From Enoplolaimus lenunculus (lineage: Eukaryota), in contig JASANG010001329.1 in NCBI GenBank assembly GCA_030248215.1, positions 558,001-613,166 of the forward strand: 55,166 nt of DNA, written 5' to 3'. Of the stretch, positions 1 to 55,166 are shown piece by piece (position 1 is the stretch's first letter; every line of letters begins with the position of its first letter). The notes beneath the pieces were generated by a model, which was not told the DNA's origin, did not search any database, and was given only the letters and a program-made list of their open reading frames with translations. Both the position numbers and the translations under genes were made by a program.

Positions 1-3000
1 CGGAGGTCGACTGCAAAATATGTGCCGCCCCGCCACCAGGAATTGTTTTTGTAGAGGGAGCATAAATATTTTACAACCGTGGGCAAGGAAAAAATTTTCG
101 TAACGCAAAATTTTTTAATGCTCTTGAAAAAATTTAAAACCAGGGGCGAAAATTTCTGTTGGGGCAACCGGGTAACTTCCATGAACCCCACATAGCTACG
201 GATTTAAAATTATGAAACAAACCGAGACAGAAATAGTCAAACAAAAAGAGTTAAAATTAAATTTTATTTAGCGAAAGATTAACCAACAACAAAAAAAACG
301 AAAGTCTGATTCGAAATATCGAAACATATCTGTTTTTTCAAATGATTAATTTCGTCACTAAAGATACAAGGAATTCTTCTTTGTATATGTTGTTGTGCCT
401 TAAAATGGTATAAAAATTTGTTCAAAATTTAGATTTTGGCAGAAGGAAAACTGCAAGACTCAATACGGCTGGAGAAAGGGAAGTTTTGGGAAGAAAAATG
501 ACCCACGTATCAGCCTATTGAACCACAAGTTGACGAGCATTATATATAAAATCGTTTTAAATATTTTCTCAATGACTTAAATATTTGTGTATATTTCTAT
601 ACAAAATTGCACTATATACACTGTATAAATGGTTTACAATGGTGTATTGAAAAAGGCCAGGCAAACGTGCCGCATCAACCGCTTCAAATTCATTTTGACA
701 CGTAGAGGTGGTACATTTTTGAATAATCGTTAATGATTTGCCAACTTTATATTCAAATGTAAAACATTTTAGTCGCTTTTTAGGGCACCAACCCTCCAAT
801 CAAAATTGTTGGGTTCACCATTGCATACTTTATACATGCATTGTATGCATAGACGGGCAACTTGAACTACTTGAACTATTGCGACGGCATCGGAGAACGT
901 TTGAAAAACGGCAAATATTTCATATGTCATTCTCGACAGCAACAAAAATTCAGTCTGACATCGTAAAATTCGCATCAATCATGGTGTGGAATAAAAGAAA
1001 TTGGACACACGTCGACAGGGCGTTGAATGATGTCCTATAAATGAAAGTTTGAGTAGAAAAACATTCAGAGTCGATCTAAAATTGCAACGTTTTGTTGCAA
1101 TTTATTAATGTGCCGGATATTGCAGTCTCAGGTGGAGTTAACCATAAAAATTAAAGTTATCGAATTTATATTCAACAATGATGGTATCTCGTTGCTTTTT
1201 CACAAATAAGTTTATGCAATTCAATTATTTTTTTTCTGCTCAAGAAAAAGCAGATGGCCTAGTGTAATGACAATAAAACTGTATATGCTTAGTGCCGATT
1301 TTACGGTGATCCCAGAAAAAAGGTTGGGTGCAATATAGACACCATTTTTTGGCTGTAAGGTATCAAACTCATATTTCGTAAATAGTAATACCTATGATTT
1401 TTTTGAATGATCCTGGAAAATATTAAGTTAAAGTTACTTTGTAATTTCTATTAGTTTTTCGTAAATTAATTTATTCGAGCTTTAATAATTGAACTGGTGT
1501 AAGTTTTTAATCATGATGAGCAGCGAGTTCTAGCGGTAATCTCATCCTAACGTTAAACCTAAAATAGCTCAGGCTGATAACAGTTCAACATCATAGGAAA
1601 GGCCAAAGAATTTTTAGGACGATCACGTGGCGTAGAGATTTGATATTGTGGTGAAAATTGGTACAATTTTACTTAAAGATGGCTGAGCCCACTTGGATTG
1701 TCCCTGCCTTCGAGTCAAAATAGCTACTGGGTGTAATGAACATATCCAAATATAATATCGCTATATATGTGCGAGAAAAGCCGAGAAATATATATCTGAC
1801 GATACCTGAAACTGCATGTTTCAGCTATTGAAGCCAAATAGGTTAACATGGTACGATTGTTGTTTCAGAATCACTCACAAATATTCATAGATACCCGCAG
1901 ACGCGCAGCAAAAGCGGGCATGCTTCAGCTTTACAAAACCTAATATCGCGTTTGGTTTCCCGCTCGCTTCATTCGCTAAACGTCTACCACCATTACAGAC
2001 TGTGCTTCCTCAGCAGTTAGACCCCCTCTTAGTTGGACTTGCTGATGCACTCTCTGTGTGCTCCCAATAGAGATGTCGTATTAACTAGCTTACTTGAAAA
2101 TTTGACTCTCAACTTGAAATCGCAACGATGTTTCCTATAAGCATAAGAAAATACAGAAAATTCAGTGGTCGTTGCAGCACGGATCCACTTTTCATTCAAC
2201 TTGTTGAAAACTAAATGAGCGTGCTCACCATATCTCTCCTCCTTTATTTTGAAAAAAAACCACCGTGCGATCTTAAGATTTAAGTTTCAGTCTTCCGAAG
2301 TACTTGAAACTTCCCATTGAAAAAAGGAAGTATAATATTGCTCAATAGAAACTAAGATATCATTGAAACACCTCAAGTGGTCCAAACACAAATTTCAACC
2401 GCGTGCGACAAAACTAAATACACGACACTACTTGAGATTGAATATACACACAGCGATCGTTTTAAAAACCTTACATGTAAATCGTGTTCACCTATACTTA
2501 AATTTTAAATGTAGCATTTTTAGTCTCTTTGAACTATCTCAAACAGATTTTGTACGAAAGAAATTTGTTTTGAGGTCAAAATTACAATTGTTCTAAGCGT
2601 TGTAGCCATGATTTCAATTTCGAGAGCGTACAAACCTCGTCAAAAAGTATTTGTTGCAAGTGAGCGTAGCAAATCGAGAAAACTATTTGATGCGTGCAGG
2701 TTATATATTCTACTGCATGTAAACATCTTTTTTCGAGCCTCCACAAATTTCATAAAGAAGATATTTTCCAGCCGAATTTGTATAAGCAATAATTCTAAAC
2801 TATTATGGCGTGTGACCGAAGCAGCAACAACAACAACGGCAACATTTGTTGTATATTTTTGTTAAAAATAACACCAATAAAATGCATTCAAAGATTATTC
2901 GTGTTTTAGACAAGATTGCAATAAACGATAAAGTGCGCATGTGTTTTCTGTTATATTAACACTGTAATACGATACGTGACCGTTTTTTGACACTTAAAAT

Positions 3001-3850
3001 AATCTAATCGCAACTTGTTAATCGAAATAAAGTAATAGTGATTGCAGTTTTAACGCAATAGCATTTTTTTAAACTGACAGCAATTCTGAATTTCGTAGGT
3101 CATCTCGCCCCAAAGATTTCTATCATAAACAATCTATTCCAACTCAAAATTTCCCTCATGGATAATGTCTCTCCATCAAAATTTTGCACATTGAATTTAT
3201 ACGGTAATCCTCCCAAAAAATATCTGCCACTGACAATCTGCCTTCCTGAGGAGTTCGGTCTTTAGTTCGGTCACAAAATGCTACAAAACATAATTTAATC
3301 CCAACAAAACATTGATGGAAAAATTATGTTACCATCAGATATCAACCAAAAGCTTATTAAATCCAATGAGTTTTTGCTAAAATCGCGTGAATATCTCGCG
3401 TGACAGGAACAAAATATAGAGATGAATAATTTAAAATAGACGCAAAAAATATCTTGAATTTCATGCAAAAATTGCACGAAACTATTATGAAAACAAGCGA
3501 TGAGTTAAAGAGGTTTCATGAATAAATTTAACAAAAAATCGGAATCGCACTAAAATATGAAATAGCAAACGAACGTATTATATAATCAATAACTACTCTT
3601 AATTGTAAACCAGGAACTGTGAGAAAAAGCAACAGTTAGTTTCCCTAAGACAATATAAGTATATCTGCATTTTTCCTAGTTCTCGGATTATGCCATACAT
3701 TTAGCTAAATTAGAGAATTTTCAACTAAAACAGACTTTCGTGCTTTATATAAGCTGATTCATTCGTTTTTACTTTGGCCCATGTGTAATATAGGAACACG
3801 CCCGCTAAGAGACGAGTGACGGATGGGTTTTGAGACTACTAACTTCAGAA

Positions 3851-3917
3851 TTCGGCTTAGGCTCAGGATTACGCTTAGGATTAGGGTTAGGCTTAGATTT
3901 AGGTCAAGGGTTTAGGC
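3851..3917. repeat. Degenerate (TTAGGC/TTAGGG)-like hexamer tract
   Basis: ggcttaggctcaggattacgcttaggattagggttaggcttag. Similar tracts occur near 11570-11630, 13200-13226, 30030-30085 (reverse) and 34578-34600 (reverse). Confidence 0.75.
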
Positions 3918-4203
3918 AGTTCCCTACAGTTTACATACACCAATATATCAAATACTTTTTCATTTCCTAACCTGCTATATCTGATCGCAGCATCTGCGAA
4001 AGGTGTTTACTAGTGGGATAAGAATGTTAAGTTTAGAAACTAAACCAGCGGCTCAGAAGAGGACACAAAAACAATTATATCCCGTCTGAACATTCCTGAG
4101 AGAAAAAAGCCTCTTTAACGGGCAATAAAATAACTGCTGGATACTACAGGTTAAAAAAATTGCAGCCCAATACGGTTGTTCGCAGAAACTATTACATGAG
4201 GTT

Positions 4204-4358
4204 CGGGCCCGTAGCCAAGGAGAAGCCAGGAGGGCTCAGCCTACACTGGCCCCCTAGAAAATTTTCAACCTCGCTTATAGATCAACGAAAACTCTTGTGT
4301 ATACACCACCTGAAAAAATTTTCGCCCCCCCCCAGCAAGGTAAGCTGGTTACGGCCTG
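4204..4358. mobile_element. Short hAT-like MITE
   Basis: TIR cgggcccgtagcca / tggttacggcctg; TSD atgaggtt/atcaggtt (7 of 8). Confidence 0.75.
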
Positions 4359-4837
4359 ATCAGGTTTATATACGGTACAAAAATGAAATCCCGGCGACGC
4401 CCCTGCAGCTGTTACAAGATAAATACAATTAAAAATTTTGCATCAGACACATCAAAGTTTCACACCACGAATACGTTAAAGCTTATTAAGTGAATGAATT
4501 CCTTACGTTGCAGAGGACAATTTCGCCAATTTAGAGCAATGTTCACGTTATTATTTCACAACAGAAATATATGGCACACGTGAAACGTATAGTTTTTATG
4601 TCTCAATTTGAAACGATAAAAATGAATTGCAAAATGTAAAGAATGAATTATTTTTACAGCGAACAGTTTACTCTCGTTTTGTAAACGTTGCGTCAAATCA
4701 AGAGCTTCGAATTTGAAAATAGATAAATTGCAATTGATCTAATTACCAAAAAACCAATTAATCTAATTACTGTAACATACTCAATAAAGATGTATCACGA
4801 GCGCTATTCAGGACGCAGCACCGTTCGGATGTATATA

Positions 4838-5095
4838 AATTCAATTCAATTTAATTCAATTTATTAACATGGAATTATAATAAAGATTATAAAACAAGTT
4901 AATAAGGAATCGATTAGAAAGGAAATAAGGCCGCTTACATCTAATTAAGGTCTTGGGCGTAGTGTAATTTATGAGTGAAGTCAACATTTTCAAAAAGATT
5001 TGCAAAAATATTTGCGTTCGCAACATTCATTAGTTCAACACCTCTAACATACAATACAGGAAAGTCATTCCAAGTATCAATAACCCGATTGCAAT
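4838..5095 (-). mobile_element. 3' end of a CR1/L2-clade LINE
   Basis: Minus-strand translation CNRVIDTWNDFP resembles the ORF2 C-terminal NRV-x-x-x-WN-x-LP motif. It ends in AATAAA followed by an (ATTGA)n-like tail. Confidence 0.62.
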
Positions 5096-5131
5096 CTTTG
5101 TATTTACGGTTTCTTATCGGTCGGTAAAAAA

Positions 5132-5342
5132 CCCCTTCTCACATATCGCACCGGTTTAACAATTGCAACACGTATACATAGTACTAAATCACTACAAGAC
5201 GTGAGAACCCGCTCGGGCTTGAGCATCAAACTCCTATAGCTGAGTGGTGATGGTATACGCCTCCCACTCTAGTCACTGGAGTTCAAATCCTAGCATAAAA
5301 GTGGGTCTCAGGGGAAATAGAAAATATTCATGTGAGAAAGAG
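5132..5342 (+). mobile_element. Same TTAA/tRNA-like family, internally deleted copy
   Basis: ccccttctcacat...atgtgagaaagag-ttaa; contains tagctgagtgg and gagttcaaatcc. Confidence 0.8.
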
Positions 5343-8300
5343 TTAAGCGAAAAATTTTCAGTTTAGTATCTTTAAGCGAAAATTTTCAGTTTACTATCTA
5401 TATGCACGTTGATCTCATATCTACAACGAACAACGACTACTGGCTTTAAAATTGTGACACTCGCCAGTCGCACTAAATTAAATAGCATTATTTTGTTTAA
5501 AAGCATTCAACCGCAAATACGTGTCAGAGCCCATCTCAGCACCGCAAAGTTGCTCGACTAGCGAATTTTAAAGCAACAGTTGAGTTCGATCACGAAAAAC
5601 GTTCACTTAATACAAAATAGTTTTAAAACCAAAATGAAAACCTAAACATTTAAATTTTTCTCCAGTATTTTCACTATTAACCAGCTGTTGTTAGTAAACT
5701 TTACGCAACAATACTGTTAGTTTAAGGTGAGTTGTGTTTGATGGACAAAATTCGCAAACCCCATACGTCTCTGTATACTCGAATGCAGGAGCAGACAACG
5801 GTGGGGTCCCCGAAAAATTCCGAGGTGGTGCCCCCAAGCGGTGATTAAAATGTTTTTCAAATTTTTTGTTTAATATCTCGTTACGGTGTGGGCCTTGCTT
5901 TTGGGTGCCCCCTCGGAATTCGGAGGTATGGGGGTGTCTGTTCCAACCATGCTATAACCAAACCAAAATCCACAACAAAGATAAAAGTAAACCATGCCAG
6001 CGAAGCTAACGGCAAACCAGACACAAATTTTACTTCAAAGTGACAATGCAAAATTATGCAAATGTTTGATTCATATGAAGCCAGAACGGATATATAATTG
6101 TGAGTATATATTGAGAATAACAATGAACGTAAATTGTGGTGACGAAACGTTGGTGTATCGCTAACAGAGTAAAGATGATACAACAGAACCTCACAGACTT
6201 TTAGTTGCACCTCTTGAGCAGTTTCAAACATGGAACGATTTTTGGGTTGAACGAAAGTTTAAATTTTGCATTTAATACGACGAGCTCAAAACTTCGTTTA
6301 AAAGTGTTTTACTTCAACAGAAAGAAACGATAGTATTTTATTTTGACGACAAACCTTTGTCGAACCTGTTTGGCACTAAAATAGAAAAATTAATAGTTTT
6401 TGTGGATCGCTGTGACATGCTGCGATTGTGTATTTAATAAAACATGTGAAAACGTTTAAGCTTCTGTTAGCTTTACCCAATATATAGTAGAACCAGGATT
6501 TTTTAGCGGGCGGATACTTTTTGTGTCTCGAAATTTTACAATTTTCAAGTGTGTTTTTAGCGAATGTTTCCACGTGTTAAAGTGGACCAACTGCATGGGA
6601 ACGCACAAAAGTTTACAGTATGTGTTGCAACTTAGCGATATTTTTAACCTATTTGGCTTGAAAACCCATTGTAAGCCTCTGATGATCAATTTTCGTCGCA
6701 AACTTTTCACCACGACATGGTCGGTGTGGGGTGTATCCCCGCCTTGCCCTCTTGGATCCGCCACTGCTAATACCAATTCTTGGTTTAAAAGTGGTAGCAA
6801 TTGTAAAAAATTACGTTGCCCCAAAGTATGCGTGATATACATTGAAAGCTTTGGTTTCATTCATTTCCTTTCATACCAGGGTCGCACACAAGTCAACTTG
6901 TGTTTACCCCCCTCCACTTCGCAACCTATCGTTGTTAATCGATAGTATTAAAACAGCCACCACCGGCGCTTACTCCAATTAAAAATTTACAACTGGACAA
7001 TGAAGAATGTATATTAATATGAACGCATGCATATAGTGTCGTCAAAACTTTGTCTAATAGACTGCAGTTTGCATTGCATGCAACAAATCTTAAAACAATA
7101 TTTAAACGTACAATAATTTGCACTAAAGTATGAGATGTGCGCGCAGTGCATGCATATTTAAGTTTTAATACGCCATGCAACATCACTGAGAAATATACAC
7201 TGACATTGCAATATATATAAATAATACACCAGGCTGTTCAATAGGATTTGCTGCGATTTGGATTAGAAAAATCTGATACTTAAAACGAATCAGAAAAATT
7301 GGAAGAGAGAATTTCGACCGAAATACAACTTTCAAGCATGAAAGTATTAAAATTTGGTTTTGTAGCATTGGGAAACAACCGTGATTTTGTTCATAAAACA
7401 TTGAACTGGTTTTGCAGGATAGATTGTTCATAAGAGGGGACGTTTAATAATTTATAAAAATAAACCAGACAAAGGGTTTGGTATATCATTCAAATCATAG
7501 TAAGCAGAAGACTTCAAATTTGTTGCGCTATGAGGATTTGTAATTTGATTTATGCTTGAAATTATTCCGAGGTTGAGCTCAAAACTAAAGCGGTATAAAG
7601 ACATGCCCGTAGCTGCCTCACCTTGCTAGGGGAAGCTAAAAATCTTTCACGAGGGGCATGCAACGGTTTTCAATGAGTTACAAGCAAGGTTGAAAATTTT
7701 TTAGAGGACCAAAATTTTTCCAGGAGGCTTGCTTCCGCCTCACAGTTCGATCACTGTTTGCAAGGAATGCAAGCAGCGAAAAGACAGATGTATCAGTGAG
7801 AGCAACTAATTTTTTGTTTTTCTCTATACGTTTTGTCACTGTTACGCAAGTAATTTACTGAACTTACTAAAAATAGCAAAAATTAACCCTTCTCAAAACC
7901 GAAAACCCCCAACCAGATATAAAAAACACCAACGTGTAACTGGCTCGTATAGTGGCTACGCATATTTGAGAATATATATTGGCCAATTGGCGAAAGACGG
8001 AAAAGTTGCGAAAATTGTAGCATGTTTGTTGCGTATATAAACCATTTAAAAGTACAAATACTCGAGCTCAACGTTTTCCAGCACGAACGATTTACACAGC
8101 CCATTGATATTGTTCAAATAAATTGTTTTCCTAGAGTATTTTCATTGTTAGGAATGCAGTCGCTTAGACGTTTATCAAACAATTCATGTGCACACCCCAT
8201 ATACGTCGTTAAGTTGTTTAACATTACTGATGCGTAAAAAGTGCAACTTCTATCACTTATCACATGATACAGTATCATGAATTTCAATCAAAAACACTGT

Positions 8301-9337
8301 TCTTGTGTCCAGCGTCATGAATCTTGAATGAATACGAGCATTGTTTATCGTTTGAAAATTTGTAAAAATGATAGAGAATGCGAGCGAAATTTTTTAAATT
8401 CAATTGAAATAAATTAATTTTTGAACGTTTAGACCAAGGGTCCAACACGATTGTTTAGTGTTTAAAAAGTTTAAGTATTTGCCATAACTTACTTTTGTAG
8501 TGGAGCACATAAAGAGATTAAGTTTTCAGCTGGATAAGGTATCGTTTAACAAGGCATTCAACATCCTCAATCCCCTTTTTAAGCCATATGTTGAGTTTGC
8601 AATTGCAAATGTTTGAGACTAGCAGATTTTAACTTGTAAAATTTTAGCACAATATCATTTTAAAGTCCTGCTAAAATTGCATGCTTTATTCGCCGAAGTT
8701 GAGGTAAAACAGTTTCTGCGGCTTGCTGTCAAGGTATGCAATCAAGAAGTTTGGCATGGATATTGTAGGCTGATAGGCCTTGTCAGACCTTTGTTTACGA
8801 AACAGCTGGTCAGTTTACTTTTCTTCTATGGTTCAACCGTTCCAGTTCCTTACTAATAAATTTCATTGTGATGTACACCAAGGTCGTGCGATTATGTATT
8901 ATTGATATTAAAATACACTGGAAAATTTAACAAATTTTTCTTGACCAGAGAAATAATGGTCAGTAAAGGTGAGTCGTGCGTAAAGAAATAATCTTCCGTG
9001 AATAACGGGGGTCAGGTAAAGAGAACTTTACCTACTTACTCCATTGCAACGCCAGCATCTTGTTAATGATCTAAGAAAAAAGACAAACAATGCCAAATAC
9101 TGCTATTAAAAAGCAAGAAACAATAACCTTAACGTCTTCGCAACTTGGATCTGAACAAAAGCCTGACATCGCCCCTGGTCGATCGTGGAATGAAAATGTA
9201 TACTAGAAGAATTGCAAGAACAGTCTTTGCTCCATCAGTTTAATTTTCGGGATTTTTTATTATGTATTCTTTTCACTAACCGGAATTTTCTTTTCATGTG
9301 ACACCTAAAACATCGTGTTTTAGTAAACTATGAGGCG

Positions 9338-10047
9338 TGGCAGCCTAGGTTGGAAGTGGGACATCAGACCTTTTTACTAAGCAGCTGGAAAAGCGGGTTT
9401 CCGGACATGGGATCGAACTCTCAGCCTACGGATCCGTAAGCGAACACTCTGCTGTATTCACCCGAATATGAGGGGGTAATAAAAGGGGGTCCCCATTTTG
9501 AGTCCGAATCAATAGGAGTCCGTATCCCTAATAATAGTCCGTAAATGGATAGAGTCCCTAAACCCTAATTAGAGTCCATAAATGTCAATTAACCCTTAAA
9601 TTGTAGCGCATAAATGACTCCAGGACCAAATAATTTGAGTTCGAAACTTTAAAGGGTACTTAAATTTAGAAAGCATATTCCTAAGTATAACCTTGCATGA
9701 TCGCTCAAGCTATTGACACAAGCCAAATAAACGTTTAATTCAACGGATAATTACAGTACCGGATATATATCAGTAACAAAGGGCGGCGGAGCGTGGGTTA
9801 AAAATATATAACAGTCCGTAACCGAATAACAAGGGGATACCCTCTGGAGAGTGGAGAGGCCAAATAAAAATCCGTCCCCCCTGTTATTCGGGACACTACA
9901 GTGCCACTGCGCCACGCAGCCCATCTCTCCAACGGCATTTTTCGTTGACTATATGTGTCGACCGTATGCTACCATCTAGTATACCTACAGTGCACTGCAC
10001 TATATTGCATGTGCAAATAATGGACAAGAATGTCTCATATGCTTACA
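9338..10047 (-). mobile_element. Solo LTR of the same TRIM-like family, interrupted by a MITE (9452-9901)
   Basis: TG...CA termini (TGGCAG...CTTACA) flanked by the 5-bp direct repeat AGGCG (9333-9337, 10048-10052). About 258 bp after removing the insert. Homologous to 45408-45660. Confidence 0.78.
9452..9901. mobile_element. MITE with CTGTA...TACAG termini and 2-bp TSD, copy 1
   Basis: Imperfect TIRs ctgtattcacccgaata / tattcgggacactacag, with TG on both flanks. Full-length homology to 25289-26152. Confidence 0.85.
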
Positions 10048-12514
10048 AGGCGAATACAATATAATGTCCCGCGTAGTACAAGCAATATGGATGAACAGTT
10101 TTTAAATGGTAAAAAAATTCCTAAACATATTGAGAGCAACCGCGTATCTGACAGTATTTTATTTTGCCACTTTCGTAGCGAAAACGTGGAAATAATTGAA
10201 AATTTTTTAAAGTCGCTTAGATTAGCGATTTTTGCAACACCTTACTACTTTACGAGATCAATAATTTTATTCACATAAATTTTGTGAGAAAATCTTGTTT
10301 CATCAAGTTTAAAACCTAACTGGTTGTATTGAGGTTGTCTAAAATTTTATAGATTAACTAAACCATATATAAACGCTATTTTAAGTGCAACAGTACAAGA
10401 AATATTCAGATTTGTAATTTTTTGGTTCACGAATTCTTGTGTTAAAGTAAACTCATTTTACATCATTACAACAATAACAACAGCTTTCTATAGGTTTTAT
10501 CGTAAAAAATATCTAACCATGAGAAAAATTCTTATGCCTATGGTGGAATAACAAAAATTCACCGCGAATGCATAATCTCATATTACGACACGTAGATAAT
10601 TTTTTTCGTTTCGTTAATAACAGGATTGAACATAATGCATGATGTGTATTGACATCAGGGATGTAGTCCGAATTTTATTTCGGCAGGGTGTAACCTAATG
10701 TAAAATTAATTTTTTGACTTACGATCCAACGGGTTATTCGCAACGCTTGTTGATTGTTGGGTTTATTTTATTTATCGCAGTTTGAAACCGCCGGCGATCT
10801 CTCGATCACCTTTTTATATACGTCCCAAAATTGACACTGAACACAAACCGTGTGGGAAAGTTCGCAAAGAAAGTCACGTTGAAGTAACTGTTTTTACCAA
10901 ATATATCCCTTTTGAATAACGTGTATCGTTGCCCGTATATTATCACATTATTGACCAATACTGTTTCAAAATTTAAATTTTGACAAAACTTTTTTGTGAA
11001 ATTTCATGAACAACAAATATTTTTTACGCACACATAAGTTTCGAAGTCGTACTGCAATGGGAAATTGCAGCGAAACGCTAGTAGGTTTTAAACAGGTGAC
11101 ATTGAAATACGACACATTTTTGGCAAATACTCGACCCATCATACTTGACTACAATTGGAGCTGAAGGTCTAAAATACAGGTGTCAGATGCGGGTACCGGC
11201 AATATATGTCGGTGTCGTGAAAATACGCTAAACTTGTACACTGAAAGTAGAGCTCAGATTTGAAGTATAGAAATAATCGAATGATTTCAATAATTTGTTT
11301 ATGAAATTGTTTTAGATAAATCTCATTAATAGAAAGTTGAAAGTCGCGTACAAAATAATTACGAACAAACTCGATTAACGAATCGTAAGAGCCGCTGCCA
11401 AAAATTACTCCGGGAACGAACAAAGTCGATTTCCTAACGGAGTCTGAGTCAGGGTTTTGGCAACACCCTAGTAGTATTACACTCAACGGTCCATGTAAAG
11501 ATCAGGGGTGAACGTTTTTCTGAGGGACTGTAATAGAGTAAGCTTGAGCTTTAGACAAATGTTTGCTTGCTTAGGCTTAGGCTTAGGTATGAACTCATTC
11601 TAACGCTTACGCTCAGGCTGAGGTTAGGAGTATGCTGGTACTACTGTTATACGGCGATGTTCTATAGATTGGGCCACTCTGACTTTACTAAGAAAATTTT
11701 ATGAAAACTAACGCACTATCACGGTTGAATTTTTCAATACATAGTACCTAAACTGACCACATCAAATAACGAATAAACTAGCCTTTCACAAAAATCAGCT
11801 ACATATTCAAGACGAAAACGTAATATTTCTGTCAGCGAAAGTTTTGTTGATGGCATTCTGGTTAATAGTAGACAATAAAGCGTCAGTTTCGCAGTTGAAA
11901 AAAAAACACACAGAACACAAAACATGTCTGCCCTTGAAGAATTAAAGAGTCAATTTTAATTTTCACTACACAACTCCGAAACGAATTAGTATCAACTTTA
12001 AGAAATATCCATTGGCGTACGACTATTTAAGTGTGAGAGTTTATGAAGGTTGAAGATATTTCAAATTGAACATTGTGTTTTGCTAAATAATGCGTAAAAA
12101 TAAAAATTTCACCCATCAACAGCCCAAAAATGTACTTTATCCGTTGATCCGAAGGGGCCACACTGGCCATGTTCCCACAAAAGGGATCGCAGAACCAAAA
12201 GTATTCAAGGTTTAGTACTAAAATTGCATTTGGTTTCTTGCTCGTCTCGCTTGATAGCGATTTTCACTTTATAAATGTCGCGCAGCCTTCCCGTGAAGAA
12301 TTTCTGAATTTGAAACTGCGTTTTTCGTAACAAGACGATCAAATGAACAAAATAGACAGTTTTAAATACATTCCTCGAGTAGTTGCAATTATTGTGCAAA
12401 ATAATTAAAGTTGTCCTATAATGTGTGCGCATAAAGCTTTCCTTGCGCATCAAAGTTTCGATCTGAAAACAGAAATTTTGCTACCGTCTGTTTCGTAACT
12501 CGAAGATAATTATT

Positions 12515-12538
12515 TCATCATCATCATCATCATCATCA
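12515..12538. repeat. (TCA)n microsatellite
   Basis: Run of about 8 TCA units. Confidence 0.9.
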
Positions 12539-13318
12539 GTACGAAAATATTATATTTGATTTGACAATACGGGTTTGAAATGCTATTTCAAAATTTAAAC
12601 ATGAACTGTTCGAATTAGAAGTTTCTCAGATGCCACCCACTGTTCAAAAATGTGTATAAAATTGATTAGAAAAGAAGGCAACGGAAAAGAAAAACTATTG
12701 TTGACTAGACAGAGGCAGGAATGACTGCAGTAATTATGCCAAATTGATGCTGATTGTCTGTAGAAGCGAACTCAGAAATTTGAATTAGTGGAGATGGCAC
12801 TGAAAGATTACTAACTCTAAAATTATATTGGGCATATACTTGTAATAGAGACATAACGCAAAATATTCATTTGGCTTTCACAAATGTTATAAAATGCTGT
12901 ATATATCAAATTGAGTCTAAGGACAAAATCTTGTTTTCGGCTTCGCTCCGGCAGAAAAAAACCCTCTGACTTCGGAACAGGAAGCATTTTTGCTGCAGGT
13001 TCCGGCGAGTTTGGTAGTTGTCAGTAAGGTGTGCTGCAATTATGGGATTATTCTGGTATAAGGTCTGGATAGGTACTTAAAGGATATGTAAAATGAATAC
13101 TTAAAATTAAACTAGTGACAAGCATCGGATATTTTTTGATATCATCCGGATATCCGGCAAATCTTGCCGGATATTTGAATAGACTCGTATTACTTTTTTT
13201 ACTTACGCTTAGGCTTTAGGCTTAGGAACACATTTTTGAAGCGGTTAGGCCTGCGAATACGCTTAATCTACTGTTACGCTCTTTAAAGTAACACTGGCCT
13301 CCGGATATATCCAGATAT

Positions 13319-13673
13319 AATGGTACAACCGGAGGTCTGTCCGGCTCCGGCAGAAAATCACCCTCCGGCTCCGGTAGAATTTTTGAAGGAGGTTCCGGCA
13401 ATTTCGGTAGTAAAATTTTCCATAATTTTGCAAAATTTATCTGTTTAGCGCGTATCGTTTTACTTTTGTCACAGTTTTCAGGAAAGAGTTTCCGAAATTT
13501 CGCCATGAAATTAGCGTAAAACCAAACATCTTAACAATATATTGCACATATTGGCTAAAATTAACTAGTTAACCATCATTTTTACTGCCTAATTTCGCCT
13601 CACCTCCGTTTCTGGCAAATTTTGTTGACCTCCGGCTCCGGCTCCGGCATTTTTCACCTCCATTTGCACCCTG
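13319..13673. mobile_element. hAT-like MITE, second copy of the 20401 family, inserted in an older ggatatcc-rich repeat
   Basis: Perfect 8-bp TSD ccagatat (13311-13318, 13674-13681); full-length similarity to 20401-20759. Confidence 0.88.
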
Positions 13674-14058
13674 CCAGATATCCGAAATTAAATTTTCTAT
13701 TTCGGATATCCTAAACACGATTTTGTGTTTTTGGGTTTCCGAACATTAACTTTCGTTTCTTAAGTGCTGGTTTTAACTGGTTACTTAAAGGAAATATCCT
13801 GACCTACACGGTGATTGTTTTGAGTGTAAAGCATACAATTCTTAAATCGCTAATTATTCTGCAACTGCCTCAATAGTTATGACCTGGGTATTTGGTTTAG
13901 AAGATGCAACAGATTCTATCGAAAGTCAGCCTTCCTTCAAACGATATATATATTTATATATATACGAGTCGTTTTACGTTCCAAGGAGAAAGAACCACGT
14001 TACTTAACTACATCATGCAAACATCAGCCCGTTTAAACTTTTAGTGATGCCCCGCTTC

Positions 14059-14329
14059 CAGCGGCGGTTCCAGAATTTTCTGTATGGGTGGCTGCTCAAT
14101 GTTTTGAAAAGCATTATTTTACCAAAAAATTTCTGAGGGGAAATATGTAAGGTAGGGATCTGACCATTTTGTCACAAAAAATTTCTGAGGGAACATATTG
14201 TATGGTAGGGACCTTATAATTTTATCCCAAAAAAATTTCTGAGGGGGAAAGTGTAAGAGACCTTACCATTTTATAACAAAAATTGCTGACAGGGAGACGT
14301 ACGCCCGCCCAACTCTGGACCCGCTAGTG
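14059..14329. mobile_element. hAT-like MITE with internal ~55-bp subrepeats
   Basis: TIR cagcggcggttccaga / tctggacccgctagtg; TSD cccgcttc/cctgcttt (6 of 8); repeated aaaaatttctgaggg blocks. Confidence 0.7.
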
Positions 14330-14517
14330 CCTGCTTTCTCACTAGACCGTAAGAGCATGCTTAAATGTTAGACTGTTTTACTTGTGCTCAACTTAAGCTT
14401 TATTTTAGACAGGTGTTTAGTACGCTGAGGACCCTAAAACTTTAGGAATATGCTTTGGTGCTAACTTTGGTAAAAGTAAATATTGGTCCAAATTTTTATG
14501 ACCCGCTCTAGTCTAAA

Positions 14518-14772
14518 TCTTTATCACATGAATATTTTCTATTTAGCCTGAGACCTACTTTTATGCAGGATTCGAACTCCAGTGACTGGAGTGGGAGGCG
14601 TTCACCATCACCTATAGGAGCTTGACGCTCGAGCCCGAGGGGGCTCTCACGTCTTGTGGTGATTTAGTACTATGTATACGTGTTGCAATTGTTAAACACT
14701 GTGCGATATATACAATTTAACGTATAGTACACTGCGCTGAGTTGCTCATAGTCAACTCTATGCGAGAAGGGG
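14518..14772 (-). mobile_element. Same TTAA/tRNA-like family, tandem neighbour
   Basis: Near-identical to 14804-15065; left terminus degenerate. Confidence 0.8.
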
Positions 14773-14803
14773 TTAGATAGTTAACTGAAAAATTTTCGCT
14801 TAA

Positions 14804-15065
14804 CCCTTTATCACATGAACATTTTCTATTTCATCTGATACCTACTTTTATGCTAGGATTTGAACACCAGTGATTGGAGTGGGAGGCGTTCACCATCACC
14901 ACTCAGCTATAGGAGCTTGACGCTCGAGCCAGAGGGGCTCTCACGTCTTGTGGTGATTTAGTACTATGTATACGTGTTACAATTGTTAAACACGGTGCGA
15001 TATATACTATTTAACGTATATACACTGCACTGAGTTGCTCATAGTCAACTCTATCGGAGAAGGGG
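14804..15065 (-). mobile_element. TTAA-flanked piggyBac-like MITE carrying an internal tRNA-like module
   Basis: TTAA on both flanks (14800-14803, 15066-15069); imperfect TIR ccctttatcacat / atcggagaagggg. On the minus strand it has an A box TAGCTGAGTGG, GCCTCCCAC and a B box GTTCAAATCC. Confidence 0.8.
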
Positions 15066-15614
15066 TTAAATTTCAAGTTTTTAAGTCTTGAAAATATCAA
15101 AATATACACGTTCACGTCTGGTGACCTATGGATGGACTACTGCGGAACCAAATATGTATTATTTTCAACAGTTCACAAAACTATAATTCTTTCATGTATT
15201 ACTGTAAAACAGCGGCGCGCTGAGTTGAATTGCGTCATTTTTGTGTTGGATGACTGGGGTACGATTTTTCAACTGCTTTTGATTAAAAATAAAAATTCAA
15301 TCCCATCAAACGAATGAAGCTGCTTATTGTCTAAACGGAATAACTTTTAGCTGAGTGTGAGTAGTAGCGCCGCGGCACTGCTATTACGGCTCGGTTTTTA
15401 AGTTACACTGCAGACATTTTATTGCTCACATGCAAAATATATACTGAATAAGTTAGTGCTGCAGTAATTATTTAGACCGTTCATCACTGGTTCCATGATA
15501 TTTTTAGATGGAAAGCAACGAACACGACAACAACAACTTAATTCTTTATCAGCAAATGGATTATTGGAAATGGGGCACATGTGAATAAATGACTAAACAA
15601 AAGCACAATTATAA

Positions 15615-15790
15615 GGGCTGCGTTATACTTTATTGTGGCGGGCGCCACCATGCGGCGCTATGCGTTGCCAACAAAAATATAGGCAAAATCTAATTGGTGA
15701 CGCGCAATAATTTTTGATAAACAAATTTTATCGTGCCGCACGCCAGCGTGGCATGGCGTCCGACGGTGCACGGTGAATATAGCGCAACCC
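15615..15790. mobile_element. PIF/Harbinger (Tourist)-like MITE downstream of the STOX stop codon
   Basis: taa-gggctgcgttata ... tatagcgcaaccc-tta: 13-bp imperfect TIR with TWA flanks. Confidence 0.65.
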
Positions 15791-16453
15791 TTACCCTTCT
15801 GTATTTAAGGGTACATTTAGTGGTCTGTAACTTAATATGAAACGTTGATTTTACTTGTTTTAGCCAGATTCTCCAACACAAATTTAATGGACAAACCAAT
15901 TACAAGCGGATATTGTCGTCTTGTTAACTAACACAACTTGTGCGCAAAATTGATATACGAACATGCACAGAATAGGTACTAAAAATTATTGAACTCAAGG
16001 CCTACGCTAAGTAACAGCTTAGGTACACGGCAACGTGTAGGCTGATTCATGGTTAGTATTCGAGACCTGCTTTATAAACGGTTCAAATATAAATCAGAAA
16101 ACTAACAACAACAGTTTACCACAATTATACAACTCGGATACCAAAAGCTCGTAGAGGAATGTTCACATATACACACAAATATATATTATAAACGCGCATG
16201 CTAAAGTTAAAAGTAAGTAATATACGGTATTTGCCAAAAGTACAATCCATCGCTAGAGACATTTGCAATAAAATATACTACAAATTTCTTTTTAAACACA
16301 TTCGAACATTATCATACGCATCTTGTACGCCTCCACGCACTGAAAGTTAAGGCTTCAGCTCGAATTTTGGCAAAGCCTTAGGTTTATAGGCATGTAGTAA
16401 CAAATGTATGCCTTCTATAAGTCTATGTGAAGAACGACAGAACCAATTACTAC

Positions 16454-19400
16454 TCACAGAGGCGATTCATACGCAGTCTTATGAATGAGGCTAATGTTAG
16501 CACAGTTTCGTTCAAACAGCAAACGGCCTGGAGTCAGATTATTGCCAAACATGCAACTACGAAAGTTTGTAACCTCTTCATCATTGTTTACATCGTTTGC
16601 TGTAATATTTTCAAACCGGGTCGACTCTAAATTATACAGGTCCCCACTCAACTGGTCATATACCTCATCCCCAGGTCCGTCTTCGCTAGATCTTCTGCGA
16701 CCGCTTCCACGTCGTAGCGATACATTTTCATAAGTGTGATTAGTATCACCAACGCTCGACATATCGTTAGCATAAATATGGTGCTGTCGATCACAATTAT
16801 TATACGCGTCATCGTAATTCGCACATATTCCTGTACTGCTACATTTCTTTTCGCTCGCAAGAAGTTGCTCTTGGAGCCTTCGTTTCAGTGGTGACGATTT
16901 TTCTGACTGAACTCGATGACCATCAACAAAATAAGGGCTAGACATTTTCTGCGTTGGACTAGTCGGAACACTGTTACTCCCACTTGTAGGACGTACAGCG
17001 CGGCCATTATGATCCGATCCGAGTTCTCTTCTTGGCATATTAATATACGTTGCATCTTCGTTGACCAAATACCCTCTTCTAGTATCGTGACCATCTTGAG
17101 AAACGTTAGATCCACTAATATTGTTCGCTACAACATCATCATTTTTAACGGGTTCCGATGATTGCCCTCCAAGCCCGGAACTGCCAGAGTACGAGTTTTG
17201 CGTTTCGCTACCGGTATCGTGATCTGGCTTGCGACAAATTTCGTTTTGTGTTTTGCTACTACGACTGCTATTCGATGACGTCGTTGGATCACTAGCGCTT
17301 CCACTGGCCGGCCATAGCTGAACTGGAGAATTGCTTATCGCCGAATCACGGGATAGTGTTGCAGTTGGCGATAGGTGCCCAGGTTTAGCTGTTGCCCCTC
17401 GCCGTTGTACCGGGGACGGTTGAGTGTACAAATGCGGATGTGGAATAATATACGAAACTTCGTTTTTATCTTTTGAATCGTTGGAAATTGAATTTTTGGC
17501 GAAATTCATACTTTTGACAACATTTGTTTGAGGTGCGTTACCGTGAGCACAAACGGGTGAACTCCGAACTGGAAGATTTGATAGTGGTTCAACAGGTTGC
17601 GTCGAACAATGCAGCCTGGAACCCCTGGAAGCGGCAGTGATTGTTGAAGCTACACCACAGCAGGTTCTGATGGAATTAACCTCTCCTGTAGACGAAGCAA
17701 TACTGCAAGCGACATTATATCCAGTGCACGTCATTTTCGATGGTGATATCACAGGATTTCGAGCTACAGGCTGAGTCCTATCATTACCAATTGAGTCAAA
17801 GTTCGAAAACACCACTTGAGGGGCTTGAGTTAAAGGTAAATCGGCAAACTGTAGATTAGACAACGAACCAGGTTTAGCACAATCATTGTCATCCTGGATT
17901 TGAATCATATCGTCAGCGCCAATGACTTGTTCAGGACTAGATAGCACCACTGTATTCATATCAACTGGTCCCACTATGCCTTTAGTGCCCCACACCACGT
18001 TACCAGGTCGTGGGACAGAGTAACGGTACTCAAACTGTTTACCAACGAGGGTATCACACAATCTGTAATGATTCCTGGGCAGCCGTAAGTCCCCACTAAA
18101 ACCGCGACAAGTTTCCAATGACCGAAAATGTGCCGCCGTTTCATACGTGAGTGCACAATCCCCACAATTCCACAACCGGTGTTTTATGCATATGAACGAT
18201 CGGAAGGATTGAGGTTGATTTTTACTACACATGTCCAACGTTTCGTCAGCGCTCATACCACATCCACCTGTTTTTCGGACGTCGCTGTTGAAATTAGTAT
18301 TTCGAGCCTGTCTACCGCTAGCTTCCGCAGCCAAATTGCTTCCGATATGACTATCCTGACCAGATGCCTGTTTAGTTTTGACAATATCAGCATTAGGACG
18401 ACAGACCACAACTTTGCCACCGCCATCAGCAGTCAAGTAATTAATCGAAGATTTATAACCTCGACGTCGCTGTATCGAAGCCCGAGCTGTCACCGGAATA
18501 TCCGGCTCAAAATATTTACGACCAACCCCAGCCAAGCATTCAGAACTGCTGCTCAAATACTTTGTCATTGCACGACGACTAGAATTATTTCCGACGCATT
18601 TTTTGACACCATGCCCTGGAGTACGCCGTAATTCACGTTGCTGAGACCGAGCATTGCCTTTATAACGTTCGTTTGAACTGCTGTTTCCTACGCTGGCTTT
18701 AACGCAAGCAGCAGTAACTGACGTTAACGGAGCGTTAAAATTTGCACCACTAAAATCATGCCTTGCTCGTAGTTCGTTTTCGTCAAGATAGCCGGATGCA
18801 TATGCAGGATATGCAAGCATGCCATGGACACTTAACGGATTACTTGGATCCAAGAATCCATCGCGGGGACCGAAATAACCAGGTAACGAAAACAATGGGT
18901 TATTGTGCGACACATCTGGTCTTGAATCCCGTGACGAACACCTCGCCGTAGAGTTCGTCTCTGAAGCCAATGCACAACCAGCACGATTATTGCCGTCACC
19001 GAAGTTGACCAAATTCAGTCTGCGAGTGCTGCGTGCTTCGCAATACGTGCGGCCTGCAGCAGCTGTGGAGACTACTGGCTTGCATTGAGATGATAGTAGT
19101 TGTTGATACGCTGCCGATCTTGGTAGACTACTTGCACACCAAAGTCCTGTACTAGCCTCACCTATCAGATCATGACCATGCAGCAACCATTCTGTTGGTG
19201 GAAATTGTGCCGAAAACGTTGCTCGTTGAACGGACGACTGCAGTTGTGTCGCTGCCGGATTTAAACCATCCTTATCACCAGCTTTGCACGTGTCTTCTTT
19301 TTTCATTACAGTATTTGCCACCGTACGATTTTGACACTTTCCATGGTCGTTGTTGGTATTTTCGCGCTTGCATCCAGACGGATTATCGCAGTTACGACTA

Positions 19401-19782
19401 GTTTTCACCTTTTCGCGTTTTAATTTATTCTCATCGTTAGCGCTGACTGCATCTTTTGCCTTCAACACCACTCGGGCATTTTTTCGTGCACGATCCAAGC
19501 TCGCTGCTTCAGTAGTTTTTTGCTTCATAGCCACGATGCCACGTGTCTGCTCATTGGGACAGATTTCGTCGGCAAAATTTCCAGACGGTTTTTTGAGCGA
19601 ATTTTGATTTTCAAATGATTTACTGCTGCTCAGCGCTGTTGTAGCTGCTGATTTGGTGGCAGCATCAGCGTCGCCGACCAGCTCGTCATGAATCGATTTC
19701 GATTTCGGTGGTTTACGTTTGAATATACGATGAAACAGCGGCTGGGTCACCGTTTTTTTCTTGACGGCACAACTTTCCGTTT
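16454..19782 (-). CDS. STOX: Storkhead-box protein, large terminal exon 4
   Basis: Acceptor tatttcag|AA completes G+AA (Glu) in the frame of the 1136-aa ORF. Contains FSAQFPPTEW, matching the conserved STOX FSAQFPPEEW motif. TGA stop at 16456-16454. The four exons sum to 4104 nt, or 1367 aa plus stop. Confidence 0.9.
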
Positions 19783-19789
19783 CTGAAAT

Positions 19790-19863
19790 AACAACAACAA
19801 CAACAGTAACAACAACAACAACAACAACAACAACCAACAACAACAACAACAAACTCAACAACA
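19790..19863. repeat. (AAC)n microsatellite abutting the exon 4 acceptor
   Basis: Imperfect AAC run, read directly. On the sense strand it reads (GTT)n in the position of the polypyrimidine tract. Confidence 0.95.
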
Positions 19864-20400
19864 TGTTCCTTTCAAAATGACTATCAGAAATAACAATACA
19901 TAAATAGTACTACTACACTGAGTTGGATCCGGTAAAGAATTTAATAACACAACCCGCACTTTGTTTGTGAAAAACTGTTACCAGCGCGTGTACTTGCGGT
20001 TAAACGCTCAAGCGGCATCAAGCATAGGTATTAACAGGATATAATAATTAACGTAATCGTAATAAGAATGTATGACAGAGAGTATAACACTCCACCATTT
20101 TACGCTCAATCAGGTCGCATCACGCGGTTTTAAAGTTGCCGTATCCATCACTGATTGTTAAGGTGGGCATTAACTATGTACGCACCCAAGGATTTACTAA
20201 TAAAGCATCATCAAAAACTATAATCAGCCACGCGATTTAACCGTATACCTTTTTAAGACTATGACATACCCCCTTCTCAATCATTGTGGGAGTAAGAATA
20301 TATACTGCCTTGCCTGTGTGATGCTACACTGCACTAATATGTGATTCGCGTGAAACGGTGAACTGTATAAACGTATTGATCTGTTAATTCTAAAAAGCAT

Positions 20401-20759
20401 CAGGGTACAACCGGAGGTCTGCCTCCGGCTCCGGCAGAAAATCGGCCTCCGGATCCGGTAGAATTTTTGCCGGAGGTTCCAGCAACTTCGGTAGTAAAAT
20501 TTTGCATATTAATTTTGCAAAATTTATCTGTTTAGCGTGTTTCGTTTTACTTTTGGCAAATTTTTTCGGGGAAAAATTTCCGAATTTCGCAGAAAATTAG
20601 CGTAAAGCCAAATAACTTAACTACATATTGCAGATATTGGCTAAAATTAACTAATTAACCATCATTTATATTACCTGATTTCGCCTCACCTCCGGCTTCG
20701 GCAACTTTCGTTGACCTCCGGTTCCGGCTCCGGTAGTTTTCACCTCCGGTTGCACCCTG
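20401..20759. mobile_element. hAT-like MITE in STOX intron 3
   Basis: TIR cagggt(a/g)caaccggaggt; TSD aaaagcat/ataagcat (7 of 8). Homologous to 13319-13673. Confidence 0.9.
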
Positions 20760-20774
20760 ATAAGCATATATTAC

Positions 20775-21103
20775 CTGATGGCCCAACACCGTCTTTATTA
20801 TTCCTTGTCGATGGGCAATTCGCTTGATGGCAAACCGTTTCAACTAAACAGTCAATTTTTCGCTGTTTATCACTATCAGAAACACCTGTGCTGCCATTCA
20901 CAACAGAATCTTTGCTTGTCGACGCTTTGCAACATAGAGATTTTGCATTAATGTCACAATTGTCGTTATTAAAATTAGTTGGTTTCGCTTCACGACTAGA
21001 TGCGAGATCATTATTCGAAAATGACAAAGGTTTGCTTTTTACCGGAGGTGCAGCGTTCACAACACTCGCTCCAGTTTGGCACTCACGAGAACACATTTCT
21101 GCC
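20775..21103 (-). CDS. STOX: Storkhead-box protein, exon 3 (low complexity)
   Basis: Acceptor gtcgtttcag|G completes AG+G (Arg) in the frame of ORF 20740..21117. Donor TCAG|gtaata is phase 1, compatible with exon 4. Confidence 0.8.
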
Positions 21104-21113
21104 CTGAAACGAC

Positions 21114-21177
21114 GCAAACGCTACTGTTAGGAAGCTATCAAACAAGCAAACGCTACTGTTAGGAAGCTATCAAACAA
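21114..21177. repeat. Perfect 32-bp tandem duplication next to the exon 3 acceptor
   Basis: gcaaacgctactgttaggaagctatcaaacaa x2 (21114-21145, 21146-21177). Confidence 0.95.
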
Positions 21178-23031
21178 GTCAACTTTGACTCAATTTATAG
21201 CAGTCCAAAAGTGTAAGTCGTCCGTTCATATAACGATTAACTCACAGCTTTCCCTCGTTGTCTACGACCAAACTTTTTTCTTACTTTTAGATAACTTGAT
21301 GATTCAAACGTTGCCATCAAATTCAAATGTTACTGGTACACAAATGCACTCAACTCTGACGGTGACCACTGCTTGTATTCTTAATTGCATCATATTTTCA
21401 CGTAATATTTCATTTCCCTCAAGCACGTCATTCATTACCAAAAATCTATTATTGGAAGTATTTGGCTGACATCACAATAAAACTAACTAAAAAGTCTGCA
21501 ACGTTTTTGATTCAAATCAAACATCTGACTTGCTGTCATACAGTCAAAAAAAACAACATTAATTCAATAACCCAACTTGACAACTATTAAAAATGTAAAC
21601 AGTATATATACCTATATAACCGAAAAAGGTTACGTAAAAAACTATTAAAAACACTAAAACTACAAAGATAGGCCTGGCATCAGCAACCAGTCTAATCCAT
21701 AAAACTATAGCCTTTGTTTTCAATAATTACCATCCTCACATCATCTCACAAGTGTGTATGCATACAGACTATTAAAATTCAATTTTTTTTACAAAATTTT
21801 TAAATTTTTTAACAAACCAACGTGTCATGATCGATTTGTATCGCAACCCAAATAGCATTCACTACAATTATCTAATCTAGCAACAATTGCTAAATCTAGT
21901 TGCCACGCAACTAAACAAACGATAGTTGCCACAAAATTAAATAAGATTCTCAGACAGCGCGGACACGACAGAGAGCACCTGCTACTCTAAGTATGTTAGA
22001 TTAGAAACGGCTCAAAAGTGGTATCTTGCTAATTTAGTAAATAATGCTTGCGTAAACATTTGGACCTTAGTTACTGAAGAAAATGTCATCGGAAAAACAG
22101 TACGCTTTTGTAGGTTGCAACTTGCAACTTTAATTGTTAACATATACTAATATACACTGCTGTCCTGGTTAAAATCACGTCGGCGCCAATGTTTTTAATG
22201 TTTTTTTCAGCAATTTCAAATTTTAAAAATTTTACAGCAACATTGACCAAACTGAACCTCATCGCATAACTCCGATATTTTTAATTCAACAGTTCTCGCA
22301 GCTCATATCTGACGCAAACAGTACGCAACAGATGCGTCTTATTATTGTCTATGAGGTTGGCCGCTTGCAAATTCTTAACTCCTTGTGACAGTTCAAAAAT
22401 TGTATTACGTCGGTTTCATATCGACGAAACGAAAGTATGAAAGTTTGAAGCTCAAACTATTAAAACACCCTCGACCGACAACTTATTTCCAGGTAACTTT
22501 TTTAATTTTAGCCGAAATGTTTGTCGTTCACAACAGCATAACAACATTGAGCCACAGATGGTTAGTTACAGAAAAAAGTTTTTATATTTTTATTGAACTA
22601 ACGACTATTTTTATTAAATAAACGAAAATCAGAACGTAGGAAAAACTTTAGGTTTTACTAACAGCTGACTTTTAATCCTTGAACATAGTACTTTGAGACA
22701 GTTAATTTTACCGACGTGGTTTAGTATTGCTGACACTGCCTTGCATGATATTTATAAATTACGGCAAGCAGCATACGTTAAACCATTTGCTGCTGCATCA
22801 GGGTTGTTGAACTGTTCGCAGTAGATGACACACCGCCGTTGAACTTTTTCACAAGTAGTCAGATATTTATTTATATTAACAATTATTCCGCGAATACCTT
22901 TATAACATGTTGCGTACTTACAACTTGCAAGCACCAAAACTCCGCAAAGAAACTACTCTATTCTATCAAGTTGAAACTAAATTAGCAGAGTATTGCAATT
23001 AAAATAGGGCTCGAATTTAAAATGATCTAAC

Positions 23032-23324
23032 CTTCCAGTAGTCTTTTTATTCAACAAAATCAAATTGTTTTGATGCAACGAACGATGCAAGCCACCACTA
23101 AGCAAAACACGATCTGATGTGCTGTCAACAGCGTAACGATTTTCCGATGGCGTTAGCGGTAAAAATTGACCGTACGGTGAAATGCCGTTAAATGATGGCA
23201 ACGGTGGCGGCATAGGACAGCTCGGCGACTGATACGGCAACACTGGTGGAATCAAGTAACCGTTTCCTGTTGAACATAGTCGGCCATCGGTGACAAGCGA
23301 TTCCAACGTTTGTAGTATAATTAC
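23032..23324 (-). CDS. STOX: Storkhead-box protein, exon 2 (C-terminal half of the winged helix plus Pro-rich linker)
   Basis: Acceptor ttttttactccacctattcag|GTAATT (phase 0). VIILQTLESLVTDGRLCSTGNGYLI matches the STOX pattern IL-x-x-TL-x-x-LV-x-[ED]-x-[KR]-[IL]-x-x-T-x-x-GY. Donor GGAAG|gttaga (phase 2). Confidence 0.88.
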
Positions 23325-24129
23325 CTGAATAGGTGGAGTAAAAAAATAAGTTAACAAAATAGTCAGATTTGTCAGAAGAAAAAATTTTCACCCAAACAAC
23401 GACTGATTTACGCTAGAGCACTGACAATACGAAGGCCAATTAGCAAATCGAGTTCTCACAGGGTGCGACCGGATATCCGAATTCGGTTTAATATCCGGTA
23501 AAAAACCAATATCCTGTATAAACATCCCAGATATCGGATTTTTACGACGGTCGCCGCGAATTTCATAAAACTGCTTTTTACAAGTGAACGTCTTAACATC
23601 TTGCTGCGATACAATTTCAGGGCAAGTCAAGAAGTTCAAGTTTTGGTACGCTGAAGTAAAAATAAAAAATCCCAAGTAACAATTAATTCTAATGAAGTAA
23701 ACAAAATATTTTGCTCGATTCAAACACTTCACACAGTGCTCAAGTTAAACATGTTATGTCGGTCAACATCTGGTTCCGATAAAAAACTTCACTATCCATA
23801 TCCAGTTCAGTATCCCGTATATTACTGTCCGGTGGCACATTGGCTATCAAATCATATAAATAAACAAGCAAAAAATGTCTGTATACTTCGAATATAGAGA
23901 TATTGGGCTGGCTTATTAGTGAGCAGTTTTTAGTAATTAATAAAGAAATACCATCAACTCAACCATTGCGTACATTCTCCAATGGGCATTCGGTCGCTAT
24001 ATGTAGATTTAATTTTAAAGCTCGGACTCAAGAGTTGCAAGAAATGGTTCTTTCGGTTCCTAAAAATAAATCTGGGGCCTGAAGTATAAAGACGTACAGA
24101 AGGGCTTGTAGCATGGCCCATACAGTTAA

Positions 24130-24297
24130 GAGTCGTGCTACAGCCACTTTGCCGTTCGGGCATAACTGTTCGACACACTTGAGGCATGGTTACCGCACGC
24201 CTCAGCGTTGCCATAAACCGTTTGATACACAGTTAATGCACTCTGCAGCGTGCCGTAACTGTGCTTCATGTGTGCCGAACGGCTATACCGCACGGTT
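24130..24297. mobile_element. Probable decayed Tourist-like MITE at the start of STOX intron 1
   Basis: GC-rich imperfect palindrome (gccgttcgggcata / tgtgccgaacggc) flanked by TAA and TTA. Confidence 0.45.
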
Positions 24298-24301
24298 TTA
24301 C

Positions 24302-24454
24302 CTTTCTTGGAATCGCCATATTCGCATACTGCTTTTTCATAACCGCAATAATATAGTCTATAGTTGCAATTTGTCCATGACTATTCAACGCTGCGATTAT
24401 AGAGCAAAGGGTTTCCGGCAACGAAAGGAAAACAGTACGCTGTGTGTCTTGCAT
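24302..24454 (-). CDS. STOX: Storkhead-box protein, first identified coding exon (N-terminal half of the winged-helix domain)
   Basis: Translation MQDTQRTVFLSLPETLCSIIAALNSHGQIATIDYIIAVMKKQYANMAIPRK resembles, from memory, the STOX1/2 motif M-x6-F-x-x-L-x-E-x-LC-x-x-I-x-x-[ML]N. It ends at AAG|GTAAAA (phase 0 donor at 24301-24300). The start (ATG at 24454) is uncertain, since upstream exons are possible. Confidence 0.85.
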
Positions 24455-25288
24455 ATGGTGGGTGGATTTACAGAAAACAATATATATATTTGCGGGCAAT
24501 AATATGTTTTATTAATTTAAATTATACATAACCTAAAAATACACAAATTGCAACGCGTAAAATAGACCAGTTATTGGCTATGTACTGTTCACAACACAGT
24601 TTTCAAAATTGTCCGATTTTGGCCTATCGTAGGCTTATGTTATGTTTTTGGATTGATTTTGTTTTACTTCCTACTCCGGCTAAATTTGTGCACGTCAGTT
24701 TGAGGTTTTTTTCACCTCCGGTTGTACTAAGATATCTAACATTACGTCTAACATAAGCTAAGCTACTGAAACGCAGATATCAATTACCTTTATTGCCGAC
24801 CACGAGACGAACACGTTGACGTACCTATTTAAAACGAGTAAAATATGATCCTAAGAATGCTATAATTATACAAAAACTTACAAACTTCAATATGAGACAA
24901 AGCATAAAACAACTAATGACAGGTAGTTCATGTATATTTTTGTTATCGACAAATAAAAACTGCACCCAGCTACAAACGCCTTAATCTGCAACCTGTAGGT
25001 ATATGTTACAAGTGTACCAGCGCGTGTCGTCGTTGCTTCAACTTCACGTCGCGTTTGGTCACGCATCCACAAACATTCTATATACATCAAATTTGACCTC
25101 AACATAAACATATATTTGTAAGCCAAATGAACGCTGGCCAACCATAGTTCAAATATGCTGCATGATACTCGTTCTAAAGCATTAAAACAGCCATTAAAAG
25201 CAATGAAATTCCCATTTAGAAAGCCAAATCACCACAATTTGTTGCCGCATAAAACACACAATTCAATTGCTTAATAAGTCAAATAATA

Positions 25289-26152
25289 CTGTAGTGATCC
25301 TAATAAGAGGGGGTAATAAAAAAGGAGGGGGTCCCCATTTTGAGTCGATATCAATAGGAGTCCGTATCCCTGATAAGAGTCCGTAAACGGATAGAGCCCC
25401 TACACCCCAATTCGAGTCCATAAATGTCAATTATCCCTAATTGTAGCGCATACATGACTCCAAGACCAAATAATTTGAGTCCGAAACTTTAAGTACTTAA
25501 GTTTGAAAGTACATTCCTAAGCACAACCTTTTTATAACCTTGCATTATTGCTCAAGCTTTTGATGCAAGACAAATAATCGCTTAATTCTACGGATAGTTG
25601 CAATACCGGATATACAACAGTAAGGAACAGGGTGCGACCGGATATCAAAAACTGACGGAGCCGGATAATCGAATATCCTGCCGGAGCCGGATAGTAAATT
25701 CGATTGTTTATTTAATCTCATATTCCTTTATAAGTTTATAGTTTGTATTCTGGTTTATTAAATCATATTACTGTTCGAATTACTGGTTGACCGCGCTAAT
25801 TATGGGTTTTTTTCGTAAATTAATAGCCTATCACTCAAAAATTACCACAAACACATGCATCTTTTAAATGGTTTACATAACACAATTATGACTCAATAAA
25901 GATATAAATGTAAGTCAATCTAAGTCAATTAGTTTATTTTTTCAAATTTTTAAACAAATATCCGGCAAGAAAAAATACCGGAGCCGGATTCCGATTTTTT
26001 GACGGAGCCGGATATCCGGTCGCACCCTGGTAAGGAAGGGTGGCGGAGGGCTGGTTGAAAATAAATAACAGTCCGTAACCGAATACCAAGGGAAGTACCC
26101 TCTGGAGAGGCCAAATAAATATCAGCCCCCCTTTCTATGCGGGTCACTACAG
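25289..26152. mobile_element. Same MITE family, copy 2 (TA TSD), containing a nested hAT-like MITE
   Basis: ta-ctgtagtga...tcactacag-ta. Aligns to 9452-9901 apart from the insert. Confidence 0.88.
25628..26029. mobile_element. hAT-like MITE (nested)
   Basis: Perfect 19-bp TIR cagggtgcgaccggatatc, perfect 8-bp TSD gtaaggaa (25620-25627, 26030-26037), and subterminal gagccgga repeats. Confidence 0.92.
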
Positions 26153-26184
26153 TACGATCTTGCTGTTGTTTGCAAACTCGTTAC

Positions 26185-26583
26185 CGTTCCGAGAACGAGA
26201 CCAGACTCCTGAGACCGGCCAAGAAAAATCTCGGTATCGGTCAATTTTTGGTGATCACCTAAAAAAATTATAAATTTCAAAATAAACTATTTTTAAAGCT
26301 TTTTCACAGTTTTTTGTGTTTTTCATAGTTTTTTGTGTTGTTCATAGCTTTTTTGTGTTTTTTTTCACAATATCTGCTCGTAGTTATTGCAATACTATAA
26401 AATTTCAAAATTTCAAGGAAAAATTTTATTCATCAGCCATCACTTACTTCAACAATACAGTCATCAATTTGCTGCACTGCATCTTCGGCTTCCAGTCTCG
26501 GTTCCAAACCACCGAGACTCAAAAAAGCGAGACCGAGACCTATCAAATACCGAGACTTGCCGAGACCGAGACTCCCATCCTTG
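26185..26583. mobile_element. Second copy of the gagacc-type MITE (left end unclear)
   Basis: Shares internal sequence and the right end gccgagaccgagactcccat with 32962-33286. Confidence 0.7.
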
Positions 26584-28519
26584 CCAAATGAACTCAATTT
26601 ACGGTCTGTAATATATTTAAACACTGCTTTACGGAATTGGCACTCTACATATGGGAAGGTTCTCGTACAATTCAGTCCACAGTTTTCAAAATTTCCAGAC
26701 TTTGGTATCACTTAGGCTAAGCGTTATTAGTCTTATCTCTGTGGGCGGAAACTGTAGAAGTGCTTATATACATTGAATACACCAATCGAAGAATCAAACC
26801 AAAGTAGGCACAGATGTATATATTTAGTATTCGGATTAAGCTTAGATCATCGAATATTTTGAGTTACTCTCTGTAAGTACCGCTATCTGGACAAAGTACC
26901 AAAAACCAAAATGCTGAACATTTTTGCCTTGCTCAAAATATATCACCAAGACAAATATCAGTACATAACCTCGCTTCAACTCTTAAAACAGCTAATCCTG
27001 CATATCATGCCGTATTACACAGCGATAAACGCCGAGCGTAACACATAAACGTAACCCGACTACGAACATAATCCTTTCAAACGTTATGCGTTAATGCCGC
27101 TAAATAAACAATTTAAACTAATCAAAACCCACAATTTCATTCAAATCCGCCTTCGAATATCCCATTCATAGTATTTCAACATATTCGGTTGACCTATTTT
27201 TAAACCGAAAGCTTTGGTAAACAGTCGATATATACATAGTGTAACCCCTTACGGTTCGCCGCACACACAATCAAGTATATATTGGCTCATCGGATTTATG
27301 TATGATTAGACAAACACTAGTAAAATTCGTTAAAGCGCGGAAATATATTTAAAACCCCACAGTGCTTAGAAAACAATTACTGGTGTACATTTTCTTAACG
27401 ATTACCTACGACAGCAAATCTAAATTCATTATCACATAAAACTTCCTAATTATGCAGCATAGGATATAAAATATCAACTGTTGAAAGTTCTAATTTACAT
27501 TAACCTATACATAATGGTTAAAAAATTGTTTTTTTTTGCTAAATTCTAAAATAACTAAAAACTATGGAGTCAGCATTGGGCAACAATGTTCATAATGAAC
27601 AAAACCGATGCAAATCACGAAAAACGTTTATGACTGAAAATTACACGTTAAATTCAATACTTAAATATAAAAAATAAAACTTAGTCACAATTTCAGTACT
27701 CAATCTTAATACTAAATTTTGAAGGTTGGCGTGTAAGAGGGCATGATTTGGATGGCCATCTAGGATCCGCCGCTGCTAGCCATGGATGCATATGAGATAA
27801 GACTATACGAACAGAGCTTTGATCAATGAATATAAGAAAAACAATATTTTACAATCAAACGTTTTAATCAATATATGTAGTTACTTAAAGTAAATACAAC
27901 TGAAAGAAATTAGTTATGCAAACTTTCAATTTCAATGAGGCAGCACAAATTGTTCAATATTTTCAAATTGTTTTTCTTGTATTATCAATATTCTTTAAAA
28001 ATCAAGCTGGAAAAGCTATTTTGTTTGCGAGCCGACTATTAAGCATTTTTATCAATTTACCCAAGATTCTGACCGAGAAAGAGTATAATTCATTTTGGTA
28101 TATAATACGTACGTACCAAATCAGCAAAAACCTGTCACACATATTTCGGACTCATTGCAGTCCTCATATTGAATATATTCATATTCATATTATTTTCAAA
28201 TGCGCTAAACCAAATGGACTTGACCAGACACGACACTCTTACAGCTTCTCTTGCGATGTTGAGTTTACCAATCCATAATGATAGCTAGTTCCTAGTTAGC
28301 TGGCAAAGAGAGCAGGTGCTTTTCAAACAAACAAACAAATATCAGCATTATATGCGTACTTCAGACTCACCAGAGGTCAAGTACCATTCCAAGGATTCTA
28401 AGATTGTAGCAATAGATAAATATCACGGATTTATCCTGACACAACACAAAAGTCGCACTTAGAATTACTCCTACTAATAAACAAGAACATATAGAATATA
28501 TAGCATAAATGCCACTAAT

Positions 28520-28830
28520 CATTACATATTCGTTATCTAAAAAATTCCACGAATATAAACAATTAATTGTTCACCGCGAAATGAGTCCCGAATACTACAT
28601 CATAGAAATGTCCAAGTGCCAGAGGGTGCCGGAGCTATACACAACCATGGACGAAACCAGAAAACGATCTACCTATCTGCTAGAACGCTGAATGACAAAA
28701 GATTGCTAAAACGGCTTCACAAACAGTTCAAAAATTTATTCAATAAATGCATTAACAGTAACTTCACAACATGGGAGAATCAAGAAAATATCGCGTGACA
28801 CGATATGATAAAAACGGTACCATGCGCCCA
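28520..28830 (+). mobile_element. Highly decayed RTE-clade LINE C-terminal remnant
   Basis: Fragments LHIRYLKNSTNI, VPNT and KRLHKQFKNLFNKC...TTWE occur in the order expected for the RTE ORF C-terminus, with many stops. Confidence 0.4.
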
Positions 28831-31624
28831 GGTACATGCTTACGCAAAAAATACATATAATTTAAAGTTTAGTGTATTTTGCAGGCACCGACTCTGGGTA
28901 AAATCCTCGGGACATACTGTACACAAAACTACCAGCGGACCTACCATGCAGACACTCAACATGCAATGGCAATTGGCCACGTCACTAATTCTATTCGATT
29001 CACTCTCAAATTGAAACAAAAATCTACCTACACCTACATTTATAACCTTTTTACACAGCAATTAAATAACAAATCTGAGAAGCTTAAAACAATAAAACAA
29101 CCTTCACCAAAAGGCCATTAATCCAGCCAAACACCAGATGGCTATTACCAGGCCCAGTTTCAATACTCATACCTGAACGGCTATAAAACATTCCCCCCAA
29201 CAGAGTTTACGCCGTCCTCGAAACCCAAAAATCAAATAAAAACTAAACGCATGCAAAATTGTTATTTTCCCAACAATAAAACAAAAAACACATTTCAATC
29301 GTGCGCTTGCAATTAAAATATCAGTTTTCCAACCAATTTTAAAATTTAAACAAAATAAAATAAAGCGTAAAAAGCTATTCTTCTATCCACGAATCTCATA
29401 ACCGTTGACAAATATGTTTTCTAACAGACCGTCGATAGGTAAGGTAAGATTCAAAGGTCAAGCACGTTTTTTTGTGATTTTTGTTCAGAGTGTTTCATAG
29501 TTTTTCAGTTGGTCTTAGTAGCACAAAAAACCCGTTTATCATTTATACAGCATGTAACCCAGTCTCCAAAATCCTGGTTAAACCCCTGCCAACAGATGAT
29601 ACAGCCGCAAGTAACCAACGTAATTATTTTCGCTTTCAAATGGTTTTACAAATTTATTAGCAACATTCTTCGAACTCATTTTCTGCAATATCTTTTCAAT
29701 CACATCTGAAATTCATATTTCACATAGAACCAGTTTGTACTATAAAAACGAATCCGTTTTACATTACTGACACCTTTGTATTGTCTTGCATAAGCTCAAA
29801 TGAAAAACAACTGGGAATGGCATACGTCAACAGCGGGCTAGAGATGGTAAAAACTACATGCATGTTTTAGATAGATTTAGCTCAACGTGTGCAAATACCA
29901 CAGACAGGAATCAGACAAACTTAACTAAGCCGTGCTTCATAAAACATGCCAAGAAATCCACTGAAAAATTCAAGACGAATGACAAGCTCTTTTCAGCAGA
30001 AAATACGACTAGTATAATTTCCATACAACAAGCTTAAGTCTAACATTAAATCTGAGCCTAACTCTAAGTTAATCCTAAGCTTAATAAACTTTTTAGTTAC
30101 ACCAACATATGAAAATTTCAAAACTGTGACAAAAAACGTATAAAAACCGCAAATACGTACACGCGAAACGGAATTGTTCACCTATAACAAACAATTTATA
30201 CACCAAATATTTTTCGAAATCTATATATAAAATCCATACCCATATTACTAATTTACGGCTGCTCAAAAATCCCATACAGGCCATTAAACAACTGGAAAAC
30301 TGATAACAATAGATAGTCGTTAGTCCATGCCGCCCGCAGTTCAAGCTAGGCGGCGCGTAGCTCCAAATAGAAAAATACCAATAATTGTACTCATAAATTA
30401 TTCGTTTTCGTGAGTGGATTTGAAGCTGCCACTTATTTTCAAATTCTTTATTACCATATCGCTGTATACGTTTTTGATCCAATGCACCAAATCGAAAGAA
30501 GGCCACTGTAAGAATTCCGATGTGAAATTAGGCAATTTTGTTGTAAAGTTTAACGGAAGTCAAACGGCTTAAGCAAATTGAATTTTTTTGCAAATTTATA
30601 TTTGTCACTTGCTAAAATGATTCAGCCTTTTTTCTCAACGAACAAACGCACGTCTTTGTATCCGAAACCCGACCAAATATTCCTATTTGGATCCAGCGGA
30701 GTTTGTAAAATTGTTTTTTTTCGTAAAATTGATTTTTTTTCTCAACGCCAAACCCAAGCTGAACAGAATTAACCAACTGCCTAAACTTCTGGCTTACCCT
30801 TATCAAATTCACCAACACCTGCTGTTCAAACTTCGCATTAACATCAAATAAATAGTGGAAACCCGCGTTTTGGCAAAACAATGAATCAAAACAGCATGGA
30901 TTTAAAATCTCGAGTCTTAGTAAACGCCAAAGCTCTCATGCATCAAGCCGCAAACAGAGCGGACCTAATGGCTTTTAAAATTAACTGGTAGAAGCGTTCA
31001 AACCTTTCTTGATGTGCAGTGCACGCATAAACAATCCGCAATTCTCATATGAGAGGCGGGCAACGCATAGCACTACTATTGAACTATTGTAAATACTAAA
31101 TCCCTTCGGATTAATTTGTTATTGCTTTTACTCGCTTGAATTTTAAATACCAGCAGTGAGCCGCCAGACAATATCCAAATAAGCATATAAGCATAGTATA
31201 GTGTTGGCCTTTTAACTAAACCAAATACGACTCTGAGACATTACAAACAACGACAAAGTGACAACCGACAACCAATATTTACATCCTCGGTTTCCCAGCA
31301 TCAACCAGAGTTGCAACATTTAAAAATATATACCCGACCCGGATTTTTGTGCAAAAAAACCCGATCCCCGAATTGTTAAGAATGCAAACCCGGACCCAGA
31401 TTTATTTTCCGGACAAACCCGGGCCCGAAATTTTTAAAACTTAACAACTGAACACGATCCTAGTTGTTTAAAGATAGGAAAGAATTCTGTCTCCATCTAT
31501 ATATTCTATTATCTCAGTGTGTAAAATTTAAAATATTAATGTGCCGTATGCAATGCGAAGCGACTCATGTCATTCACAAAAATTTATTTCAACTAATTCA
31601 TAAAACAACGTAATATCCTTTTAC

Positions 31625-31975
31625 TAGAGATGTATGTGTCTATACCAAATTTTTTGCCGATGCCGAATAAATACACGATGTTTAAAAAACAGGTAAGATA
31701 CATCAACTGCGAAGACTCAAATCCGAACAACTATAAAAGATTATAATTTTTGAGAACGATGCTTGTAATTAATTTTTCAAGGACAAACGCAAGAGAAGTA
31801 ACAGTTTGTCTGATCAGGCGCATCGATATCCGCTAACAAGTAAAATTGATAGCAGTCCAACTCACTGTTATGTGCAAAAACTACATATCGGCCATTTTTT
31901 GCAGCGCCGATATCGGATACTACAAAAAGTACCGAGTATTATCGATGCTGATGCCGATTACTCGACACATCCCTA
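31625..31975. mobile_element. Second copy of the TAGGGATG-type MITE
   Basis: tagagatgt...acatcccta termini, with internal homology to 39210-39626. Confidence 0.78.
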
Positions 31976-32961
31976 GTCCTTACAACAGCAATGTCTAATT
32001 AACTTTAATATTATAAAGTCTATTTTTTTAAGATTTGCTTTCACAAAAAAAAAGCTTCACACCTTTGTCACCTTTCAATTTTGACCGTTTTTTGTACATA
32101 TGATTAGAGATTTTATCAACAATTCTACCTATTTTGACTCCGAATTGCCTAAAATGCGGCATGGGGTAGGATTTTCGTTCGTTTCGCATCGCTTTGCTGT
32201 TTCTATTCAGCTTCCTATCACGATAACAATATAGTTTCGTTTGGCACCGGGATACGAAGTTTAGAAGCACGGGTTTAAGTATTATTTATGTTCGCGGACG
32301 TCTACAAGAACGCCGTAAAACCGTCACTATGACATATATTTACCAAAACCATCCGCCTTAAACAGCTCAGTCAATATTAACGCCAGTTTACCAGTTAATC
32401 CCTTGCTTCCGCGTTCAGTTTAACCTGCCTAACACGACACATCACGAATAGCGACGCTAAATTATCCGTTTTCGCTCAATCTGCAACATACTGCTGTACT
32501 GAAAGAGCCAATTAAATTTGAATTTCACCTGACTTTACCGTTTTATCAAAATTTCTCTGTCGCTCGCTGGGACTAGATAAATACATGAAAAGCGGCAAAC
32601 AGCATGTGTTGTCGGTAATTGAATCAAAAATTTTTAATTTCGCTTTCCGTATATGATGCAGTGTAATATTTAACACCATTAACGCTAACACGATATTGCA
32701 AATAATCAAATATGTCCAGCGAATATATTTTGTTTAGGTACCACCTGAACGTATTTGACAGTACATTCACACCATTTAAACCATTTAAGCCAACGTCAGT
32801 ATATAACGCTAAAATATTGTAAAGATCAATTTTACTAACGAAATAATATGTTCACAAACGCGCATTGCTTTTAATTGCAAATGCTACGAAATTGAAAAAT
32901 TGCGATCATTGTTATAGGAAGATACAGAGTTGTATCAAGCTAGACAGTAGGTTGTACCTAG

Positions 32962-33286
32962 CAGCGATTGGAGGTCTCGGTTAAAAACCGAGATCAACCT
33001 ATGAAGACGGGCCATGAAAAGTCTCGTCAACTTTTAGTCAACACGGAAAAAATTAAAATTAAAATCGCTTATCTCTAATGCTTTTTCGTAGATTTTATGT
33101 TTTTCAAAGTGTTTTGTGTTTTTTCAGAATATCTGCTCATAACTATGAAAATTCAAAGTTTCACAGGCAAATTTTATTTGTCAGGGGTCACTTACCTCAA
33201 CAACACTGACATACATTTGCTGAATCATCGACTTCTGGTCTCGGTTTCACTCATGTCAAATGCCGAGACCGAGACTCCCATTCCTG
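32962..33286. mobile_element. hAT-like MITE with gagacc subterminal repeats
   Basis: TIR cagcgattggaggtctcgg / ccgagactcccattcctg; TSD gtacctag/gtacctaa. A related copy lies at about 26185-26583. Confidence 0.8.
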
Positions 33287-36200
33287 GTACCTAAACTAAC
33301 ATACTAATTATCGAGTAGCTAGCTAACTTGAAAGTGTTCCAACTTCTAAATCCTAGGGATTTACATATTCAAAAACAATGCTGCAACTACGACGACGTTG
33401 TCTCCATCCCACGCGCCTCTGTCTCCAGAGCGCAAAAAATTCCACAGCGCCGGAAACATTCTATGTCACCATTTTCCCTCAAAAAAATTTTGCTGCCCAA
33501 CAATTCTTAATTGCCGAGCTGTCAAAAAAACTGGTCGTTTAATTTGCACACAAATGAAGCATCTTCAGCCGAAACCCTGTGGAACAGTGTAAAACAATAT
33601 AATGTTAAAAATATGCCGCTAATTTACCTTTGAAACGTTTCTAATTATTGCTCCATTTTCAGTTTTAACCCTGCCGCCGTTTAAATGCTAATGTTTACGC
33701 TACAAATAGATTAAAAAAACTCATGTAATTTTTATTCACAGATTTACACAATAAATAAGGTAAATCTATCTGCAACAAACAAACATACAGTTAGCTTTCA
33801 ACTTTACAAACGTCTTTTCGCTACCACAAACCATGCTTTGGACACACAACAAGACAAGCCTATCCAATTACTTCAAAATCACCCCATGAGGTCTGACGGA
33901 TAACACCTTGCCATACAAGAGTTCATTAACGAGAATCCAGCTATACATATAAAGCAATTCAGCAAATACCAAATTAATAATTGCTTCACTGCCCTATCTT
34001 CAATTTTATCCCAGCAGCGCAGCAGTCCAGGGTGCGGACCTTCCATTTTCGAAGTCAGAAAATTCTGCATAGCATACAATGAAAAACTTTATGAAAAAAT
34101 TGTAATGTGGATCGCTATTCGGTCGGTGGCGAGGTTTCAGCCACCGTGATATATCGCACCCCAGCGTGTGTGACCCTCTTCGTTTTTAAATCAGCTGCTG
34201 TGCCCCTGCTCTATCTAAACCTAAATAAGCAACACGGATCCTACCCCCGCTGCTATATGTGATGTGTGAATTCGCTAGCGTCTACAAAGACCTTTAACGG
34301 ATATATGCGTTCTAGTTGATTGCTTGTCACGTGTCAAATACAACACGTTTCAATTATCAATTTTTAATTTGTATCAGACAAGAAGGTTGTAGCTATTGGA
34401 GGCATGTAAAATCTACGGATACGAGACCCGAAATCATAAAAGGTGGGGCATTCTCCAACTTCTGAATTAACGAAACCACACCAGATATCAAGGGGTTGGT
34501 GCACAATTTCCAGTGGCATATAATATTAAGGTTTAGGCAAAGAACAAGCTCAGACATTGGACAAGCTTTTTCTTTAACTTAAGCCTAAACCTTAGCCTAA
34601 ATACGTGGAAAAACGTCCAACAGCCGGCAGCGTTGCAACTGGGAGTCATCAGTTAAGCCTACCACTTCATGATTTTATCTAGGGTTTTTTAAAAAAACTT
34701 TCATATCGTAACACAAGAAACCCCACATCACACTTTTTATAAAATGTAAAGAATCATTTCCAAAATTCTAGCTACGCCTCTGTTAGTTTCCAGAAATACA
34801 AATCGAAAAAGATCTGTCCATCGGTTGAAATATACATACGTTATGCTGCATGGACAAATTAAAAATACAGAAATATAAATATTCTACACATAAAATGCCA
34901 AGTGACCACTGTCCAACAACGATAACGACGTGCATATTACGTACGTAATTCACTAATTAAACTTTAATTCTTACCTCAATAATCATTTGTTAGAAAACAT
35001 GAAAAAATAAATTTGCTTAGATCGAATAATGTTCTTGCTATTCAAGCTTATGTTCTATGACCATAAATAACACAATTTATGAGTCCGTCGCACCAAGAAA
35101 AATATACCTTACAGCAAGTGGACCAAAAACTGATACGCCTCGATTAGAAAAAAAGCACATAAAATTAGTCAACCATCACAAAATGAGAAACGAAGAATTA
35201 TAATGAAAAAACTTGTAATGATATATAAACTGTTCTGATTGCAAATGTTTAAGTTTAAATTAATTCCAAATTTTTAATATAATATATGCTTACTAGATCA
35301 CTGTAATACTAGAACAACAGGGTGCAACACGATATTTTAGTGCATATTCTGACAAATAGTAAAACTTAATCACGCTGCTTTAGAAGTAGATTAGATATAT
35401 ACCGGACATAATTTGTTATAGTTTTGTTTCTACAAAAGTTTTAGTATTAACTGGCTTCCATCATACACGTAAGTATCAAGCGAAATGCAAACGTTTTCCT
35501 AAGCCACCATGCAGAAAATGCTATTATTAGGTGCAACTTAAAATCCTCGATATATGTCATTACTGCTAAATGCTGTGCGAATCCGGATGTACATTTTTTG
35601 CCCGAGCCTTAGCCGAATAACCGGTGGCACATTCACAACATGTATATAAATATATATGTATATATATATATAAAATATATATGTTTTTTAAAATTATCAT
35701 TACCATTTACCGGATGAGCGGACATTTCATATGCCAAAATAAAGCCATAGAATGTTATGTTAAACCAAATTTAAAGACTGACTGACTGAAATAGTACTAT
35801 CAAACTCACAAAAACAATGCTAACCGTCGAAAACTCTAGTACATTTGCTTGAAGGGTTAAACCTTGAAACACGCTAATTTTTCCATATCAAAACGGTTTA
35901 TTTGTATATATACACCTAATTCCAAAACTGTACACATTCATAAACCCCATAGTTCGAATTTTTACAATTTGATGCTTCGAACCGGCACAACCGATGACCA
36001 CTGAACGAACACCATTTTTACATGCTACAGCTGTACGTATCACTTATAGTAGGCCAAACACTGAAACAAGGACATTTCATTTAAATTTAAATGAAAGCCA
36101 GTACGAATTATACTATATACTTCATGGCAATGCATTTAGCCCAAATCAACAATCAAAGCCTCAAATTTTGAAGTAAACAAACAAGGATTACAGTAAATGG

Positions 36201-39200
36201 TTCTACCCTTCCATTAATTAATTCTCGGGCACAATTTTCTTTAAAACAAAACTACGCTAGTACTGTGTCGAAAACTTGTATATATATATGTATATATACA
36301 CATATATAATACCACCATCAATCTTCGTAAGAAGCAAACTAACCGTTATGTCAAAGAATTTAAATTAAAAACCCAATGCTTGGATGCCGAGATACCAAAT
36401 TAACAATATTCTATTTATTGTGTTGTTGTATGCCTCGCTGTCCAAGTGTCACCCTCAGAATGAAGCGCCTGACCCCGGACATAATTACCCCACCACACCC
36501 AGTTCCAGCATAAAATTCTGTTGGAAAATCAATAACCTTCTAAGCTTTCACTTTAAATATCACTCATCCCATCAAAATTCGCTTGTTAAATATATGATAT
36601 ATAAATAGCAGCATAATTACTCGTCTGATCGTACAAAGATTATGTATATTTGCAATGAAATAAAATGACATTCGACTTATCTATTGTTGATGAGAACCAT
36701 TCAAAAAAGATGGACATCGTTTACCAACAGATTCTTTTAAGTCAGGGCTTATGCTGCGACTACCAGCAAGACCGAACGTTCTGTTAAAACTCCGTTTCCT
36801 TATCAAGACCTTCTGTTCCACAATAGTTCTCTAGCTATAGGTATTCTTGTTAACTTCCTTCATTTTTAATACCTAATTGTGTCTACTCAATTGAGATTCA
36901 AAATAACACGTTAAATTTTCATTAGTCACTAGTTTATATCGAGATGTAACCGAATGTCGGCTTCGGCACAAAATACACATCCGACTTCAGCTACAGTGTT
37001 TCCCAGTGACTTTTGTTCCAGGTGCAAGAACAAGTAGTATACCAGGCAACATCAATAATAAACCCTTGAAAGCACAAAATCGGACCGAAACATAGCATAG
37101 TGGAGTGGTTACAAATATAAAGAAACCGTTTAAGTTTTAATTATTATAGTAAATATATAATATCCCTTACGGTTTTTAAATAATTTCATGAGAAAATACA
37201 AATTATGTCCCTCAAATACAGCATCGGAATAGCAACAAAGTTCACAAATAACACATTGCAAAGTATTGTTGTAACTTTCATTTCTTAAGAATTATAAGCC
37301 CAAGAGCTAGCTAATACATTTAAAGTTTGCGATTGATAGAATGAGCAACTTGCCTACCTTGGCAAAAACAGAATATATATTTTTATTTCAAAACAGAAAA
37401 TAATCACTGCGAACCACTATGCAGCTTCCAATGACCGCACGCTAATTTCAAATCCGTTGTGTAAATATATTTGGAATTCTGAGAAAATATTGAAAAATAA
37501 ACTGGTCACTCAAAATAGCAGCTGTCATACGATACCTTTACATCGATTACAAAATCATTAAAGGTGAAAGGAACAGCGAAGCTATATGCATTGAATAATG
37601 ACCCGTTTATTCGTTGACCATATGACGTATATATAGAGAAAGCAGAAAGATCAGCATTGATATAAAACGCAATAAATGGCATAACGGTCTAATCACTGTA
37701 CGTATTAGCAGCCGTCACCTTTTGATAATTATATCCAAAAATTTTAAATTTCAAAGGTCCATCGCTCGCCCCGCCCCAACACAATTATATACTCTGTCGG
37801 AAGCATTAAAGACATCAGCTCAGCGGCGTTATTTTTAGGAAAAAAACGGCTAACTCAGAACAAATAAATATGTGGACACAGGCCGTCCTATACACGTTTA
37901 ACGTTGACGGCTGCGTTTGAACAAATTTTAATGGAACTAAATCCAACACTGGTGTTAAGCTGTATGCAGATGCACAAACTTTACAAAGCACTAGCATCAG
38001 TGTTCAAAATCTTATTATATCAGAAAATATAATCATGCGCCAAGAGAAAGCTATCGTTTAGCACTAAGTTTGAAATACAAATTCCTTATAATTTACAGAC
38101 CGACTCGGTATAAAAAATAACCGCATGACCATATGTTGTTGCCCAAAGCGTAACTGAAATTTAATTCGAAATGGAAATCATTAATGATATTTGTGTGTTC
38201 TACAATAAATCCTGCTTTGTTGAAAATTCCTGCAAAAATTCCATTCTTGTTCCTGCTCTCGCATTCAAAGTCGCAGGATCCTGAATTTTTATGCTTTCGT
38301 GGAAAATTGGTATTTGCAAAAGTTTAATTGAGGCGCACGCAATATATAATTATATAAAACCAACAAAATTAGAACGCACAGAACATATTTTTAAAATAAT
38401 AAACGAGTAACTCATAAAACAAAACAAAGTGCAATTATTATTTTTACAAATAGCGCCGCCGCCCAAGTCTTTACTTTTATGTGCTTGTTTTCGTACTTTT
38501 CAAAAGAACAAATAGAAATTTGCGCAGGTACAGCGACAATACGACACAAATTCGTAGTAAAACAAAGCTGACCTAAAACTTCAGCACTCGAACGCTGCGG
38601 GGCATTGGAAATTTATTTTTAACATAATTACAGTCGTTTCAGTATAAAATCAACACGCCGTTTAATTATCAAACATAATACAGGAATAATAGCACACGCC
38701 TATTATTTTTATTCTGTCCGAACAATTTTTACTCGATTCTCAACCATTTCAAAAGTTATTAAATATTTACAACCGATACACTGAAAATAGTTTTCTGAAA
38801 TCAGTTTTCAAATCAAACAACATTTATCTACTCAGGAACACACCCATGTTTTCAACATTGCATAAACTTTAACTGCTTGCCCGTGGATTTTTATTTGAAA
38901 ATGCGACGAGTGTTCGATGAAAGAACATGCTACAAAAATCATTAAGCAGGCAAGAAGATTTAACTGAACCGTGAAACGTTTCATGGAAAAAAATCAAACA
39001 TGGCTCAATACAATGGGTCAGACATTTGACCCATAACCGATTGTGACCAGAGCACAACCAGATATCTGGCTCCTTCAAATAATCAGACTTTCGCTTCCTA
39101 ATTATGACCCTTCAAAAGTACCAAAATAATTGACTAATGAATATTATGACCCACTGACGCATTTCCAACTGTGGTTCCTACATAGAGCTCATACATTGTG

Positions 39201-39209
39201 ATTTGTAGG

Positions 39210-39626
39210 TAGGGATGTGCCGATACCAAAATTTTTGCCGATGCCGATGCCAAGTCTTATTTTGAAATTTGGCCGATGTCGAACCGATTCCGATTCCAAC
39301 TTTAGTACACCATGCATATTAAACAGATAGAATACTAGGTACATTACATCATTATATGAAGACTTAAACCCTAACCATCATAAACGATTATAATTTTAGA
39401 CGAACGGTTCATTTCAATTAATTTTTTCAAACACAAACGCAAGAAAGATATCAGTTTTCCTGACCGGACACACTGATATACGCCCAGAAATGAAATTGAC
39501 AGCATTCAAACTTACTGTTATGTGCAAAAAGTACCGGCGAAGAATCGGCAATTTTTTGCAGCGCCGATGCCGATACTCACGAAAACTGCCGATTATTACC
39601 GATGCCGATTAATGGCTACATCCCTA
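39210..39626. mobile_element. hAT-like MITE (TAGGGATG termini, gccgat repeats)
   Basis: TIR tagggatgt / acatcccta; TSD tttgtagg/tttgcaag (6 of 8). Homologous to 31625-31975. Confidence 0.82.
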
Positions 39627-42600
39627 TTTGCAAGTTTTGTATAATTTCACCAGAGGCGATGGAATTAAAAGATGATCAAAAGTTGATCGTTAATCATTTC
39701 TTCGTTAACATTCGAATCTCACGTTCTCAACAAAATTCAGATTTAGACATATAAAGTTCACGCAAGAGTATTGATACAATTGATACGACTTAATGTTGAA
39801 CACGTTTAATTGTTAGCTGGTTTCTTTTTTAGAACATAAAGCATAAACCCGATATCATGACCCTATTCTGATTTGCGTTTTATTTTCTAAAAAAGAGGCA
39901 ATTTAATATTATATTTTCTATTACTCGCACCAGTCTGAGCAAGACGAAGGGTCGACAACAAAATAAACCATACTTCCTTATGCGATTACACATTAATCAA
40001 GTGTTAAACGCTTTTACCTTAATCCAAAAGGTATATTTTCAGTATGTATGTAATAACGCCATGAAATGGTCACAATGTGAAATATTGAAAATAATTTTCT
40101 AACTAATTTCTAAGTGGCTACCATTGCCAACATATATATGAATGTCGCATAACTAAATATGTATAGATATACAATATATTTTAGCCATGGTTGAATCGGA
40201 AACCGGAACTCGTGTTCCGACCGGAATTCTTGCAGAAACTCAATTCCTGTTCGTGTTCCTGTTATTAACAGTCTAAGTTGAACATCAGGCTGATTTGTTT
40301 GTATTTTACCGTACAAACATACTTCGCATTTTTAAAAAACTAAAACTTTCAATTCCAACTTTTCCGCTTACATATTTTAAAACGTCACTAAAACTACAGT
40401 GCATCGCACAACCCAAACACTACAATTTCGTTAACTGAACGTTACAGAGTCAAAAAAGATGTCCCCACAGTGAAAACCAAATTTTCATTATATATTCCCA
40501 AATTTTTTACAACAGACCAGGGAATACCATATATACCGCATCTAAGATTTAAGAAACGATCCCCTAGCGTCAAGCCCAACCAGCCTACTAATTGACAGAA
40601 CGCAATACACACAAGTATGCACGTATATGATTGTTATAAGCGAGAACAAAAGATGAATGAAGTTTATGTCATTTTTCAAATTTTAACTCACAAACTGTGC
40701 AACATATGCATTATTTCGCGTTATGTTATGTACGTACTTATATTTAAAATCGATATCTCGCAGTAGCAACGCCACACACCTGACGTTTTACAAACTGCAA
40801 ACATCCATTTTTAGATCAAGAATTTGCATACTGTGTGGCCTCGGCCTTCACAATGAAAATGGCCCAATTTATCATGCATCGGCATGTAGCAAAAATTGTT
40901 CCGAACAGTAATTAAAAAACACTAAATAGCTGACCATTAACAACACACATATACATATATACATATATTATATATAATCAGCATATATGTAACGTCATGT
41001 CCAGAGCTTGTATAATGGGTCAATAAATAGTGCCTTATAAATGGCTGAATAAAAACAAATTATTTAGAATTGTTAAAGTTAAAATTTTACGCATTATCGC
41101 ATTAGAAGCTTTCAATGATTAATTCCGAAACAGGTCGTGAACTTCACAGAATGTGTTTCAATTCACAATGGGCATTTCAAACAGCCCGCGATCAGTGTCA
41201 AAACGATCGTGGGGGCGGGGTTACAAAGGTTGTAACTTGCCACGCTATGCTAGAAACTGAAATGATTGTTTGCTAGGAATACTCCCTAAATAATGCGTAC
41301 TAAACACAAGCCCCACGAGCAAACTCGTGGCATCGTCCCTGCAAGGAATATAGTCAGGGGGGTATACTGCACTAAACCTTCTTTTGCGATTTTTAGGAAC
41401 TTTCTGTTAATAACAGAAGAAAAAGAACCCCTCTTTTCGAAATTTATACAGAACGTAACCCCTTTTCAATATTTTGCCCGCCTGCACCACTTGGCATTTC
41501 CAGCAAAAGTTAAATTCCAACCCATGTTAATTGTTAGTAGTACTGTACCGCAGTTATTGCCGTCATTGCAAACTCCATTTTAAGCTACTAATAGTGGGTA
41601 TACCAACCAACCTGACCTCAATGCTCAACTGAGGGCACAAACATAGCTTGTCAGAAAACACACTTTGCGTAGTTCTATTAGTATTTATTAAATTCTCGAA
41701 TCGCAAACATTCTCACTGGTCAGTAAAGTGGACAGTGTCAAATGACAAAACATATAATTTTATACTTGATAAATACATACATATATGTTTGTGCATATAG
41801 TTTTGCATAAAGCTGACGGAAAATACATATACCTTGAAATTGGAGCTCAATAGATAAAACCGAGAATATGAGAAAATTTTACTTGCATTGACGACTTAGA
41901 TAAAGCACCTATTTTTCATAGGAACGGTTACGCAGCAATAACCTCTTTTCGAACCTTGGGACTGAAAAAATCGAGTTTTTTGAAAATTCAAATTTCAATT
42001 TTGAATGATTAGGAGAGGTCATGTGAAACTCAAACATGTATCATTCAAATTGCCACCACTTTTAAGTAAACACACACTGGAAGGCACTTAACGGAAAACA
42101 GCCGAAAACTTATGTTATTGAACAAAACTTCCAACGATCCATTAAGAATCCCAAAGCATCCCATAAGTCGCAACGTTCAGAATGAGTTAAAAGAAAAAAT
42201 TCGTCGTACATCATAGCTACGTAGTATATATACATGTTCATAAGAATAATAAATCTACTTTACAAAACCATCGATTCCTCGAAGTCTATTTGTTCTAGTT
42301 CCAAAACCTGCACTAAGGACAATCATAATCACGTCTCAATTCGTTTTGTTTTGCTGACAAAATGGTGTTATTTCCCAAAAATACGCCAACCACCTTCATA
42401 TAGATCCGGCAAATTTGGACACGGCACCGCCAAACTGATCTCAAAGGACTAGTTTACACTGCTGCTAATAAATCTCTTTGGTGCTATTTTCGTCAACAAG
42501 TCAGCACTGAAACGATTCAAAACCGATTATTGCTTGAATAAAGAAACATTACCTACATGTAGTTGGTCACAAGTTATGCCATTATATATTTCATACGTAC

Positions 42601-43167
42601 ACATAAAACAACACATATATACATTTACATAAATTCCCAGTGGTTGTTGAATTGGCAGAACAATCAAAAATTTTCAAAGTAGTACAGATATATCCGAATC
42701 ACTAGTTTGGTTTTAGAGTTTCAATGCTTGTATAAAACGTCCAAACAGAATGTATATGAACGTACATTAAGACACAATCAAACCGAATTTTCGACCAAAT
42801 GCAGTTGTACAGCACGCATAGTCACGCGCGCCCAAAAACTTTTACTGTTTTTTAGTTTCTTTGGATCCCCCACTGGAGCTACTCAAAATTACAAATTTGC
42901 ATCGCAATTACGCTAAAATTGAGTCTGGCTTCTCGCTCGCAAGAAGCTTTTGAATAACTCGAAGCTGCATGTATGTCCGAACAGCTAGCGCGCTACACTC
43001 ACTTCCAAATATCTTTCTCTGACGATATGCTGTCCCGAAACGGCCGAGTTTTCGACACTCCAGCTGAAATTGTCATTTAGGAAGATGACATCCGGAGGAG
43101 CGGGTGCTCGGTCAATCTCGGAAACCCCGGCTGAAAAAATTCTGGATCCGTAGATAACTCCATGGGT

Positions 43168-43360
43168 CAGGGCCGGAGCTAGCATCCACATACCACCTTT
43201 TGGGGGGCCCAACCCCTAAAGGGGTCCCCACCCTAACCGGTTGAAACAAAAACCGCTTAAGTTTTAAAATGCGCCTGGCTTCTCGCTCGCTTCACTCGGG
43301 AGTTTGGACCCCCACCCTAGAATTTGGAGGGAGCCCCCACCCCTGCCTGTTCCGGCACTG
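43168..43360. mobile_element. MITE-like element with CAGGGCCGG termini
   Basis: cagggccggagc ... gttccggcactg, with an internal ctcgctcgcttcactcg motif. No clear TSD. Confidence 0.5.
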
Positions 43361-45087
43361 CACACAGCATAAGCGTAACCATTGGGAATGAAGTCTGGGT
43401 GTGTGACCCCCAAATTTAAAACAAAGCGGGTCTAAATAACTACGTTGATTCCACTTTTTGGGATTACACATATCTTTCTGGCTCAGTTAATTCTTCAGAC
43501 GGTCACAGGAAACTAGACGGACCGACCGTAAAACGTCAAGAGTGGCTTCGAAACTAACTGGAGGGAAGCGAGAAGCACTTTCGATGCCGCACTTCCTTGT
43601 GTATATGTGAGGTAGAAATAGTAAGAAACTTTTGAATTCAACTAATTCTGAACACAGTCTCAGCATATTTTTGCTCAAGCCTTCGGGACTCACTTTTCTG
43701 GCCGTGACTACGCATCCTTGCCCATTGCTAATTCCGCAGCCCTAGAGACATCGCAAGTATGTCTCTGCTGTTAGAAGTTATACATAAAGTCCATTTCATA
43801 ATTTTTTAGGATTATGTTCAAGTTTATGGTATAAAAAATTGCGGGTCCGGTTTTTGACTTTGAAAAAATCCTGGGCCTGGTTTGGCCTTAAAACATTCCT
43901 GGTCCAGTTCCGGGTTTTGGCTTTGTGAAATTCTGAATTCTGACCAAATATAAGGTTCGGACCAGGGTGTGATGGGATATCCGGCTTAAAAACTCGAAAA
44001 ATTGAAACATCATTTGTATTTATTTCAACTACCATAAACTGATTGACTTACTTTTAGTGTCCGCGTACGTTCACAACCTTTATTGGGTTAAAATAACGCT
44101 GAAAAACCTGATAAATATGACCAGTATCATTCCAGGGCTGTAACAGTATATATCTCAGCATATTCCCATTTCTAATACTAAGCCTAAACTTCAGCGTATG
44201 GATATCCCACTGTTATAAGAGAGGAACTGGAGAAGCGAAAAGTGAGGAAAATAAGTAAATTTTTTAGCTTAAAATTTTCGTTGTTACGCTTTAAGTTTTC
44301 GATCGTTCTTTCTTAGTTTAACAAACAGCATAAGTAAAAATAACTGTTGCACAAAAACTAATATTTGGCGTAATACGACTTAACATATACCTCTATGCGG
44401 CTAAAACCAAAGATACTTTCAGATCCTTATATGACAGATGTTGGAGATTGAATAAAAACCAATCAGGAAAACGAAACAATTACACAACAGATTATGAAGC
44501 AAAACGGCCCAGTGGTTAGTGCACTTGACCAAGATCGCATCTAATCAGCCTTGCATACAAATACCAAAATGAAATAGTCGTTGCACCGACGGTTCTTCTT
44601 ACGCAATCACACACAGATGCAGGGTGTCGTCGTGTACCAATTACATCTCGTAGCAATTTACTATTGGTACGTACCGATTGGATATTGGAAAAAGGGACGT
44701 GTACCAATCGTCTATCGAACCGATCACCAACTGATACAACACTTTATTGTGCCGAAAGAATATTATTCTACGCACTCGCAGCCAAAAAATTGGGTATTTG
44801 CCCCAACTTGTCGGAATTCTTCGGAACACACCTCTAAAAATCGCAGCCCGTACCAAGTTCCCCAGGTGTCTTCCCCTCCGAGTTTACAACCCCTACAACC
44901 CGAACATCTCCCCGGAATTTCCCAGAACGCCACTTAAAGGTAACAGTCAGGCGCGTATACAACAGGGGGATAGTGCTTATCAGAAAACGTACTTTTACAG
45001 GCTGTAGAGTAACACGCAAAGGTCAAAAAGTTTTTTCACTTTTGCTCGTAAAATTTTTTGGACTTTCCAGATTCTTAAAGTGTGCCC

Positions 45088-45924
45088 TGTCAGTCTGGGT
45101 TGCAACCGGTACTTCAGACCTTTTTACCCAGCAGCTGGAAAAACGGGCCTCTAGAGTGGAAATCGAATTCTAAGCCTACGGATCCTTAAGCGCGTCATCG
45201 ACTATATATGTCGACCGTATCCTGCTATCTAGCACACATACAGTGCACTGCACTATATTGCATGTGCACATAACAAAAAAGCATTTATCACATACTTACA
45301 TGCCCCGAATTTGAGCAAGGCCGTGCCATGACCGCCCATCTTATTTTCGACTGAACACGTTGTTCAAAGCGCGGTAATTTACCATTGCGCTTACATTGTA
45401 GTCCCCATGTCAGTTTAGGATGAAACCGGGACTTCAGACCTTTTACTCAGCAGCTAAAAAACCGGGTAATGGGTGGTTTCGAACTAGCGACCTTCTGCTT
45501 GTGAGGCAGACGCTGTTACCACTGCGCCACGCAGCCCGTTTATTCAACTACTTTAATCATCGACTATTTGTCGGGACATATGCAGCCAACTAGTATACAA
45601 CACAAGGTGCATTGCATATACTGCAAATGCACTAGGACAAGCATATTTCAAATGCTTACATACCCCAATTTTCAACAAGGTCGTCCCTTGACTATCCACC
45701 CTACCTTCGACTGGATACCTTGTTGAAAGCGCAGTAATTTTCCATTGCGCTCACGGCGTGGCCCCCATGTCAGTCTGGGTAGGAACAAGGATTTCAGACC
45801 ATTTTACTAAAGGCTGCAAAAGAGGGCCTCCAGTGCGTCTACTACTACGTCACACAGCCCGCTCTACAACTGCACTTTTTGTCGACTACATGTGTCCAGC
45901 TAGCATACATACAGTGCACTGCAT
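45088..45924 (-). mobile_element. Tandem TRIM-like miniature LTR retroelement (LTR-internal-LTR-internal-LTR) with a tRNA-like module in the LTRs
   Basis: Three related repeats start TGTCAG on the plus strand (45088, 45408, 45768) and two end CTTACA (45300, 45660); the third is truncated. They are separated by two homologous 107-bp spacers. On the minus strand each spacer begins TGGGG immediately after the LTR-terminal CA (PBS-like) and ends in a G-rich tract before the next TG. Confidence 0.72.
45463..45537 (-). pseudogene. tRNA-like (Val-CAC-like) Pol III module inside an LTR; not a canonical tRNA
   Basis: A box TGGCGCAGTGG, anticodon arm TCTGC-CTCACAA-GCAGA, B box GTTCGAAACC, then T6 at 45461-45456. 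Acceptor and T stems are mispaired. Confidence 0.7.
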
Positions 45925-46949
45925 TGAGCTAAACAAGGTTGCAAAGCGTAAACCAAAAATTTTAACGTACACAAATATGTAGTCATCTCCCACGCCTACA
46001 TCTCGACTCAACCATCACCAACAGGGCCTAGGCCCCACGTAGTTTTGGGTTTGCTCTCCCCGCACTCTCCAGCAGCCTAAGAGAGGCGCAGATATGAATG
46101 TCGCTATATGTGCTGTGCGTGGTAAGTGTATATAAAGCAAAATATTGATGTGCATATACACATATACCGGTGTAACAAGTTGCAATGAATACAAGGTGTA
46201 GTGGTAGCATAAGTGACTCGAGTGTCGAGTGCAAAAGAGCCGAGGTTTTATTCCCGACGTGGTCATCAACTTTAAATAGCGAATTTATGCATGACATCGG
46301 CGTTTAACTTTTATATTCCCAGCAATAGATCATCCCTAGCTACGTAAATACCCTGTTCTAATAAAGATTAAACCGTACTACCACTCCCTGTATTTTCAGA
46401 AGGTTTTGTAACTATTCCCAAATGAACGGAGTACACATACTTAAATGTATCATTGAAACTATGTGTTTCTTTACATGAGTAAACTATGATTTCAAATACA
46501 GCTGAAAAATCGGATCTGGAGAAATAATGTTGAATTTGCAAATTTTACCAAAAAATTAATTTCATTAACAAAACTTCCGGACTCTAGTACAAAAATTAGC
46601 ACTGCAGCCAGACCCAGACGTCGATTTTTGCCGCAGCATTAGCTGGAAACAGAGGTGCTGTTGTACCTTGGCAAACTTTCTGTTCAAAATCGGGTGTATT
46701 TACCGCAAGTTTTAGAAACCACGCCGGAACCAGAGTTGGTGGTCATCAAACTTGGCGGAGTGGGAGCAGCATCCATCAACGTTAAAATGCAAACGCATAT
46801 GTAAAAAATGTTCCACCTACCCCATTGCGAACATCACCAAAATACAAATGCAGCCTGGAGTCGTGGTACAGTTTCACAGGGGTAGAACCGGGTTGATAAC
46901 CTATTCTAACATGAATATTTGCAATTTCACTTGAAATGTAACTTCAAGG

Positions 46950-47090
46950 TGAAATTCGAACCGCAGTCTCACGGGTGGGAGGCGTTTACGATGACAACTG
47001 AGCTATAGGAGCTTGACGCTCGAGCCCGAAGGGGCTCTCACGTCTTGTGGAGATTTTATACTGCGCATATAGACTATAACTGTTAAACAC
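46950..47090 (-). repeat. Partial or diverged copy of the tRNA-like module of the TTAA family
   Basis: Minus strand gctcctatagctcagttg...gcctcccacccgtgagactgcggttcgaa, plus the shared upstream gagcccc-ttc-gggctc hairpin. Confidence 0.7.
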
Positions 47091-47475
47091 TACTCACAGT
47101 GTGGGCATTGATTGTACATTATTGTATTTAGTGGCTCAAACGTCTTTACGTTGTTACGCACGTAAACAAATATAAACACACATCATTCAACGCAAAAAAA
47201 CATGATTCCGTTCTGAGAGCGACAATGGACAATATAACAGTTCCTGATAATGACGTCAGGACGAGTATAGCTATGCATGCCTTACAGCATATTCATTTTC
47301 TAAAGGTTCAGACATTGACATATGGACATGTCAAGTTGGGTATAAAGAGAGTGGGAAGAGACAACACGGGTGCCCAAAACGGAGGGACATTTTTTACATG
47401 TGAGAAACGTGTATAAAATTTCAAAGTGGGCATGGTAAAACTGTCATATTCTACCATCATGCGTTCCAATTTGAA

Positions 47476-47743
47476 CCCTTTCTCACATGAATATTTTCTA
47501 TTTCCCCTGAGACCTACTTTTTATATGCTAGGATTCGAACTCAAGTGACTGGAGTGGGAGGCGCATACCATCACCAATGAGCTATAGGAGCTTGACGCTC
47601 GAGTCCGAGGGGGCTGTCACGTTTTGTGGTGATGTAGTATTATGTATACGTGTTGCAATTGTTAAACACGGTGCGATATATACTATTTAACGTATATACA
47701 CTGCGCTGAGAGTTTCCTACAGGCAACTCAATGTGAGAAGGGG
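47476..47743 (-). mobile_element. Same TTAA/tRNA-like family, full-length copy
   Basis: 13-bp TIR ccctttctcacat / atgtgagaagggg; flanks TGAA and TTAA. Confidence 0.82.
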
Positions 47744-50700
47744 TTAACCTAACGGACCTTCCAACACGAGAGTCTGGATTGATAATGGAAAATTTTACGT
47801 ACATCAAATTAAACTCAATTCAGAGCAGTGATAACCGGCATCCAATAGGTTTTATCGAAAAACTTAAAATATTTTAGGACTCTCCCATGCTGTTGCGTAT
47901 TCTAAAAGGAAGATTTAGGTGGAACTATGTGAAGTTAAAAGTATATTTTCTCACAATTCCAAACTCCAATTAAGAGTCAATCACACAAAGATGGCTACAT
48001 AAAAGCCAACATTAAGAATAGTACTAGTCCGTCCAAATTCAAACTGCGAAAAACTGCGAACAAACTGATTACACCGTGGCTAAGCTTGTTTATATCTTTT
48101 AACCATAATACGAGCAATGGTGGCCACGCTCGCGAAGGATTCAAAAAGTTTTATTCCTTTCTTCGCGATTCATAAGTCAGTTTATTTTTGATTTCAAGTT
48201 GATTTGTATTGGAATGGTTATCACGATAGCTCCAAGTGAGCCTACGGTGCACCGGCGATCAGGAGTTTAGTAAACGGAGCGCATAGCGCGGAGCCTACGG
48301 GCAGTACCTGGGTAACTTTGGGGAACTCTGGTGTATTAAGCGGATTTTGGGGGATATTTGGAGTTGTTTCTGGGGTTTGTCGATTCTAGCTGTGCTAGTT
48401 TTGGTGGTTTTCTGGAGTCTTGGAATTTTGTACGGTTACTTGGGGATTTTACGAAGATTCTGGGTTTGTCACGTTAATGTTGACATTTGGCTTTTGTACA
48501 ACGTGAGCTTGTGAGAGTTGTGGAATAACGGGATAAGGCATCGTAGTAGACGTGCGGAAAGCACCTAACAAAGGAACTTTCGGCACCATCGGTTGAATAA
48601 TTTCAAGGATACGCATATTACTTGTATTGTATCGGCACTAGTGCTTTACTCGTGTAGCTTTACTGCGGTGTTGAGGGGAATAAAAGGGGAAACTGACTGA
48701 ATTATTGAACCAGAGCAAAATAGCGGCATTGAAATACGAACCTAGACGCGAAGTTGTTGGTTTCCATACGTATCCAAAATCACGAACTATTTACAGCATT
48801 ATGTCTCAATCAATACTATACTGTGGATAATACGCCGATCCCAGAAAGATTATAAAGGTAAGCCATTGCGGGGCAAAAGCTTTAAGAACGGAGTGGTGTT
48901 ATAGACTACCTGCAGACCACCATCGTCATTTTATTACAAAAATTTGTAATAATTTTAATTGCAATATTTGACAAAGTTTTATTTAAAATAGTTGATTTTG
49001 CAAGTGTGTTCCAATTATAGACAAATAAATTCCAGTATTGTGGTATGCAACTTGCTCAACAACTTTACGGTTCTTGAAGTTAACTAAGTATTTGAAATTA
49101 ATTATAAAGAACTTTTGTATATTTCGTGAAAGTTTGCACAGAAATTTGTGTAATTTTAAAGTTGGCATGGTAAAACTATCATATTCTACCATCATGTGTT
49201 TTGAATTTAAAGGCATATAAATGAATTAAACTTTCTTAACTTAAATCACGTTGTTTACGCCTGTGGATTTCAACATATTTAACATATGAACTTCTTAAAC
49301 GTTTCTTTGAATATCGTGTTAATTTGCGAAAATGGCGATAGCCATGGCGCAATTGCGGGAGCATTATTTAAAAACCATTTGCATTAACAGGTTTTATCAT
49401 ATTTTCCTTAGTTTAACCTATATGTTTTTGCTGAATTCAATATAACTCCGGCGCTATGTAACCTCGCTTGATTTCAGGCGTCTGTTGGAATTTTTTGCTC
49501 AGATTTAGCGTTTACTTGCCTTCCCTGAGTCTTAGGCGATTGACGGCTCCATTTTCTATATATGTCAGGTAAGCAGAGGCATATTCAGAAGTGTCCCTAA
49601 GCCATCGGGTTGTTCATGTTGTTTCGTTTTGAACACGGACCTTGTTATCCTAACATATGTCGGTGATGATCAATGGTAAATCTTAAAACTTGGGAAACTT
49701 TCAATTGTTATAAAAGGTTTGGTTTCTAGATTCTCGTCATTGTTTTTATTAATTAACGTCATTAGCGTCGTTTGGAGAACAATTTGTATGTAAAACAAAA
49801 AATTTTACCACTATTAAAGATTAAATTTTAGAAAAATTAATGGTTCAAAACTTAAAGTACTACTAGTGATTATGGGTGTGGACGCCCTGCAGAAATTTGC
49901 ATTGGGCTGAAAATTGTAAGTATGGTGATAATTGATGAGTATATTAACGGGTCGTTAGTTAAAATAACCTAAATTTAATATAAAAAATGTTCTTTTTCAG
50001 TTTACTGAGAAAATATTTGAACTATAATTCGATATTGCTTATTCAAGCATTAAAATAGTTTCAAATTTTATTACCTGAGTAGTTTTAGAGGCAAAGTTAA
50101 AAACTTTTTAACTTTAGAGGCATAATGAGCCAATCAATTATGTTTGGAGACTACAACTTTTATGCCATAAAAGGACGTTTCAAACTAAAAACGGCAGTGT
50201 TTAGATAGGTTCGAGGTGTGTTTAGTTTGTTGTGCAGTTTTTAGTCAAGTTTCGAGTGAAAATTTTGTTTCGTTTTCTTCGGAAGTTTTTGTTTATTACA
50301 GACCGCGAGGCACCTTATTATTTTCAACAATATTAGCCGTGGAACTGTACTAAGATGTGAATTCAACAGGGAACGAAGTTTATGCATCAATAGATAGATC
50401 GCGTTGAAACTAGCGCGTGCCAGAGTTAATTGTAAGTAACTAAGAGTAATGCAAGTTTAATAATTTGCAGTTATACATTCTTACTTGTCTTATGAGCGTT
50501 TTACCACATCATTCGTGTTCTGGTAATTTTAATTATACGTTTTCGTTTAACAAATGGATAATTCTAGTAATCTTGATTGCTAGTTGTCCACGCAAGCAAA
50601 ACTTGGTAAGCCTTATAATAAAAATAGCATATTCAGTAACGGTTGTTTGTACAACCCTACTGAGTAGATTTTTTGGATATCTTTGTGCTGAACAGTAAAC

Positions 50701-50872
50701 TTGATTGTTCAATTCTTTTAGACTTCTTAACGTAATATAAGCACGACAAAGTGATACTTCCAGATTATGTTAAATGAACGAACTAAAATTTTTTGCGTGA
50801 TTGGAAATATTCGGTAAATAATTGTAACATTTGGAGTTTAGAATAAAAGAGCAGTGCTAGTATCGTAACATT

Positions 50873-50894
50873 TGGGGTCCCACCAAGACTTGAA
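50873..50894 (+). other. Primer-binding site (tRNA-Gln-like) following an LTR 3' end
   Basis: The LTR-like end ...AATAAA...GTAACA (50870) is followed by TT-TGGGGTCCCACCAAGACTTGAA. This is close to the reverse complement of the metazoan tRNA-Gln 3' end (TGGAGGTCCCACCGAGATTTGAA, from memory). Confidence 0.7.
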
Positions 50895-51160
50895 TTAAAA
50901 CTTTTGGAAAAATTTGACGTTCAAATTTTGCCCAGCGGCGTTAGCAGGTTTCAAATTCACAGCCTTTGTTTGAACTTAGCAAGACAATCGGAGATTGAAG
51001 CCCAATTTATTATTGTTTTTATGAAAATAGTCAGCTCTTTAAGTCCAAATCCAGAAAAATCTACAAGTAATTTACTTATCCAATATTAGTATTGGACCTT
51101 CGTTTATATATCAGACGTAAGAGTTAAAACCCCTAGACAGCATAGATACTAGTCTGAAAC

Positions 51161-51710
51161 ATGGATCAACTACGACATGATGTTACCCAGTTAGCGCAAA
51201 ATATGGCCCACTCGAATTCTGCTCTCGCATAAAAACGAATAACTAGTAACACTGACACTGACCTGATAATACATCCGTTTCACGGTGGCTTAAACCTAAT
51301 TTGTGCCGCAAAACTAATAGATGACGAACTGAAATTACGGGTTTTACCTGAATATCTCACGGATGTTGCAAAAGATATCTACGACAGGTGAACTGTCGAG
51401 GATAAACGCACGTTTAAATCAATCTTCGGTGCAGTAGAGCGAAAATTTGCCTCCTCGGAGCTGGCAATTGATCATGAAGCTGCCTTGCAAGGCAGCTAAC
51501 AAATGGAAGGCGAATAATTTACTCTTATTAAAAAGCCATGAAAATGCTTGTCGACGAGTTTATGCAGGCGAGTCGGAGGAAACAATCCGCATTTTACTAT
51601 TGGAAAATTCTTTTCGGAAATTTGCTCTTCTGAAATTAAGGCTCAAACGTTCAAGGAAATGCCTATGCAAACGTTAGAGCAAGCAGATATTGCTATGCGA
51701 TTGGTTATGC
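51161..51710 (+). pseudogene. Degenerate Ty3/Gypsy-like gag (capsid) remnant
   Basis: Manual translation with stops and frameshifts: IHPFHG...DDELKLRVLPEYLTDVAKDIYD...KRTFK...RKF...QMEGE...TLEQA. This fits the retrotransposon Gag pattern and lies about 270 bp downstream of the PBS. Confidence 0.68.
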
Positions 51711-53491
51711 AGGCAGTAATTTTTCCTAAACCCTAATGGGTCATCCACGTTATACTGTCTACGCTACTGCAAAAAAGTGTTCTCGCAAACCAGTCCCTAA
51801 GTTTGTAGTTGTAGTGTTCCAAACTGTCCAAATGTCACCCATATCTTGTATAGACCCTCCGGACAAATCGCACACCCTCTAAGCAGCCTATACTTTGTCA
51901 CATTGTCATCCATATCCATGCTACACTGTCAATGTAATATTAACAGGACAACTGTTTTGTCCAGAGTCTGTCAGAAGGGACACTGTTTAGGCATATCAAG
52001 AGTCTGCCTCAAGGGACTCTGCTTAGGCTTATTAAGAGGCTGTCTGAAAGGGTCTGTGTAGAGTGTATAGAGTCTGCATTAGTGTGCAAGATTAAAGGAG
52101 ATGCACTCGCCCGTTCTCCCCAGGAGGTCAACAGTTTAGAGTTCCAGCGCTATAAACTTCAACCCCAGGCACCGCTCCCCCACCTTTCACGAAAAAATTT
52201 GCTCTCAACAGCGACACCGGGGTTAAACTTTCTTGTATACCAGGGCTATTATATTCTAACCTGCTTTGCGTGTATGGAGCCGGGCGTTCTCTTACAAATT
52301 ATTCTTTACCGGCAAAAAACTTCCTGTCCTCTCTTTTAAAAACTTCTGGTTTCAGTGAATGTTTAAGAAACCAAAATATTTTGAACACTCTAAAATTTAT
52401 AAAAACGCATATCATTTATTTTATTAGTTTAAACTCAAAACTACAGAAAATCAACAATGTAATACAACAAACTAATATGTTGCAAGGAGTACAACGTTGT
52501 TATTTTGTTTTGCTGCATATCTGTAACGGAACAGGAAGCAACAGAGTTTGATTGAAGGGCAAAATAACAAAGACGCCCAAAGGATCAAAAAAGTTAATTT
52601 CGAATTTTAAGGTACTCAAGAGATTTCGTTAGATCTACACCTGTCATCAGCCAGAAGGTACCCTGCCGACCAGAGATCAATTTAACTCTGCCAAAAAAGC
52701 AAAAGTTAAAAACGAAAAGTTGTAAAAAACAATGTTGATAAAACAATGAAGTGCAAGTAATGAGCACTTGCTCTTAAATATTTAAAAATGCAAAGTTTGA
52801 AAGCGTAAATTTAGGAGCAGGTGATGAATATTTGAACTTGAAAACCTTAAACGTAATTTTTAGTAAAACAGATAACAATTATTCCTTTCCTTTTTTAAGG
52901 TTACAAAAACATTTTAATAGCAAAATATTTTTGTTTGTATGGATTTATGAACATTGACGACCTGCTTTAAGGTATGGAAGCAAAGACAGGATGTGAGTTT
53001 GTCAGAGTAGCAAAAATGCTAGTGAAAAGGTGAGGCGGCAAATTTTGTAAATTTTGTTACAAAAAGGTCAAAACTTAAATAGTTTGTTGCGAATGGAAGT
53101 AAAGAGAAATATATGCTGAACAAAGCACGAAAAGTATAAATTTTGCTAAAATCATTGTAAACAAGCTCATTAAGAACCGCATACCGCAAAAATAAAGTTT
53201 TAATTTTATAAACTTGCTAAAATTTTCGTAAGAATTGCCAAGATTTAGTCTGTCGGTTGGCGGAAAATCGAAAAAAAATTATTCAAGCGTAAAGTTTTGC
53301 TTTTACGACACAAAATTGCTTTAAAATTTTAAATATAGCACAAATTCCACAGAGTTTCACGGAAACTCTATCCGGACACGACTATTTTGCAGCGACACTG
53401 TCTAGGACATTGAAATGTTTGAAAGGCAGTGCACTGGACGATATTTTTATAGGATAGACATATTAAGGCCACCTTAGCGAGTAAATTAAAA

Positions 53492-53746
53492 TTTTGGCGG
53501 GAAAGATCATAGTTTGGCGGGAAATTCAAATTTTAGCGAGAAATTCAAATTTGGCGGGAAAATTCAAATTTTGGCGGCAAATTCAAATTTATGCGGGTAA
53601 ATTCAAATTTTGGCGGAAAAACTCAAATTTTGGCGGGAAATTCAAATTTTGGCGGCAAAAACGAAATTATGGCGGGAAATTCAAAATTTGGCGGGAATTA
53701 AAATTCTGTCGTGAAATTCAAATTTTTGCGGGAAATTTTGGCGAAA
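53492..53746. repeat. Minisatellite, about 13 units of 19-20 bp, consensus GGCGGGAAATTCAAATTTT
   Basis: Tandem units read directly. Confidence 0.93.
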
Positions 53747-55166
53747 ATGCAAAAAACAACAAAATAACGCTGTAAATTAATTATCTTATTTAGCGGTTTC
53801 CGGCGAGAGCTTTTAGACTCTAACGATAAAGTACGACAGTTCACGCAACTCTATATTTAATATTAACATATTGCGCAAACAGTATACAAAATGTCTGTCA
53901 GTGCAACAAAACTCTATGCAGGCATTTTTAATTTAGACATAAAATTTCCGCACACAGTTAATACGCAATAACAGTATAGCTAGTCTTTAAAACAGCAAAG
54001 GGGGACGGCGGATGTGCGGAGTGTACGTATTGTAACGTGTGAGCGACATTAATCTTTGCCTTGTATCGTAGATATCACCAGTAAGTGACAAACGATTTCA
54101 TTTTGAGTGGTGTTGAAAAAGGACAAAAACTTTTGCGTTATCGTAGAGTAAGTGGATACTTCATTTTACTTTATCATTTTGTCTGTCACATTTTTTGCAA
54201 AAGAATGTGATTTTGGCGAAATAACACTCCTTATCATTCGGCTGTCTTTAGGTACCGTTGTACAAGAAATATTATTTTGAACCCGGCGCTGCTGATATTA
54301 TTGTCTGTGCGACCCGTCCTTATGGTCTTTAGATTCTGTAAAAGTAGTTTAGTCGCAACATGCTAGTTGTTCTTACGCTGCAAAAAATGGTGAGTCAAAT
54401 TGACTCTCTCCGAAATAGGCTTTTCCTGACTACACAAACTGAGTCAAAATTCGACTCCCCTATAGTTAATTTGAGTCTAATAGACACTGGCGGAGTCGAA
54501 TTTTGACTCAGCAGGATTGTGATTTTTTTCCGTTTAAAAGCAAACTTAGAATACTTTAGCAGTAGTGATCTCAATTTTTTCGTGGGATTCATGAGTTTGG
54601 TCTGCACGCTCCCTTAGTTGGCTCCGTGAGACAGTTTGTGTATCTGGAATGGTCGATTTGTTGGCCACATGAACACGATTTGCAAAAACCGTGAGCGAAG
54701 CTAGCGGAAGCTAGGCACTATTGTCTTTTACTCTAGTACAGAACTTTTGTTCGAAGCCTGTGGAAAAATTTTTGTATAAAATATGAAATATTTCTAGGCG
54801 CTTGGAGTTGAAACAGAATGACTGAAGGCTCAAAGCCAGAACTTAAACAGATCTTTGAAGAAGTAGCAAGCGAAGCGGGAGAGAAGCTATACATTGTTAA
54901 TCCTTCTAATCATTTCTATATGTATGTAATACGGCATCCCTGGTCTATGGTTATGTACTGAAGCTTTACACAATTTTTATTACTATGTTTAATTTTGAGC
55001 TTCGTAGGTTGAGAAATTTAACTTTAATGTCTACTTTTGAACAGCCCCGCAGGCAAAATGTTTTGAAAATTGATCAGTGAAAAACATCGCGAGCGAAGCG
55101 AGCGAGAAATTTTAAGTAATTTTTGAATCTAATGTAAATTATGACGTAAGTACTAAAGTATCGGAA

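Follow-up and report, generated by a model that had tools for sequence, protein, structure and literature searches.

Analysis of a 55,166-nt stretch of Enoplolaimus lenunculus DNA (the window) points to a decayed tandem array with shared LTRs of a non-coding, high-copy Helenus-type TRIM, likely a new family, that likely depends for its copying on proteins from an autonomous LTR retrotransposon. We give this reading a probability of roughly 0.7. On the minus strand, the array runs from LTR A, which is truncated at its 5′ end, through spacer 1, LTR B and spacer 2 to LTR C. Its parts are as follows.

45768–45924, minus strand: LTR A, 5′-truncated, with a degraded A-box half, the B-box part deleted, a T4 run and a CTGACA end
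45661–45767, minus strand: internal region 1 (spacer 1), 107 bp, non-coding
45750–45767, minus strand: PBS-like site 1, TGGGGGCCACGCCGTGAG, directly after the CA of the LTR
45661–45673, minus strand: PPT-like tract 1, weak in this copy
45408–45660, minus strand: LTR B, complete, 253 bp, TGTAAG...CTGACA, common to two units
45301–45407, minus strand: internal region 2 (spacer 2), 107 bp, with a decayed PBS-like start (45390–45407) and a terminal G run
45088–45300, minus strand: LTR C, 213 bp, TGTAAG...CTGACA, of a second core subtype, its A-box part deleted here

A preliminary description of this locus had proposed three repeats of about 250 bp. LTR B, with its termini, and the truncated LTR A agree with this, whereas LTR C is only 213 bp long. 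CTGACA ends all three LTRs and TGTAAG starts B and C, as described, but the termini are imperfect inverted repeats that match at 5 of 6 letters. Pairwise LTR identity is 72–76% of aligned columns, both values for LTR A being computed on 45768–45971; the homology of LTR A is confined to 45768–45923/4. The two homologous spacers that had been seen to alternate with the LTRs are both 107 bp long and identical at 80 of 107 columns. Each starts with TGGGG directly after the terminal CA and carries a G4 run two letters before the next TG (ends GGGGTA and GGGGCA), again as first described. Repeat-to-repeat BLAST gave an E value of 1.6e-33, and the repeat structure is therefore not due to chance. An element made of LTR, spacer and LTR (253 + 107 + 253) would measure about 613 bp. 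It has no coding capacity, with no ORF of at least 120 aa overlapping it. The junction of spacer 2 with the middle LTR is matched with 0 differences over 45345–45529 by a contig of sequencing run X1, which may be the assembly's own sample.

A TG at 45971 has the spacing expected for the start of LTR A, but the alignment up to it has many gaps. Read depth falls almost to flank level at 45942–46002, and we rejected 45971 as an intact LTR A end on account of this depth, the gaps and the lack of a target duplication (TSD). No 4–6-bp match to the 3′ flank precedes any TG up to 46400; truncation would explain an array without a TSD. Spacer 1 folds better than most of its shuffles (z −2.43; 4 of 200 equally good), whereas spacer 2 does not rise above them (z −0.22); support in one of these two sequences does not establish a conserved spacer structure. 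Spacer 1 (45661–45767, minus strand) contains a perfect 12-bp inverted repeat and a small hairpin 3′ of the PBS, which could be a packaging signal.

BLAST within the window revealed a fourth LTR copy, absent from the preliminary description and lying 35 kb from the array.

9338–10047, minus strand: solo LTR, about 258 bp without its insert, TGTAAG...CTGCCA, with the core subtype of LTR C
10048–10052, minus strand: 5′ copy of the 5-bp target duplication CGCCT
9333–9337, minus strand: 3′ copy of the 5-bp target duplication CGCCT
9452–9901, no strand assigned: MITE-like insert that splits the solo LTR just after the A box and is not part of the element

The A box of this copy is at 9914 and its B box at 9418; Rfam found no tRNA match in the split LTR. 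The CGCCT duplication is perfect, a 5-letter match having a chance of about 0.0013 at the local composition, and the four letters adjoining each end do not match. A 5-bp TSD was thus seen at the one site of one that could be tested. TG...CA boundaries with a TSD of fixed length (4–6 bp) had been named as the check on an LTR element; the ends recur in sequencing contigs, and the 5-bp TSD flanks one solo LTR. The MITE-like insert measures 450 bp, has short inverted ends and is bordered by CA on both sides. A second copy at about 25289–26153 is flanked by TA and is itself broken by a further insert of about 400 bp. Another repeat, about 355 bp long and with imperfectly inverted ends, is present as two 86%-identical copies (13322–13673 and 20404–20759) and is probably a MITE.

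Contigs of three DNA runs from one study were aligned to the array and its flanks (2715, 3301 and 1804). In run X1, depth was 21–51 in most flank bins and 3,157–139,331 in repeat bins, with one LTR A bin at 104; most repeat bins therefore had hundreds to thousands of times the depth of the flanks. The family is highly repeated, depth of this kind not being convertible to copy number. Among the 18 loose-end rows listed, beside 1591 further ones, piles of 28–46 contigs left the element at 45300, 45408 and 45660 and ran on into unlike flanks (agreement 0.35–0.40), which indicates that the TG and CA ends are real boundaries. Several diverged contigs span an LTR, a spacer and the next LTR (for example, X1 records 4–7 among the 24 pieces listed, beside 8583 further ones). 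Together, the fixed TG and CA ends, the recurring LTR–spacer–LTR junctions and the solo LTR with its TSD bear out the proposal of a TRIM in a shared-LTR tandem array. A search of JGI metagenomes with one conserved LTR motif gave 0 matches, and a single IMG/VR match (L001), in which only the 19 searched letters align, was dismissed as chance.

The central part of LTR B contains the tRNA-like sequence and the Pol III-type signals.

45464–45536, minus strand: tRNA-like unit with an intact anticodon stem, CAC at the loop position and a broken acceptor stem (Rfam RF00005, 29.4 bits)
45519–45529, minus strand: A box, TGGCGCAGTGG
45476–45484, minus strand: B box core, GTTCGAAAC
45456–45461, minus strand: T6 run, Pol III terminator-like

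The A box, anticodon arm, B box and T6 run lie in sense orientation in the middle LTR, where they had first been noticed, and the Rfam score of 29.4 bits is just above the gathering score of 29 (E 0.0014 in 2 kb and 0.04 over the whole window). The unit begins 124 bp inside LTR B, in line with the 120–140 bp of conserved upstream sequence estimated earlier. Each box differs by one letter from the usual Helenus TRGCY and GGTTC. By box pattern, this pair is the sole A + B match in the window, and 6 of 200 block shuffles yield one. ARAGORN called no tRNA on the unit, and a functional tRNA was rejected on this result, the broken acceptor stem and a fold not above shuffles. The uninterrupted unit is found in one of the four LTR copies of the window; within the array, only LTR B carries it whole, because LTR C, 40 bp shorter than B, is without the A box and LTR A is without the B box. 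A T run stands at the matching place in every copy, as T5 in LTR C and T4 in LTR A and the solo LTR. Of the X1 depth at 45503, where the anticodon begins, about 95% carries a different letter (variants not phased).

A second, unrelated repeat family of about 270–290 bp in the window also has A and B boxes of tRNA type.

5143–5371, 14519–14778, 14806–15071, 46897–47090 and 47474–47747: copies of the second A/B-box repeat family

The copies appear to end in short inverted repeats flanked by TTAA-like letters, which we take to be piggyBac-like, and a 28-bp unit follows two of the copies. This family may represent a SINE, or a MITE with a SINE head.

The LTRs fall into two core subtypes, given that the 3′ half of the solo LTR is closer to LTR C (84 of 110 aligned columns) than to LTR B (75 of 109). 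The subtypes have a common A-box half, followed by a divergent anticodon-arm and B-box half. Contigs show that the joint of 45192 to 45517 is present in other copies, and so other copies of the LTR C subtype keep the A box. Both cores are deep in reads (bins 45149–45209 and 45454–45514), which makes the tRNA-like unit a trait of the family. The A box, the B-box core and the T run are kept while the sequence between them differs, which suggests selection on the promoter boxes.

We compared the PBS-like sites by eye with published tRNA ends of other species (Aplysia tRNA-Pro and bee tRNA-Trp), which may not equal those of the host. The site in spacer 1 agrees with tRNA-Pro in 12 of 18 letters, beginning with an unbroken run of 7, and with tRNA-Trp in 13 of 18, where the initial run is only 3 long (tRNA ends from Fig. 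S2, PMC10886601). The start of spacer 2 matches tRNA-Pro at 9 of 18, and in a row of loose contig ends from run X3 (7 contigs) the contiguous tRNA-Pro match extended to 8. The match is loose and ambiguous between Pro and Trp, and tRNA-Pro is our best guess for the likely primer. We also considered self-priming by the tRNA-like RNA of the LTR and rejected it for both subtypes in the window, since by eye the 3′ ends of neither core complement the PBS. At PBS letters 5–11 there is a likeness to the start of the tRNA-like unit (5 of its first 7 letters in copy 1), which may reflect chance or a shared acceptor stem. The PPTs in the window are weak. Most depth has other letters at 45662, 45666 and 45667, and the last two make the PPT more purine-rich on the minus strand (unphased).

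These features allow us to propose how the element would be copied. Transcription by Pol III would begin in one LTR, at its tRNA-like unit; the transcript would sometimes leak through the T4–T6 run, cross the PBS, the spacer and the PPT, and terminate on reaching the T run in the following LTR. The resulting RNA of about 400–450 nt would have the tRNA-like unit as its terminal repeat (R). Priming at the PBS would fall to a host tRNA, likely tRNA-Pro, and synthesis and insertion of the DNA to the reverse transcriptase and integrase of a helper; recombination between LTRs would then leave solo LTRs. We infer these enzymatic steps from the structure, and read-through of the T run is an assumption. 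A T6 run should terminate Pol III efficiently, and the mechanism is weakest at the T run that precedes the PBS.

The LTRs of the array are only 72–76% alike and the cores of B and C differ, so that the array likely arose by recombination between subtypes. Unlike LTRs suggest that subfamilies recombined or that the array is very old, more than they suggest a single recent insertion, and these particular copies are likely dead. As a helper, a reverse transcriptase or integrase was sought with Pfam in 256 ORFs, with 0 matches (12 + 95/135 + 89/91 + 60/148). One of the 256 ORFs passed the curated Pfam cut-off, a Storkhead-box winged-helix exon at 24269–24508 (minus strand; PF10264, E 8e-10) with splice-type junctions; DUF4405 stayed below the cut-off. 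By the known range of its family, the Storkhead exon indicates an animal host, whereas homolog searches gave no usable clue to the lineage, yielding at best four hits with one apparent relative among them and a single weak lead at 0.76. Its next exon likely starts from about 23323 (minus strand), and the array lies about 21 kb upstream of the Storkhead exon on the same strand. An open frame of 1151 codons at 16454–19909 (minus strand) has no Pfam match, with no homolog for its last 300 residues, and might be a long final exon belonging to the Storkhead gene. The window also contains a 19-bp minisatellite of 13 copies (53483–53737) and a short, degenerate, telomere-like hexamer array (3850–3896). 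Their possible likeness to nematode repeats found no support, as hexamer counts did not decide the matter and a literature search listed 0 papers.

The main rival to copying from a Pol III transcript is an ordinary TRIM transcribed by Pol II, in which the tRNA-like part is a passenger, such as an old SINE head. Such an element would still be a Helenus by the sequence definition of Kojima, but would not work like Cassandra. The T4–T6 run, which directly follows the tRNA-like unit and precedes the PBS, fits this alternative, as do the A or B boxes deleted or interrupted in three of the four copies of the window. Kojima, too, calls the Pol III function of Helenus not validated (PMC10886601). Against it stands the retention of both boxes and the T run in the two subtypes despite the differing sequence between them, and we consider this alternative unlikely.

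The same tRNA-like head, with its A and B boxes, might instead belong to a tRNA-derived SINE with a 5′ extension, or to a SINE inside another repeat, that mimics an LTR, and many contigs do diverge just upstream of the head, at 45538. Among the rows listed, however, the contigs of this pile continue in shared family sequence (agreement 0.65–0.73) rather than in random flank, so that copies do not generally start at the tRNA head. Random flanks start instead exactly at TG and CA, the spacer ends are PBS- and PPT-like, and the TSD of the solo copy lies at TG...CA boundaries. With 124 bp of family sequence upstream, an end at CA and no tail, the unit is not an ordinary SINE, as had been argued from the outset, and we regard this origin as highly improbable. 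Short imperfect inverted termini and the periodic arrangement at 320–360 bp would also suit a non-autonomous DNA transposon or a satellite-like repeat with a period of about 360 bp. Against this, the inverted ends extend to only 5 of 6 letters, as is typical of LTRs, and the unit is found singly as well as linked by a spacer with PBS- and PPT-like ends. TRF reported no tandem array at the locus, and many contigs leave the unit into unlike flanks; a DNA transposon or satellite is hardly credible here.

The helper of the preferred Helenus-type TRIM may leave its mark in the length of the TSD. Wherever Table S1 of PMC10886601 gives a value for an animal Helenus it is 4 bp, and 5 bp is found in fungal and plant families. 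The 5-bp TSD, seen here at one site only, is in this respect a difference from animal Helenus, hinting at a different helper. BEL/Pao elements make 5-bp TSDs. In passages of PMC3286476, such TSDs also occur with animal Mag-lineage Gypsy elements. It is possible, and we put it forward tentatively, that this family is a Helenus-type lineage of independent origin, in animals off Kojima's list, with a 5-bp TSD through another helper (Mag-clade Gypsy, BEL/Pao or Copia). Its subfamilies would have swapped the anticodon and B-box half but retained the A-box half together with the T run and LTR frame, as a modular exchange of promoters.

The family adds a high-copy member to a group described only in 2024 and still without laboratory tests; it is not a class of its own. 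Should the 5-bp TSD prove general across the genome, it would be an exception to the rule that animal Helenus elements are 4-bp and Gypsy-driven, and would support repeated origins with different helpers. The two promoter-core subtypes, with their T4–T6 variants, would offer a convenient natural experiment on whether the genomic RNA comes from Pol III read-through. Elements of this kind also raise tRNA gene counts falsely.

The closest known system is Helenus (TRIMp3), animal TRIMs with tRNA-derived sequence in the LTR (Kojima 2024, Biology 13:119, PMC10886601). The preliminary description knew of no animal example and named an already catalogued family as a refutation. Animal examples have been described, and the kind of element is already catalogued: the design is that of Helenus, published in 2024, and novelty of the element kind is not supported. 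What may be new is the family itself, the 5-bp TSD (one site) and the two LTR subtypes. Helenus is known from fungi, one lycophyte and six animal phyla, probably with several origins, and has a PBS, a PPT, solo LTRs and, in zebrafish (LTR-11_DR), tandem arrays; element sizes of 311–1263 bp are reported (PMC10886601). An excerpt of PMC13570524 cites it as known. A search for 'TRIMp3' found no other relevant work beyond Kojima 2024 among the papers listed, and a nematode-focused literature search listed two reviews and nothing else. In Data S1, seven distinctive 8–11-letter motifs of the family had 0 matches (line breaks can hide matches), and five other motifs matched only in unrelated contexts among the matches listed. 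Judged by short motifs rather than by alignment, the family looks uncatalogued in Kojima's Data S1, and by sequence it is likely a new family within the Helenus-type TRIMs.

Our element resembles Helenus in being a short non-coding TRIM of an animal host, with TG...CA LTRs that carry a tRNA-like unit with A and B boxes. As in Helenus, this unit is not complementary to its own PBS, and the LTR of 253 bp and internal region of 107 bp fall within the ranges of Table S1. The core of the pearl-oyster Helenus-4_PiIm matches that of LTR B at 27 of 32 letters by eye, the bivalve Helenus-1_TeGr has a tRNA-Pro PBS (PMC10886601), and many of the Helenus LTRs in Data S1 likewise show T runs behind their tRNA-like part. 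Bivalve Helenus families differ in having LTRs shorter than the 253 bp found here, and this family differs from Helenus in its two core subtypes within one LTR frame. Beyond Helenus, Cassandra of plants likewise has a Pol III-type small-RNA unit in the LTR and forms arrays of LTRs and internal domains, as far as the excerpted text goes (PMC7215508, PMC10886601). In the same excerpts it differs in its 5S rRNA sequence, its plant lineage and its demonstrated Pol III transcripts, whereas this element has a tRNA-like unit and a putative Pol III promoter; Rfam on our element found tRNA only, with no 5S match. PbTRIM of ants (PMC3532108), Ta-TRIM of taeniid cestodes (PMC4558846) and bivalve TRIMs (PMC6934838) are, in the excerpts available, similarly small non-autonomous LTR elements of animals; canonical TRIMs are treated by Kojima as lacking a Pol III promoter (PMC10886601). 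Ajax, a nemertean TRIMp3 (PMC10886601), comes close in another way, being an animal TRIM with a Pol III-type LTR promoter and 5-bp TSDs, but its promoter is derived from 5S and its PBS matches tRNA-Leu.
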